Notes under the pieces: model-generated
Told to the model about the DNA's origin: nothing
The model's input: only the letters and a program-made list of their open reading frames with translations
Databases searched by the model: none
In this document: positions 1 through 64,000 of the stretch, in pieces
Numbering within the stretch: position 1 is the first letter of the stretch
How the letters are laid out: each line of letters opens with the position of its first letter
Made by a program: the position numbers and the translations under genes
DNA from: an uncultured delta proteobacterium
GTDB taxonomy: Bacteria > Desulfobacterota > Syntrophobacteria > Syntrophobacterales > Syntrophobacteraceae
NCBI GenBank assembly: GCA_963808625.1
Contig: CAWEHK010000019.1
Span: forward strand, 41,245 to 105,244
Direction of reading: 5' to 3'
DNA: 64,000 nucleotides

Positions 1-1375
1 ACCAGTACACGGCCACGCCGAAAGCCACGACACCGATCAGCACGTTCTGGATCATCTTGATCGTTGCCGCTACGTAGAGGGCCTTTTGACCCAAAAAGGC
101 GCCGGCCGCAGCCACGGCGCCAGTCGAATCGATGGTGCTGCCCATCCAGGCTCCGGCCAGGATCTCCGGCATTCCTACCAGCTTGGCGAACGCCGGCTGG
201 CCCACCATGCAGATCGCCGTGAAGACCATGGAAAGCCCAATGGCCAGCGTCAGCTCCTCTTTTTTGGCCCGGCAGGCCGCGGCGGTGGCGATGGCCGCCG
301 AGACGCCGCAGACCGACATATCGGCCGAAATGGTGATGTTCAGGGTCTTGGAAGGCATTTTGACGATCTTCTGGCCGAACCAGTAGGTCAGGATCAGGGT
401 GATCGGGGTGCAAATCCAGGCGATAAAGATGCCCGGTTTGCCGATGGCTAAAATCTTGTTGAAAAGGATTTCGGCACCGAGCAGAACGAGCCCGGTCTTG
501 ATGTAGAATTCGGTGCAGACCGCGGGCTGCATCCATTTGGGGGTGCCGACCGTGTTGCTGATGAGGAGGCCGAAGGCGATGGCCCACAGCGGAAAGCCGA
601 AGCCCCAGTATTTCATCAGGGCCTGGGTTTCGGCCATGTAGGCCAATATCGCAATAATGAAGACCGCCGGGAAGGCGATGACGAACCGGCTGAACGGGGT
701 GCCCATGATGGCCTTGCCGATGCCGAAGAACACGGCCAGGATGATGCACAACCCGATCAGATAGGGTATTCGGTTATAGGGTTTGACATTGAACTTGCTG
801 TCGGCTTTGGAGAAGGCGTCCTTAGCTTTCTGCCAGGCGTTGATCTCCTTCTCGGCTGCGGCGTTGAGATTTGGGTCCTTGAAGCCTGCTGCTGCAGCGG
901 CGGCCTGAGCGGTCTTGGCGCTTGCCAGCGCGGCTTCGGCAGCGGCCTTGGCTTTGTCCGCCGCCTCTTTAAAGGGCGCGCCCATGGCCTTGGCGGTTTC
1001 CTCGCTGCGGTAGAGGGCGTCTACCGGGTTGGTGTCCCAGTCACTGGGCGCGGCCAGGAAGTTCTGAATGGTCTTGGCGAAATCCTGGTTGGTTGCCCGA
1101 ACTCCGCGTTTGGCTGATGACGCATTATACCACTCGATCGTTTTGAAGGGCGCCTTGGCGGCCTCTTCCTTCATCGTCGCATTGTACTTGGGGATTTCGG
1201 CCGCTTTCTCCGGCGGTCGCGGCAGGTAGATGACCAGCCCGATGATGAGAAGCAAAAACCCCATCCAGACAGCCATCCAGTCTTCTTTCTTGTAAAGATC
1301 CTTAAGCGAGGTCTTGCCGCTTTCTATAACTACATAATCCGGTTCCGCTGGCGACGGTGTTTTGGTTTCTGCCAT
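1..1375 (-). CDS. Putative sulfate exporter family (YeiH/UPF0324) membrane transporter, truncated by window edge
   Basis: Manual translation from ATG at 1375 (RBS AAGGAGG upstream): MAETKTPS...EDWMAVWMG...EFYIKTGLVLLGAEILF...SVCGVSAAIA...IDSTGAVAAAG...KMIQN. Multi-TM protein with family motifs; runs off the left edge. Confidence 0.85.
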   Translation of the reverse strand, partial: MAETKTPSPAEPDYVVIESGKTSLKDLYKKEDWMAVWMGFLLLIIGLVIYLPRPPEKAAEIPKYNATMKEEAAKAPFKTIEWYNASSAKRGVRATNQDFAKTIQNFLAAPSDWDTNPVDALYRSEETAKAMGAPFKEAADKAKAAAEAALASAKTAQAAAAAAGFKDPNLNAAAEKEINAWQKAKDAFSKADSKFNVKPYNRIPYLIGLCIILAVFFGIGKAIMGTPFSRFVIAFPAVFIIAILAYMAETQALMKYWGFGFPLWAIAFGLLISNTVGTPKWMQPAVCTEFYIKTGLVLLGAEILFNKILAIGKPGIFIAWICTPITLILTYWFGQKIVKMPSKTLNITISADMSVCGVSAAIATAAACRAKKEELTLAIGLSMVFTAICMVGQPAFAKLVGMPEILAGAWMGSTIDSTGAVAAAGAFLGQKALYVAATIKMIQNVLIGVVAFGVAVYW

Positions 1376-1653
1376 ACTACCTCCTTGTAGGAGCCCTTTA
1401 CGGGCGGAAGAAGACACATCATGGCGCCTCCCTCGCAAGCCTGCCTCAGCGATGCCGAGAACAGGAGTGCTCCCTCTTCCGTCTTCAGAGGAAAACCCTC
1501 TATTCTTGCGATGTCGGAGACGGTGTCATCGTCTTTGGCCGCCTTGCCATCACCTCCTTTCGCGACGCCGCCAGCAACAATCCGAAAACCATGTTGCGCC
1601 GACGATTAAGGGTTATCCAAAGACAACTTGTCCTTCAGTTTGAGAGCCTTTTC

Positions 1654-1693
1654 ATCCACGAAGTCACACGAAAAACTGCGAAGACACACGAAG
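1654..1693. repeat. Half-copy of ~10-bp periodic CACACGAA-type repeat
   Basis: ATCCACGAAGTCACACGAAAAACTGCGAAGACACACGAAG resembles the arms at 14371 and 42920. Confidence 0.45.
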
Positions 1694-1753
1694 CAAGCAT
1701 TTACGTGGTAAACTATCGCAAACTGAGCAGATTGTGTCAAGTTCGTGGTCATC

Positions 1754-2800
1754 TCACCGCTCGAATCTCTTGACGCAGGTAAGACAGGATTGATTCGGGT
1801 TTCCAATGGCCAGTCCTTCTCGAAACTGTCGGAACGCCTCACTCTCCCAGATCGCCAGCGGGTCCAGGGTGAGGACATTGCCGAAGATGCGGCGCCTGGG
1901 ATCTGGCCCGGCGGCTGGCAGTTTGAGATAGACACATGGGGATGCGGAACCGTCAGCGGCCACGAAAAGCGAACGGGCGATGTTTTCACGACAGCTCATA
2001 CCGGATGCGCTCGGGTCCGGCAGGCTCCAGTGGCATTCCATACCCAGGCGTCGAATTTCGGATGCCGTTTCCTGAAGAATGGAAGCCGCTGCCGCCAGCT
2101 TCCCGGGTTCATCGAGGCCGAAACCCTCGGGCTTCAATTCAGCGCTCGGAACATAGTCGAGGGTGCTGATCACCGCCGCGTGCACGCCGAGGCGCTGCAT
2201 CAGGGCCGGCAGACCGCGCACCGCTTCCATGTTCGAGGCCAGCATCAGGTAGGCGAGATGAATCTCCAGGTGCACTCCCTGGCGTGCGCGCCGGACGGCC
2301 TGGAGGAGGGATATTGCTTCACCTACCCTCTCGAAGTCTACTCCCTGACGGGAGGCGTTGGTTGCCGCACTGGTGCCGGCCAGCGAGAAGGCAATGATAT
2401 CCAGACCGCTTTCCACGATCTGCAGGGCCAGGTGTTCGTTCATGATCAGGCCGCAGGTGGTGGTGGACACGGCACTCCCGGTCTTGAGCGCCAGCGCGGC
2501 CATCTCGAAGAAGGCGGGATTGAGCAGCGGTTCTCCCCAACCCTGGAGATGCACGCGGCTTGAACGCCGCATCAAGGGCCAGAGGCGGGCGAAGGTTGCC
2601 ATGTCCATGTCTCGCCCCGGCCACTGCTCGTGCATGATCGTGTGGGGACAATAGCGGCAGCGGCCGGGACAGCGGGTCGAGACCTCCACCTGGAGGCAGT
2701 CCAGGAGGCGCCGAACCCCGAAAAGGCGTTCGCGAAGAGTCTCCCAGATCCCCGGTTCGCGGAATGATCGCTCGGAGGTTTTGTCCGATACTCGCTTCAT
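1754..2800 (-). CDS. Radical SAM protein with SPASM/twitch C-terminal domain
   Basis: CPGRCRYC (CxxxCxxC), LQGWGEPLL, C-terminal SCRE...DGSASPC...IFGNV...CLTC. Confidence 0.9.
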   Translation of the reverse strand: MKRVSDKTSERSFREPGIWETLRERLFGVRRLLDCLQVEVSTRCPGRCRYCPHTIMHEQWPGRDMDMATFARLWPLMRRSSRVHLQGWGEPLLNPAFFEMAALALKTGSAVSTTTCGLIMNEHLALQIVESGLDIIAFSLAGTSAATNASRQGVDFERVGEAISLLQAVRRARQGVHLEIHLAYLMLASNMEAVRGLPALMQRLGVHAAVISTLDYVPSAELKPEGFGLDEPGKLAAAASILQETASEIRRLGMECHWSLPDPSASGMSCRENIARSLFVAADGSASPCVYLKLPAAGPDPRRRIFGNVLTLDPLAIWESEAFRQFREGLAIGNPNQSCLTCVKRFER

Positions 2801-2814
2801 AACGAACTCACCGT

Positions 2815-2893
2815 GTCACCCCCGCATGCTTTTGGCGAGGGTCCAGGGACATAACAGTTGACCTGGATTCCCGCCAAAAGCATGCGGGTTGAC
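2815..2893. repeat. REP-like palindromic element (GTCA..CCCGCATG family)
   Basis: GTCACCCCCGCATGCTTTTGGCG...CGCCAAAAGCATGCGGGTTGAC inverted arms; related copies at 15542, 16304, 51911. Confidence 0.75.
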
Positions 2894-2937
2894 GCCTGGT
2901 AACGGTGGCCCTCTACTCCTTCACCCTGAATTAAGTT

Positions 2938-3782
2938 TCAGCGACCGAAAATGCTGGAGAGCCTTTGCAGCAGTCCCGGCCGAGCCGGTGCCCAGCTTAC
3001 CTCCACATACGGGAGGAAAGGAAGCGCTCCCCATTTACGTTTGAAGAAACCAACTCCGGTATTGATGCCCAGCCCAAGGTTCATGAGAGTCTGCCCGCGT
3101 TGATAAGCCTCTTCCAGAAGTCCCCCAAGCAGGAGATCGGTGCTGCCCGGTGGAGCCAGCCGGGGGTCCCGGAAGCAGAACATGAAGAAAGCGGTCCGGA
3201 AGGCACTGAAATCACCCACGACAAAAGCGGCCAGCTTGCCGTCGGCGAGTCGCCCGGAAAGCACCAGGCTGCCGGGAGAGGCCGCGAGGTAGTGGGGCAG
3301 ATGCTGAAAAACGTGTCGCGTTCCTGGCTCCAGATGGCGCTCGTCGAGGTAGCGCTGGACCAGCGCCAGGTGATCATCGCCCCATTGGTGTCCCCTCTCG
3401 ACGGTCAGCTCCCGACTCGCCCGGCGAATAAGGTTGCGCACCTTCTGGAGGAGGTAGAGGATGCGGCACCGGCAGGGAATAATAGCAGTCCTCGGTAACC
3501 TGGCTCTCCGCCCGGGCCTGGGGCGGTCTGGCCGGTCCGATGACGGTGAGATACGCAGGTCTCTAATTTTGAGCGCTTCACTGACAGCCTCGGCCATGGC
3601 TTCCGTATCCCGAGGGTCATGCAAAGGATAACCTACCAGCACCAGCTTCTTCTCCGAGGCAAAACCCACACAGTCTCCCACCAGCTCGGCTCTGTTCCCG
3701 AGACGGTACGAACGTACGGCAGAAGTTGTTCGGGGACCACCGCCTCAGCGGTTACTCGAGCCAGGAGATCCGGGCCGATCAT
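2938..3782 (-). CDS. GNAT/FemAB-like hypothetical protein (frameshifted in this assembly)
   Basis: ATG at 3782 overlaps the upstream stop (ATGA). MIGPDLLARVTAEAVVPEQ... continues via frameshift(s) into LVGYPL...SDLLL-like...MNLGLGINTGVGFFKRKWG, paralogous to the N-half of the upstream gene. Confidence 0.65.
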
Positions 3783-5470
3783 TTCGCCCTCCTGACCGTG
3801 AAGCCCGCCTGACTCAGCATGGGACGCAGATCGAGCAGGTGTGCCGATCCCACCAGTACCGCACAACGGCCCCGTTCCAGAAATGGGCGCATCCGTTCGA
3901 GGAAGACGGCGTCGCGGCGATTGATGACCCATTCGGTGCGGGTGGGAAACTCGATGCTGGTGCCCATCATGCGCTCCAGGTTCCCTCTCAGGTAGGCGCG
4001 TTCATTGCGTTTCAAATACCCGTGCCAGCGGGGGCACTGGCGAAAGAAATTGATAATGCGGGGGATCGGGATGCTCTCGAGGGTCTCGAGCTGCTCGGCG
4101 ATGGTCTCCATGCCCCGCACCGTCTTTCCCATCTCCCTAGCCAGGTGCCACGCCTCAAGATCTACCGAATAACGCCAGTCATGACGTGCCAGAAAGCTGG
4201 TCCAGAGCGAAAAAAAGGCCATCCAGGGGCGGGTTTCGGCGAGAAAATGACGCACATCCGGCGCGTTGGGAGTACTGAATCCCAGCAGCCGCGCCCAAAA
4301 ACCCTGTGGTCCACATACCACTCGCTCCAGACGACGGATCTCCTCCTCCGTCAGCAGTTCGATGAGCCGGGGGCTTCCTGCGGCTGGGCTTCGCCCCACC
4401 TCCGCCACTCGGTCAAGGCTCGCCTGATCGAGCGGCCCTTCGAAGAGAACCGTATCCACCCGTTCAAAGAGTTCGCGAAAGGAGGTTTCGAAGCTGCAGC
4501 AAAAGAAGTGCGCCGTTCCGCCAAGCCAGGAACGACTCTCGTCTTTTTCGACTTCCCAGAGCATGGCGAAGTGTCGCTGCGGGGGGAGGCTGGCCAGAAA
4601 CTCCCGCTTGGACATGGCTTCACCGGGCATGGCGCGCAACGCCCGCATGAACTCGTTCATCTCGGTACGGGCCTTAGCTTTTGCCTCCCAGGCCGCCATT
4701 TCATAGGGTAGCGATGGAGTCCCTCCCCACTTGGTCTTGAAGCGACGAATGCCATCGTTAACGCCGAGACCGAGATGCAGAAAATCCTTCTGCTCTCTTC
4801 TCGCCAGCTCGATCATTTTCAGAAAGAGCAGATCGGAAGCGTGAGGGGTATAATGGATACGGGAGTGAGCCCCGAGGAGATAGGTTAAAAAACAGCCGGG
4901 AGCCGTGTCCAGCAGCAGGCAGGCGGCGAGATGACCGCGCTCGTCCCAGGCATCGAGGAAGACCAGACCAGGAGCCCGGGAGATCACATGGTCGGTGCGC
5001 GCGTAGAGCTCGCGGACGTTAGGCGGCAGGGGCACGCGAGCCAGGAATTCGGCCCAAAGGCGGCGGTGCGCCGGGGTGAACTGCGCGCCCTCTTCCACTT
5101 GGAGCGAGGTCGCGGCCTGGGCCGCCTGGCGTTCAAGACGGGACGGTACAGGTATATCAGAAGGGAGGGTATAGTAGAAATCCTGATTAGTGCGGTAGTG
5201 CTGCAGGCGACTGGGAAGGGAGGGGCTGATCGCCCAACACCTCGTGGCCCGTGTCCGGGATAAGGCTTCGGCCAAGGCTTCGTCAAAACTTAGCGATGAA
5301 TCATCTCCCGAGAGCGGATAGCCTACCGCCAGCAGCCAGTCCTTGGCAGCAACAAAAAGGTAGGGACCCAGGAGGAAGGCCGAACCGTCCGACATGGCCT
5401 CCATAAAGGCCACGGAATGTTCGGGTACCGTCGCCTTTGCCAGGACGGCATTTATCTCGGAAGGATTCAT
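3779..5470 (-). CDS. Fusion: N-terminal GNAT/FemAB-like domain + C-terminal TraB/GumN (Tiki-like) domain
   Basis: N-half ASDLLF...LHLGLGVNDGIRRFKTKWGG; C-half SWLGGTAHF, VLFEGPLD, GMETIAEQL, RRDAVFLERM, VLVGSAHL match the TraB/GumN motif order. Start taken at MNPSE (5470). Confidence 0.75.
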   Translation of the reverse strand: MNPSEINAVLAKATVPEHSVAFMEAMSDGSAFLLGPYLFVAAKDWLLAVGYPLSGDDSSLSFDEALAEALSRTRATRCWAISPSLPSRLQHYRTNQDFYYTLPSDIPVPSRLERQAAQAATSLQVEEGAQFTPAHRRLWAEFLARVPLPPNVRELYARTDHVISRAPGLVFLDAWDERGHLAACLLLDTAPGCFLTYLLGAHSRIHYTPHASDLLFLKMIELARREQKDFLHLGLGVNDGIRRFKTKWGGTPSLPYEMAAWEAKAKARTEMNEFMRALRAMPGEAMSKREFLASLPPQRHFAMLWEVEKDESRSWLGGTAHFFCCSFETSFRELFERVDTVLFEGPLDQASLDRVAEVGRSPAAGSPRLIELLTEEEIRRLERVVCGPQGFWARLLGFSTPNAPDVRHFLAETRPWMAFFSLWTSFLARHDWRYSVDLEAWHLAREMGKTVRGMETIAEQLETLESIPIPRIINFFRQCPRWHGYLKRNERAYLRGNLERMMGTSIEFPTRTEWVINRRDAVFLERMRPFLERGRCAVLVGSAHLLDLRPMLSQAGFTVRRAK

Positions 5471-5525
5471 CACGGCACTCCATCCAGAAATACGGAAAGG
5501 AGTCACACGGACTGCGGGTCAACTT

Positions 5526-5555
5526 TTTATGGCCTAATCGCTTCTCAAGAGTCAA
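5526..5555 (-). promoter_or_regulatory. Candidate sigma70 promoter for the GNAT-TraB operon
   Basis: Minus strand TTGACT-N18-CATAAA, about 55 bp upstream of the ATG at 5470. Confidence 0.3.
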
Positions 5556-5625
5556 TATATCATATCGTACGGGATTTCGCTGCGATAACCCTTTAGAGAG
5601 CGGGGAATCATCATGACGCAAGCGC

Positions 5626-7840
5626 TTGACCATTACTCGGAATGAAGTGCTGTTTGGAGCCGACGCAACCTCGGGGATAGTGGCCGTAGAGCAGGTTTCC
5701 GGGAATCGAATGCGGCTTTTCAGGCGCGGGACGGATGGCCTGGTGCAGGAAGACGAGGCCTTCCGGCCCTTTATGGTATTGGAAAAAGAAGGGCTTCTCG
5801 ATGGCTTCAGGAAGCCCTTTACAGGCCACGCGCTCAGTTCCACCAATGCCTTTAAGTTCCTGGCTCTATTTGAGAATTGGGGAGATTGCGAGAGCGCCCG
5901 AGACCACCTGCGCAAGACCAGCGGGGAATCAGCCTCCTCCCCGACGGCACCCTACCTCTATCTGGCCGATCCCGTGCATCAGCACCTGCTGCTCACCGGC
6001 AAGACCCTCTTCAAGGGCCTGGCGTTCAAGGATATCCATCGTCTCGCCCTCGATATCGAAACCGCTTGTGCGCCGGGGTTTGAGTTTTCAAACCCTCAGA
6101 GAGAAGAGGATCGCATCCTCTCCATTGCCCTGATGGACAATCGGGGGTTCGCGGAAGTGCTGTTCGGCGGGGATATGACGGAAAAAGAGATGCTCCAGGC
6201 TTTGGGCGAGAGGATCATGGCCCTCGACCCGGACGTCCTGGAAGGGCACAACCTCTTCAATTTTGATCTCGAATATATCGTTGCCCGGGCCAGGATGCAT
6301 GGCGTTAAACTGCCCTGGGGACGCAACGGCAGTGAGCCCAGGATTCGTAAATCCCGCTTTACGGTAGCCGAGCGCATCATTGATTTTACCCGCATGGACA
6401 TCTTCGGCCGGCATGTCGTGGATACCATGTTTCTGCTGCAATATTACGATGTCACGGCCCGCGAGCTGGAGAGCTACGGGTTGAAATCCGCCGCGCTTCA
6501 CTTCGGCCTGGCCGATGAGGACCGGACTTATATCGATGGGGACAGGATTCAATGGGCTTATGAGCATGATCCGGAAGCCCTCAAGCGCTACAACCTGGAT
6601 GATGTGAGGGAAACCCTGGCGCTCTCCGAGCTTCTCGGGTATCCGTTTTTCCTGCAAGCGCAAATCTTCCCCTTTTCCTACCAGAATATTTTCGTGCGGG
6701 GCAATGCGACCAAGATCAACGCGCTGTTCCTGCGGGAGTATCTCAGGAGGCGGGCTTCCATCCCCAAGCCCATGGCCAGGGGAGATTTTGAAGGAGGCTA
6801 CACGGATGTCTTTGTCGAGGGCGTGGTGAAGAACGTGGTGCACTGCGACGTCGCATCACTTTACCCCTCGATCATGCTCTCTTTCAGCCTGAAGCCGGCA
6901 GGGGACAGCCTGGACATCTTCCTGCCCCTCCTCCGGGATTTGCGCGCCTTCCGCCTGGAAGCCAAGAGAAAAGGCCCATGAGGTCGCCTCACCCCACGAT
7001 CGGGACTATTACCAGGCACTCCAGCAGACCTTCAAGATCCTCATCAATTCCTTCTACGGTTACCTCGGGACGGCGCTGCATCATTTTTCCGATCCCGGTT
7101 TGGCGGCCGAAGTCACCCGCCTGGGACGGGAGCTTATCCGCAAGATGCTGGCGTGGCTGGAAGAAGAGGGGGCGACGCCGGTCGAGATCGACACCGACGG
7201 GATTTACTTTGTGCCGCCTCCCGGCGTGGTCACCGAAGAGCAGGCCGGGGCGCTGGTTGCGCGGCTTTCCCAGAGCCTTCCGGAAGGCATCGAGGTGGAG
7301 ATGGATGGGCGCTATGTCTCGATGTTCTCGTATAAGAAGAAAAACTACGCGCTGCTCGATGCGTCGGGAAACGTCACCATAAGAGGAAGCGGACTTCGTT
7401 CAAGGGGAATGGAAAAATACCTGCGGGAATTTCTTGCAGCCATGATTCGCCTGCTGCTCGAAGGGAGAGGAGAGGAAGTCAGTCAGCTCTACAAGGGCTT
7501 CGACGAGCGCCTGAAACAGCACCAGATGGACATTGCCTTGCTGGCAAAAACGGAGACCCTTACCGAAACTCCTGAGAACTATCAACTAAAAATCAAAGCC
7601 AAGAAGCGCAACCGGGCGGCGGCTTACGAGCTTGCCTTGAGCTCGGGACGAGATTTCCGCGCCGGCGATCAGGTCTCCTATTACGTGACCGGCAGCGACA
7701 AGAAAGTGCGCGTTTTTGAAAACTGCAAATTCGCTTCCAGCTACGATCCGACTCAACCGGATGAAAATATCGCCTATTATCAGGCCAAATTGCTTGAGCT
7801 GGTGAAGAAATTCCAGGATTTCCTGCCCCGGATGCCTTAG
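5626..7840 (+). CDS. polB: Family B DNA polymerase with 3'-5' exonuclease (one frameshift near 6975)
   Basis: ExoI DIET, ExoII GHNLFNFD, ExoIII YNLDD, motif A DVASLYPSI, motif B KILINSFYGYLG (frame of the 7100 ORF, upstream of its called start), motif C IDTDG, KKNY. Confidence 0.9.
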
Positions 7841-7865
7841 AGGCGGCAAAATGGTACCTTTAATG

Positions 7866-8012
7866 CTGGTTCCAAGCTCCGCTTGGGAACCCACCTCTTC
7901 GGAAGCTCCAGCCTCGTCGGACGAGTGGATGCCACGTGAAACTCAAGAGGCACGGGAAGCTAGGAGCTTCGCGGAAACCTGCGTTTACCATAAGGCTGAG
8001 CCTGCGGAAGAG
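7866..8012. repeat. Degenerate REP-like element (GTTCC.AAGCTCC..CTTGGGAAC type)
   Basis: GGTTCCAAGCTCCGCTTGGGAACC hairpin plus GAAGCTCC...GGAGCTTC inner palindrome, between convergent genes. Confidence 0.5.
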
Positions 8013-8038
8013 TTTCGGTATTAGTGAGCTCCCCCTTT

Positions 8039-9244
8039 TTATAAGGTTGGGTCGGGGGAATTCTCCGTCGAGTTTTGCGCGAAGTGTGAATTTTCAGACA
8101 AGCCCTTAATTGTGGACACGCCGAGGCGGAAGAGGATTTCCAGGGGTTCGACTATTCGGTCGCCGGTTCGTGAGCTTCCGATCGTGACGGCATCTTCGGG
8201 CTGTTCATCCACCCAGGCCGCGAGCAGGGTCTGGGCGACCGCAAGGACGACCGGCCCGACGAAGATCCCGATGAGCCCCATGGCCATGAGTCCCCCGATC
8301 ACCCCGGCGAAAATGAGGAGCAAAGGCAGGTCCGCCCCTTTTCGGATCAGCACGGGACGCAGGAAGTTGTCCATGGTGCCGACAATGATGGTCCACACCA
8401 GGAGGAAGGTCCCCCACCCCCAGTTATCACTCCAATACAGCCAGGCCACTGCAGGTGCAAGCACGAGAAACGGGCCTACCTGGGCAATGCAGAGCATGGC
8501 CATCATCGCGGTCAGAACGGCCGCGAAGGGCACACCGGCGATGGCGAGGCCGACGCCGCCCATGACTGACTGGGCAAACGCCGTTACCACGACGCCGAGT
8601 GCTACCCCGCGAATGGTCTGGCCGGCGAGACGGGCTGATTTCTCCCCCCGCGGTCCCGCCAGACGACCCCCGAATTTCAGGATGCGCTGTGCGGCATGTT
8701 CACCGTTGGCATACATGGCTGCTGCGAGAACGACCGTGAGCAGGAACTGCACGAATAAGACGCCAAAACCGCCGACCTCGAAAATGAACCATTTGATGAC
8801 ACTCACCGCGTAGGGTGCAGCCTTGCTGGAAAATTGCTCGATGCCCGCAGCAGCCACCTGCTGCCAGGCCTGGTGAGCCTTGTCGCCGATAAACGGGAGC
8901 TTTCCCACCCACTCGGGCGGGGGCGGCATTTTGAAAGTGGCGAGAGACCTGGCCCATCCCAGGACCTCGTCTGCGTTGGAGACAATCGTACCGATGGCCA
9001 GCGAGAGGGGAACGACCAGGACGCAGAGGAGCATGAGCGTCATCAGGGCCACGGCAAGCCATCGCCTGCCCCATAGCCAACCCTGGATGGTGGTCATGAG
9101 CGGCCAGGTCGCAACGACGATCATTGCCGCCCACACGATCGCTCCCAGGAACGGCCGCAGAATCCAGATGGAAGATCCCATGAGCGCAACGATAAAGATC
9201 GCTGCCAGCACGGGGCGGGTGATGTCTCGCTCGGTTGCGGCCAT
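8039..9244 (-). CDS. ydiK: AI-2E family transporter (YdiK-like)
   Basis: LRPFLGAIVWA, IRGVALGVVVTA, MDNFLRPVLI..GADLP, GIFVGPV. The last ~40 aa may be read-through into repeat sequence. Confidence 0.88.
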   Translation of the reverse strand: MAATERDITRPVLAAIFIVALMGSSIWILRPFLGAIVWAAMIVVATWPLMTTIQGWLWGRRWLAVALMTLMLLCVLVVPLSLAIGTIVSNADEVLGWARSLATFKMPPPPEWVGKLPFIGDKAHQAWQQVAAAGIEQFSSKAAPYAVSVIKWFIFEVGGFGVLFVQFLLTVVLAAAMYANGEHAAQRILKFGGRLAGPRGEKSARLAGQTIRGVALGVVVTAFAQSVMGGVGLAIAGVPFAAVLTAMMAMLCIAQVGPFLVLAPAVAWLYWSDNWGWGTFLLVWTIIVGTMDNFLRPVLIRKGADLPLLLIFAGVIGGLMAMGLIGIFVGPVVLAVAQTLLAAWVDEQPEDAVTIGSSRTGDRIVEPLEILFRLGVSTIKGLSENSHFAQNSTENSPDPTL

Positions 9245-9319
9245 GACCGGTACCTCGTTGTTGTTGGTTTCGCAGATATCCTGCCGGGGCGTCAGGCCCG
9301 CGCGTGCGCGAATTCAGTG

Positions 9320-9343
9320 GGCGGGTTGGAAAACCCGCCCTCC
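9320..9343. repeat. REP-like hairpin GGCGGGTTGGAAAACCCGCCCTCC
   Basis: Identical 24-mer at 15425-15448. Confidence 0.75.
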
Positions 9344-9401
9344 GGTGAATGGTCATCCCCGCCGTTGCGCGAATTCAGTAGCAGGGCGGGTGCTCACCTC
9401 A

Positions 9402-10896
9402 TCACTTCTTTGCCGCTTTCCTGGCTTCCAGCCAATCTTCAAGCTCCTTCAGAGTCTTGCTCAGGTGATAACGGCCATCGGCGAAAACTCCGTAGTCGCC
9501 ACCCCCCGCCATTGCCGACGTGAAGCGGATGTTATTAGCGTGAAAGAGCCACATATCGCTCCACAGTTTCTCGCTGAACTCATCAAAAGGATTCCCGCCC
9601 TTGTCGAGTCCGGCAGCCAGGCCGCGCTTCCAGATATCTTTCATGAGTTGGGTCCCGGCCAGCGTGGCCGCGTTGGTCTGTTCGATGGTGTTGAGAAAGC
9701 GCGACCAGTGGCCTTCCACCCAGGACTTGGCGTGACAGCGCTGACAACTGGCCTGCATCAGTTGGGCGGCGGCCGTTCGGTCCTGGGGGTTGAGGAGGAA
9801 ACTACTCGCGAAGCCACCCTCGAAATCGGTTGGCAGGGGCAGTCCGTCCTTGTTGCGGATTGCCGAGAGGTTAGCCTCCTTCGGATGAGGATGGGCATAT
9901 ATGAGCCCAAAGATACGCCAGGGCATTCGGTTCTTCACTTCATGAGTGCGCTCACTCACGACCTTGCCATCGCCGTCAACGAGAAGACTGATATGACAAG
10001 CGGCACAGGTCGGCGCCGTGAAGTCCTTGCCGATGCTCCAGGGTACATTCTTGAAATTCCATTCCGCCTGCTTGGCGGAAAAAATATTGCCATGCTTGCT
10101 CGCTTCATAAATCTTGTTTGCCGGAGTATCCGGGCCCACGTGGCATTCCTTGCAGGTGTAGGGTTTACGCGCCATCTCGATGGAGAAATCATGTCTTGTG
10201 TGGCAGGCTGTGCACGATCCCCGAGTGCCATCCAGATTGATGCGCCCGACACCCTGGTTGGGCCACCCGGAAATGATCGGAAATTCCATCTCGCCCATCT
10301 CCGTTTCGCGCGATTTTGTGCCGGTTACTTCAAGCTTGGTGCCGTGGCAGTAGAGGCAGGATTCAGCCTCGGTAGCGGCGTTGGCGGGCTTGAGGACGAT
10401 CTTCCCTTTCTCGAGCACCGGTGAGCCGTTGATCGAGAGCATGAGTTGCTGGTAGAGGCTGTTGTCAACCAGGTTGCCGTAGGCGTGAGCCATAAGGTTC
10501 TTGTCGAACTGCTGCGCCTCCTGGACGTGGCAGGTCGCGCAATCGGCGGGGCTCACCACAATATGGATATCCTGACCGTTATGGTCGAAGGTGTCCTTGT
10601 GCTCCTTGGCGCGCAGAGTATGGCATTCGGCACAGCCGATCGAGACATTCTTCAGTTCGTCGGGAACGTCCTGGACGGAAATCTTGCGACTCAGGCCCTG
10701 AACGGCCAGGGCTGCGGCCGGCGTCGTCGCCGCATGCCGACTTTTTTTCCAGCTTTCAACATGCCCCGGATGGGTCGTTGCGTGACAGCCGAGACATTCC
10801 TCGGTGGCACTGCTGGGAGTGACTTCGCCGTCCAGCTCCCCTCATCCCCGCAAAGGTGGCAATCAAAAAAACAAGGGCAACTGCTACTCGCTTCAT
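9402..10896 (-). CDS. Octaheme cytochrome c, hydroxylamine oxidoreductase (HAO/epsilon-Hao)-like; frameshift near 10835
   Basis: Signal peptide MKRVAVALVFLIATFAG from ATG 10896. Eight CxxCH: CLGCH, CAECH (read upstream of the called ORF), CATCH, CLYCH, CTACH, CKECH, CAACH, CQRCH. CH.RH.FS and Y..SKHG motifs. Confidence 0.85.
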
Positions 10897-11077
10897 GGCT
10901 CGGTCAACCTCCTGACGTTTGCACAACTCATGACGGACCCTCTACGTTGTTGAAGATGTATACTCCATGTTGGAGTCAGTTGTCCATCAGTGTTGTGGGG
11001 AGGGTGTAGTCAGAAGTGGGAGTTCGCCGTGGCTTCATGTGACCATTACCTGATTGCGAATGAGCCTGCATGGTTTC

Positions 11078-11152
11078 GGTGGGCGCAAAAAGACGCGCCC
11101 ACCCTACGCCGTGGCCCAATTGTAGGGTGGGCACAGCTTTACCGTGCCCACC
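11078..11152. repeat. GTAG-type REP doublet
   Basis: GGTGGGCGC..GCGCCCACCCTAC followed by inverted GTAGGGTGGGCAC..GTGCCCACC. Confidence 0.7.
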
Positions 11153-11510
11153 AGGACAGAAGACCCTGCCTTTCAGTAATTTCCAACTCCCACTTCTGTT
11201 CACACCCTTGTGGGGAAGCGGAAACAGGCGGTTTGCCACCCTTGGCCGGGGTCCCGTCAGTAATTCTCTTTCGCCATTCCCCGAAGAGAGCATATAAAGG
11301 GTGTTGTCAGGACCGGTCCCAACTCTCTCGGCGTGGCCGAGGGTCAACGGAAGTCCGGATGAGACTTAAATTCCTCTTTACAAATGAAACCAACGGAGAA
11401 TACTGTTTGATGCTTCGAACAGGAAGGACCTCAGACTCCGGCGTGAAAGCCGGTTCCAGACAACGCGCAAGAGTTGAGCGGCAAGGTAGGGAAGGCATAG
11501 CGGAGGACTC

Positions 11511-11921
11511 ATGCAACCACTTTCCGGCGTTGGAACACTGTCTCCCTGGGAGCCGGGCATATTCTCCCTGACCGTCTACAGCATTCTCGTCCTGGTCTTT
11601 GTCGCATCCCAACTCTTTCTTGCGGCCTGGTTGGGGGAGAAGAAACCGGGCATCGAGAAAGCGAGACCCTATGAGTGCGGCGTCATCCCCACCGGCTCCG
11701 CCCGTCTGCGTTATCCCGTTCCTTTTTATCTGGTAGCCATTTTTTTCCTCATTTTTGACGTCGAGGGCGCTTATATTTTCACCTGGGCCGTTGTCTACCG
11801 GGACCTTGGCTGGTCGGGGTGGATGCAGATGTCCTTTTTTATCGTTTTGCTGCTCATCGGGCTCGTTTATCTCTGGAAAAAGGGAGGGCTTGATTGGAGG
11901 CCGGCTTACAAAACAAAGTAA
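11511..11921 (+). CDS. nuoA: NADH-quinone oxidoreductase subunit A
   Basis: [35 protein letters not shown]. Confidence 0.95.
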
Positions 11922-14356
11922 GCGACCGCTTCCTTGGGGTTGCGGATCTCGTCATCAACTGGTCCCGCCAGTACAGCCTCTGGCCGCTGTTTTTCGGGCT
12001 CTCGTGCTGTTTTGTGGAAGAGGCGACGGCTTTCACCTCCCGCTACGATATGGCCCGGTTCGGCGCGGAAGTGCTGCGTCCTTCCCCGCGCCAGGCGGAT
12101 CTCCTGATTACCTCCGGCACCATCTTCAAGAAGATTGCCCCGGTCGTCCTGCGCCTGTACGAACAGATGGCGGAACCCAAGTGGGTCATCTCCATGGGCT
12201 CCTGTTCCAACTGCGGCGGGATGTACGACGTCTACAGCGTAGTCCAGGGCATCGACCAGATTCTGCCGGTGGATGTCTACATCCCGGGATGTCCGCCAAG
12301 GCCCGAGGCGGTGCTTCAGGGGCTGGTGCTGCTGCAGGAAAAGATTGTTGCCACGGAGCGGCCGGCGCGGTCGGTTTTTCATCTCGGGGAGGGCGCGCAG
12401 GGGAGCCAGCGACCCATCTTGATCGACGGTCTGACGAAATCGCGCGATCCGCGTGGTCCGGGCATGCAGGGGACCGTAATCCGGGGAACTTCGGCCGTAC
12501 CACCCAAGTTCTGGGGCAGCCGCGCCGATGATATGTGGACCCCTCCCGCGCGCCGCATCGAGTTGAACGCGCACGACCAGTCTCTGGCGGCAACGCTCGA
12601 GCAAAGGTTTGGCGACGCCGTCCGGCAGGTCCCCCACACTTCCGACATGCTGACGTTCGAGGTGGAGCAGAGCCGTGCCAAGGAGGTATTGCGCGTGTTG
12701 AAGGCGGAAGTCTCACCACGGTTTTTGCGCCTCGATGACCTGACCGCGATCGATGAGTCCGCCCGCCGGGACCGCATGCCGCCGAAGGAATTGGCCGAGG
12801 CATTGACGGATATCGGGGAGGGGGGCACCCGCAAGCGGGTGGAGCGCCAGGTGTATCCGGACTTTACCCTTGTCTATCACCTCCTTTCTTTCGATGGGCC
12901 CGCTCGCCTCCGCCTGAAAGTGGGCCTGACGGGAGAAGATCCCGTTGCCGATTCGATCACGGACATCTGGCCGTCCGCCAACTGGTATGAACGGGAAGTC
13001 TTCGACCTCTTCGGGATACGCTTCGAGGGCCATCCGAACCTGCGCCGCCTGATCATGCCCCACGACTGGGACGGCCATCCCCTGCGCAAGAGCTATCCCG
13101 GCCGGGCTACCGCGATGCCTCCGTATACGCTCGACGACGCTCGGAAACACCAGCCGCTCGACGGCGGGGTTTACGCGAAGCAGGCCGCCGGCGAAGAACA
13201 GCTCGTCCTCAACATCGGCCCCTCCCATGTCAGCACCCATGGGTTGCTGCGCTACATCGTCTCGCTCAACGGGGAAGACATCACCGATCTTAACCTCGAT
13301 ATCGGCTACCATCACCGGGGTGTCGAAAAAATCGGCGAGCGCCAGACCTGGCACCAGTTTATCCCATATTGCGCCCGAGTGGACTACCTGGCGGGCGCGG
13401 CGAACGACCTCCCTTACGTCCTGGCGGTGGAGACCCTGGCGGACATCAAAGTGCCGGAGCGGGCGCAGGTGATCCGCGTGCTGCTCTCCGAGCTCTTTCG
13501 CCTGAGCAACCATCTCGTCTGGTTTGCCACCTACGCTCATGATGTGGGGGCGATGACGCCCAATTTCTACGCCTTCGCCGAGCGGGAAATGATTCTCGAT
13601 ATCGTTGAGCTCATCACCGGGGGCCGCCTGCATCCTTCCTGGTTCCGTCTGGGAGGCGTTGCCGCCGACTTGCCGGACGGCTGGAAAGAAGCGGTGGATG
13701 CGTTCGTCAAGATCTTCCCCGGGCGTCTTCAAGAATATGAAAATCTGATCAGGAAGAACCCCATCTTTAAGGCTCGAACCCAGGGGATCGGGCGTATTTC
13801 CCTTGAAGACGCCATGGACTGGGGTGTTACCGGCCCGAATTTGCGGGCGTGCGGGCTGGAATGGGACTTGCGCAAGAAGTTCCCCTACTCGGGTTACGAG
13901 AACTTCGAGTTCGATATCCCAACGGCCTACCGAGGGGGATTGCTACGCGCGCTATCTCGTGAGAGTCGAAGAAATGCGCCAGAGCCTGAGGATCATTGCA
14001 CAGGCCGCCGCGAATATGCCGCCGGGCCGCCATGTGACCGACGATTACCGATACGTGATTCCGGAGCGCAAGGATATGCTCAAGCATATCGAAAGCCTCA
14101 TCCATCATTTCATCAATGTGACGGGCGGGCCCAAAATTCCCCGAGGCGAGGCCTATCGGTCGTGCGAAATCCCGCGCGGCGAGCAGGGTTACTACGTGGT
14201 CAGCGACGGCCTCGGCTACGCCTACCGCATGCGCATCCGCGGCCCCGGATTTGCCAACGTGCAGGTCATGCCCCTGCTGGCAACGGGGGAGAGCATCGCC
14301 GACCTCATTGCGATCATCGGTCGGTTGACTATATCTTGCCGGATATCGATCGGTGA
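11894..14356 (+). CDS. nuoBCD: Fused NADH-quinone oxidoreductase subunit B/C/D (compensating frameshifts near 13930 and 14320)
   Basis: NuoB GLSCC..E, SPRQAD, MGSC, PGCPPRP; NuoC ANWYERE.FDLFG, HPLRK; NuoD GPSH.STHG, GYHHRG.EK, EIPRGE.G (alternate frame), ends DIDR. Confidence 0.92.
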
Positions 14357-14370
14357 GCTCGTTTTTTTTG

Positions 14371-14417
14371 CCACGAATGAACACGAAGGAAGACGAAGAC
14401 ACACGAAGATACGGAAA
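14371..14417. repeat. Half-copy of periodic CACGAA repeat between nuoD and nuoH
   Basis: CCACGAATGAACACGAAGGAAGACGAAGACACACGAAG. Confidence 0.55.
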
Positions 14418-14423
14418 GAAACC

Positions 14424-15410
14424 ATGTTGGCGTGGACCACAGGAATCCTCATACTGATCGTTAAGCTGGGCATGGTGCTGGTGGTTTTGCTGCTTCTGGC
14501 GGCCTACCTGGTGTGGGTGGAGCGCAAATTCCTGGCCCGGCTGCAGATTCGCTATGGGCCCAATCGGGCAGGGAAATTCGGGTTGCTGCAGCCCATCGCG
14601 GATGTCGTCAAGATGCTTACCAAGGAAGACACGGTGCCGGATGGGGCCGAACGGCTGATTTTCATGCTCGCTCCTGCCGTCGTTGCGGCCACGGCCTTGT
14701 TGATGTTTGCCGTGATTCCCCTCGGTCCCGACCTGACCCTCTGGGGATTGAAGGTCCCCCTCGTGGTGACGGACCTCAACATCGGCCTGCTTTTCGTTTT
14801 CGCATTGTCGTCTTTGGGAGTCTATGGCGTCGCTCTCGGCGGTTGGGCCTCCAATTCCAAATACAGTCTGCTGGGGGGAATACGGGGAGCGGCTCAGATG
14901 ATCAGCTATGAGCTTTCCCTGGGGCTCTCCCTGGTGCCGGTTGTCATGCTGGCCCGCTCCTTCAGCCTCGTGGATATCGTGCAGGCCCAGGAGCGGTATC
15001 CCTTCATCCTCGTTCAGCCGATCGCCTTTGTCATTTTCGTTGTCAGCGCCATGGCCGAGAGCAAGCGTATCCCGTTCGACCTCCCCGAGGCCGAGAATGA
15101 ATTGGGTGCGGGCTTTCATACCGAGTACAGCGGCATGCGCTTCGGGCTTTTCTTCCTCGGGGAGTACGTCAACATGCTGGTTTTGGGGGGCATCGTCGCG
15201 GTGCTCTTCCTGGGAGGATGGCGCGGGCCGCTTCTGCCGCCCTTCGCGTGGCTTTTCATCAAGATCGCGGTCGTGGCACTGTTCATGATCTGGATGCGGG
15301 GGACGTTGCCCCGTCTTCGGTACGATCAATTGATGGCTTTGGGGTGGAAGGTATTGATCCCGGTAGCCCTGGTTAACATTGTGGTGACGGGGGCAGTGAC
15401 GTTGCTCTAG
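14424..15410 (+). CDS. nuoH: NADH-quinone oxidoreductase subunit H
   Basis: ERK..A..Q.R.GPN, GLLQPIAD, SNSKYSLLGG.R..AQMISYE, PFDLPEAE.EL.AGFHTEYSG. Confidence 0.95.
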   Translation: MLAWTTGILILIVKLGMVLVVLLLLAAYLVWVERKFLARLQIRYGPNRAGKFGLLQPIADVVKMLTKEDTVPDGAERLIFMLAPAVVAATALLMFAVIPLGPDLTLWGLKVPLVVTDLNIGLLFVFALSSLGVYGVALGGWASNSKYSLLGGIRGAAQMISYELSLGLSLVPVVMLARSFSLVDIVQAQERYPFILVQPIAFVIFVVSAMAESKRIPFDLPEAENELGAGFHTEYSGMRFGLFFLGEYVNMLVLGGIVAVLFLGGWRGPLLPPFAWLFIKIAVVALFMIWMRGTLPRLRYDQLMALGWKVLIPVALVNIVVTGAVTLL

Positions 15411-15483
15411 ACGCCTGAAACCCTGGCGGGTTGGAAAACCCGCCCTCCTTTGACAAGAAGACCGGAGCAGTGATCTTGCGCTA

Positions 15484-15672
15484 AGAGCGTGTCTAAAGAA
15501 AGTGAGGGTGCTTGTCGGATTTTCCGAATGAACCCCGCAACGTCATTCCCGCATGGTTTTAGCGGGAATCCAGATTCTCAAAGGCCTGGACCCCCGCCAA
15601 AGCTTGTCCCAGCAGGCTTTAGGCGGGGAGCATGCGGGGGTGACGCCAAGAAGGGCTTTTTGGACACGCTCT
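15484..15672. mobile_element. MITE-like element with 14-bp TIRs enclosing a REP palindrome
   Basis: AGAGCGTGTCTAAA ... TTTGGACACGCTCT; internal GTCATTCCCGCATG...CATGCGGGGGTGAC at 15542-15644. Confidence 0.6.
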
Positions 15673-15729
15673 GAAAGCTTGAAACCGAAAGCTGGGAATT
15701 ATCCCATAAAGAGAGGAGAGCGCGAGGTT

Positions 15730-16267
15730 ATGGGAGCAGGCTGGGAAGCGATAAAGGCGCTGGCGTCCGGATTCGCCACCACATTCGAGCCATCTTTTTC
15801 GCAAGCCGATCACGGAGGAATACCCGGAGTTCAAACGCCCGTTGCCGGTTCGCACGCGCGCGGTGATCGTCCTGACGCGGGACCCCGATGGCGGCGAACG
15901 ATGCGTGGCCTGCTACCTGTGCTCGGCCGTCTGCCCGGTGAGCTGCATCTCCATGCAATCGGCGGAAAGAGCAGACGGGCGTCGTTACGCTTCCTGGTTT
16001 CGCATCAATTTCGCGCGCTGCATTTACTGCGGCCTGTGTGAGGAGGCCTGCCCGACCTCTGCGATCCAATTGACGCCCTATTTTGAAACCTGTAAGAGAA
16101 ACATTTTGGACCTTGTTTACGAGAAGGAAGATCTCCTGGTGGATCACCAGGGGAAAGACAGAGAATACAACTTTTACCAATATGCGGGCGTGACCACCGC
16201 GGTGGGCGGCAAGGGTGAGCATATCCAGGAAGATGAACCGGTGAACCTCAGGACGAATCTTCCCTGA
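15730..16267 (+). CDS. nuoI: NADH-quinone oxidoreductase subunit I (frameshift near 15790)
   Basis: CVACYLCSAVCP and CIYCGLCEEACP 4Fe-4S motifs; N-terminus MGAGWEAIKAL in an alternate frame. Confidence 0.93.
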
Positions 16268-16303
16268 GTACAGAAAAGCAGTAGAAAGTGCCCATTATCC
16301 CCG

Positions 16304-16377
16304 GTCGTCATTCCCGCATGCTCCTGGCGGGAATCCAGCAATAGCGCCTGGGTGCTCGCCTTCGCGGGCATGACGAC
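16304..16377. repeat. REP-like palindrome (GTCATTCCCGC family)
   Basis: GTCGTCATTCCCGCATGCTCCTGGCGGGAATCCAG...GCGGGCATGACGAC. Confidence 0.75.
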
Positions 16378-16457
16378 TGCAATTTGGAAGCTCATCTAGA
16401 CGGTGTTTTACAAGGGTTTGCACCGATTAGTGACAACTTCGGCTCTACGGGTCTCCA

Positions 16458-16980
16458 ATGACATTGTATGCTCTAATCTTCTACATCGTGTCAGCGGTTA
16501 CCGTGCTGGCAACCGCCGTGGCCGATCACCAGGCGCAATCTCGTGCATGCGGTGATTTACCTGATTTTCTCCTACTTCGGCACCGCCATGCTTTTTTACC
16601 TCTTTGGGGCGCCCCTGCTGGCGGCTTTGGAGGTGATCATCTATGCGGGAGCCATCATGGTCCTGTTTCTCTTCGTGCTCATGATGATCAGGATGGAGTC
16701 CTACCAGGAGGTCATGTTTCCACTGTGGCAGTGGCTTCCCGCCGCGGCCTTCGGGCGGATTTACCTGGTTGCTGGTTTTCGATCATGGTTTTCGGAACTC
16801 CGGGAACAGAGGTCCGCCTGCGATCTCGTGTTGGCCACCCCGCGGGATTTGCGCTGTATGTCTTCAAGGAACACTGGTTGTCCATCGAGATCGTCTCCCT
16901 GCTGCTGCTGGTCGCGCTCATCGGCGCCCTGCACCTGGGAAAGGGAAAAGCGAAAAACCAGGCTCGAGGAGGAAGCATGA
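16458..16980 (+). CDS. nuoJ: NADH-quinone oxidoreductase subunit J (frameshifted)
   Basis: EVIIYAGAIMVLFLFVLM; C-terminal EIVSLLLLVALIGA in another frame. Confidence 0.88.
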
Positions 16981-17283
16981 TCGTACCATTCAGCCATGTT
17001 CTGCGTTAGCCGGAATTCTTTTCGTGCTGGGCATGTTCTGCGCCGTGGCGCGCCGCAACCTGATCATGATCGTGCTGGGGGTGGAGATCATGTTGAACGC
17101 CGCGTCCATCGTCTTTGTGGGGGCCTCTGCGCTGGCACAGCCTCGAGGGCCAGACTTTCGTGCTGTTTATTCTGGCCATCGCCGCGACGGAGGTTTCTGT
17201 CGGGCTGGCCATCATCGTCTACGCGTTTCGGCGGACGGGTTCCTTTGACCCGGGAGCGTATAAGCGCGGTAGATGGGCTCTAA
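16977..17283 (+). CDS. nuoK: NADH-quinone oxidoreductase subunit K (frameshifted; exact stop uncertain)
   Basis: RRNLIMIVLGVEIMLNA; GQ.FVLFILAIAATEVSVGLAI. Confidence 0.88.
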
Positions 17284-17301
17284 GTATCCTTATATTTTCA
17301 A

Positions 17302-17370
17302 ACCACGGAACACACGAAAAACACGGAAAAATCACTTTTTGTCTTTCGGGTGTTTCGAGTATTTCGTGGT
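17302..17370. repeat. Inverted repeat with 9-bp periodic arms, no ORF
   Basis: ACCACGGAACACACGAAAAACACGGAAA ... TTTCGGGTGTTTCGAGTATTTCGTGGT. Confidence 0.7.
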
Positions 17371-17431
17371 GAAAGATGGTGACTTGTTTTTCGACAACCC
17401 CTAAGGTGTTAATAGATCTGCGAGGAGCAAG

Positions 17432-19341
17432 ATGACCACCGTTTTAACTGAAGATGCGACCCTGTTCGGCGGTCACTTGTCGACCCTGTTGCCCTTCGCT
17501 GCTTTCGTCCTGATCATGATTTTGCCACGAGTCCAGGCCGCGGCTTTCCGCCGCGCTCTCCCTCGGGGCCGTTGCGGTATCCTCTTGGCTGCGCCCTGTT
17601 TCTCCTGATCAGCCACTGGGGAATGAAGCAACCGATTCAGCACACGGTTCCTGGCTCGATTCGAGCAACATCCAGGTCCCGCTGGGTTATCTGCTGGATC
17701 CGGTCAGCCTGCTGATGCTTACCGTGGTGCGTTGATCAGCCTCCTGATCCAGGTTTATTCCTTGGGTTATATGGCTGGGGATCCCGGTTTTTCGCGCTAT
17801 TACGCGCTCATGTCCCTCTTTGTCTGGGCGATGATGTGTCTGGCGGTTGCTCCCACGATGTTCCAGCTCTACATCTTCTGGGAACTGGTCGGATTGTCGT
17901 CCTACTTTCTGATCGGTTTCTGGTACGAAAAATTCAGTGCCAGCCAGGCCGGTAAGAAAGCCTTTGTCATGACGCGGGCAGGGGATGTGGCCTTCTTTAT
18001 CGGATCCTCGTGGTTTTGATGCATCTCGGCAATCTCAATATTCTGGACATGGACAGCCCCGAAATTGCCGCGCGCATGTCCCCGACCCTGCTCAATGTTT
18101 CTGCCCTGCTCATTTTTGGGGGCATCATCGGCAAGAGCGCACAGTTTCCGCTGATGACCTGGCTGCCTGACGCCATGGAGGGGCCTACGCCGGTGAGCGC
18201 CCTGCTCCATTCCTCGACCATGGTTGCCGCCGGGGTTTACCTGTTCGAGCGTCTTTTCCCCTTTTTCAATCTGTCTCCCGTCGCCACCACCTTTGCTTTG
18301 TATCGGCGCGATCAGCATGCTCATGTCTTCCACCATGGCCATGGTCAGTCGCGATATCAAGAAGATCCTGGCCTATTCCACCATCAGTCAGCTTGGTTTC
18401 ATGATCATGGGACTGGATGCCGGCGATTTTTTCTCGGGCGCTTTTCACCTGACCACCCATGCGGGTTTCAAGGCACTGCTGTTCCTTTGCTCCGGCGTAT
18501 TCATTCACCACTATGCCACGAACGATATCTTCGAACTGGGTGAACAGGGCTGCCGCGGACTGAGAGCTCCGATGGCCTGCATGGTCATCGCCGCCGGTGC
18601 CCTCGCCGGATTGCCGCCCCTTTCAGGATTTTTCAGCAAGGAGGCAATCCTCGCGGGGTTGGCCCAACTCTCCAATCCCATCTGGCTCGGGGCGGGTCTC
18701 CTGGGGGTCTTCCTGACTGCCTATTATGCTTTCCGCATGATCTTCATTCTTCTCTTGCCACCGGATGTCCAAAAGGCCCATGAGGAGAACTCCGGCGATT
18801 CCGCTTCGGATCGCCATGCCGGCCGTCACCAGGGAGCTTACCGGGTAATGGTCTGGCCGTTGCTTATTCTGGCGGGTATTACGGTGCTCCTGGGATTTCT
18901 CCAGCACCCTCTGGAACAATTCCTTGCGACCGACCTTACCGCTGCTCCGCTATCCGGAGCACGGCACTACGCCTGGCTTCCCTATATTGCGCTCATGTTA
19001 TCGCTCGGGGGAGTGGCCTTGGCCTGGATCGAGTTTGGTCGACGCAGGCCCGGCGGGTTGGATTCGTGGAGCGGGTGCCGTTTTTATACAAGCTCTTTGC
19101 CGAGCGCTGGTACCTCGACGATTTGTACCGCTTGCTTGTGGACCGGCTCATCGACAGAGGCATTTCCAGACTCTTTTTTGAAAATGACAACAGGGTGATT
19201 GACGGCGGCATCGACGAAATGTGCAAAGGCACGGTTGAAAGCGGCCGCTTCGTGGCCCTCCTGCATCCGGGCATGATTCAGCACCGTTTGCTGATGACGC
19301 TTTGCGGTCATGGTGTTGCTGTCGCTTTACTTTTCTTTTAG
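17432..19341 (+). CDS. nuoL: NADH-quinone oxidoreductase subunit L (multiple frameshifts)
   Basis: [71 protein letters not shown] across successive frames. Confidence 0.9.
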
Positions 19342-19355
19342 GACCGTGATCACGT

Positions 19356-19390
19356 GACCACTAACCACTAGTCACTAGTCACCAGTCACT
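19356..19390. repeat. Heptamer tandem repeat (~5 x AGTCACT-like)
   Basis: GACCACT AACCACT AGTCACT AGTCACC AGTCACT between nuoL and nuoM. Confidence 0.7.
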
Positions 19391-19414
19391 GAACCAGCTA
19401 ACAGGGTTTTACCG

Positions 19415-20898
19415 ATGCCCATGAGCCTATGCCGGTTTTCCATACCTTTCCGCCATTCTGCTGAGCTGCGTGGTGGGCCTGCTGGCAATCATGGCCATCC
19501 CCGAAGAGCGCAAAACCTGCTCAGATGGGTGAGCGCAGTCTTCTCCGGGATCACCCTGGTTTTGTCCGCGTACCTCTTCTTCGCCTACGACAAGGGCCAG
19601 GGCGGGCTCCAATTCGTGGAGAAAGTTTCGTGGGTCCCGTCTCTCGGCATCTCACTATTTCAACGCTGCCGACGGCTTCAATCTGCCCAATGCTCCTGCT
19701 TACCGGCATCGTGTTCTTCACCGGTGTCCTCACCATGTGGGAGCTCGAGGTGCGGGTAAAAGAATTCTATGCCCATTATTTTCTCCTGGTGGCCGCTGTT
19801 TTCGGGCTCTTTATGAGCATGGATCTCTTCTTCATCTTCGTCTGGTACGATGTTTCCCTTTTCCCCATGTATCTGCTGATCGCCGTCTGGGGCCATACCC
19901 GCAAGGAATATGGCGCCATGAAGCTGACCCTCTACCTGCTGGCGGGGAGTGCGCTGATTCTGCCGGCCATCGTCTATCTTTTTACGAAGTCGGGCCTGCA
20001 TACCTTCGATCTCCTGTCCCTCATGCAACCCGGGGTCTTCACCGCCGCCCAGCAGAAGTTCGCTTTTCTGCTGCTCTATTTGGGCTTCGGCATTTTGGCC
20101 GGCGTGTGGCCGTTCCACACCTGGTCGCCGGTGGGCCATGTGGCGGCGCCGACGGGGGTGAGCATGGTTCACGCCGGCGTCCTCATGAAGATGGGTGCCT
20201 TCGGTGTGCTGCGCGTGGCCATCTTCCTCTGCCCGGAGGGTTGGAAGTACTTCGGGCAACTCATGGGGCTGCTGGCCGCAGTGGGCATCATCTACGGCGC
20301 ACTCGTGGGTCTGCGGCAGACCGATCTCAAATACGTCATCGGGTATTCGAGCGTGTCGCACATGGGCGTCGTCGGCCTGGGACTGTCGACCGTCTCGGTG
20401 CAGGGACTCAACGGAGCCGTATTCCAGATGTTTACCCACGGCGTCATGACGGCCTTGCTCTTTTCTTCGGTGGGCTACATTTATGACCGCACCCATACGA
20501 AAATGATCGATGAGCTTGGCGGGTTGAGCCGAATCATGCCGGTCGCCTCGGCCTATTTCATTGTCGCGGCCCTGGCGGGCATGGGCGTCCCGGGCCTGGC
20601 AAATTTCTGGGGGGAGCTGCTGGTCTTCATTGCGGCGTTCAAAGTCTATCCGGTGCGGGCCGTTGTGGCGGTGCTTGCCCTGCTGGTCACGGCGCTCTTC
20701 ATGCTTCGGGTCGTGCAGCGGACCTTTTATGGCCCCCGGAACGAACGGTACGCGCAGCTTCCCGACGTCACGTTTGGTGAGGGCATTCCCCGCATGATCC
20801 TCGCTGCGGTCCTGGTGCTGTTTGGCCTCTGGCCATCGCTCCTCCTTGACGTGATCCAGGCCGCTTCGATTCCTTTCATGAGTGGATTGCCAAGATGA
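19415..20898 (+). CDS. nuoM: NADH-quinone oxidoreductase subunit M (5' frameshifts)
   Basis: WPFHTWSP.GH..AP, AGVLMKMG, IGYSSVSHMG, QM.THG, PGLANFWGE. Confidence 0.92.
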
Positions 20899-22314
20899 AA
20901 TGGATGGCGTTTGCCCCTGAACTATACTGCCTTTTGGCGAGCGCTCTGGTTCCTCGTGCTGTCGCTGACGGCCGGCCCGATCCGAAGCGGGAACACCGGA
21001 CCGCGCTCTTTCTGGCGTTACTGGGAGTGATCGTTAGCCTGGCTGCGGTCGGGGCGGACGGCTATCTCTTCGAAAAGGCTTACCGCGTGGACTTGTTCTC
21101 GCAGATTTTCAAGGTAATGCTCTCCACGGGGCTCTTTCTGATCACCTGCATGTGCGGGAAACTCACCGACATCAGGGACCGCGCACCGCCATGAATTCTA
21201 TACTTTGCTCTTTGTCTGCACCCTGGCGATGATGCTGCTGGTCAGCGGGAACCATCTTCTCACCATTTACGTCTCCCTGGAGCTCTCCAGTTATTCCCTG
21301 TATGTCCTGGTTGCCCTGAGAAGAGAGCAGGATTTTGGGCTTGAAGCGGGCATCAAATATTTCCTGGTCGGCATCTTTGCCTCGGCGGTGATGATCTTCG
21401 GGCTTGCCCTCCTTTACGCTGCGGTGGGGACCGCCTATCTCGATGAAATCACGAGGGTGCTGCCGGGAATCATCAGCCAGCCGGCGGTCATTCTCGGCCT
21501 GCTGCTCACCCTCAGCGGGTTCTTCTTCAAACTGGCCGTCTTTCCTTTCCATATCTGGGCCCCGGATGTCTACCAGGGGGCGATGAACCAGATTGCCGCC
21601 TATATCGCCACGGCGTCCAAGGTGGCAGCCATCGCCGTGCTCGTCCGCGTGATTGCTTCCGCGGGGGAAGGCAGCACCTACCTGGTTCAGGTCCTGGCGG
21701 TGCTGTCGATCATTTCGATGACCGTGGGCAACCTGGCGGCCATTGCGCAGCAGGATTTGAAGAGGCTGCTGGCCTATTCGACCATTGCCCATGCCGGTTA
21801 TGTGCTGATCGGGATCTTGAGCCTGAACGCCGCCGGGTATGCCGGAGCGATGTTTTATGCCATGGCGGTGCTGGTCATGAAGTTTGCCGTCTTTCTGGTT
21901 GTGGTGGAGGTCGCTCAGGACGGTCGGAACGTTCAGATCGAACAGCTTGCCGGGCTGCACCGCCGCTCGCCGATTCTGGCACTGGCGCTGATGGTGTCGC
22001 TCTTCAGTCTTGCCGGCATCCCCCCCACGGTCGGCTTTACCGGGAAATTTCTGGTTTTTCTGGCAGCTATGGAAAGAGGTTACTTTAGCCTGGTGCTCAT
22101 TGCCATGATCAACGTCGTCATTTCCCTTTATTATTATCTCCTTGTCATCAAGGCGGCCTACCTGCTCGAACCCGAAGAAGCATTGCCTCCCCTTCGCGTA
22201 TCGCCTTCCATCCAATTGCTTTCCGGACTGCTCATTGCGGTGATGATCGTCGCCGGTCTGTTTCCCAGCTATCTCATCGAACTTGCCGAAGCCGCCGCGC
22301 GGGGTTTGGGATAA
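20895..22314 (+). CDS. nuoN: NADH-quinone oxidoreductase subunit N (5' frameshifts)
   Basis: LELSSY, EAGIKYF, FKLAVFPFHIWAPDVYQGA, KRLLAYSTIAHAGY, SLAGIPP..GF.GKF. Confidence 0.93.
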
Positions 22315-22582
22315 TTATTTTTGACTTTCCGGGTCGTTCGGCAGGAATCGCATGTCATTTCTGAAGATGCCAGGAAATAAGAGGAGATTGCTTGCCTCCG
22401 TTACGTGCGCACAACTGACGCACAGGGGGCAATATCCACAACGCACAAACTGTTGCCGCTGCCCTGCATAGGGGAAGCGGTGGTAAAGTGGAGGAAACTT
22501 CTATCGAACGCCTCAAGAAGGACGGGGCAATTGGTAAAGACCCCGGCAGATTGATCATGATCAAAACCGCACACCGCGGATT

Positions 22583-23224
22583 TCATTCAAACTTGCTCTG
22601 ATCCTTCCCGTACTCTGGATGATAAGGTCCTGCGGGCAAGCCAGATGGCGGGAGAAAGACCAAAACGTTTGCTTCCTGCGCCAGGGGTTTGTAGGTAGTG
22701 ATCAAGGCATGCACGGCAGCCTCGACCAACATGCCGATCAAGCCACCGCCACCGCTGCCGGACGATTTGACGATATGCTGGGTGCGTTGCCACAAGATCG
22801 TGCCAGTGCGAGTGTCTTTCAGCACATATTCCGCCTTTACCTGGATGGACGACGATAGCACCACATATGTAGTGCTCCACTCCTTAATCGTCACCAGTAG
22901 CACGGCATCTGCCCCGAAGAGATCCAAGAACCTCTGGCTTGGCATCTGGTGGATGTGTCCTGCCTCGCTCAAACCCAAGTCGCGCAACAGCATCTCAGTC
23001 AGAAAGATGGGGAAAACGTAATAGCCACGCTCAGCTAGAGGAATGCTCAGGGACGGCGAGAAGACGACGGGCGCGGTGATTTCCGGCGAATCATTGACCA
23101 CTGGTACGATCACAATGGAGCGTGGTGGATGAGCACGGAAGGCTGTAAGATCGGCCTTCTGGGAAACCGCGCAGCCAGACAGGAGGACTGAGAGGGCAAG
23201 GGTGCAGAGCATTCTTTTCTTCAT
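22583..23224 (-). CDS. DUF799/GNA1162-family lipoprotein
   Basis: Lipobox LSGC; PRSIVIVP, LAERGYYVFP, FGADAVL, GLPAGPY. Confidence 0.85.
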   Translation of the reverse strand: MKKRMLCTLALSVLLSGCAVSQKADLTAFRAHPPRSIVIVPVVNDSPEITAPVVFSPSLSIPLAERGYYVFPIFLTEMLLRDLGLSEAGHIHQMPSQRFLDLFGADAVLLVTIKEWSTTYVVLSSSIQVKAEYVLKDTRTGTILWQRTQHIVKSSGSGGGGLIGMLVEAAVHALITTYKPLAQEANVLVFLPPSGLPAGPYHPEYGKDQSKFE

Positions 23225-23658
23225 GGTTCTCCTCCTTCCGTTTCCAATGGCGCTGGCTCGGCTTCCGGCGATGTCTTTTTCTTGATGCGGTCAATCAGCC
23301 TATCCATTAGAATAGTCGATTCAGGAAAGGCTCGTTTTTCCTTTTCGAAAAAAGCCAGCGCACCGGCAGTGTCACCGCGACGAAATAACAGAAAACCATA
23401 ATCAGCGTAAACACCAGGAGGAACGCGCTGGCTGCCGCCATAAGCAGCCATCTGTTCGCGCACCATTTGCTCAGCCTGAGCCGAATCCTCCCTTTCGTAA
23501 CGTTGTTCCAGGCTGCCCTGATAGCGCCCCCAATCATAGAGTTGCGATGACGTGGCGCAGCCGGATAACAGTGCGATGCCAAGCAGAAGACAGGCGTACC
23601 GAGTGATACCTGGCTTGCACCAACCTCGTTGGTCTGGCGATAATTCCCGGCTCTTCAT
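23221..23658 (-). CDS. DUF4810-family lipoprotein
   Basis: Lipobox LSGC; LYDWG.Y, VPPG..A..G.L, FE.EK..FPES. Confidence 0.82.
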   Translation of the reverse strand: MKSRELSPDQRGWCKPGITRYACLLLGIALLSGCATSSQLYDWGRYQGSLEQRYEREDSAQAEQMVREQMAAYGGSQRVPPGVYADYGFLLFRRGDTAGALAFFEKEKRAFPESTILMDRLIDRIKKKTSPEAEPAPLETEGGEP

Positions 23659-23681
23659 GATGTCATCCTTTAAAGTTGAAG

Positions 23682-24380
23682 CTACCTGAGAGAAGAACGT
23701 CGCGCGTCGAGCGTGTTAACTACATTGTTCAACAGGTTTACGATGGCTGCATCGATTGCTTTGCCCTCAAGGGTTGAATCAAAGCCCGCGGTGCCGCCAA
23801 AGCCGAGCGTGGCACTGGCGCTGATAGTGGCTTCGCCGCTGCCTTCCTGGGTGTAGAAAACCTCTCCGGTTTTGGGATCGACCAACCGCAACACCACGCG
23901 AGCTCGGGCGCGCTGGGTCTTCTGCTTGCCCAGCAGCCAGACCCCGCCAGTGGTTTCTCTCCCCAGTTCGGCTACGGAACCCAGGATCAAGGCATCCAAG
24001 CTTTTCAAGCTTTGCTTAAACTGTTTCTCAGTTTCCCCCATGAGCGCAGACTCTGCACGCAGTTTGGAGATATCCGGACGTTCCACCACGGTGAACCGCT
24101 GGGTGGCAATCAAATGCCGGGCCAGTATATCACTGGCTTGTTTGCCGATGCGATCGCCTGACTCATCGGTAAACAACCCGCTACCGTAGACCGATTCGTT
24201 GGTGAAGCGCCCAATCCCAATAGTCATGCGTTCCGATGCTGGCAAAGGCGCGACCATCACTTGAGGTCCTCGGTCATCGACGTTCTCGTGAATGGCACGG
24301 TTGACGCAGCTTGCTGTGAGCAAAGCCGCACCCAACGCAAGCGTAACAACAAAGGTCGTTTGGCGTAGTTTGAGTCTCAT
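23682..24380 (-). CDS. CsgG/HfaB-family lipoprotein
   Basis: Lipobox; IGRFTNES.YG, IGKQASDIL, RFTVVER.D, GSGEA, LGFGG.AG.DSTL..KAI. Confidence 0.88.
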   Translation of the reverse strand: MRLKLRQTTFVVTLALGAALLTASCVNRAIHENVDDRGPQVMVAPLPASERMTIGIGRFTNESVYGSGLFTDESGDRIGKQASDILARHLIATQRFTVVERPDISKLRAESALMGETEKQFKQSLKSLDALILGSVAELGRETTGGVWLLGKQKTQRARARVVLRLVDPKTGEVFYTQEGSGEATISASATLGFGGTAGFDSTLEGKAIDAAIVNLLNNVVNTLDARRSSLR

Positions 24381-24559
24381 GGAAGACCTCCCTGAGGGGC
24401 ATTCAGGTGATTGAACTATCAGGGGGATAAGGCAGTAGCTCCATCCCCTGGATAAGGCTCTTGCGAACAGTGAGTATTTAATACCACATATTTATCGTTA
24501 TTCACAACTTATAAATCGTTCCAAGTCCCATCGAAATCACCATGACCTCATCCCATGCG

Positions 24560-24997
24560 CCGTGGCAATCACACGTCATTTGACTGAACAAAGATAAACC
24601 GTGCCAGGCTGTCTTGGTGAATTAGATCCCGAGGAGCAACAGCACATGGAAGAAGCTATTGGCATTTCGGTAAAGGGCCATTTTTCATCGCTTTCCGACC
24701 CACGGATTTTGCTCAAGACCCGTCATCGACTCGTAGATGTGATCGAGACCGCCTCAGGATACTTTTGGTCAACTCTTCGCACTCATCAATCCCGAGGAAT
24801 TCGGCAAATGTTTTTGAGCTGGAGTCGCAGCATGCTGCCGAAAACCTGGCTATGATCCGCTGGTTTGCCCTAAGTCTCATCAAGCAGGGTCCGATAAGAA
24901 ATATTGACCTAAAGGCCAGCCGAAAACGAGGTGGTCGGAACAATGATTATCTGCTGCATCGGCTGCAGCTCGCCTGGTTTTCGTGCGATTGCCCTGG
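24560..24997 (+). mobile_element. Internally deleted ISAs1-family element
   Basis: Imperfect TIRs CCGTGGCAATCACAC / GTGCGATTGCCCTGG. Encodes ISAs1 N-terminus (HFSSLSDPR...HRLVDVI) and C-terminus (AAENLAMIR.FALSL...RKR...NDYL) but no DDE core. Confidence 0.75.
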
Positions 24998-25197
24998 GTA
25001 AGGTTTGAAAGAGTCTTGTTGATATAAACTCTAACGGTTATAAAGATCACGTGTTCCGTCGGTTATCAGCCGCTCGAGTACAAGTCTCTGTCATCGATTT
25101 CCCCGCTCCGGATCCATCTTTCCAGGCCCAAGGCGGCACTGCGGCACCCTCGCACAGTCATCAAGCAATGGCCACAGGTTCAAAGGAGGAAACAGCG

Positions 25198-27411
25198 ATG
25201 AAGTCAAGGTCAGTTTACTGTTCGTTGCAGGCACTGCTTGTCGTGAGCTTGATCGCGATGCCGGCGGCTTTTGCAGAGGCCGTGACGCTACCCTCCATCA
25301 ACTCCACCAGCCAGAACCGGACGGATCTGCCGGCGACTCCGGTGGCGAAGAGTCCCTTCGTCAGTCTCAAGAACTTCCGGATCATAGCCGCCAACGACCT
25401 GGGGATGCACTGTGGCGACCTGGATTATCGCGTAGCGGCCATTTTGCCTCCGTTCAATGTTATCCACTCCCAGGTCATCATCACCAATCCAGGCCCAAGG
25501 ACCCTTAACGGGGGTGAGGCCGATGTCTATTATTCAGCCGCTTCGAACCCCAAAGACCCGGCCCTGCAAAAGCCCACAGATGCGCCGGTCTACAAGACGA
25601 ATTTCTGGGACGATAACCTGTTCACCGGCACCGGCCACCCCCTTGCCTTCGATGCCTATGACGCCTTCTATCCTGCGGGTGTCCTGGGCCTTTTCCCGCT
25701 CACGTTCGACCTTGGATTGCCGGTACCCGACCTGGAAAGGCTCTACCTGGGGGACAAACAGCTGGCGGCTGACCAGCAGGCCATGCCCAGCGTGAAAAAA
25801 GTCAATCCACCCGCAAGCAACCCCTACATCGACAACCGCTTGCAGAAGTTCCAGCGGTTTATCACCAACTACCCGTTTTTCCTTAAATTTGCCTTTGGTA
25901 TGACACTCCCGGAGCGCAACTGGTTTGCGGCGGAGGGGATCCCGATCGCACCCTTTGATGATTTTGGCAGGGCAAATCCCTATCCGCTCCTGCGCATCCA
26001 GGCCAAAGACAAAACCGGCAAGCTGACCGGCATCAGGGGGCAGATTCTCTCGTCCGTAGACACGGTGGCGCCCGTGTCGGCAGAAGCCAATTGCTGGCGG
26101 TGCCACACCCCTACCAATGCCAGGGACAACAGCAACGGACAGGCGGCGTGTCTTCCGGGTATTGACCTCAACTGTCCCCATGAGGGTTCACCGTCAAACC
26201 GCTCGGGGGTGGCTTTTACGGTGACCCAAGCCAAGGACGACGCGCCCGATGTCCCTTATGCCGTGAGCCGGGAGTGGGCAGCGGATTGGAACATCCTGCG
26301 GCTCCACGATGCAAAACACGGCACCACCCTGGCTGATGCCCCTCCGGTCGCCTGCCAGCGCTGCCACTACTCGCCGGCCCTGGACTTGGCTCAGCTGGGA
26401 CCGGTCGGCCCGGGACCGGATGCCAATGGCAAAGAACAGACGATCCATCGCACGAATTCGAGAGTGGTGCATGCTTTCCACGGAAACCTGGATCTTTTCG
26501 ACTATCCCATGCCGAAGCCGACCAGCCCTAACCGGACGAATCCCAAAACCGGCAAACCCGTAATCAACGTCTTTGTGACGAACATCCTGAATGAGACCTG
26601 TTATCAGTGTCACCCCGGCAAAGAGACGCGCTGCCTTCGCGGAGCCATGTTCAACGGTGGTCTGGTGTGCCAGGACTGCCACGGCAACATGAAGCAGGGG
26701 GGCGATGACTTCTCTTCAAACTTCCCGGTAGTGCCGTTTCCCAACGGAGCTGATTTGACCAAGCGCATCCCGTGGGCCAACGAGCCCGGCTGCCAGTCCT
26801 GTCACACCGGCGATGCTTTGACCACTATCGCCCAGTCCGACCCCTATGTGATCCCGGCTAAGGACGGTATTCGCCTCCTCCAGGCATACCGAACCAGCGA
26901 CGCTTCGGCCACTCCCATTTCGGTGCCGACCAGCCGCTTTGCGGAAAATCAGGTTGATGGCAAACACGTGCTCTATCGCCTGAGCAAGGACAGCCATGCC
27001 GGGATCTTCTGCGAGGGCTGCCACGGGAGTACCCATGCCGAGTGGCCGGTGAAGCCTTCATCGGGGAGCCTGATCGCCAATGACAACCAACCGGCCATCA
27101 AGATTCAGGGACACGCCGGCAAAATCATTGAGTGCACCGCGTGTCATCAGGCCGGGACCCTTCCCGTAAACCTCAACGGCCCTCACGGCATGCACGCGGT
27201 CAATGACGGAAAGTGGGTGCAAGGCCACGAAGACTTCCTCGAGAAACAACCACTGACCAGTTGCCAGACCTGTCATGGGAAGAAGGGTGAGGGGACCGTG
27301 CTGGGCAAGGCCGCTGCCGCCAGGAGTTTTTCCGTAGAAGGGAAAATCGTGAGAATTTCCAATGGTCAGTTGGTGAAATGCACCCTTTGCCATAGCAATC
27401 CCATAAAATAG
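25198..27411 (+). CDS. Secreted multiheme cytochrome c (9 CxxCH)
   Basis: RBS AAAGGAGG, signal peptide, ANDLGMHC motif. CWRCH, CQRCH, CYQCH, CQDCH, CQSCH, CEGCH, CTACH, CQTCH, CTLCH. Confidence 0.9.
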   Translation: MKSRSVYCSLQALLVVSLIAMPAAFAEAVTLPSINSTSQNRTDLPATPVAKSPFVSLKNFRIIAANDLGMHCGDLDYRVAAILPPFNVIHSQVIITNPGPRTLNGGEADVYYSAASNPKDPALQKPTDAPVYKTNFWDDNLFTGTGHPLAFDAYDAFYPAGVLGLFPLTFDLGLPVPDLERLYLGDKQLAADQQAMPSVKKVNPPASNPYIDNRLQKFQRFITNYPFFLKFAFGMTLPERNWFAAEGIPIAPFDDFGRANPYPLLRIQAKDKTGKLTGIRGQILSSVDTVAPVSAEANCWRCHTPTNARDNSNGQAACLPGIDLNCPHEGSPSNRSGVAFTVTQAKDDAPDVPYAVSREWAADWNILRLHDAKHGTTLADAPPVACQRCHYSPALDLAQLGPVGPGPDANGKEQTIHRTNSRVVHAFHGNLDLFDYPMPKPTSPNRTNPKTGKPVINVFVTNILNETCYQCHPGKETRCLRGAMFNGGLVCQDCHGNMKQGGDDFSSNFPVVPFPNGADLTKRIPWANEPGCQSCHTGDALTTIAQSDPYVIPAKDGIRLLQAYRTSDASATPISVPTSRFAENQVDGKHVLYRLSKDSHAGIFCEGCHGSTHAEWPVKPSSGSLIANDNQPAIKIQGHAGKIIECTACHQAGTLPVNLNGPHGMHAVNDGKWVQGHEDFLEKQPLTSCQTCHGKKGEGTVLGKAAAARSFSVEGKIVRISNGQLVKCTLCHSNPIK

Positions 27412-27592
27412 GCTATTGCGGAAAACCATATCGGCGCGGGGGTACTTTAGATGATCGCCGTCTTTACAGCCTGTGATCTCTCTCTGGAGCCGCGTCTTTT
27501 TTGACGGGAAAAACAGAAGCACGCCATTTGCCAGTTGCATAAATGTCCGAGGATAGAGTGAGCAGTTCTTTCGCTCAGGGTGTAATCTCGCA

Positions 27593-28162
27593 GTGACTCT
27601 GGAAAGGTACCGCAAGAAACGGGACTTCATGCGAACCGCCGAGCCGCCGGGAACCGCGGAACTTGCCCCACAGGGGGAGCAGGAGCTGCGTCGTTACGTC
27701 GTCCAAAAACACCACGCCCGCACCCTCCATTATGATCTCCGCCTGGAGGAGGATGGTGTTCTGAAGAGTTGGGCGGTCCCGAAGGGGCCGAGCCTCGACC
27801 CGGCGGACAAGCGGCTCGCGGTGGAGGTGGAGGACCATCCCCTGGAATACGGCGACTTCGAGGGGACGATCCCCGAGGGGGAGTACGGCGCCGGACGGGT
27901 CATCGTCTGGGACCGGGGTACGTTTGTCCCGGCGGGGGGCAGCGAGTCCTTCGGGGAAATGCTGGTCAAGGGAGCCGCCAAAATCCGGATTTCCGGGGAA
28001 AAGCTGAAGGGCGGTTTTGCCCTCGTGCGGACGCGCTGGGGCGGCAAGGGGAACAACTGGCTCTTCATCAAGGAACGGGACGAACATGCCCGCCCCGGCT
28101 GCGACGTGACGGCAGCGGAACCCCTTTCGGTCCTCTCCGGAAGGGATGTCGACGAGCTGTAA
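27593..28162 (+). CDS. Stand-alone LigD 3'-phosphoesterase domain protein
   Basis: LERYRKKRDF..T.EP, VVQKH.AR.LHYDLRLE, LKSWAVPKGPS, EDHPLEY.DFEG.IP, W.FIKE.D. Confidence 0.92.
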   Translation: MTLERYRKKRDFMRTAEPPGTAELAPQGEQELRRYVVQKHHARTLHYDLRLEEDGVLKSWAVPKGPSLDPADKRLAVEVEDHPLEYGDFEGTIPEGEYGAGRVIVWDRGTFVPAGGSESFGEMLVKGAAKIRISGEKLKGGFALVRTRWGGKGNNWLFIKERDEHARPGCDVTAAEPLSVLSGRDVDEL

Positions 28163-28294
28163 GCACTTCGATAAGGCTGAGCTGTGTCATGAAATACATT
28201 CTGCCGAAAACTCAAGCATGACCAAGCTTAACATTATAGTCTCTGCGATTTATACTTGTTTTGGCTGAGATCCTTCATTTTGGTAAACTTAGGA

Positions 28295-28383
28295 ATTCAC
28301 CGCAGAGGACGCTGAGATCGCAGAGAAATCTAATGATTCCTGAGCGTAGTTTCTCCGCGTACTCTGCGCTCTCCGCGGTGAAT
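28295..28383. repeat. Inverted repeat with 9-bp periodic arms (CACCGCAGAG type), no ORF
   Basis: ATTCACCGCAGAGGACGCTGAGATCGCAGAG ... CTCCGCGTACTCTGCGCTCTCCGCGGTGAAT. Confidence 0.75.
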
Positions 28384-28441
28384 AAAGAAACAACTCATCC
28401 TTAACCGCTATAGTTCAGAATTGCTCGAATATTTCATCGGG

Positions 28442-29119
28442 CTATATGGTTTCGGACTCGTTGATTGCTCCTTCGGGGCAGGCCAGGACGCAATTGCCAC
28501 ACTCGTCACAACGCTCTCCGATAATGCGGTAAGGACTTCCAGGCTCGATGGCCTTAAAGCTGCAGACTTCCATGCAGGCCCCGCAGCCAGTGCAATCCTC
28601 CGTGATCGTGCAGCCGGCTTCATGGTAGACTTCCCCGCCGAAGGAAAAACGCTTGCGCTGCAGCTTGTAATCACGGCTTTGCATTTCAAAATCATAATCG
28701 AATATTTCGCCCTTGCCGCGGTAAAGGCAAAACACGCGTATCGCCGGGTAGCGGGAAATATCATAGACCGCGAACCTGAAACCTTCATAACCCGCATCAG
28801 CCTTTTCTTTGACCGCATCGTAGGTGATTTCTCGAACCTCGCCGGTGATGCGCAAGGTAAACCCCGGTAGCATGAGCGGCATGCCGTGTTCATCCTTGCT
28901 TGCGACTGCCCCTGAAGGAAAAATACCGCACACGGCCAGCTCGGCGCTCTTCGTCAATTGGCGGTAGAATGGTTTCGTATTCATAGTCAAGAAATACAGG
29001 CCGTCATCATCGTAACTGAAAAAACGGGCAATCCGTGAATGAATAGTCCCACCGTCCAGGGTGGAAAAACTGAGACAGCCGATTTTCTCAATTGCTTCGA
29101 AAATATCTTGTATATTCAT
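28442..29119 (-). CDS. Pyridoxamine-5'-phosphate-oxidase-like FMN-binding domain + 2x[4Fe-4S] ferredoxin protein
   Basis: SFSTL..G..HSRI, GLYFLTM..KPFYRQL; C-terminal CTGCGACMEVC and CDECGNCVLACP. Confidence 0.8.
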   Translation of the reverse strand: MNIQDIFEAIEKIGCLSFSTLDGGTIHSRIARFFSYDDDGLYFLTMNTKPFYRQLTKSAELAVCGIFPSGAVASKDEHGMPLMLPGFTLRITGEVREITYDAVKEKADAGYEGFRFAVYDISRYPAIRVFCLYRGKGEIFDYDFEMQSRDYKLQRKRFSFGGEVYHEAGCTITEDCTGCGACMEVCSFKAIEPGSPYRIIGERCDECGNCVLACPEGAINESETI

Positions 29120-29234
29120 AAGATTGGCTCCTTGTTCCATCTTTGCCCAAGATCGGTCAGAGTTCCTTCGACCATCTCCATCGATGCCGTGTTGCGCTGC
29201 GCCACCCGTACTGATGCGCTTGAGCTGAAAAGCC

Positions 29235-29267
29235 AAAAAGAAAGGCAGAGCCATTGCTGACCCTGCC
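29235..29267 (-). terminator. Intrinsic terminator-like hairpin in the 5' region of the FMN/ferredoxin gene
   Basis: Minus strand GGCAGGGTCA-GCAA-TGGCTCTGCC followed by TTTCTTTTT. Confidence 0.55.
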
Positions 29268-29543
29268 CGCTGCAAAAGGTATGGTGTGTAAGACTGGCAA
29301 CATTAAGAACTGGACTAGGTTAAAAAAAAGTTAAAAATACGCAAAGTGTAATCTGGCTTCAGGCATGGCTTATTGACTCATCCCCGCGGCAAAAAGCATC
29401 ATGATAAAGAAAATTGGTTGCAGAAAGAGATCACAACCCTCCTCGACCCCAAGTCGATAACTTTGGGATGACCTCTTGAGAAATTCCGTGAGCCTAATAC
29501 CAAACGCTCTTGGGTGTTGTGCGCTTTCCGGGCTTTGCATCGC

Positions 29544-29604
29544 TGTGGGGCAGGCTTTCCAGTCTGCCATGACTGAATTGGCAGGCTGAAAAGCCTGCCC
29601 CACA
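29544..29604. repeat. GTGG-type REP doublet
   Basis: TGTGGGGCAGGCTTTCCAGTCTGCC ... GGCAGGCTGAAAAGCCTGCCCCACA. Confidence 0.75.
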
Positions 29605-29640
29605 AATTGGAATAGGGCAGGGTTGTTTTTGGACTGCGCC

Positions 29641-30930
29641 TCAGTGTTTGAATGCCCGCTGTCCCGTAAAAACCATGGTCACATTGGCTTCATTACAGGC
29701 TTCAATGACTTCCCAATCGCGCATCGAGCCGCCCGGTTGAACCACGGCGGTTATCCCCTGACGAATGCCCACGTCGACACCATCCCGAAAGGGGAAGAAG
29801 GCATCGGATACCATGGCCGCACCGATCAGGCCGCCTCGAGCTTCCCTGGTGTCGCTGTCAATGGCTGCTTTCTGTTCCAAAGGACGTTCGCCCTTTTCGA
29901 CGGCCAGTTCCAGTTCTTTGTACGGCATGCCGTGGCGATCGTAGCAAAGCGCATCGGCGTATTTCTGATAGGCTTTATAGACGGCGATTTCGGCAACGCC
30001 CACGCGATCCTGTTCGCCCGTGCCGATGCCGACCGTGCATTCATCCTTGATATAAAGAACCGAATTGGAGGTCACTCCCTGTTCCACAAACCAGCCAAAA
30101 AGGAGGTCCTGCATTTCCTGCGCGCTCGGTTCCCGGTTGATCCGGTAGGGCTTGCCACTGTAGGTGGTTTCTGCCAGGGCCAGGTCTTTGGCCCCTTGAA
30201 CCTTGTTCAGCGGGGATTGCTGGACAATCAGGCCACCATCGATGAGCGATTTGAAATCAACGAAACGCGCGGTCAGGTAGTCGGGCAGGCGATCAATCCT
30301 GGCTACCTGAATGATTCTCAGATTGGGGCGGCGCTTCAGAAGCGCCAGGGTCCCTTCCTCGTAATCCGGCGCCGCAACCACCTCGAGGTAATTCTCGGCA
30401 ATGAGAGACGCGGTTTCTTTGTCGACCGCGCGGTTGAGCACGAGACAGCCGCCGAAGGCGGCAATGCGATCCGCGCGATTGGCTCGAAAGTAAGCATCAG
30501 TCAGGGTCTTGCCGTAAGCGGCGCCGCACGGGTTATTGTGCTTGAGGATCACGGCGGCCGGCTTTGCCATCAGGTATTTCAGAATATTAAGCCCGTTATC
30601 GAGGTCCGTGAGATTGATTTTCCCGGGGTGCTTGCCCTCCTGCAGCATGTCCTCTTCTTTAATGGCACTCACGAGGCCGTTGTCGGGATCGATGAAGCGA
30701 CAGCCGCCAAGCGCAAGATGACCGCCAAGCAACTCGTAGAGAGCCGCCTCCTGTCCGGGATTTTCACCGTAACGCAAGCCCTTTTCGATGAGTTCGCCCG
30801 ATTTCTCATCCGGAAATTTCCAGCTTCGTTTGCGATAGAGCAGCTCTTGATCGCCAAAACTGATGCGCAGGCTCTCCGGAAAGTGGTCCTCCATAACCGT
30901 ACGGTACATTTTTTTTAAGTCCTGGCTCAT
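29641..30930 (-). CDS. purH: PurH-like AICAR transformylase, short form
   Basis: LRYGENP.Q.A, KHNNPCG, AFGG, SDAFFPF.D, QPGGS.RD, R.FKH. No N-terminal MGS-like domain. Confidence 0.85.
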   Translation of the reverse strand: MSQDLKKMYRTVMEDHFPESLRISFGDQELLYRKRSWKFPDEKSGELIEKGLRYGENPGQEAALYELLGGHLALGGCRFIDPDNGLVSAIKEEDMLQEGKHPGKINLTDLDNGLNILKYLMAKPAAVILKHNNPCGAAYGKTLTDAYFRANRADRIAAFGGCLVLNRAVDKETASLIAENYLEVVAAPDYEEGTLALLKRRPNLRIIQVARIDRLPDYLTARFVDFKSLIDGGLIVQQSPLNKVQGAKDLALAETTYSGKPYRINREPSAQEMQDLLFGWFVEQGVTSNSVLYIKDECTVGIGTGEQDRVGVAEIAVYKAYQKYADALCYDRHGMPYKELELAVEKGERPLEQKAAIDSDTREARGGLIGAAMVSDAFFPFRDGVDVGIRQGITAVVQPGGSMRDWEVIEACNEANVTMVFTGQRAFKH

Positions 30931-31004
30931 GGCAAATCCTCCTCAATAAAAGAAGCCCGGATCATCTCCAGGCTTCCAATACAAACACTGAAAAACGATT
31001 CGAA

Positions 31005-32320
31005 TCAGAATTTATAGCCCAGGCTGCAGCCGATCATGTTGGCATGGCCATTCGAGAATTCGGATTGATAAACGGGCGAAAGCACATTTCCATGCGGCGG
31101 CACATCATCGCGATCGGTAATCAGAAGGTACGCATAGGAGAGGTCCAGGCTCCAGTTTTTCCAATGGAACCCCGGGCCAAAACTGAAGAGAAACCGATCG
31201 TTAGCCGGGACAAGGTAATCCGCGTAGGCGCTGTCAAAGGCTTCCTTGTCCCAGGCGAAACCCGCGCGAAGGTCCAGCCACTTTGTTGTCTTGTATTCGG
31301 CCCCCAGGCTGAGGCGCCAGCTGTCATGCCAGTTCTTTGGCTCGACGATATAGTGTACCGAGTCCCGGTACGGGTGCGGTCCCGTAGCTGATGGCCAATT
31401 CGTTGTAGGTACTCCACCGTGTCCAAATGGCGTCGACTTCAAGACTGAGGTCCTTGATCGGATAAAAGGCGGCACCCAAAAACAGCTCATCGGGAAGCGT
31501 AATATCCCCACTGGCGCTGGTGGTGTTAAAATAGTTGGCGGAGCCTGGAATAGCAGCAAATTTGGGCGATTTCGTGAATGTGGCCGTCCCGCTCACGCTT
31601 TGCTTTACCTGGGTTCGATAGGACATCCCCAGTTTCATCCAGTCGCAGGCATTGTAATGAATGCCAAAATTGAACCCATACCCGACGCTGTCTCCTTCAA
31701 GCGAGCGATCCACATCAAATGAGGCATCACCTGGCCGGTTTATTAACAACCCCCCGGGGATCTTCCGCTTCAGGGTCAAATCAAAGTACATGATATCGAA
31801 ACCGGCGGCGAACGAGACCTGGTCGTTCAGCTTGAAGGCTATGGTGGGATTGATGTTGATCGTCTCAATGACCGCCTCATAGCTATTATACCGCCCCGGC
31901 CAGTTCTGGTCAAATTCAGTACCGAGTCCGAAAGGGGAGAAGATCCCCAGGCCAAACCAGACCAGGTCGGTGGCCTGGTAGCTGAGGTAAAAATGGGGTG
32001 GGAACCACACATTGTCCTCGGTCGAGGTGGTCGTGGTGGTCACGCCCGTCTGACCCCGGCACATGAGTGGTCACATCGGTCGTGGGCATGATAAAAGTGG
32101 CGCCCGCCATCACCTGTAACCCCGGGAGCTGGGTGATACCGGCAGGGTTAAAGAAGAGCGCCGAGGGATCGTCAGCCTTTCCAGCCATAGCGCCTGCCAT
32201 AGCGTTCCCCCGAGCGCTGGCCTCATACAGTGCAAAACCGGCACCATCACACAAGCCGGCGTTGAACACCATGCCGGTCGCGACCACCAGCAACAAGAAC
32301 AACCGTGACGTCACCTTCAT
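31005..32320 (-). CDS. fadL: OmpP1/FadL family outer-membrane transporter (frameshifts near 32065 and 31350)
   Basis: AGFALYE.SA...AMAGA, DDPSALFFNPAGI.QL, PFGLGTE, ININPTIAFK, C-terminal YKF. Confidence 0.85.
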
Positions 32321-32853
32321 TTTAACCCTCCTCCCTCGCTGGAACTCCAAAATTTCCCTTTGTCTAGCCCCTGTCCCAAAGTTTTCCGGTTTTCCAGAAT
32401 GCCCCAGGATATCAGGACGACAGCAAAGACCCACACCTCGCCACCGCTAATGAGACGGCCTCAGGCGGCGGTTTTCCCGTGGGAGAAACATACCGCCCCC
32501 AAGTATCGTTCTTTGCAACAAGTACTCGACCAGTTTTCATGACCGGGGCAAAACCGGAAATCATGAAAACGGGCATCCGCCGACATGGTCGGCTATATAA
32601 TTGGCGCCGCTCCGGCAGGGCAGTTCACCGCCGGCCACTATTTTTCCCAAGATTATTTAAGAATCAGAATTTCCAGGTAAAGCTGCCAGAAGCTAGCAAA
32701 GTCAAAAGTCTCCGTCAAGGAAAATCCTGCTCCATGCAGGCCCCGTAAGGCCTTGCAAACAAAGCGTAAATCTCGATCCGGCAAACTCCCCATGCAAAAA
32801 AGAGACCCCGTACCGTCAAAATATGGTAATGAAGAAGACTCTGGTGAGCTCTG

Positions 32854-33011
32854 CTAGGAGGCTGTCTGAAAATTGGTCGAAGGTTATGGGGCAGCGGCGA
32901 TCAAACCTTGTAGGAGTCGGCTTCCAGCCGCGACTAAATCTAAATCGCGGCAAGATGCCGCTCCTACAGATGGACTGACCAGTTGCATGTCATTTTCAGA
33001 CAGGCTCCTAG
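32854..33011. mobile_element. MITE-like element (19-bp IR including terminal CTAG) enclosing a GTAG REP doublet
   Basis: CTAGGAGGCTGTCTGAAAA ... TTTTCAGACAGGCTCCTAG; inner TGTAGGAGTCGGCTTCCAGCCGCGA...TCGCGGCAAGATGCCGCTCCTACA. Confidence 0.7.
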
Positions 33012-33094
33012 TGAGCGATACCTGCCAGGTGAATGATTGACGCCCGGCTCCGGGCCCTTCCAAGTAAACGTTTACGCCGAGGAGCAAGAAAAAA

Positions 33095-34180
33095 ATGGAG
33101 AATTGGCAGCCTCTTGCCGCTACCACGATGGTTGGCAGCATGCCCCACAAAGATCGCGACAAGGTCATCGAGCTCATTCTCAAAACCTTCACGGAGGTGC
33201 CGGTGTGGCCCCAGTTCCCTTCCTTCCAGCCGGAACAGATGATGATTCAGTATCTGGAGGGTCTGCCGGGGGTCCGCGTGGAGCAGGGACAGGTGCTGGT
33301 CCGGATTGATGCTCCGCAGTTCGAACAGGAGCTGATCGAATTCTATGCAGATTATCTGGAAGTGGAAGAAGGGGGCGGGGACCTCGAAGGTTCCAGGTTT
33401 GCAATGGGCCCGGAGACAGGGATAAGCTTCTTTCGGTTTCTCGATAGGATGGAGCGAATCCCCCCCTCCTTTCGGGCGCTGAAGGGCCAAATCGTTGGTC
33501 CCTTCACCCTGCTGACCATGCTCAAGGACCGCCAGGATCGAGCCCTCATTTACCATGAACAAATGCTGGATGTGGTGGTCAAGCATCTGGCCATGAAAGC
33601 CAAGTGGCAAATCCGCCGACTCAAATCGTTCGGACGTCCGGTGATCCTGTTTCTTGACGAACCGGCCCTGGCCGGGTTTGGGTCGTCCGCATTCATAGCC
33701 ATTTCTGAGGAACTGGTACAGAGAATGCTCCGAGAGGTCGTTGATGCGGTTCATCAAGCCGGGGCCCTCGCGGGTGTGCACATTTGCGCCAACACGGCTT
33801 GGGACCTGGTGTTCAAAAGCGGGGTGGATATAATAAATTTCGATGCCTACAACTACTTCGAGAAATTCGCCCTCTACCGCGAATCATTTCTGAAATTCAT
33901 CGAACAGGGCCATTTCATGGCCTGGGGCGTGGTCCCGACGAACGATCCCGAGGTCATTCTGGGGGAAAGTTCCCAGGGCCTTGCCAACCGTTGGTTAGAA
34001 CGCATAGAAGAGCTTGTGACGCCGTCTGTTTCCCGCTCTAAGATCCTCTCACAGTCGCTCTTTACCCCGAGTTGCGGCTGCGGCTGCCTTTCTGAGACGG
34101 CCGCAGAACGGGTGGTGCAATTGACCAGGCAACTGGGACAAATAATGCAGAGATCTCTTATGTTTATACTCTTTGGTTGA
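33095..34180 (+). CDS. Single-barrel MetE-like (core methionine synthase/URO-D-like) protein
   Basis: VGSMPH, WPQFP, KGQIVGPFT, FLDEP, GVHIC, WGVVPT, TPSCG. Confidence 0.7.
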   Translation: MENWQPLAATTMVGSMPHKDRDKVIELILKTFTEVPVWPQFPSFQPEQMMIQYLEGLPGVRVEQGQVLVRIDAPQFEQELIEFYADYLEVEEGGGDLEGSRFAMGPETGISFFRFLDRMERIPPSFRALKGQIVGPFTLLTMLKDRQDRALIYHEQMLDVVVKHLAMKAKWQIRRLKSFGRPVILFLDEPALAGFGSSAFIAISEELVQRMLREVVDAVHQAGALAGVHICANTAWDLVFKSGVDIINFDAYNYFEKFALYRESFLKFIEQGHFMAWGVVPTNDPEVILGESSQGLANRWLERIEELVTPSVSRSKILSQSLFTPSCGCGCLSETAAERVVQLTRQLGQIMQRSLMFILFG

Positions 34181-34711
34181 GATTCATTGGTAGATGCATC
34201 GAGGCATATCAGGTTCATACGAAAGACGCGTTCTCCGGGGAGAGATCTTTTGACAACGAGATTATTAGTTTATTACGTTAGGTACGCTATTGCGAGAACA
34301 AGGGTGATTTTTGCCAATCCCTCTCAGCACAACATATTTCCAGTTCGACTATTTTACACTGCTCATGGCGCCTTGGTTTAGCTTTCTGGCCTCCCCTCCG
34401 TGGTCGGGAAACGGAGGGGAGAGACAACGCAGGAGTGTATACTTTTCATTTTCGCTTTGAGGCAAAAGAGATAAAGGGGTCAGAAGGCGGACTCGCGTCA
34501 GACCTTACGGGCGGGGCCGGCAACCATCCCAAAGCCAACCTGCAAGTCATCAGCAAGACAGAAAAATTATAGTTTTTTGAGATTTAGAACATTGCCCGCC
34601 GTGACGTTCACGGCTGCCCGCCTCGACGGGGCCTTCAAGAGCTCCAACCGGGAAAATGGCAGTTATTTGAGAATCCTTCAGAGGGTGTACTGCAAAGGTA
34701 GGGTGATCACG

Positions 34712-35128
34712 ATGCAAGTCGAATACAAGAACATCGATCCCAAACTCATCGTCAATGAGATCCGAAACGGCCGTTCGCTGGAATCCGTGCAAAAGCTGTT
34801 TGGGCTCAAGTTCAAGAGTGAAGTCCAGGATCTGTACCTGCGCGGGCTGATGGAACTGGGTGAGATTCCCCAGGTGGCATTCAACAAGACAACCTCGCCG
34901 CCATTGCCTGCGTCAAAGCCGGGACCGCCTATTGCGCGTCGTCCTGGCGGGAACAATGCACCGCCCCCCATGCTCATCCAGACCTCCAACTTCCGCACCA
35001 TTGGTCAAAGCGGCAGCATTACCCTGAATAAGACACTCCTGATTGAACAGTTGGGATTCCAGGTCGGAGACTTGTTTGAAATCTACCGTGAAGATGACAG
35101 GGTGGTCCTGAAGAAAGCAGGGTCGTAA
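34712..35128 (+). CDS. Hypothetical protein with C-terminal AbrB/MazE-like domain
   Basis: IGQSGSITL.K.L..QLGF.VGD.FEI..EDDRVVLKK pattern after a Pro-rich linker. Confidence 0.6.
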   Translation: MQVEYKNIDPKLIVNEIRNGRSLESVQKLFGLKFKSEVQDLYLRGLMELGEIPQVAFNKTTSPPLPASKPGPPIARRPGGNNAPPPMLIQTSNFRTIGQSGSITLNKTLLIEQLGFQVGDLFEIYREDDRVVLKKAGS

Positions 35129-35189
35129 GACTAGCGCTTGTTGCTTCAAGCCCTTTTCCACCCCGCGACCCGGGCAGGTTCCCATCGTA

Positions 35190-35861
35190 CTAGCGTCGCA
35201 GACTGTTGAGCACGTGCAGGAACCGCCATAAGGCAGTCAGGTTCGTTCCGAGCGCCAGGATCACAAGCACCACAAGTAAAACAAGGTCCTGCAGCGACTG
35301 CTGATTTCGCAACCCGGCAAAGAGGTTCACCACCGGATTGACCAGGCCGGCAAAACCCAGCAGCACAATCCGCTCCCCTCTCTGAAACATTCCCGCGAGG
35401 CAGCGTACGCCAAGTCCTTCGGCACGGGCACGAGTATAGCTGACCATCAAAGACCCAAACAGGATGAGCAGCATGGTGAGTGAGACCAGCGGTGTTGTCG
35501 CGCCCTGGCGATAGAAATAGCACCAGATTCCCAGGTAGATGATCAGCTCCGTGTAGCGATCCAGCACCGAATCCAGGAAGGCGCCGAACTTCCGGCTCTG
35601 CCCCAGCGCCCTTGCCAGACCACCATCGAGGGTGTCGAACAGACCGGTCAACAGGGTGAAAAGGCCGCCAAAGAAAGGGTAATAAACAAAGGAAACCCCG
35701 GCCATCACACTGCTCAGAAGTCCCAGGAACGAAACATGGTTGGGCGTTAACTTCAGCTGGATCAGCCAGGGAATCAGGCGGCGATTAAGTAAGCTATAGT
35801 ATTCCGTTTCAAGCGCTGTTCCTTTGAGCATACGTAACCTTCGATCAGGATCAAGATGCAT
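35190..35861 (-). CDS. CDP-alcohol phosphatidyltransferase family protein
   Basis: TPN.VS, D.LDG.LAR...S.FGAFLDSVLDRY, SY.RARAE.LG, RGER. Confidence 0.9.
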   Translation of the reverse strand: MHLDPDRRLRMLKGTALETEYYSLLNRRLIPWLIQLKLTPNHVSFLGLLSSVMAGVSFVYYPFFGGLFTLLTGLFDTLDGGLARALGQSRKFGAFLDSVLDRYTELIIYLGIWCYFYRQGATTPLVSLTMLLILFGSLMVSYTRARAEGLGVRCLAGMFQRGERIVLLGFAGLVNPVVNLFAGLRNQQSLQDLVLLVVLVILALGTNLTALWRFLHVLNSLRR

Positions 35862-35970
35862 GGAGCCGAGGCATACGGGAAATTCTATAGCTGAAGAAGG
35901 TCAATTCTCTTTCTCGCTAAACTAAGGTCGCCAGCCACTTCCATTTGTGGAAGCAGCTTGTTTGGACTCT

Positions 35971-37236
35971 TTATTCCGGCTTCAAGGCCACCCCGGAACC
36001 CGTTTCCTTAAAAAGAGCGAAAGCCAGCAGAGGGTATTCATTCAATCGTACCTCCAGTTCCCTTCCCACGGCTACTTCTACCACATGAGGTTCCAAAATG
36101 ACATAGCCAAAACAATCCCTGACCAGGGCGAAGACCGACGCACCCTTCGGCTCAACCGGAACGAACCGGGGCGGCGCCGTTTCCAGGTTCAGCATTCCCC
36201 TGACGGCTCGATAGAATCCGGGCTTCTGCTTGAGGGGCTTTTGGAGCCTGGCTGCGATCAGTGGACCGGGAATTCCCTGGAGCCCCTGCCAACGGCGCAG
36301 CATGGGGGCCGCGAGTTCGGCAAAGACAATTTGCGCCGCCCAGGGATTACCGGAGACACCGAGGAAGACCTGCCCGCCCCTCACCCCCAGGGCGGTGTTC
36401 TTCCCCGGCGTGAGGTTGATTCCCCTGAACAGCACCCGCACCCCGAGCCGTTTCCATGCCTCCATCATAAAGTCCCTGTCCCCCTTGCCCATGCCTCCGG
36501 TGGTAATAACCAGATCGGCAGCGACACCCTGCAAGCGATCGGCGATGATTCGAGGCTCATCCCGGACCACCCCCAGGCGGCTTGGCATCCCTCCCTGAAG
36601 CTGGGTCAGCCAGGCGAGCAGATGCATGTTATTGCAGTAGGTAAAGGGACCTTTTTCAACGGCGCCCAGGGCCCTCACCTCGTCCCCCGTGGCGAGCAGA
36701 GCGACTCGCGGCTGCCGATAGACGGCAACCCGGTCATGTCCCAGGCCGGCCATGAGCGCCAGTCGCACGGCGGTAAGGACCGTTCCCCGGGAGAGCAGAA
36801 ATTCGCTTTCCTTTACCTCGTCTCCGGGAAGGGTTACGCCGTTTCCGTGAGCATAGGTTCGGGTAAGGCGAAGGTTTTCCCCCTCGACGGCGACCTCCTC
36901 GTCGGGAGCAACGGCATCGGCAGACGGCGGAAGGGGCGCCCCGGTAAGAATGCGCACGGCCTCTCCGGAATGGATGGCAACCGCCGCAACATGCCCGGCG
37001 GCAAGGCGCTCGCTCCTGACCCTCAGCAGAACCGGGGTGTCGGGAGTGGCCCCACGTGTGTCGGCGCTGCGCAGGGCAAAGCCATCAAGGCGGGAGCGGG
37101 ATTCGCCGGGAAGATTGCGATCGGCGACAACCCTTTGGGCAAGGACCCGCCCGAGAGCGTCTTCAATCCGCACGCTTTCGATTTCCAGGGGCGCGATGAG
37201 TCCGGAAGCCAACTGCCGGGCCTCGTTCAGGTCCAT
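35971..37236 (-). CDS. moeA: Molybdopterin molybdotransferase
   Basis: ALGRVLA, S.LDGFA, ILTGAPLP..ADAV, ATGDE, ITTGG...GD.DF, GNP. Confidence 0.9.
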   Translation of the reverse strand: MDLNEARQLASGLIAPLEIESVRIEDALGRVLAQRVVADRNLPGESRSRLDGFALRSADTRGATPDTPVLLRVRSERLAAGHVAAVAIHSGEAVRILTGAPLPPSADAVAPDEEVAVEGENLRLTRTYAHGNGVTLPGDEVKESEFLLSRGTVLTAVRLALMAGLGHDRVAVYRQPRVALLATGDEVRALGAVEKGPFTYCNNMHLLAWLTQLQGGMPSRLGVVRDEPRIIADRLQGVAADLVITTGGMGKGDRDFMMEAWKRLGVRVLFRGINLTPGKNTALGVRGGQVFLGVSGNPWAAQIVFAELAAPMLRRWQGLQGIPGPLIAARLQKPLKQKPGFYRAVRGMLNLETAPPRFVPVEPKGASVFALVRDCFGYVILEPHVVEVAVGRELEVRLNEYPLLAFALFKETGSGVALKPE

Positions 37237-37802
37237 TGCAACTCCTCCAGGTTTTCCGGAGTGTTGACGTTCTTGAAGCTGAGGCCCTCAGGGTCGACCT
37301 TGCGCCATTCCTTTTCCGGGAGTTCTTTCACTTTGACTTTCCGGTAGAAACTGGTGACCTTCCTCTCACCCTTCTCCAGAGCTGCTGCGATGGGGGCGAG
37401 ACAGCGGCGGGAATAAATCGCCAGGAGCGGTTCCGGGCGACCGTTGAGGATCGGGACCACGGCATCGCAACCTTCCTTCAACGAAGACATCTTCCTGGCC
37501 AATTCCTCAACCAGGAAGGGCATATCGGTGGCTTTGAGGAAAACCCAGTCATGAGGGCTGAAAAGAAGCGCCGTGAACACGCCCCCAAGAGGCCCCTGGT
37601 CCCTTACCACATCCTGCACCAGGGTGGCTCGAACATGAAGATAAGGAAGCACGTCATTGGCGATTACCAGGACGGGATCGCCAAAGCCACTCAATGACGC
37701 CACCGCGCGCTCGATGAGGCTTTTCCCTCGAAAGGTCTCGAGGGCCTTATTTCTTCCGTACCGCAGGCTCTTGCCTCCGGCGAGGATCGCTCCCGTAACC
37801 AT
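37227..37802 (-). CDS. mobA: Molybdenum cofactor guanylyltransferase
   Basis: ILAGGKS.R.G.NKA, GPLGG, DMPF, EPL, NVNTPE. Confidence 0.92.
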   Translation of the reverse strand: MVTGAILAGGKSLRYGRNKALETFRGKSLIERAVASLSGFGDPVLVIANDVLPYLHVRATLVQDVVRDQGPLGGVFTALLFSPHDWVFLKATDMPFLVEELARKMSSLKEGCDAVVPILNGRPEPLLAIYSRRCLAPIAAALEKGERKVTSFYRKVKVKELPEKEWRKVDPEGLSFKNVNTPENLEELQWT

Positions 37803-38460
37803 TTATTCTTCTTCCAGCCGGATCTGGATCTCGATGTTTCGCGGCTGTTTCCATCCCCTCAGGCTGGCGAGCATACCGACGATTCCGCCGATGACAAAAT
37901 CCTGCACGAAGTCTTTCATCGGTATCTTCTTGCCGTCCGCAACCACCATGAGGCGAGACCTTTTGCGGCCTTTCAGAAACCGTTCTTCGAGCAGGTCGGC
38001 AACTCCGGATACTTCGTCGAAGCGGAAGCGGGGAATCTCGAGTTGAACCGGGTCTTCGGTTACAATCGCCAGCAGATTGTCCTTTGGCGTGCAGATGGGC
38101 TTGGCTTCAATTGCTGAGCGAAACACTTCGATTTTGGGAAAGTGAGATTGCTTATACCCTTCGGTAATCAAAATGTCCTCATCCCAGAAGCAGCGACCGG
38201 CGATCTGTTCGAGAGGCATCTCGGCCGCGGTTTGCCGAATCGCTGCCAACATCTGTGGGGAAGCGATGGCAACGGTCTGAGCGCCGGCCTTGCGATGCCG
38301 CCACGTATCTTTTCCTTCACGATCCATCTCAAAACCGTGAACATCGTGTTTCACGGTGCCGACCCGATAGCCCCGGCCCTCGAAGCTCGGGAATCAACTG
38401 CTCAAGAAACGTGGTTTTGCCGGAATTAGAAGCCCCAACGATGCAAATAATGGGCAACAT
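37803..38460 (-). CDS. mobB: Molybdopterin-guanine dinucleotide biosynthesis protein B (frameshift near 38375)
   Basis: MLPIICIVGASNSGKTT, then KHDVHGFEMD.EGKDT.RH, EGYK...PKIEV. Confidence 0.9.
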
Positions 38461-38637
38461 GGTGATTTCTCCTTTAGAATGGTTGTGCGCAATGCATGAA
38501 GATCGATCACAGACCTCGATGATCGCAGCACTATCGCACAGCCCCATAACACTGTCAATGTGGGGCTCGCCGCGCGCGATGCCATTGACCGGGCTGGGCG
38601 CGTGTGTTAGCTTGCCCGCGACTGGAGGTAATGAAAA

Positions 38638-39445
38638 GTGATTCCCTATCCTCATATCAATCCCGACGTGATTACCATCGGGCCGCTCCACGTCCGCTGG
38701 TACGGACTCATGTACGTCCTGGGGTTTCTGGCAGCCTACTTCCTGGTTCAGAAGCAGGATCGGTCCCGCGAGATGGGTCTGGTCGGCGCCACGGCCCAGG
38801 ACCTGATTTTTTACATAGCCATTGGTCTCATCGTTGGCGCCCGCCTGGGATATGTCGTTTTTTACGATTATAATGAATACCTGACTTATCTCAAGAATCC
38901 ACTGGAAATTATTGCCACCTGGCACGGTGGCATGTCCTTCCACGGCGGACTGCTGGGCTCGGTGATCGCCTGCTGGTGGTTCTGTCGGCGGCGAAAGCTT
39001 CCCTTGGCGGCGGTACTCGACAGCCTGGCGGTCACCGCTCCCATCGGTCTGGGTCTGGGTCGCCTCGGGAACTTCATCAATGGGGAACTGCTGGGACTTC
39101 CTTCCAATGTACCGTGGGCCATGGTCTTCCCCGACGGCGGCCCGCTTCCCCGGCATCCATCGCAGCTCTATGAGGCCGTCATGGAAGGTCCCGGTCCTCT
39201 TTTTCCTGCTCTGGTGGCTGCGCAAGCGCGGATTTCGAGACGGGATGATGATTGTCTTTTTCCTGCTCTTTTATGGTGTGATGCGGTTCTTCATAGAATT
39301 TTACAAGGAACCCGATCCTCAGATTGGGTATCTCTTCGGATACTTCACCATGGGACAGCTTCTTTGCCTCGCGATGATTCTCGCCTCGGGATTGTTGGCC
39401 CTTTTTCTCCGGCATGATCGGGCAAAGGAGCCCCGACATCCATGA
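38638..39445 (+). CDS. lgt: Prolipoprotein diacylglyceryl transferase (frameshift near 39195)
   Basis: RWYGLMY, GARLGYV, GGMSFHGG, GRLGNFINGEL, HPSQLYE, RFFIEF..EPD, TMGQ.L. Confidence 0.93.
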
Positions 39446-40440
39446 AGGCTTACCTGATAAAGAGGCTGCTGCAGATTATCCCGACCCTTCTCGGGATTAC
39501 GTTCATCACTTTTCTCATCATCCAACTGGCACCGGGAAGCCCTGCCGCACTGAAACTGCAGATGAGCGCCCAGGGCCAGATGAGCGATCGCACCATCTCC
39601 CAGCAGATCATTGAAGAGACCAAGAAGCTTTACGGCCTCGATAAGCCGCTGCCCATTCAGTACCTGCTCTGGGTCAAGCGGGTTTTTACGTTCGATTTCG
39701 GGACCTCCTACAAAGACCACCGCAGGGTCTGGGATAAGATCGCGGAACGACTGCCCATAACCATTCAGTTGAACATCATATCCATTTTCCTGGTCTATCT
39801 CATCGCCATCCCCTGCGGCATCTATTCTGCAACGCGTCCCGGGACCTTTGCCGATCGCCTGCTCACGTTGTTTTTCTTTTTCCTCTATTCGCTGCCAAGC
39901 TTCTGGGTTGCGGTTCTGCTGATCATGCTTTTTGGCGGCGGCGACTTCTGGGACATTTTGCCGGTTTACGGCATCTCGTCCATCGGTGCGGAAAATTGGC
40001 CTTTCTTTCCCTGGCTCGCTGACAGGATGTGGCACCTGGTGTTGCCGATCATCTGTCTCACCTATGCCGGCTTTGCCTATCTTTCACGACTCACGCGCGC
40101 CAACATGCTCGAGGTCATTCGGGAAGACTATATCCGGACCGCCCGTGCCAAGGGTTTGAGCGAGCGCCTGGTGATCTTCAAACACGCTCTTCGCAACGCT
40201 TTGCTGCCGATTGTGACGCTGCTCGCGTTTCTGCTGCCGGCGATGTTCGGGGGCAGTGTGATCATCGAAAGCATCTTTTCCATTCCGGGCATGGGCCAGC
40301 TCGGCTTTGAGGCCGTCCTGAGCCGCGACTACCCGGTAATCATGGCCATCACCACCATTTCCGCACTATTGACGCTGGCGGGATTGCTGCTCTCGGATGT
40401 CCTCTATGCCGTGCTCGATCCTCGCATCAAACTTGAATGA
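39442..40440 (+). CDS. Peptide/nickel ABC transporter permease (DppB/OppB-like)
   Basis: GLDKPL..QY, DYIRTARAKGL, HALRNA, RDYPV, DPRI. Confidence 0.92.
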   Translation: MKAYLIKRLLQIIPTLLGITFITFLIIQLAPGSPAALKLQMSAQGQMSDRTISQQIIEETKKLYGLDKPLPIQYLLWVKRVFTFDFGTSYKDHRRVWDKIAERLPITIQLNIISIFLVYLIAIPCGIYSATRPGTFADRLLTLFFFFLYSLPSFWVAVLLIMLFGGGDFWDILPVYGISSIGAENWPFFPWLADRMWHLVLPIICLTYAGFAYLSRLTRANMLEVIREDYIRTARAKGLSERLVIFKHALRNALLPIVTLLAFLLPAMFGGSVIIESIFSIPGMGQLGFEAVLSRDYPVIMAITTISALLTLAGLLLSDVLYAVLDPRIKLE

Positions 40441-41510
40441 TGAATGGGAGTGAGATTCCCCTGCGTATGGAAGCGACCGGCGTAGCAGCAACCACGATTC
40501 CTCGATCCTACTGGCAGATGGTTTGGCATCATTTCAAGAAGAAGCACCTGGCCTTGGGCGGGCTCTGGATTTCACTCCTGCTGTTCCTGATGGCAATCTT
40601 CGCACCCCTGCTCGCAAACGGTCGCCCCCTTTTCTTTTCTCACCAGGGTCAGTGGTATTGGCCGGTCTTTTCCGGGATCGACGGAATCGGCCCTTACACC
40701 TGGAAGGACCTCAAAAAAAACAGCCCGTTTGTGTGGCAGGGAAATATCGAAGGCCGCGGCGATTGTGCGATCTGGCCTCCGGTGCCTTATTCGCCGACCG
40801 AGTACAACCTCCTGGAGAGTCTCGCCGGGCCCACCGGTCAGCATTGGCTGGGGACCGATGACAGCGGCCGCGACGTGTTGAGCCGCATGATCCACGGGTC
40901 GCGCGTTTCCCTTTCGGTCGGTTTTGTTGCGGTGGGGATCGCCCTCGTGATCGGCATTTTCCTGGGCGCGCTGGCCGGGTATTTTGGAGGCTGGGTCGAT
41001 CATGTGATCAGCAGGCTCATCGAGGTTCTCCTGACCATCCCGACGTTTTTCCTCATCATTGCGATTATCGCTTTTCTTCCGCAGAGCATCTACAATATCA
41101 TGGTAGTGATCGGTCTCACCGGATGGACCGGCATTGCGCGGTTTGTTCGCGCGGAATTCCTGAAGCTGAAACAGCTCGATTTTATCATGGCCTCCCGAGC
41201 GCTCGGCGCCTCCCATGCCCGCATCATCCTGCTTCACATGCTGCCCAACGCCATGGCCCCCGTCCTGGTTTCCGCCGTCTTCGGGATCGCCGGGGCCATC
41301 CTGACCGAATCCAGCCTCAGCTTTCTCGGGTTTGGCGTGCCGCCTCCGACTCCCAGCTGGGGGGACATTTTGTCACAAAGCCGGGATTACATCGAATTTG
41401 CATGGTGGCTGACGGTCTTTCCGGGCTTTGCGATTTTTCTCAGTATCACGGCGTACAATCTTGTCGGTGAAGGTCTCCGCGATGCCATGGACCCCAAACT
41501 GTTCGAATAG
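40437..41510 (+). CDS. Peptide/nickel ABC transporter permease (DppC/OppC-like)
   Basis: HWLGTD..GRDV.SR, ESSLSFLG.G, PSWG, GLRDAMDP. Confidence 0.92.
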   Translation: MMNGSEIPLRMEATGVAATTIPRSYWQMVWHHFKKKHLALGGLWISLLLFLMAIFAPLLANGRPLFFSHQGQWYWPVFSGIDGIGPYTWKDLKKNSPFVWQGNIEGRGDCAIWPPVPYSPTEYNLLESLAGPTGQHWLGTDDSGRDVLSRMIHGSRVSLSVGFVAVGIALVIGIFLGALAGYFGGWVDHVISRLIEVLLTIPTFFLIIAIIAFLPQSIYNIMVVIGLTGWTGIARFVRAEFLKLKQLDFIMASRALGASHARIILLHMLPNAMAPVLVSAVFGIAGAILTESSLSFLGFGVPPPTPSWGDILSQSRDYIEFAWWLTVFPGFAIFLSITAYNLVGEGLRDAMDPKLFE

Positions 41511-41533
41511 CGAGGAGCTCAACGATTAACCCC

Positions 41534-42910
41534 ATGCTGGTCCCCATCCCGCAACAGGAAACCGTAGTCTTTACGGTCAGTGAACTGAATACGCGCATCA
41601 AGGCGCTGCTCGAATCCAACTACCGGTTTGTGTGGGTGAAAGGGGAGATCTCCAACCTTCGCATCCCGGCCTCGGGCCATTACTATTTCACCTTGAAGGA
41701 TGAGCAGAGTCAGATCCGGGGGGTTCTTTTTCGCACGCAGCATCGGCATTTGCGATTCGTCCCGGAAGACGGGCTGCAGGTAATTTGCCAGGGTCGCATC
41801 AGCGTCTATGAACCCCGAGGTGAATATCAACTGATCGTGGAAATTATGGAACCCCAGGGGCGGGGGGCGCTGCAACTGGCTTTCGAACAGTTGAAGAAGA
41901 AACTCGAAGGGGAAGGCCTGTTTGATCCGGCGCGCAAGCTGCAGCTCCCGCTATGCCCACAATCGATAGCCGTCGTTACCTCACCCACCGGCGCAGCCAT
42001 TCGCGATATCATGAAGATTTTTCAGCGCAGTCCCTACCCCTTGACGGTTACGCTGCTGCCGGTTCGGGTTCAGGGCGAGGAGGCCGGCAGGGAAATTGCC
42101 GCTGCTGTCGCAACGGCGAACGCCCTCTTGCCTCAATTTGAGTGGGAGTTGATGATTGTCGGCAGAGGCGGCGGCAGCGTTGAGGATCTCTGGCCCTTCA
42201 ACGAGGAAACCGTCGCCAGGGCCATTGCCGCTTCCCGGATTCCCGTGATCTCGGCCGTAGGGCACGAAATTGACTTCACCATTTCCGATCTGGTCGCCGA
42301 TCTGCGGGCACCGACGCCAACGGCCGCCGCCGAGTGGGTGGTCTCCCGGCTTGAAACCCTGCAGAGAGAGCTTGCGAAGCACCGCGATCAGATGCTCAAA
42401 ACCACCATTCACAAAATCGATTATCAGAAGCAACGGCTCCACTTTCTGGACAGGCGCCTGGTGGACCCCAGGAGGCGGCTTCAGGATTTGCGGCTGTTCG
42501 TGGACGATCGTATGGAACGCCTGCAACGGGCTTTTGCCCGGATGGTCGAGCGGCTGAGAACGCACCATACCCATCTTTCAGGGCGCTTGCTGCTGGTTCA
42601 ACCAGGCAAGGCCGTGCAACAATATCAAAGCGCCCTGAATCAATTCCGGCGGGACCTCACCCTCAATTACGAGCGGCGGCTCGAGAATCTCCGGCTTCAA
42701 CTGCAGGAACATGCCTCTAAACTGGAGAGCCTGAGCCCTCTGGCGGTGCTCGCCCGGGGGTATGCCATTTGTTCCCGGTTACCCGACCGAACCATTATCA
42801 GGAAAGCTTCTGAGGTACGACCGGGTGAGGAAGTTTTGATTAAGCTTTCGCAGGGTTTCCTGGAATGCACGGTAAACAAATCCACAGAGGAGAATTCTCC
42901 ATCCAAATAA
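41534..42910 (+). CDS. xseA: Exodeoxyribonuclease VII large subunit
   Basis: GEISN, SGH.YFTLKD, TSPTGAAIRD, RGGGS.EDLW.FNEE, GHEID, APTPTAAAE. Confidence 0.96.
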   Translation: MLVPIPQQETVVFTVSELNTRIKALLESNYRFVWVKGEISNLRIPASGHYYFTLKDEQSQIRGVLFRTQHRHLRFVPEDGLQVICQGRISVYEPRGEYQLIVEIMEPQGRGALQLAFEQLKKKLEGEGLFDPARKLQLPLCPQSIAVVTSPTGAAIRDIMKIFQRSPYPLTVTLLPVRVQGEEAGREIAAAVATANALLPQFEWELMIVGRGGGSVEDLWPFNEETVARAIAASRIPVISAVGHEIDFTISDLVADLRAPTPTAAAEWVVSRLETLQRELAKHRDQMLKTTIHKIDYQKQRLHFLDRRLVDPRRRLQDLRLFVDDRMERLQRAFARMVERLRTHHTHLSGRLLLVQPGKAVQQYQSALNQFRRDLTLNYERRLENLRLQLQEHASKLESLSPLAVLARGYAICSRLPDRTIIRKASEVRPGEEVLIKLSQGFLECTVNKSTEENSPSK

Positions 42911-42919
42911 GACCGTCTT

Positions 42920-43005
42920 ATCCACGAATTCACACGAATGTACACGAAGCTATTTTTGGTCTGCTCTTTTTCTCATTTCGTGTTTCTTCGTGTCTATTCG
43001 TGGAT
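42920..43005. repeat. Inverted repeat with 10-bp periodic arms between xseA and xseB, no ORF
   Basis: ATCCACGAATTCACACGAATGTACACGAA ... TTCGTGTTTCTTCGTGTCTATTCGTGGAT. Confidence 0.75.
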
Positions 43006-43027
43006 TGTTTTTAAAAAAGGAATTGAC

Positions 43028-43288
43028 ATGAGCAAAAAGAAGAGCGAGCAGTTTGAAGATGCGGTAAAAAGGCTCCAGGCAATCGTGGAAAAGCTCGAGC
43101 GCGGAGATTTGCCCCTGGAACAGGCGATGGAGTCCTTCGCCGAGGGCATGCAGCTGGTCCAGCTCTGCCACCAAAAACTCGAGGAAGCAGAAAAAAAAGT
43201 GCAAATCCTTATGAAAGATCAACAGGGGGCCTGGTCGACTGCCCCTTTTGAGCCCCTCTCGAGGGACAATGCCGAAGAAGCTCCCTGA
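43028..43288 (+). CDS. xseB: Exodeoxyribonuclease VII small subunit
   Basis: FEDA..RL..IV.KLE.G.L.LE..M..F.EG..L...C..KL..AE; start after RBS AAAGGA. Confidence 0.95.
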   Translation: MSKKKSEQFEDAVKRLQAIVEKLERGDLPLEQAMESFAEGMQLVQLCHQKLEEAEKKVQILMKDQQGAWSTAPFEPLSRDNAEEAP

Positions 43289-43365
43289 GCAGGCAAATTT
43301 CTAAAAGTGTGGAAAGGCCTGAGCAGGCGTGTTACATTAAATACGATTGATTGCAGATTAGCTGA

Positions 43366-44280
43366 ATGGATTATTACGGGATGCCGGATTTCGATTTGAA
43401 GCGCTATCTGTCCGAGCGCAAACAGTTGGTCGACGAGGCCCTGGACAAGTATGCGCCGGCCCCGACGGGGTTGGAAAAAAGCGTATCGGAAGCCGCCCGT
43501 TACAGCCTCTTTGCCGGGGGAAAACGGCTTCGCCCCATTCTCTGTCTTGCTGCGGCCGACATTTTGAATGGCAGCAGGGAACTGGTCATGCCTGTCGCCT
43601 GCGCCTTTGAGATGGTCCACACCTATTCGCTCATCCATGATGATTTGCCGGCTATGGATAACGACGATTTCCGCCGGGGCCGCCCTACCAATCACAAGGT
43701 GTTTGGGGAAGCGATGGCGATCCTTGCCGGTGACGCCCTCTTGACGGAAGCGTTCAGTCTCATTGCCGGCGCCGCAGAACGGGCTCAAATAGCGGCGGAC
43801 AAGTTCGTCCGGGTCATTGGCGTGGTCGCCAGAGCTTCAGGATACCGAGGCATGGTCGGTGGCCAGGTAATCGACCTCGAGTCCGAGACGCGTGACGTGG
43901 ACCTGACCACAGTAGAATACATGCACCTTCGGAAAACCGGAGCGCTGATTTCAGCCTCTTTGGAAGCGGGCGCTATCCTTGGCGGTGGAGATGATCGCCA
44001 AGTCGGTTTTTTGACTCGCTACGGACATCATTTAGGGCTGGCATTCCAGATCACCGACGATCTTCTGGACGTCGAGGGAGACGCTCAGCTTATGGGAAAG
44101 ACCCCCGGTTCCGATGTTGCCAAAAACAAGAAGACCTATCCCGCGCTCCTCGGAATTCCCCAAAGCAGGAAAGCGGCACAAACCCATGTGCAGGAAGCTG
44201 TTGATGCGCTTGCCATTTTTGATGACAAGGCGGAACCGTTGCGCGCCATCGCCCGTTACCTTCTGGTGCGAAAAGCATGA
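43366..44280 (+). CDS. ispA: Polyprenyl synthetase (geranyltranstransferase)
   Basis: GGKRLRP, YSLIHDDLPAMD...RRG.PT.H, KTG, FQITDD.LD. Confidence 0.95.
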   Translation: MDYYGMPDFDLKRYLSERKQLVDEALDKYAPAPTGLEKSVSEAARYSLFAGGKRLRPILCLAAADILNGSRELVMPVACAFEMVHTYSLIHDDLPAMDNDDFRRGRPTNHKVFGEAMAILAGDALLTEAFSLIAGAAERAQIAADKFVRVIGVVARASGYRGMVGGQVIDLESETRDVDLTTVEYMHLRKTGALISASLEAGAILGGGDDRQVGFLTRYGHHLGLAFQITDDLLDVEGDAQLMGKTPGSDVAKNKKTYPALLGIPQSRKAAQTHVQEAVDALAIFDDKAEPLRAIARYLLVRKA

Positions 44281-44298
44281 TCTAGGAGAAATCAAAAC

Positions 44299-46245
44299 TT
44301 GAACGAGCAAGTCGGCAAAACCTTTCTTTCCCAAATCGATAACCCTTCACAACTGAAGCGCCTTTCGCTGGCGCAACTGCAGCAATTGGCCGGCGAAATC
44401 CGCGACATGATCATTCAAACGGTAGCTAAAAACGGCGGGCATCTCGCCCCCAATCTGGGAGTCGTAGAGCTCACCCTCGCTTTGCATTACGTTTTTGATG
44501 CTCCCTACGACAAGATTATCTGGGACGTCGGGCATCAGGCCTACACGCATAAAATCCTCACGGGCCGCCGTGAGCAATTCCACACCCTCCGTCAGTTCGA
44601 GGGGATCAGCGGTTTTCCCAAGCGCATCGAGAGCATCTATGACGCTTTCGGGACCGGTCACTCCGCGACCTCGATCTCTGCCGCTCTGGGCATTACCGTC
44701 GCGAACGCACTCAAAGGGAGTCCGCACCGCACCATTGCCGTTATTGGGGACGGCAGCATGACCGGAGGAATGGCTTTTGAGGCGCTCAACCATGCGGGCG
44801 ATCTCGACAAGAACCTGATTGTGGTGCTGAACGACAACGAGATGTCCATCTCTGCCAACGTCGGAGCATTATCGTCATTCCTGAGCCGGAAGCTCTCGAG
44901 CAAGACCATCATGCACCTGCGGCGGGAGCTCGAAAATTTCCTCAAGTCCGTTCCCGGCCTGGGTTCAAACATTTTGAAGCTCTTGCGGCGCAGTGAAGAC
45001 ATGCTGGTGGCACTTTTCACCCCCGGCATGCTCTTCCAGGCGCTTGACTTTCATTACATCGGCCCCATCAAGGGGCACCGTCTGGATCGCCTCATCGGTA
45101 CTTTTCAGAATGTGCGCCACCTGGAAGGACCGGTCCTGGTACATGTCCTGACTCAAAAAGGCAAAGGCTACGGTCCGGCCGAGAGCGATCCTGCCAGCTT
45201 TCATGGGGTGGGTTCATTTGAGATCAGCACGGGAAAAGGCTGCCGTCCGCCCGCCGGGACCCCGCTCTATCCCTCTTATACTCAGGTCTTTGGGGACACC
45301 GTGGTGCGACTCGCGGAACATGATCCCAGGGTCGTGGCCATTACCGCGGCCATGCCCCAGGGCACCGGCCTGGAACCCTTCTCTGCTCGTTTTCCGGACA
45401 GGTTCTTCGACGTCGGCATCGCGGAGCAGCACGCGATCACCTTCGCCGCCGGGCTTGCGGCTGAAGGCTACAAGCCGGTGGTGGCCGTGTACTCGACATT
45501 TCTTCAACGAGCCTACGATCAAATCGTTCACGATGTCTGCCTGCAGAACCTGCCCGTGGTTTTCGCCATGGACCGCGGCGGCCTGGTGGGAGATGACGGC
45601 CCGACCCACCACGGCGCCTTCGACCTCTCCTTCCTGCGCCATATTCCGAACATGGTGCTGATGGCCCCGAAGGATGAGAATGAACTGCAGCACATGCTGC
45701 AAACCGCACTCAATTGCCCTGGTCCCGCCGCCATTCGCTACCCTCGCGGAAATGGGATTGGGGTGGCGCTGGACCACGATTTGCGCAATCTGCCCATCGG
45801 CCGAGGTGAGCTCCTGCGGGAAGGGGAAGATGCTCTGCTGATCGCTATCGGCTCCACGGTCCGAGCGGCCATGGAGGCGGCCGAGCGCCTCGATCACGAG
45901 GGTATCCGGGTAACAGTAATAAATGCCAGGTTCGTGAAACCACTCGACGAAGATCTGATTCTCAAGTGGGCCAGGAAGATAGGCAGGGTCATCACGATCG
46001 AGGAAAACGTGCTCCAAGGCGGTTTTGGAAGTGCGGTCCTGGAGCTTTTCCAGGAGCAGGCTTTCTTTCCCCGCTCTTTGATCCGCCTTGGCCTGCCGGA
46101 TTCCTTCATCCCTCACGGCACCCAGGCCATCCTCAGAAACCTTTACGGCATCGACGCTGAGGGCATTGAGCTCGCCGTACACAGGCTATTGGAGACCGGC
46201 CATGGGCGGCTCCTTCGAGCGATTGGACAAACTGCTGGTCGATAA
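44299..46245 (+). CDS. dxs: 1-deoxy-D-xylulose-5-phosphate synthase
   Basis: [24 protein letters not shown]...EA.N, GIAEQHA, DG.THHG. Confidence 0.96.
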
Positions 46246-47066
46246 AGGGCTCAGTGTCAGCCGGGAACGAGCGCAGGCGCTGATTCTGGCTGCCAGGGTG
46301 CTGGTTGACGGGCAACGGGTCACGAAGGCAGGGCAAAAAGTCGCCGCGGAAAGCCGGCTCGAGGTGGTGGGTGAGGACCACCCGTTCGTTGGTCGCGGTG
46401 GTCTCAAGCTGCAGCATGCCCTCGAGGAATTCGGGCTCGATATCAGGGGCCTGGTGGCGATGGACGTGGGCGCCTCAACCGGCGGCTTTACCGACTGCCT
46501 GCTGCAATATGGTGCAAAGCGGGTCTATGCCGTCGATGTGGGCTACGGCCAACTGGCGTGGAAGATCAGGCAGGACCCCCGAGTAGTGGTCCTGGAACGC
46601 CAAAACATTCGCCACCTCGCGCAAGACCGAGTCCCGGAGCCCATTCAAATTGCCACGATAGATACCTCTTTCATTTCACTCAAGCTCGTCATTCCGGCAG
46701 TGATGCCATTTCTGGGCCGTGCTGCCGTGGAAAACATCAAAGACTACCGCCACCGCCAACAGGGATGCCTCCACTCAGTACTCAGCACTCAGCACTCATC
46801 ACTCCTCGTTACCTGATCCCATGCTCATCGCCCTCATCAAGCCGCAGTTCGAAGCGGGCCGCGTTCATGTGGGAAAGGGAGGAGTCGTCCGCGACCAGAA
46901 AGTCCACCAGGCGGTCTGCGATTCCCTTGCAGAATTTTGCCGATCATGCGGTCTCCATGTCAGAGGGATCATCCCTTCTCCCATTCTCGGTCCCAAAGGC
47001 AACGTGGAATTTCTCCTGTTTGCCACCTGGAGCAGCCCCGCCAACCCCTCCGATCGTCCTCGTTGA
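46202..47066 (+). CDS. tlyA: TlyA family rRNA methyltransferase (frameshift and repeat insertion near 46720-46810)
   Basis: [48 protein letters not shown]. Confidence 0.92.
46772..46804. repeat. Heptamer tandem repeat (CACTCAG)n inside tlyA
   Basis: CACTCAG TACTCAG CACTCAG CACTCAT CACTC. Confidence 0.75.
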
Positions 47067-47537
47067 TGCGACTCCACCTTGTATTCATCGGGAAAACCAC
47101 CTTCCCTGAGCTCGAAACCGGCATCAATCGTTATCTTGACCGGCTGCGTTCTTATGTTCCAACGCAAATACATCTTGTTAAAGCGGAAAAGATCCCTCCC
47201 AAAGGCACCGAGGATGCGGTTAAGGACAAAGAAGCCGAGCGCGTTCTGAAGCTCCTCGGGAAAAAAGACTGCCTCGGCATCTGGGACCAGCACGGAAAGG
47301 ATGTGGATTCGACGGGCTTTCGCGAAATTTCTGGACGATCTCCGGAACAGCGGGGTTTCGGATGTGTGGATGGTGATTGGCGGGCCTCTCGGAGTTTCGC
47401 CGCGGCTTTTGGCGCGCGCAGACTTTGTCTTTTCCCTCTCCCGCATGACTTTTCCCCACGACCTCGCCCGCCTGATGGTCATGGAGCAGATTTATCGCGC
47501 TTTCACCATTCTGAGAGGGGAACCCTATCACAAATAA
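47066..47537 (+). CDS. rlmH: 23S rRNA pseudouridine-1915 N3-methyltransferase (frameshift near 47320)
   Basis: [10 protein letters not shown]...; IGGP.G, SLS.MTFPH.LAR....EQIYRA.TI..G.PYH. Confidence 0.93.
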
Positions 47538-47561
47538 AAACGACGAAAGAGGTCCTTGAAA

Positions 47562-47780
47562 TCAGACGGCAAGCACCTCGGTGACGGCCGGCACTTCTTC
47601 CTTGATGATCCGCTCGATACCCGACTTCAAGGTCATCTGGCTCATCGGGCATCCATGACAAGCGCCGGTCAAACGCACCTTCACCACGGAACCCTCTACA
47701 TCCACCAACTCCACATTGCCGCCGTCCCGCTGCAGCATCGGTCTGATTTTTTCCAACGCCTTCTCAACCTGTTCACGCAT
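47562..47780 (-). CDS. NifU-family (Nfu) Fe-S cluster carrier
   Basis: IRP.LQ.DGGNVELV, GACHGCPMS..TLK.GIE. Confidence 0.93.
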   Translation of the reverse strand: MREQVEKALEKIRPMLQRDGGNVELVDVEGSVVKVRLTGACHGCPMSQMTLKSGIERIIKEEVPAVTEVLAV

Positions 47781-48045
47781 CTTGATCTCCTCCCAATGAT
47801 TTAGTGTAAAGCTGGTATAATCAGTAGCCGACGCAAAAGCAACGAAAAGAAGAAAAAAGCGGGCTGGAAAGTGTGGCATCAGGGTCTCGCCGGTCGTGGC
47901 CTGCTTCCTTATTCGAATTGGAAAATGAGTGGTTTTGAGTAGTTAGATTGAAATGGCATTGATTTTTCCGACGCTTTTCTCTAGGATGAAGGCATTGATC
48001 CGGGTTTGAACGCATGACGGCAATCTGTTGGAGGAGAGAAGACCT

Positions 48046-48580
48046 ATGGACAGCTACCGATTGGTCCCGTGTATCTCGGCAGAAGAAGTGGCCAAGCAGG
48101 TCAACGACCTGGCGGCGCGCATAAACCGGGATTATGAGGGGAAGAGCCTCATTGTGATTGGGATCCTGAAGGGGGCCTGCATCTTCCTGAGCGATTTGGT
48201 CCGGCGCCTTTCGATGCCGGTCGAAATTGACTTTGTGCGCCTGGCAAGCTACGGCAAGGGGTCGGTAACGAGCGGCGAGATCAAGATTACCAAGGATGTT
48301 GAACTGCCCATCGCCGGTCGCCATGTGCTCGTCGTCGAGGACATCGTCGACACCGGTACCACCCTGATCTGGTTCCTCGATTATCTCCGAGCAGCGGCAG
48401 CCGGAATCCGTGAAGATCTGTGCCCTGGTCGACAAATTGGAGAGGCGTGAAGTTGAAGTACCGCTTGACTATGTGGGAATTCGCGTGGACAAAGGTTTTC
48501 TTGTCGGCTATGGTCTGGATTTTGGGGAAAAGCACCGCAATCTGCCCGCGATTCATGAAGTCGAATTTTTGAAAGAATAA
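48046..48580 (+). CDS. hpt: Hypoxanthine phosphoribosyltransferase (frameshift near 48395)
   Basis: ILKGA..F..DL, ASYG, VEDIVDTG.TL; FLVGYGLD in the next frame. Confidence 0.93.
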
Positions 48581-48582
48581 CA

Positions 48583-49334
48583 ATGATTGTCACCTGTGAA
48601 GCATGCGATACCAAATTCAGTCTCGATCCTGCCCGGCTAAGAGGGCCCAGGAGCAAGGTCCGGTGTACCCGTTGCGGACACATCTTCAGTCTGGTTCAGG
48701 AAGAAGAAGACGTGTTGGACATTGACGTTGCTGAGGACATGGGGCTCACGGCAGAAGAACCCACCCTCGCGTCTCCCTCGCTCAAACCCGCGAGGTCCTG
48801 CCGGGTTCCAACAGGGCCACCCGAAGCGAAAACTGCTCATCTGGCTGGCGCTTGTCCTCGCTTTCAGCGCCGGGCTGCTCGGAGTCGCCAGCTACCTGAC
48901 TTCAGACTCTCAAGTCAAGCCCCCGCCAGGGACCGCTGATGCGCCATCGGTAAAAGTCCTCGACACAATCCAGGGTTTCTTTTGGGAGAATGCTCACGCC
49001 GGCCAGATCTTTGTGGTGGAGGGTGAGGTTGAAAATCAATCGGCAAAACCGGTCAGTTTTATCCTCGTTGAGGGAAAGCTCTTCAACACTACCAACCGCG
49101 TGGCCATCACCCAGAGGTGTTATGTGGGAAACGCCATGAGCCGTGACGAGCTCGGTCGCCTCAATATGACCGAGATCCAGAACCGGATGATGAACCGTGA
49201 GGGAAAAAGCCTTCGCCAACGTTAAGATACCGCCCGGAAAACGGGTTCCGTTTGTGTTGGTTTTTCACAACCTGCCGGAGTTAAAGGCTTTGAGTGATTA
49301 CAGTGTGGAGGTCATCAGTTCAAAATCGGATTGA
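48583..49334 (+). CDS. Zinc-ribbon (MJ0042-type) / DUF3426-like membrane protein (frameshifted)
   Basis: MIVTCEAC.TKF...KVRCTRC.H.F, TM helix, G.IFVV.G.V.N, I.PG..VPF..VF. Confidence 0.75.
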
Positions 49335-49453
49335 AATCTTTGGGGCGTGAAATCACCGAGCATCTTACCGGTTCCGCCGCAAAGCTCAGGGCGAACCCTC
49401 GTGGGCCGCTTTCCCCGGTATGAATGGCCAACCTATTGAAGTGACAAAAAGAA

Positions 49454-49483
49454 TTGACAAGCTTTCGCGTTCGATGTTACAAG
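49454..49483 (+). promoter_or_regulatory. Candidate sigma70 promoter for serS
   Basis: TTGACA-N18-TACAAG with TG extended -10. Confidence 0.35.
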
Positions 49484-49517
49484 ACGCTAATCTCAACTTC
49501 TTGAAAGCATTAGATAA

Positions 49518-50837
<1,320 letters not shown>

Positions 50838-50869
50838 CAGGTCTTTCCAACTGAAAAGGAGCTTCAGTC

Positions 50870-51163
50870 ATGACCAAGAGTGAGCTCATCGAAGCACTGG
50901 CAAAAGCTGAAGGCATCACCTTGAAGGCTGCCGAAACCGCAGTAAATGTGGCTTTTCAGAGCATGGAACAAGCGCTCATCAAGTCAGATCGGCTGGAAAT
51001 ACGCGGTTTTGGAAGCTTTAAGGTCAAGAACTACGATGGCTACCGGGGAAGAAATCCCAAAACCGGAGACATCATCGAAGTGAATTCAAAGAAGCTGCCC
51101 TTTTTCAAGGTCGGGAAGGAACTGAAAGAGAGAGTAAATGATCTGCCCCCAGACGAAGAGTAG
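50870..51163 (+). CDS. ihfB: Integration host factor beta / HU family protein
   Basis: MTKSELI, EIRGFGSF, GRNPKTG, PFFK.GKELKERV. Confidence 0.88.
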   Translation: MTKSELIEALAKAEGITLKAAETAVNVAFQSMEQALIKSDRLEIRGFGSFKVKNYDGYRGRNPKTGDIIEVNSKKLPFFKVGKELKERVNDLPPDEE

Positions 51164-51202
51164 CATGCATAGGCAAAACCGTTACGCCGCAGCCTTTTGA
51201 GT

Positions 51203-51478
51203 TCAGTCTTGACGCACAAATAAGAAATAGAGGTTTACCACGGCCAGGACGACACAACCGCCGATGAATTCAAGGAGGCTATCGAGGGGGATCGTCCGGT
51301 TGGAAGGCGGAAATGTGACTTGCAGCAGATAAGCAAGAGCGGCAAGCGAAAGAATAAAAATTATCGTTCTCAACCGCTTTCTGTAGACCAGGTATCCGAA
51401 GATAGGCAAACCGATCAGCCACACAAAGGGGTTCCGGAGCACCGCCTCCCATTTAAGATCAGCAAGCAATTGCGCCAT
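51203..51478 (-). CDS. Small hypothetical membrane protein
   Basis: 91 aa, three hydrophobic segments. Confidence 0.6.
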   Translation of the reverse strand: MAQLLADLKWEAVLRNPFVWLIGLPIFGYLVYRKRLRTIIFILSLAALAYLLQVTFPPSNRTIPLDSLLEFIGGCVVLAVVNLYFLFVRQD

Positions 51479-51550
51479 CTTACGAGAATCATAAGTAACG
51501 AGAAAATTGATCAGCGCTTCCCAAATTTTCTTTCGCCTGTTCCACGACGT

Positions 51551-51835
51551 TTACCTTCCGTAAGTAATGACAAAGCGATCGAAGGCCCCTTCATAAGCCT
51601 CTTCCTTCACTTCGACCTCGTCGACAAAGCCATAAGGACTGCCTCGCCGACACCATGCTATCATCCGTTCAACCCTGTCCGCATCCCCCTCGAAGAGCGC
51701 TTCCACACTCCCGTCCCGGAGATTCCTCACCCACCCGGTGACCCCTTCACTGATCGCAGCATCGCGGGCAAACGCTCGAAAGCAGACCCCCTGGACCATG
51801 CCTCTTATCCGTACCCGAATGCGCTTTTTTTGCAT
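51551..51835 (-). CDS. acyP: Acylphosphatase
   Basis: G.VQGV.FR, GWVRN..DGSVE, GSP. Confidence 0.93.
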
Positions 51836-51910
51836 CGCGGCCTCGCCTGATTCCAGCGTCCCATGAGCGACTGAGTACACCTCCGCACAATAGTCACCTT
51901 AATCCCAACG

Positions 51911-51975
51911 CGTCATTCCGGTGAAAACCGGAATCCAGAAAACCTGCCTGGATAAAGGCTTTCGCCGGTATGACG
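51911..51975. repeat. REP-like palindrome (GTCATTCC family)
   Basis: CGTCATTCCGGTGAAAACCGGAATCCAG ... TTTCGCCGGTATGACG. Confidence 0.7.
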
Positions 51976-52052
51976 ATCAGATTCGGGAGCCTTATTGATC
52001 GGGAGCGTTACGGAGATGTCTCTCCACACTCGTTCACCATATCTGGCAGCAA

Positions 52053-54251
<2,199 letters not shown>

Positions 54252-54328
54252 TCAGAGGGTGTCTAAAAACCCTCAACAAGTGCCTTTGTGATAGGTACCG
54301 TGACGCTCCAAAAGTCCAAAATCGTCTC

Positions 54329-55069
54329 CTAACCCAGGGAAGCGACGGCCTTCAAGACTGATTTTGCCAATTCGGCCCGCGTCCGGATGAAGCCACGCTC
54401 CCTGAAACCATGGACCCATGTCAGCGAAGAAAGATCGTCGGAAACCACCAGGGCAGCAGCTATAAGGATACCACGAAAAGCAGCGACGGTGAACAACGCG
54501 GAGGTTTCCATCTCCACCGCGAGGACCCCCGCCTGTTGGAAGGTTGACACCTTTTCGACCGTCTCCCGGAAAGGAGCATCCATGCTCCACACCGTCCCTT
54601 CATGGACCCTCATCAACCCTGCCGGTAATAACTCTTTGAGCGCATCGAGCAGCTTTCGGGAGGGTCCGGGCTGAGGATGTGAGATCGGGTAGTGAGGCGA
54701 CGTTCCCTCTTCGGAATAGGCGCCGGTTGGCAACACGAGGTCACCGATCCTGACATGGGGCTGCAGCGAACCGCACCATCCCACCGCCATGACCTCGGTA
54801 ACTCCCAACGCGATGAGCTTTTCCAGCACCAGCACCGTCTGGGGAGCCCCCAGCATGGGGCCCACCAACGCCACGGGCACACCCTGATGCGGCCCGACAA
54901 AAACTTCCGAGAGATAAATTCGATACGGCAGTTTGCTAAGCAGGGGGGAATGTTGCAGGAACAGCTCCATATCCTGCGGGGTGAACAGGAGGATGGCCAG
55001 AGAAGGCAAAGCCTCCTCACGCTTTCCTTTGCGCGGTTGGATTATCGCCTGATTCTCGCCAATCGCCAT
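54329..55069 (-). CDS. Nucleoside phosphorylase (PNP/UDP family)
   Basis: GAP.....LE.L, G.CGSL, EGTS.HY, DAPFRET, VEMETSA, VSD. Confidence 0.88.
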   Translation of the reverse strand: MAIGENQAIIQPRKGKREEALPSLAILLFTPQDMELFLQHSPLLSKLPYRIYLSEVFVGPHQGVPVALVGPMLGAPQTVLVLEKLIALGVTEVMAVGWCGSLQPHVRIGDLVLPTGAYSEEGTSPHYPISHPQPGPSRKLLDALKELLPAGLMRVHEGTVWSMDAPFRETVEKVSTFQQAGVLAVEMETSALFTVAAFRGILIAAALVVSDDLSSLTWVHGFRERGFIRTRAELAKSVLKAVASLG

Positions 55070-55102
55070 CAGCCTATCGTCGAGGTATTGGCAGGTTAGA
55101 CC

Positions 55103-55157
55103 AAAATAAAGCCGGACCCTGGACCGCCAGGGGAAGCTCCCCACCGGTCCAGGGTCC
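55103..55157 (-). terminator. Terminator-like hairpin downstream of the HU gene
   Basis: GGACCCTGGACC...GGTCCAGGGTCC followed by a T-rich tract on the minus strand. Confidence 0.55.
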
Positions 55158-55165
55158 CCGGGCTG

Positions 55166-55438
55166 CTATGCTACGGTATCCTTCAATTTGCTCCCGGCCC
55201 TGAACTTGACCACCTTTGACGGAGGAATCTTAAGAGCTTCACCGGTCCTCGGGTTGCGCCCCTCCCTCTCGGATCGCTCTGAAACTTCAAATGTTCCGAA
55301 CCCCACCAACGTGATCTTGTCTCCTGCAGCCAGGGCGTCTGTGACCACGGAAACGAGACTGGTGAGCGCCTTTTCGGCATTGGCCCTGGTAAGGCCGGCA
55401 TCGATGGCAATCTTAGCGACTAAATCGGCTTTTGTCAT
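55166..55438 (-). CDS. hup: HU family DNA-binding protein
   Basis: MTKADLV, LVGFGTF, R.GRNP.TGE, KF.AG..LK. Confidence 0.93.
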   Translation of the reverse strand: MTKADLVAKIAIDAGLTRANAEKALTSLVSVVTDALAAGDKITLVGFGTFEVSERSEREGRNPRTGEALKIPPSKVVKFRAGSKLKDTVA

Positions 55439-55653
55439 TTGACCCCTCCCTCATGAAATGTTTCTTGCTTTCGCCCGTAACCACCGAATGAAAACGTTTA
55501 GTGATGAACTGACACTCGTGAACCCTTCACCTCACAACACTTGGCGACGAAATTATACTACCCCAAAATCCATGGCAAGTAATAAATACACTAAAAATCA
55601 AGCACCCCGGAATATCCTGGCAGATCATTTGCTTCCTGATGGGAATCGAGGTA

Positions 55654-55808
55654 ATTTCGGATTTCGGATGTCGGATTTCGGATGTCGGATTTCGGATGTC
55701 GGATGTCGATTGCGGATGTCGGATGTCGGATTGCGGATGTCGGATGTCGGATTGCGGATGTCGGATGTCGGATTGCGGATGCGGATTCGGATTGCGGATT
55801 GCGGAATG
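55654..55808. repeat. Heptamer tandem array (CGGATGT/CGGATTT/CGGATTG)n, about 22 units
   Basis: Directly visible in the divergent hup-priA intergenic region. Confidence 0.9.
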
Positions 55809-55913
55809 TGAAACCGCTCCGCCCTGCCGAAATGGCAATCGCTGTACGATCAAGGTATCCTTTGTCGTGTTTTGACTAAAAAACGATGCCGGATTGGGAA
55901 CAAGCGGACCAAA

Positions 55914-58160
55914 ATGACCGAGCTTTTTGCAGAAGTCGCAGTATTCAACGCTCTCGACAAGACTCTTCATTACCAGGTGCCATCCGGTCTTCGGCAGCAA
56001 GCACGGATCGGGGCAAGAGTCCTGGTGCCGCTCGGCAGGCGAACTGCCATGGGGTTGATTGTTAAGCTTGATACGGCCTCCCCCGACTTAGCGGAAGAAG
56101 TGGTCTTGCGGCCATTGACCGCAATACTCGACCAGACTCCCGTGGTTCCGGAGGACCTGCTTGCCCTCAGCACCTGGATTTCCAAATACTACTTCTATCC
56201 CTTGGGTGAGGTCCTGCAATTGGCGGTGCCGGCCAAGGCACGCGCGGTACCCGAGGCATACTACCGTTTGGCGGCCGGGGCGAGAAAAACGTGCACGCGG
56301 CCTGGCGACTCCCCTCTCATTGAGCTGCTGTCACAAAAGGCCGAGCTCTCGGTCAAGGAGCTCCATCGCAAACTGGAAGGCGGCAAGGAACTCCGCAGGG
56401 AACTGCAAAAGCTTGAGCGTGACGGGATCATCGAACGCATCTTTCGCCTCGATACCGTCGGGCCGGCTTCGCGAAAAACCAAGCATGCCCCGCTCGACCT
56501 TGGCTCTGATCCCGCGTCCCCACCGCCGACCCCTTCCGCTGATCAGCAAAACGTGTTGGATGCCATCCGACAGCACCTTCAGGGGCCTTCTTTTGTGACC
56601 TTCCTCGTTTTTGGCGTGACCGGCAGCGGCAAGAGCGAGATCTATCTGCGCCTGGCTGAAACCGCCCTGGAGCACCAAAAAGGTGTCCTCATCCTGGCGC
56701 CGGAAATAGCCCTCACCTTCCAGCTCGAGGCCCTGTTCCGGCAGCGGTTCGGCTCAGAGCTCGCGATCTGGCATAGCGGTCTTTCCAACCGGGTGCGCAC
56801 AGCGCAATGGCAGGACATTTTGAGTGGAAAGAGGAAAGTGGTCCTGGGGGCCCGTTCTGCAATCTTTATGCCGGTCCACCAGTTGGGGTTGATCGTCATC
56901 GACGAAGAACACGATTCTTCATACAAGCAGGATGACCATTTACGCTACCAGGCCCGCGATGTCGCCTTGATGCGGGCGCAAATGCTTAAAATACCGATTG
57001 TGTTGGGTTCCGCCACCCCTTCTCTGCAGTCTTTCCATCACAGTCGGACCAACCGCTACACGCTGCTTTCACTCCCGCGGCGCATCCACGACCGCCCGCT
57101 CCCGGATTTGGAAATCATCGACATGCGCAGGGAGAACAGGCGGAGCAGGGTCCTCTCCAAAGCTCTCAAAGCGGCTCTCACGGAAACGCTCGCGGCCGGG
57201 CAACAGGCCCTCTTGTTCCTTAACCGGCGAGGTTTTGCCAACTTTGTCCTGTGCCACGTCTGCGGGCATGTGCTGGAATGTGAGAGCTGCAGTGTGAGCC
57301 TCACGTATCATAACAAGAAAGAATCGCTGTGCTGTCATTATTGCGGCGCAGAAAAGAAGCTCCCCGCGCACTGCCCGGCCTGTGATCATGCCGCGCTCAT
57401 TCTGCACGGGTTTGGGACCGAACGCATTGAAAAGGAAGTAAAAAAGCTCCTTCCGGAAGCACAAGTTCTCAGGATCGATCGCGACACCGCCTCCGAGCCG
57501 CGCTATATGGCCGAGTGCCTGGAATCCATAAGAGCCCATCGGGCGAATGTCCTCATCGGCACCCAGATGCTCACCAAAGGGCACGATTTCCCGAGCATTA
57601 CGCTGGTCGGGGTCGTGAATGCGGACACCTCGCTGCAGATCGCCGATTTCCGGGCGGGGGAAACCACCGTGCAACTGCTCATGCAGGTCGCCGGGCGGGC
57701 GGGCCGCGGCGATATGCCGGGCCGGGTGATCCTGCAAACCTACAATCCTTCGCACTATACCATCGAGTCGGTGCTGAACATGGACTACCTCGGTTTTTGC
57801 GAGAAAGAGCTCGAATCAAGAGAACGGCTGCAATACCCGCCCTTTGCCAGGTTGTTGCGGCTCCTGGTGACCTCCACCCGTGAGGAATTGACCAGAGAAG
57901 CTGCCCATGAACTTGCCGGCCTCTGCCGGACGGTTGCTCTCGAATTCCGCTCCCAGGCCAAATACCTGGCAGTCCTCGGCCCCTCGCCGGCGCCCCTGGT
58001 GAAGCTCAAGAATCGCTTCCGCTGGCACATTTACATCAAGGCCTGGACGAATCAGGACCTGCAGCAGTTCACCGAGGTGGTGTTGGAACGAAGCCGCGCA
58101 AACCCCGTGCTTCGTCGCGTGCAACTGGCCATCGACCGGGACCCGACTATGGTGATGTAA
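55914..58160 (+). CDS. priA: Primosomal protein N'
   Basis: GVTGSGK.E.Y, PEIALT, DEEHD.SYKQ, SATP, LNRRG, eight-Cys zinc cluster, QV.GRAGR. Confidence 0.96.
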   Translation: MTELFAEVAVFNALDKTLHYQVPSGLRQQARIGARVLVPLGRRTAMGLIVKLDTASPDLAEEVVLRPLTAILDQTPVVPEDLLALSTWISKYYFYPLGEVLQLAVPAKARAVPEAYYRLAAGARKTCTRPGDSPLIELLSQKAELSVKELHRKLEGGKELRRELQKLERDGIIERIFRLDTVGPASRKTKHAPLDLGSDPASPPPTPSADQQNVLDAIRQHLQGPSFVTFLVFGVTGSGKSEIYLRLAETALEHQKGVLILAPEIALTFQLEALFRQRFGSELAIWHSGLSNRVRTAQWQDILSGKRKVVLGARSAIFMPVHQLGLIVIDEEHDSSYKQDDHLRYQARDVALMRAQMLKIPIVLGSATPSLQSFHHSRTNRYTLLSLPRRIHDRPLPDLEIIDMRRENRRSRVLSKALKAALTETLAAGQQALLFLNRRGFANFVLCHVCGHVLECESCSVSLTYHNKKESLCCHYCGAEKKLPAHCPACDHAALILHGFGTERIEKEVKKLLPEAQVLRIDRDTASEPRYMAECLESIRAHRANVLIGTQMLTKGHDFPSITLVGVVNADTSLQIADFRAGETTVQLLMQVAGRAGRGDMPGRVILQTYNPSHYTIESVLNMDYLGFCEKELESRERLQYPPFARLLRLLVTSTREELTREAAHELAGLCRTVALEFRSQAKYLAVLGPSPAPLVKLKNRFRWHIYIKAWTNQDLQQFTEVVLERSRANPVLRRVQLAIDRDPTMVM

Positions 58161-58221
58161 GCCCGAGTCTCAGCAAACGCTCGGCAACGACTTTTTATAC
58201 TCAGTAGACACCAGGAAATCA

Positions 58222-59001
58222 CTATCTGCCCTTCGCCGACGAAGGACGATCGGCTTTCCGGAGCATAACCAGATTCTGATCGAGGCCATGTCGCAGAACC
58301 TCAAGATGCTCTGAATGGCCTATCAACTGTTCGGCAGACAAATGTGCCAGTTTGAATGGAAACAGACTTGTGCTGTCGAGGACGTCACTGAGTTCTGCCG
58401 AACCATTGCAAAGCGTGTGCAGGTAGGCTTCAACAAGCCAGGAAATGGTCCTGGGATCACTAATTGCCGATGATAACCCCAACCCGTATGTTCCTTTCGT
58501 ATCAGTTTCTTTAAGAACCTCCCAATCCAGAAAAGAACGCAGTATTCGGCGGGCTGCTCTCGATACGGTTTCCCGTTCCCCGTATTGCTCTCTCATCCGG
58601 CGCTGGACTTGGGCTGCCCCCGCGGAGCCTTGAAGCCTCAAAAGACGGCCGACTTGACCGGCCACGTGGCCCCAAAAAGGGTAGACCGCCATAACCATCC
58701 CCCAATGGACAACCAGGTGGTCGGTTCGAGGAAGGCGCGTGAGCAGTTCCAAGCCGCGCAGACGGAGCGATTCGAGTTCGGGCGGAGTAGTAAACCATAC
58801 CTTCATGAGGATCGTGATGATCTTCTCACGGTTTCCTCTGATCGCCCGGCCACCGACAGACACTTTGTCTTTCAAGAGGGCTTGCAGAGCATCGTTGACG
58901 GCGGACTTATCATTTCCAGCCAGAACCAGGTTGGCGACCTGCTCAAGCCACTCCAACCGAACCCTCTGGCTGAATCCGATCTCATCGGTTCGACGGTTCA
59001 T
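58222..59001 (-). CDS. brxA: Probable BREX type-3 BrxA
   Basis: Overlaps the pglZ stop codon. IGFSQRVRLEWL, HWGM..AVYPF, YGERETV.RA.RR. Assignment rests on synteny and recalled similarity. Confidence 0.65.
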   Translation of the reverse strand: MNRRTDEIGFSQRVRLEWLEQVANLVLAGNDKSAVNDALQALLKDKVSVGGRAIRGNREKIITILMKVWFTTPPELESLRLRGLELLTRLPRTDHLVVHWGMVMAVYPFWGHVAGQVGRLLRLQGSAGAAQVQRRMREQYGERETVSRAARRILRSFLDWEVLKETDTKGTYGLGLSSAISDPRTISWLVEAYLHTLCNGSAELSDVLDSTSLFPFKLAHLSAEQLIGHSEHLEVLRHGLDQNLVMLRKADRPSSAKGR

Positions 59002-60139
59002 GTGCTCCTCCTCTCGATTTGAACCAGCGGAACAATGACCTCCTCGATGGTTATTCCGCCATGACCGACCGTGTGATCTCCTTCTGGAATGAAGGCCTTT
59101 CGACCGTCAGCGATGAGAGGGAGAAAGGACTCAGGAAGACCGATAGGTTCCCACTCCAAGGCTGTCGGGAAGCGCTCCTTCACCTTGCTCCGAAGGGTTG
59201 CGTCCGAGTAGATGCGGACCCTTTCCCCTCGCAGATCCGCCACGGCTCCCTCTGCCGGACGGCCACAACCTTCGGCTTCAACATTGCCGTGATCGGAGGT
59301 GAGATAGACCCGGAAGCCCCCGTCCAAGAGCAGATTGATGAGCGTGCTCAAGTAAGGTTTCTGGGCCCACTGCCGCACCTGGTTATGCATGCCGGCCGTG
59401 CCCAGTTCCATTCCATGCAGGATTCTGTCAACTTTATCGACAACCAGTCCGGCAACTCTGGCTTTCGGGTGGGATAGGGTCTCCAAGATGTTCTCCAAAG
59501 GATCGTCACCGAGTCCCTTCGCGTATATAATCTCATTTGGCAGCAGGCCATGATTCATCCAAAACTTGGTCCACAAAACAGGCTCTTTCTCAGTGGTTTG
59601 GATGCTGTTGGGGAAATAGATGGGAGGGTCCCCTGCAAAAACAGCCTGGCGGGAGACCGATGTGATCGTGGGAATCCAGGCAAACAGCATGTGCTCCCGA
59701 AAGTGGAAATCAGGTTGGCGTGAGGCGAGTGCTTCGCGGATGACCAGCCACTGGGCCAAGGAAAGACCGTCTACCAGGAGCAGTGCAACCTTGGCTGCGC
59801 GATCTTCTCCCACCTGGCCGGCCAGGAAGCGCGGGAGGTGATGAAGCATGACCGGATGTACCGCCGGCTGATTGTAAAGCCCAGCATATCGCTTGGAGAG
59901 CCAGGCGGCAAACCTGATGTCCACCTGTTCCTGCAAGCTCTTTATGCGCTCATTGCTCTCTTGGGGCATGCCTTCTGCTGGCTTATTTACCAGCAGAACC
60001 AACTCTGCCCATCCACGGGCGAAGTGAAACCATTCCACATGCTTCGCGCTCTCGGCTGGAATAGACCCCTGGAGGCTCTCAATGAGCTTAGTCAAACGGC
60101 GGGTTTTATCCATTGACGGGTCGGTTCGAACCCCTATGC

Positions 60140-60448
60140 TCACCCAGGTCTTGGAAAGGGTGTCCGCATGCTCGTGGGAGACCGAGTGAAGCAGGCCTTC
60201 AACGAACAGATTATTAAAGCGCCCTTCGGGCGGGCTTTTATCCCGGTATATTCCATAGTCTCTCGGTTACAGTCAGGACAACCGACAAGAGGCATTTTGA
60301 CTTCTCTCCCCTCGAATTCAGCGAAGCCAAGCTCGAAATCAATGATGGCCTCATTGACCCACATCTCACACCCGCACCGGGAACAGCGATAATTGTACTC
60401 CTCCGGCGGGGGGCCAAAGGGAATATCCTCCCCCTCCTGAAGTTCCAT
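60140..60448 (-). CDS. Small zinc-ribbon ORF overlapping the transposase 3' end
   Basis: MELQEGEDIPF...YRCSRCG...GCPDC; reads out through the element end into pglZ sequence. Confidence 0.5.
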   Translation of the reverse strand: MELQEGEDIPFGPPPEEYNYRCSRCGCEMWVNEAIIDFELGFAEFEGREVKMPLVGCPDCNRETMEYTGIKARPKGALIICSLKACFTRSPTSMRTPFPRPG

Positions 60449-61718
60449 CTTTGTTCCTAACGATTCTTTCGTATTTGCCCGCTTTGAGATTTTCCCACTC
60501 ATCATAGATCGTCCCGTACTTTGGGTGCCATATCTTCCACAAATCCATCTCCTGACCACAAAATCTGCAACGGAGAGGATCTCGGCCACTCATCTCCTGG
60601 AACCTTTCCCGGTAACCCTTCGGAGCAATCACTTCATACGATCCCTTGATGACCCGACCTGCTTTACGCAATCCCGCTTTGATCACCTCCACCCATTTCT
60701 TGAAAGTCTTCGTTGCTTGCAGGCCATAATAGCGTATCCGCTGAAATCCCTTGGGGAGAATATGTTGAACCATCCGACCGATAAAGGTCATCACATTCAC
60801 TGTGACAACTTCTTTGTGCTTCGTACGATGATCCTTGTACCAGTACGTCACTTCCTGACCAGTGTATCGGATGATCCGTCTTATTGCTATCGGAGGAGAG
60901 GCCACATACTTCGCCAGATATTTCGCCAAACCACGGCACTGATCAGGGACTTTCCCTTTCGTTACATGGGCTACGAGACCTTTAGGGTATTTCTTCCAGA
61001 GAGCATCAATCAGTGTCTTCATCTCACCGCTTCGATCCATCTCCTTCAACATCTTGAAAAGGTGATATTGCCACTTCTTGTGGATGATCTCATACGAAAA
61101 ATACCCCAACTCCACCCAACTGCCCGTCTTTTCGTTCACACCTCCACTGGTCATGATGATGTGAAGATGTGGATTGTAGTGACCTGACCGGCCATGGGTT
61201 TGAACTACCACTATCCCTCCGATCTTCACTTGCTGACGCACTGCCACGCTCACCACATCCTCAAGACATCCATAACCACAGCGCATTAATGCCGAAAGAA
61301 GCTTCCCTTCATGTCGATCCCTATAGAATGTCATCCGAAGTTGTTCCGGAACCGTCAGAATCATGTGACGGTATCTCACTCCAGCCTGAAGAACACCGCT
61401 CACTTCCGCTACAAAATCATCCGTGTATCCCTTAGAACACGAAAGACAAAAACAACTCTTGCAGGTGAAACACACCCGCCGAAGATCCTTCCCTCAACGG
61501 GTGCACAAGTACTCACTATATCCACCCTCCTCTTTTCCACATCCAAGCATCTTCCCCACTACTTCATCGTAATATTGCGTGCCATATCCCTGATGACACT
61601 CCTTGAACTCTCCCCAATGATCCTCGAATATCTGACGGAAAGTATCCCGATCAACTCCCGACACTCACTCCCTCTCACTTTTGGTCCCACTCTTCTTACT
61701 ATCACAATCCTCTGATAT
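60213..61718 (-). mobile_element. IS91-family (rolling-circle Y2) insertion sequence, ~1.5 kb, no target duplication
   Basis: Boundaries fixed by reconstituting pglZ (1-bp ambiguity). Subterminal hairpin AAAGCGCCCTTCGGGCGGGCTTT near 60216-60239. Carries a HUH/Y2 transposase. Confidence 0.88.
60366..61664 (-). CDS. IS91-family transposase with an in-frame TGA at 61494-61496
   Basis: GTG start at 61664 after a GAGAGGGAG-like RBS. YLCTR*G...CFTCKS..CLSC zinc finger, H..LTVP..LR, NPHLH (HUH), YLAKY, PKGFQRIRYYG. Confidence 0.85.
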
Positions 61719-62521
61719 GTCAAGGTATACTCTGATGTCGTGGTGTTCGAAAGGCAGATCGACAGGCCCCTCGATAGTCAATCTCGAGGGCCCCTTGCCT
61801 TCCCGAACGCCGGGCGCCTCTTTCGCCTCCTGACGGTCGAGAAAAATCGGCCAGCGTTCCTGGAGAAAAGCGAAAAATGTCTCCCGGTCTGAAACCAGCG
61901 CCTCAAGCGGCCACTCTTCAAAGACGCCGCTCTGCCGCAGCAGGTGGATAAACCTTTCGTCAAGGATTGTTGGTATTCGCTGACCCCGGTAATGACGGCG
62001 AAGCAGTACCCGCAGTAAGTCGGAAGGCTGCTTGATCAGCTCGGGGGCGATTTCAAAGACGTGCCGTAGGACAAATTCTTTGGTGGCATTGTCGCCCAGA
62101 TGACCGGGTGTGTAACGTTTCTGCGCGCTCGTAGAGGGTGTCCAGGTCCCCCGGGTCAAGCGCGGTCAAAACCGGATAGCTGAGATTCGGGAAGATGTTG
62201 CCAAGGCTGAACGAGAGACTCCGACCGGCGAGGAGCAGGTCATAGGGGAGAGATCCGAGGTCGCCGGCTTGAGAACGAAGCACCACCACGAGATCCGTCT
62301 GCTCACCCCGGTCCCATCGGGAACGGAACTTTGATTCATAAACATACCGAAATGCAATGTGATCTTCAAACGGGATCAGCTCGAACCCCCGTTCGCGAAT
62401 GCCCGCGAGAATCCCCTCTTCAAGGAGAAGACCATCCGGGTCCGCCACCAGGGTGAGTCGTGCGACCTTCGGGGTAAACTCCTTCAGAATTTGATCACGC
62501 CAACCGGTCATCAAAGACTCC

Positions 62522-62724
62522 AACCGCGAATAGACGCAAATGAACGCTAATCGAGAAAAGATTCAATTTGCATGATCTGGTCACCTCCACACACAAATCC
62601 CGCTCGTAAGTCTTTTCCGGCAACCCATGCCCAAGCGCGTTCAGTACCGCCATAGCGTATCCGACCACTCGGAAAGTCAGTTCCTTCTTTATCAATTCGC
62701 GTCCATTGGCGTTCATTCGCGGTT
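62522..62724 (-). pseudogene. Truncated GxxExxY cassette bounded by ~30-bp inverted repeats
   Basis: ATG at 62716: MNANGRELIKKELTFRVVG.AMAVLN.LGHGLPEKTYE, then truncated; near-duplicate of the adjacent gene 5' end. Confidence 0.8.
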
Positions 62725-62774
62725 CCCTGACGCCAACCGCGAATAACGCAAATGAACGCCAATAAAGAAAAGGT

Positions 62775-63197
62775 TCAATTTCCAGGTGCTTGCTTTGATT
62801 TGCGGTGCCCTTCCTGCAGCACAACCTTCCGCCACTCCAGCTTCGAGTGCTTGAAGTTCAGAATGACTCCCGCCTCAAGGCCGGTGATTTTTAAGTAATT
62901 CAGTACCTGGCCGAGGTGCTCATCAATGATTTGGTCAACGGTCTTGGCTTCCACAATGAGGCGATTTTCAACCTCGAGGTCAGGGATATAGTCGTCGATA
63001 TGTTCTCCACGATAGTAGACCGGATAGGTGTGTTGCTGTTGAAAAGCCAACCCCTGTAGAGTCAACTCGACACACAAAGCCCGCTCATAAGTTTTTTCCC
63101 TCAACCCATGCCCAAGCTCGTTCAGTACTGCCATAGCGCATCCGACTACCCGGAAAGTCAGTTCCTTCTCTATCAATTCGCGTCCATTGGCGTTCAT
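62775..63197 (-). CDS. GxxExxY protein (PD-(D/E)xK nuclease-like)
   Basis: GLREKTY motif; YIPDLEVE..LIVEAK, Q..NYLK.TG...G..LNF. 140 aa; start codon lies within the inverted repeat. Confidence 0.92.
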   Translation of the reverse strand: MNANGRELIEKELTFRVVGCAMAVLNELGHGLREKTYERALCVELTLQGLAFQQQHTYPVYYRGEHIDDYIPDLEVENRLIVEAKTVDQIIDEHLGQVLNYLKITGLEAGVILNFKHSKLEWRKVVLQEGHRKSKQAPGN

Positions 63198-63446
63198 TCG
63201 CGGTTCCCTTCCACCCGAATCACGAGTAACGGCACCATCTCTGGATAGACGTGGGCCTTCTGCTCGAGCTGCTCTTGGAAGACTTCGCTCCTCCTGGGCC
63301 AGGAGATTCAAACGGTAGTTGCAGACGACGGAGTCGCGGCCGGGCAACCAGACCCGGCAGGTTTTCTCTCCCCAGAGCGTCTGGACTTCGATGACCTGAC
63401 AGGCGCAGTTGTGAATCGTGCTGTATTGCCAAGAACCAGCGCTCAC
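63194..63446 (-). pseudogene. Remnant of the BREX-3 helicase gene (brxHII-like) with a large internal deletion
   Basis: WQYSTIHN.AC.VIE.QTLWG...CRVWLP joined to NYRLNLL..EE and, in an alternate frame, FQEQLEQKAHVYPEMVPLLVIRVEGNRE*. These resemble the N- and C-termini of BREX-3 helicases as recalled; the position upstream of pglZ fits. Confidence 0.6.
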
Positions 63447-64000
63447 TCTACAGCATCTTCATTAGGTGGTTTTGCGGCATAAATAGTGAGCATCAACTCC
63501 GCCTCATCCAGCAACCGGAATTCCGGCCTACGACCGGAAAGTTTTTCGCTTTCGGTTATGATGATTGGCACTCCCTCGCCGCGTTTGTCCATCATATAGC
63601 TGCGCTGGCTGCCAATGGCATTGACATTCATGGGGCAACGGGCAAGTAGGGAGCTCAACAACTCGTTGCGAGCCGATTGACGTTCCGAGAGGCTGTCAAT
63701 GGTCATCGTATTGGGGATAGTTCCAGGCGAAAAAATCTCAAGCCTGTCGGCAAACAGATGCACACGGATCTTCGAGCCATAGATGGAATAATCACGATGC
63801 ACAACCGCATTGACAATGGCTTCAAAGACCGCGTTCATCGAGAACTGTGGCGTTTCAATGCGATGGGGAGCCTTGATAGCATAAACGCGCATATTGCGCT
63901 CAACGAATTAACATGCTTCCTGCACCTGCACATCCAGCGGCCCCGTGATGTCCTCTGCATCGAGTTGATAAGATGCGTTTCGTTCAGATGAGCGTCAAGG
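63443..64000 (-). CDS. ATP-binding protein with HATPase_c_4 (RecG-C-like) domain, 3' part only
   Basis: EAIVNAVVHRDYS..GS.I...LF.DRLEI.SPG, ARNELL, MDKRGEG. Continues beyond the window. Confidence 0.8.

Follow-up and report, generated by a model that had tools for sequence, protein, structure and literature searches.

Synthase and hydrolase pairs acting on lipids have been described for MprF with VirJ or AhyD and for ErdS with ErdH, and in tandem-GNAT transferases the basic helix between the two GNAT domains binds tRNA, both according to excerpts of PMC6103681 and PMC7334510. A catalytic lysine, Lys305, has been assigned in FemX, as has a Phe328-Lys329 pair in DhpH (PMC12945691). Among radical SAM enzymes, BtrN carries an auxiliary cluster ligated by four cysteines and oxidises an aminocyclitol (PMC10337720). 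The Tiki superfamily uses a His-Glu mechanism and comprises metal-dependent as well as metal-independent members, as stated in excerpts of PMC6254334. No description of a module uniting these three types of protein was found in a literature search, in agreement with an earlier note, made from the sequence alone, which knew of no described system with this combination.

The module lies in a window of 64,000 nucleotides (the whole stretch of DNA that was analysed) from an uncultured member of the Syntrophobacteraceae. Its three genes, all on the minus strand, together span positions 1754-5470, and the stop of gene 1 and the start of gene 2 overlap as ATGA at 3779-3782, so that both the co-directional arrangement and the coupling claimed earlier were recovered. 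Gene 2 stands directly behind gene 1 in 38 of 43 related loci, one further locus ending just past the overlap, and an ATGA or GTGA overlap is found in 35 of these 39 loci; gene 3 is next in line in 25 of the 36 loci having more than 700 bases downstream. Gene order and overlap exceed chance. No conserved DNA motif was seen by eye in 43 upstream sequences of related loci. Between genes 2 and 3, a 27-bp inverted repeat (2821..2888, no strand assigned) belongs to a dispersed genomic repeat family present at 114 places on 46 contigs, and is regarded as lying outside the system. A role as regulatory RNA of the module was rejected for this repeat, which is dispersed, absent in relatives (7 bases stand in its place in one relative's contig) and devoid of any Rfam match near the gathering score.

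Gene 1 (3779..5470, minus strand, 563 aa) joins a tandem-GNAT domain of the FemX/MprF/Sbb17 fold, termed GNAT-A, to a TraB/PrgY/GumN domain through a flexible linker. The fusion of a GNAT-like part with TraB had been claimed before and was confirmed by the GNAT-like N-terminal half and by a PF01963 score of 110.3 bits against a cut-off of 26.8. The structure model has a pLDDT of 83, with values under 50 in the linker (residues 265-295). In GNAT-A (residues 1-262; 4685..5470, minus strand), E17, H135, D213, F244-K245 and K247-W248 are invariant in all 85 rows of the gene-1 alignment (A1). The TraB domain (residues 303-561; 3788..4564, minus strand; PF01963 E 2e-31) keeps H321, E344, D437, E455, R519-D520 and H544 in 18/18 rows of a diverse alignment (A6) and in 84-85 of the 85 rows of A1. 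From their conservation, these residues are predicted to form a hydrolase active site, which we take to match that of Tiki residue by residue; membership of the TraB/PrgY/GumN group (Tiki superfamily) is indicated by the passed Pfam cut-off together with the retained His and Glu residues of catalytic type. No signal peptide or membrane helix was present in the TraB part of the structure model. Few substrates are known for bacterial TraB/GumN proteins.

Gene 2 (2938..3782, minus strand), termed GNAT-B, had been described as a GNAT paralogue. This relationship was retained, since it is a paralogue of GNAT-A (26% identity), but gene 2 is not an intact open reading frame in the assembly: the frame starting with the ATG at 3782 stays open for only 49 codons, the remainder lies in two other frames up to a stop at 2938, and alignment to relatives located three single-base indels near 3684, 3564 and 3447. 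In relatives the protein has about 281 aa. GNAT-B ends in a basic amphipathic helix, and the model of an intact orthologue reached a pLDDT of 92. The breaks are most likely assembly errors. A true pseudogene is disfavoured because dN/dS of gene 2 against three relatives (0.13-0.23) is like that of genes 1 and 3 (0.15-0.19), because other genes of the assembly are split as well (5 of 39 orthologues tested elsewhere, with 7 breaks in 44 kb, and likewise the neighbouring PolB and a radical SAM paralogue on the same contig), and because contigs of related strains have compensating bases at all three breaks; three breaks in 0.85 kb are nevertheless above the average break rate of the assembly. Programmed frameshifting was rejected, 34 of the 35 other complete orthologues being a single intact frame (L057 is split). 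A search of 72,556 plasmid records with one GNAT-B protein gave no match.

SPASM domains hold two auxiliary clusters and seven or eight conserved C-terminal cysteines. Gene 3 (1754..2800, minus strand, 348 aa; PF04055 and PF13186) displays the motifs CxxxCxxC (C44, C48, C51) and LQGWGEP, and its C-terminal Fe-S domain has only four conserved cysteines, C270, C289, C339 and C342 (71/71 aligned rows). Gene 3 was therefore assigned to the Twitch type, and the SPASM domain attributed to it in the earlier note had to be abandoned. BtrN was its best solved match in the PDB (E 1e-15), with DesII and BlsE among the best. Placement within the Ahb or tungsten-cofactor maturase families, against which the earlier note had set its interpretation, was not observed. 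Gene 3 scored 106 bits for TIGR04317 (tungsten-cofactor radical SAM maturase; cut-off 380), 111 bits for TIGR04311 (metalloenzyme maturase; cut-off 400) and 41 bits or less for the Ahb/NirJ heme families (cut-offs 500-650; Ahb itself 31/500), and the other GWGE-type enzymes scanned reached 92-188 bits for TIGR04317. In the radical SAM trees, built with FastTree only, enzymes with the GWGE motif formed a distinct group, and true tungsten maturases were separate genes (G119, G082, G124) behind a branch with a support of 100.

The donor class of the GNATs was approached through their fold. For both proteins, the nine best VIA matches (Z 16.8-19.8) were all aminoacyl-tRNA transferases, save for an uncharacterised one that shares their fold. 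GNAT-B was closest to Sbb17 (Z 19.3, rmsd 3.7, 247 aligned), 2hqy (19.1), FemX (18.9) and MprF (18.1), other GNATs giving 14.1 or less; for GNAT-A the top nine ranged from 16.9 to 19.8 (FemX 19.8, Sbb17 19.3), against 15.0 or less. Foldseek concurred on the tRNA-dependent transferase fold. Weak sequence matches of the GNATs (LPG_synthase_C and arginyltransferase) pointed the same way, searches of the PDB sequences with the GNAT and gene-1 profiles yielded nothing significant, and PF09924 scored 14.6 bits against a cut-off of 27.5, with 1/25 family members scanned passing. The inter-GNAT helix (residues 113-125 in the GNAT-B model) has a mean net charge of +4.3 in GNAT-B (n=30) and +2.6 in GNAT-A (n=34). 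An F-K pair near the C-terminus (F244-K245 in 85/85 gene-1 rows; F247-K248 in at least 85% of 30 GNAT-B rows) resembles FemX Lys305 and DhpH Phe328-Lys329, the match being one of motif position and not of residue-level superposition. By analogy with known families and on the basis of the models, the donor is most likely an aminoacyl-tRNA rather than acyl-CoA. The modelled fold does not select the acceptor, because Sbb17, which acts on a soluble amino sugar, ties with FemX and lies near MprF, and a common fold does not prove function.

A model of the GNAT-A/GNAT-B complex, in which the partner came from another organism (L027), scored 0.78 against 0.21 for the best control, and supports a predicted heterodimer; the runs agreed in at least 18% of contacts, the partner pLDDT was at least 85, and one of three runs scored 0.00. 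Of 157 solved complexes, 116 reach the mark applied, as do 2 of 215 mismatched pairs. Paralogous pairs may pass it through likeness to solved structures. By a criterion set after inspection of the sequences, a C-terminal basic amphipathic helix was found in 19/34 GNAT-B orthologues and in 7/15 homologues of archaeal type, the background among genome proteins being 41/867 (4.7%); it was present in only 6/26 more diverse GNAT-B, 4/20 standalone GNAT-A and 9/54 cluster representatives. None of the three proteins showed a transmembrane domain or a flippase in the Pfam scan or in the models.

The distribution of the module was examined in 401 genomes sampled from the phylum, 38 of which (about 9%) contain the GNAT family: two matches in 30, three in 4 and one in 4. 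Where the second GNAT is not adjacent (3 genomes), it was found elsewhere in the genome in two. Of 201 genomes, 20 carry the TraB subfamily (E 1e-29 or better), and these are exactly the 20 with the GNATs; since TraB is encoded on its own in many lineages, the unit is considered to have four parts (GNAT-A, TraB, GNAT-B and the radical SAM enzyme). The last is accessory in position, adjoining the unit in 26 of the 38 genomes (25 of these enzymes fall into two GWGE clades, each with its own support, and one is of GGGE type); GWGE-type enzymes over fixed thresholds are present in 34/38 module genomes against 35/363 others, counts in which kin are not independent. GNAT-B/radical SAM fusions occur in L023, L024 and three more 50%-identity clusters, two of them named Desulfovibrionaceae. 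The co-occurrence of the trio on which the earlier interpretation depended thus extends across many families. The GNAT family comprises 529 clusters at 50% identity, its members being named 'hypothetical protein' or after the partner domain in the records seen, and is hosted by anaerobic Desulfobacterota, Nitrospirota, Bacillota and archaea, with Desulfovibrionaceae, Desulfurivibrio and Desulfobulbus among the named carriers. The archaeal homologues, in proteins named Caldarchaeales and Nitrososphaerota, are single genes with no adjacent TraB or radical SAM gene.

These data support the module for transfer, cleavage and radical modification that had been claimed. As a tentative reading, which we consider the best available although its probability stays clearly below even, the four-part unit would add an aminoacyl group to a non-peptide acceptor associated with the membrane, oxidise this acceptor and take the group off again; the acceptor is likely the head group of a lipid or a sugar linked to one. 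Working at the membrane's inner face, the predicted heterodimer would use aminoacyl-tRNA to load an amino acid onto a hydroxyl or amine of the acceptor, GNAT-B being the likelier tRNA-binding subunit because its helix is more basic; GNAT-A would either attach a further residue, in the manner of FemA/FemB or DhpH/DhpK, or position TraB. The radical SAM enzyme would oxidise a C-H of the same head group, as BtrN does, and TraB would cleave the aminoacyl bond by hydrolysis, allowing turnover or deprotection. The radical SAM enzyme may have its own substrate, as it is not adjacent in 12/38 genomes and GWGE-type enzymes occur in 35 genomes without the GNATs. Speaking against a lipid acceptor, the three proteins contain neither a flippase nor a membrane-spanning domain, and genes for lipid biosynthesis are not conserved neighbours. 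Of the peptide, lipid or envelope substrates put forward in the earlier note, the peptide is weakened by the Twitch-type enzyme and by the lack of a precursor, and the lipid is the best reading as well as the least certain part. The fuller proposal, that anaerobes employ a heterodimeric aminoacyl-tRNA transferase lacking a flippase, together with a TraB de-aminoacylase and a radical SAM enzyme of Twitch type, for the synthesis and turnover of a hitherto undescribed membrane lipid (or an exported metabolite) that bears an amino acid, is rather doubtful. If it were true, bacterial TraB/GumN proteins would gain a defined substrate class, radical tailoring of an aminoacylated head group would be shown, and tRNA-dependent aminoacylation of this type would extend to archaea; predicted amino-acid transfer, removal and radical oxidation on one target would be a new branch of tRNA-dependent chemistry. 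The analysis brings out a large family of predicted aminoacyl-tRNA transferases, so far uncharacterised and tightly tied to one TraB subfamily and to the GWGE-motif group, a context in which TraB/GumN removal of a partner-installed aminoacyl group can be tested directly; with named carriers, genetics and lipidomics look feasible.

The same enzyme logic could serve a soluble acceptor such as an amino sugar, cyclitol, nucleoside or sulfur-containing metabolite, the transferases adding one or two residues, the radical SAM enzyme oxidising or decarboxylating the core and TraB deprotecting the product, as in the protection and deprotection route of blasticidin S or in dehydrophos. This is unlikely, though the most probable of the rivals: the top structural match Sbb17 aminoacylates streptothrisamine, BtrN, DesII and BlsE are among the best solved matches of gene 3, BlsK leucylation is removed later according to excerpts of PMC12710036, and DhpH and DhpK are two tRNA-dependent GNATs of one pathway (PMC12945691). 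Export or import would fall to the long-form YeiH/PSE-family transporter next door (1..1375, minus strand, extending beyond the window), which recurs beside both the module and GWGE enzymes, is present in 29/38 module genomes against 36/363 others and adjoins the module in several families. However, YeiH tracks the radical SAM family more than the GNATs, lying often beside GWGE enzymes where GNATs are absent (12/20 loci), and a sigma-70-like pattern just after gene 3 (TTGACA-17-GATAGT, extended TG; 1712..1740, minus strand), a consensus match only, suggests a promoter of its own; the pattern search found 2 sites against 1.1 expected in shuffles. The amphipathic tails point to the membrane, and no conserved scaffold-building or resistance genes were found nearby. 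For DVU0543, a PSE transporter of D. vulgaris, a molybdate phenotype has been described (PMC10102598).

Less probable still is the maturation of a sulfur- or metal-handling enzyme, in which TraB would cut a protein like Tiki, the freed N-terminus or a side chain would receive residues from the transferases, and the radical SAM enzyme would oxidise a residue or cofactor. Tiki-family domains include endopeptidases (excerpts of PMC6254334), tungsten-cofactor and metalloenzyme maturases are the nearest NCBIfam families of gene 3, and the weak arginyltransferase match fits too, as do metal or sulfur neighbours in some lineages (aldehyde ferredoxin oxidoreductase, molybdopterin oxidoreductase, YeeE/YedE, TusA, TauE) and the position of archaeal homologues downstream of dsrC-dsrMK in 7/9 loci. 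Most of these loci are close kin, however, dsr genes are missing at two others of the same chromosomal site, the families have no conserved target gene in common, the true tungsten maturases are genes of their own, and the protein-tagging L/F-transferase reaches only Z 11.8, far worse than lipid, cell-wall and small-molecule transferases. Action of the GNAT pair and TraB on a peptidoglycan stem or other envelope polymer precursor, like FemABX/MurMN, with residues added one after another, TraB trimming and the radical SAM enzyme a loosely linked neighbour, is improbable: FemX is a top or near-top match (Z 18.9-19.8), the tandem paralogues recall FemA/FemB and lipid II is membrane-bound, but the repeated GNAT-B/radical SAM fusions argue for a coupled enzyme, mur and cell-division neighbours are not conserved (a single MurJ at L117), and homologues occur in Caldarchaeales and Nitrososphaerota, which are not known to make peptidoglycan. 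An equally slim chance is given to a RiPP pathway whose precursor peptide is encoded far away, or to acetyltransferases that use acyl-CoA and do not involve tRNA. In some graspetide loci, Tiki/TraB peptidases do occur together with SPASM enzymes (excerpts of PMC8939145), and the best Pfam match of gene 2 is Acetyltransf_6 (28.9 bits, cut-off 22). Against these stand the at least 1.9 Z units separating every listed GNAT outside the tRNA-dependent class from every listed member of it, the Twitch/BtrN-like character of gene 3, which weakens a peptide-maturase reading, and its lack of room for a peptide-recognition domain N-terminal of residue 38; among 1711 ORFs of 15-120 aa in 149 flanks, taken up to 800 bases from the unit, there was no short one that different families had in common, and to the earlier note no precursor had been evident either.

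Compared with known systems, the module shares with MprF/aaPGS and VirJ or AhyD, and with fungal ErdS and ErdH, the tandem-GNAT (DUF2156-like) fold, the basic inter-domain helix and a dedicated, genetically linked hydrolase. It differs by two divergent transferase subunits instead of one, by the lack of a flippase or synthetase domain, by a hydrolase of TraB/Tiki instead of alpha/beta-hydrolase fold, by its radical SAM partner and by scores below the PF09924 cut-off. The fold (Z 17-20) and the paralogue pair are common to FemABX/MurMN, and the F-K motif resembles theirs in position, whereas the GNATs are shorter (about 265-283 aa), have 8-13% identity in structural alignments, are fused or linked to TraB and the radical SAM enzyme, have archaeal homologues and lack a cell-wall gene context. 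Orf11/Sbb17/Sba18, DhpH/DhpK and BlsK are stand-alone tandem GNATs of similar size (Sbb17, 286 aa), and BlsE/BlsK/PepN of blasticidin S follow the same logic of aminoacylation, modification and deprotection with a radical SAM enzyme and a peptidase; in contrast, the module has no biosynthetic cluster, resides in Desulfobacterota, Nitrospirota, Bacillota and archaea, and co-encodes a peptidase of TraB type. Gene 3 has CxxxCxxC and one Cys4 auxiliary site in common with BtrN, TIGR04317 and TIGR04311, but is distant from the first and reaches about a quarter of the cut-offs of the other two. Finally, among TraB/PrgY/GumN proteins, the TraB part of gene 1 represents a cytoplasmic subfamily of its own, which in the genomes searched never occurred apart from the GNAT pair.

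Relatives of the locus kept together a four-part unit, made up of two paralogous GNAT domains (GNAT-A and GNAT-B), a TraB domain and a radical SAM protein; it was fused in two ways, and residues of catalytic type were intact. In the window, gene 1 (3779-5470, 563 aa) fuses GNAT-A to TraB (Pfam TraB_PrgY_gumN, residues 303-561), gene 2 runs from a start at 3782 to a stop at 2938 and matches Acetyltransf_6 and weakly LPG_synthase_C, and gene 3 (1754-2800, 348 aa) matches the Radical_SAM and SPASM models of Pfam. The closest titled relatives, Syntrophobacteraceae MAGs among them, were at 74-81% identity. Three co-directional genes had been described in the earlier note; all are indeed on the minus strand and genes 1 and 3 are single frames, but the frames of gene 2 are broken.

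With gene 1 as query, 43 loci were recovered. Gene 2 followed in 38 and one more locus was cut just after the overlap; the proposed ATGA coupling of the two genes, present in the window, recurred as ATGA or GTGA in 35 of these 39. Of the 36 loci whose downstream sequence exceeds 700 bases, 25 had gene 3 directly after gene 2, and the expected co-occurrence of the trio in other genomes was thereby borne out. At loci L023 and L024 genes 2 and 3 were joined as a single 631-aa frame, and three further GNAT-radical SAM fusions each stood for a separate 50% cluster. A GNAT profile matched 38 of the 401 genomes of the phylum, twice in 30, three times in 4 and once in 4, the last comprising two cut by contig ends, one partial match and one deletion-like fusion. 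At another relative's locus (L105:5453-7429, plus strand), one frame runs from GNAT-A through the N-terminal third of TraB into the C-terminal two thirds of the radical SAM protein; GNAT-B is lost there, and the frame looks like an in-frame deletion relic.

TraB was a stand-alone gene in many families, where the order was GNAT-A, TraB, GNAT-B, radical SAM. Its subfamily (E 1e-29 or better) was found in 20 of the 201 genomes searched, exactly the 20 with GNATs, only weak generic matches being seen in four others. GNAT-A formed one clade (support 99). In 26 of 38 genomes the unit had a radical SAM gene directly beside it. The window's clade (LQGWGEP) supplied 9 of these genes and another clade (LEGWGES) 16, and the remaining one was of GGGE type. 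At fixed thresholds, radical SAMs bearing the GWGE motif occurred in 34 of 38 module genomes versus 35 of 363 others, for which no p-value is claimed because kin are not independent. Among 16 genomes from the gene 1 search whose locus lacked an adjacent gene 3, a 58-84% orthologue was located elsewhere in 4 and a 37-41% sister form in 6. The GNAT family extended to proteins named Thermodesulfovibrio, Nitrospirota, Anaerolineales, archaea and Bacillota. Nine archaeal-type metagenome loci carried a single GNAT each, seven downstream of dsrK or dsrC-dsrMK, and no adjacent TraB or GWGE radical SAM was found at these nine. On six archaeal-type contigs (L195:760-6816, L196, L197, L199, L201 and L202), dsrC, a Rieske protein, cytochrome b, dsrM and dsrK form one run followed by the single GNAT; a bc-type complex is embedded in the dsr cluster there.

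The ATG of gene 2 opens 49 codons; the remaining homology, as far as the stop, is divided between two further frames. DNA alignments with three relatives placed single-base indels near 3684, 3564 and 3447. The breaks are probably not real, because purifying selection on gene 2 (dN/dS 0.13-0.23) matches that on the intact genes beside it (0.15-0.19), because frames were also split in this assembly for 5 of 39 orthologues taken from a same-genus genome, as well as for PolB next door and a radical SAM paralogue on the same contig, and because related-strain contigs from public runs had the compensating base at all three places. Counting against assembly error are the density of breaks, three in 0.85 kb and well over the assembly mean of 0.16 per kb, and the failure of a search of public runs to find a same-strain one; such an error nevertheless most likely accounts for them. 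The neighbouring family-B DNA polymerase (5626-7840, plus strand), intact at 745-764 aa in two relatives, lies in two frames split near 6970-6980, probably by another assembly indel. The frameshifted paralogue, which belongs to the LEGWGE clade, is the second radical SAM with a GWGE motif on this contig and lies outside the window (G000:C19:17433-18449, plus strand).

The 137-base gap between genes 2 and 3 contains a 27-bp inverted repeat, part of a palindromic element some 75 bp long (2821-2888) that we presume to be REP-like. It was rejected as a part of the system, being a dispersed repeat with 114 occurrences spread over 46 of the 54 contigs and replaced by 7 bases in one relative's contig.

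AlphaFold models were obtained with pLDDT 92 for a gene 2 orthologue and 83 for gene 1, which has a flexible linker. The best fold matches of the GNAT models were aminoacyl-tRNA-dependent tandem GNATs (Sbb17, 2hqy, FemX, MprF and FemA, Z 16.8-19.8); the best GNATs outside this class reached 14.1 and 15.0, and L/F-transferase 11.8. The two paralogues share 26% identity over 267 columns and retain F-K-x-K-W, D213/D216 and an N-terminal P-E motif. The inter-domain helix is more basic in GNAT-B than in GNAT-A; such a basic helix is reported to bind tRNA in this transferase class (PMC6103681, PMC7334510, PMC12945691). Pairing the window's GNAT-A (1-265) with GNAT-B of locus L027 gave a complex score of 0.78 versus 0.21 for the best control (runs 0.79, 0.78 and 0.00; contact agreement at least 18%, partner pLDDT at least 85), the mark for such scores being attained by 116 of 157 solved pairs and 2 of 215 mismatched pairs. 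This supports a predicted heterodimer, although likeness to solved structures may contribute to the score.

In TraB, H321, E344, D437, E455, R519-D520 and H544 were kept in 18 of 18 diverse rows, and Tiki-superfamily enzymes are reported to hydrolyse esters and peptides via a His-Glu pair (PMC6254334). The best solved match of gene 3 was BtrN (E 1e-15), a dehydrogenase whose auxiliary cluster is of the Cys4 kind (PMC10337720). The assignment of gene 3 to the SPASM type did not stand, since its C-terminal region has four cysteines only, though the Pfam model matches. Its separation from Ahb and tungsten-cofactor maturases did: for TIGR04317 and TIGR04311 it scored about one quarter of the cut-off, for the Ahb families less than one tenth, and true TIGR04317 members were separate genes of another clade, several adjoining aldehyde ferredoxin oxidoreductase. 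At loci L164, L178 and L184, TIGR04311/04317-like radical SAMs adjoin ORFs of arsenic-resistance look, which from their N-terminal sequence we take to be ArsC-, Acr3- and permease-like.

A long YeiH/PSE transporter was the commonest neighbour, and NF038143 plus a small membrane protein frequently came with it. In the window the transporter occupies 1-1375 on the minus strand (within G000:C19:37820-42682) and has a large soluble N-terminal insertion. The genes that follow it lie beyond the window and encode a small membrane protein, an NF038143-like protein (its gene is frameshifted in this assembly), a TerC-like protein and another conserved protein of 272 aa. The set, found beside radical SAMs of GWGE type in many genomes that have no GNAT pair, may be an undescribed system in its own right. 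Other neighbours were lineage-specific (YeeE/YedE, GlyA, M20 peptidases, aldehyde ferredoxin oxidoreductase, heme genes). Genes at these loci were called by a rough script that missed some. In one lineage (L098:3226-5471, minus strand) the module is followed immediately downstream by genes for a bona fide DUF2156/LPG_synthase_C protein, a small GNAT and a protein of metallo-beta-lactamase fold. Further off, we presume a multiheme cytochrome c with several CxxCH (9402-10559, minus strand), nuoA/nuoBCD-like NADH dehydrogenase genes (11511-14356, plus strand) and, outside the window, a propanediol-utilisation microcompartment cluster (G000:C19:22675-35993).

The GNATs would most likely use aminoacyl-tRNA as donor, TraB could be the matching hydrolase, and the radical SAM enzyme might oxidatively tailor the molecule on which the other two act. 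As acceptor, a lipid head group or lipid-linked sugar is tentatively favoured over the others because of the analogy with MprF/VirJ and ErdS/ErdH and of amphipathic tails. By a criterion fixed after inspecting sequences, a basic amphipathic C-terminal helix ends 19 of 34 window-type GNAT-B proteins and 7 of 15 archaeal-type homologues versus 4.7% of 867 genome proteins; it was rarer in diverse members (6/26, 4/20 and 9/54).

A soluble metabolite moved by YeiH is a less probable acceptor. Long YeiH was present in 29 of 38 module genomes versus 36 of 363 others; it tracks the radical SAM family, since 12 of 20 loci of sister-clade radical SAMs also had it alongside; of these 20 loci, 17 came from genomes that lack the GNAT pair and 3 from genomes that have the pair at another place. 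A protein or cofactor acceptor seems rather unlikely, and peptidoglycan, like the RiPP or acyl-CoA readings, improbable. The earlier view that no precursor peptide is evident was upheld: no short ORF was conserved across families in 149 flanks of the unit.

No description of this gene combination was found in a full-text literature search, most subscription papers being outside its reach. The combination of paired transferases, an exclusive TraB partner and a recurrent radical SAM enzyme defines a testable unknown pathway. Every part falls in a known superfamily, and the favoured synthase-plus-hydrolase logic has precedents.
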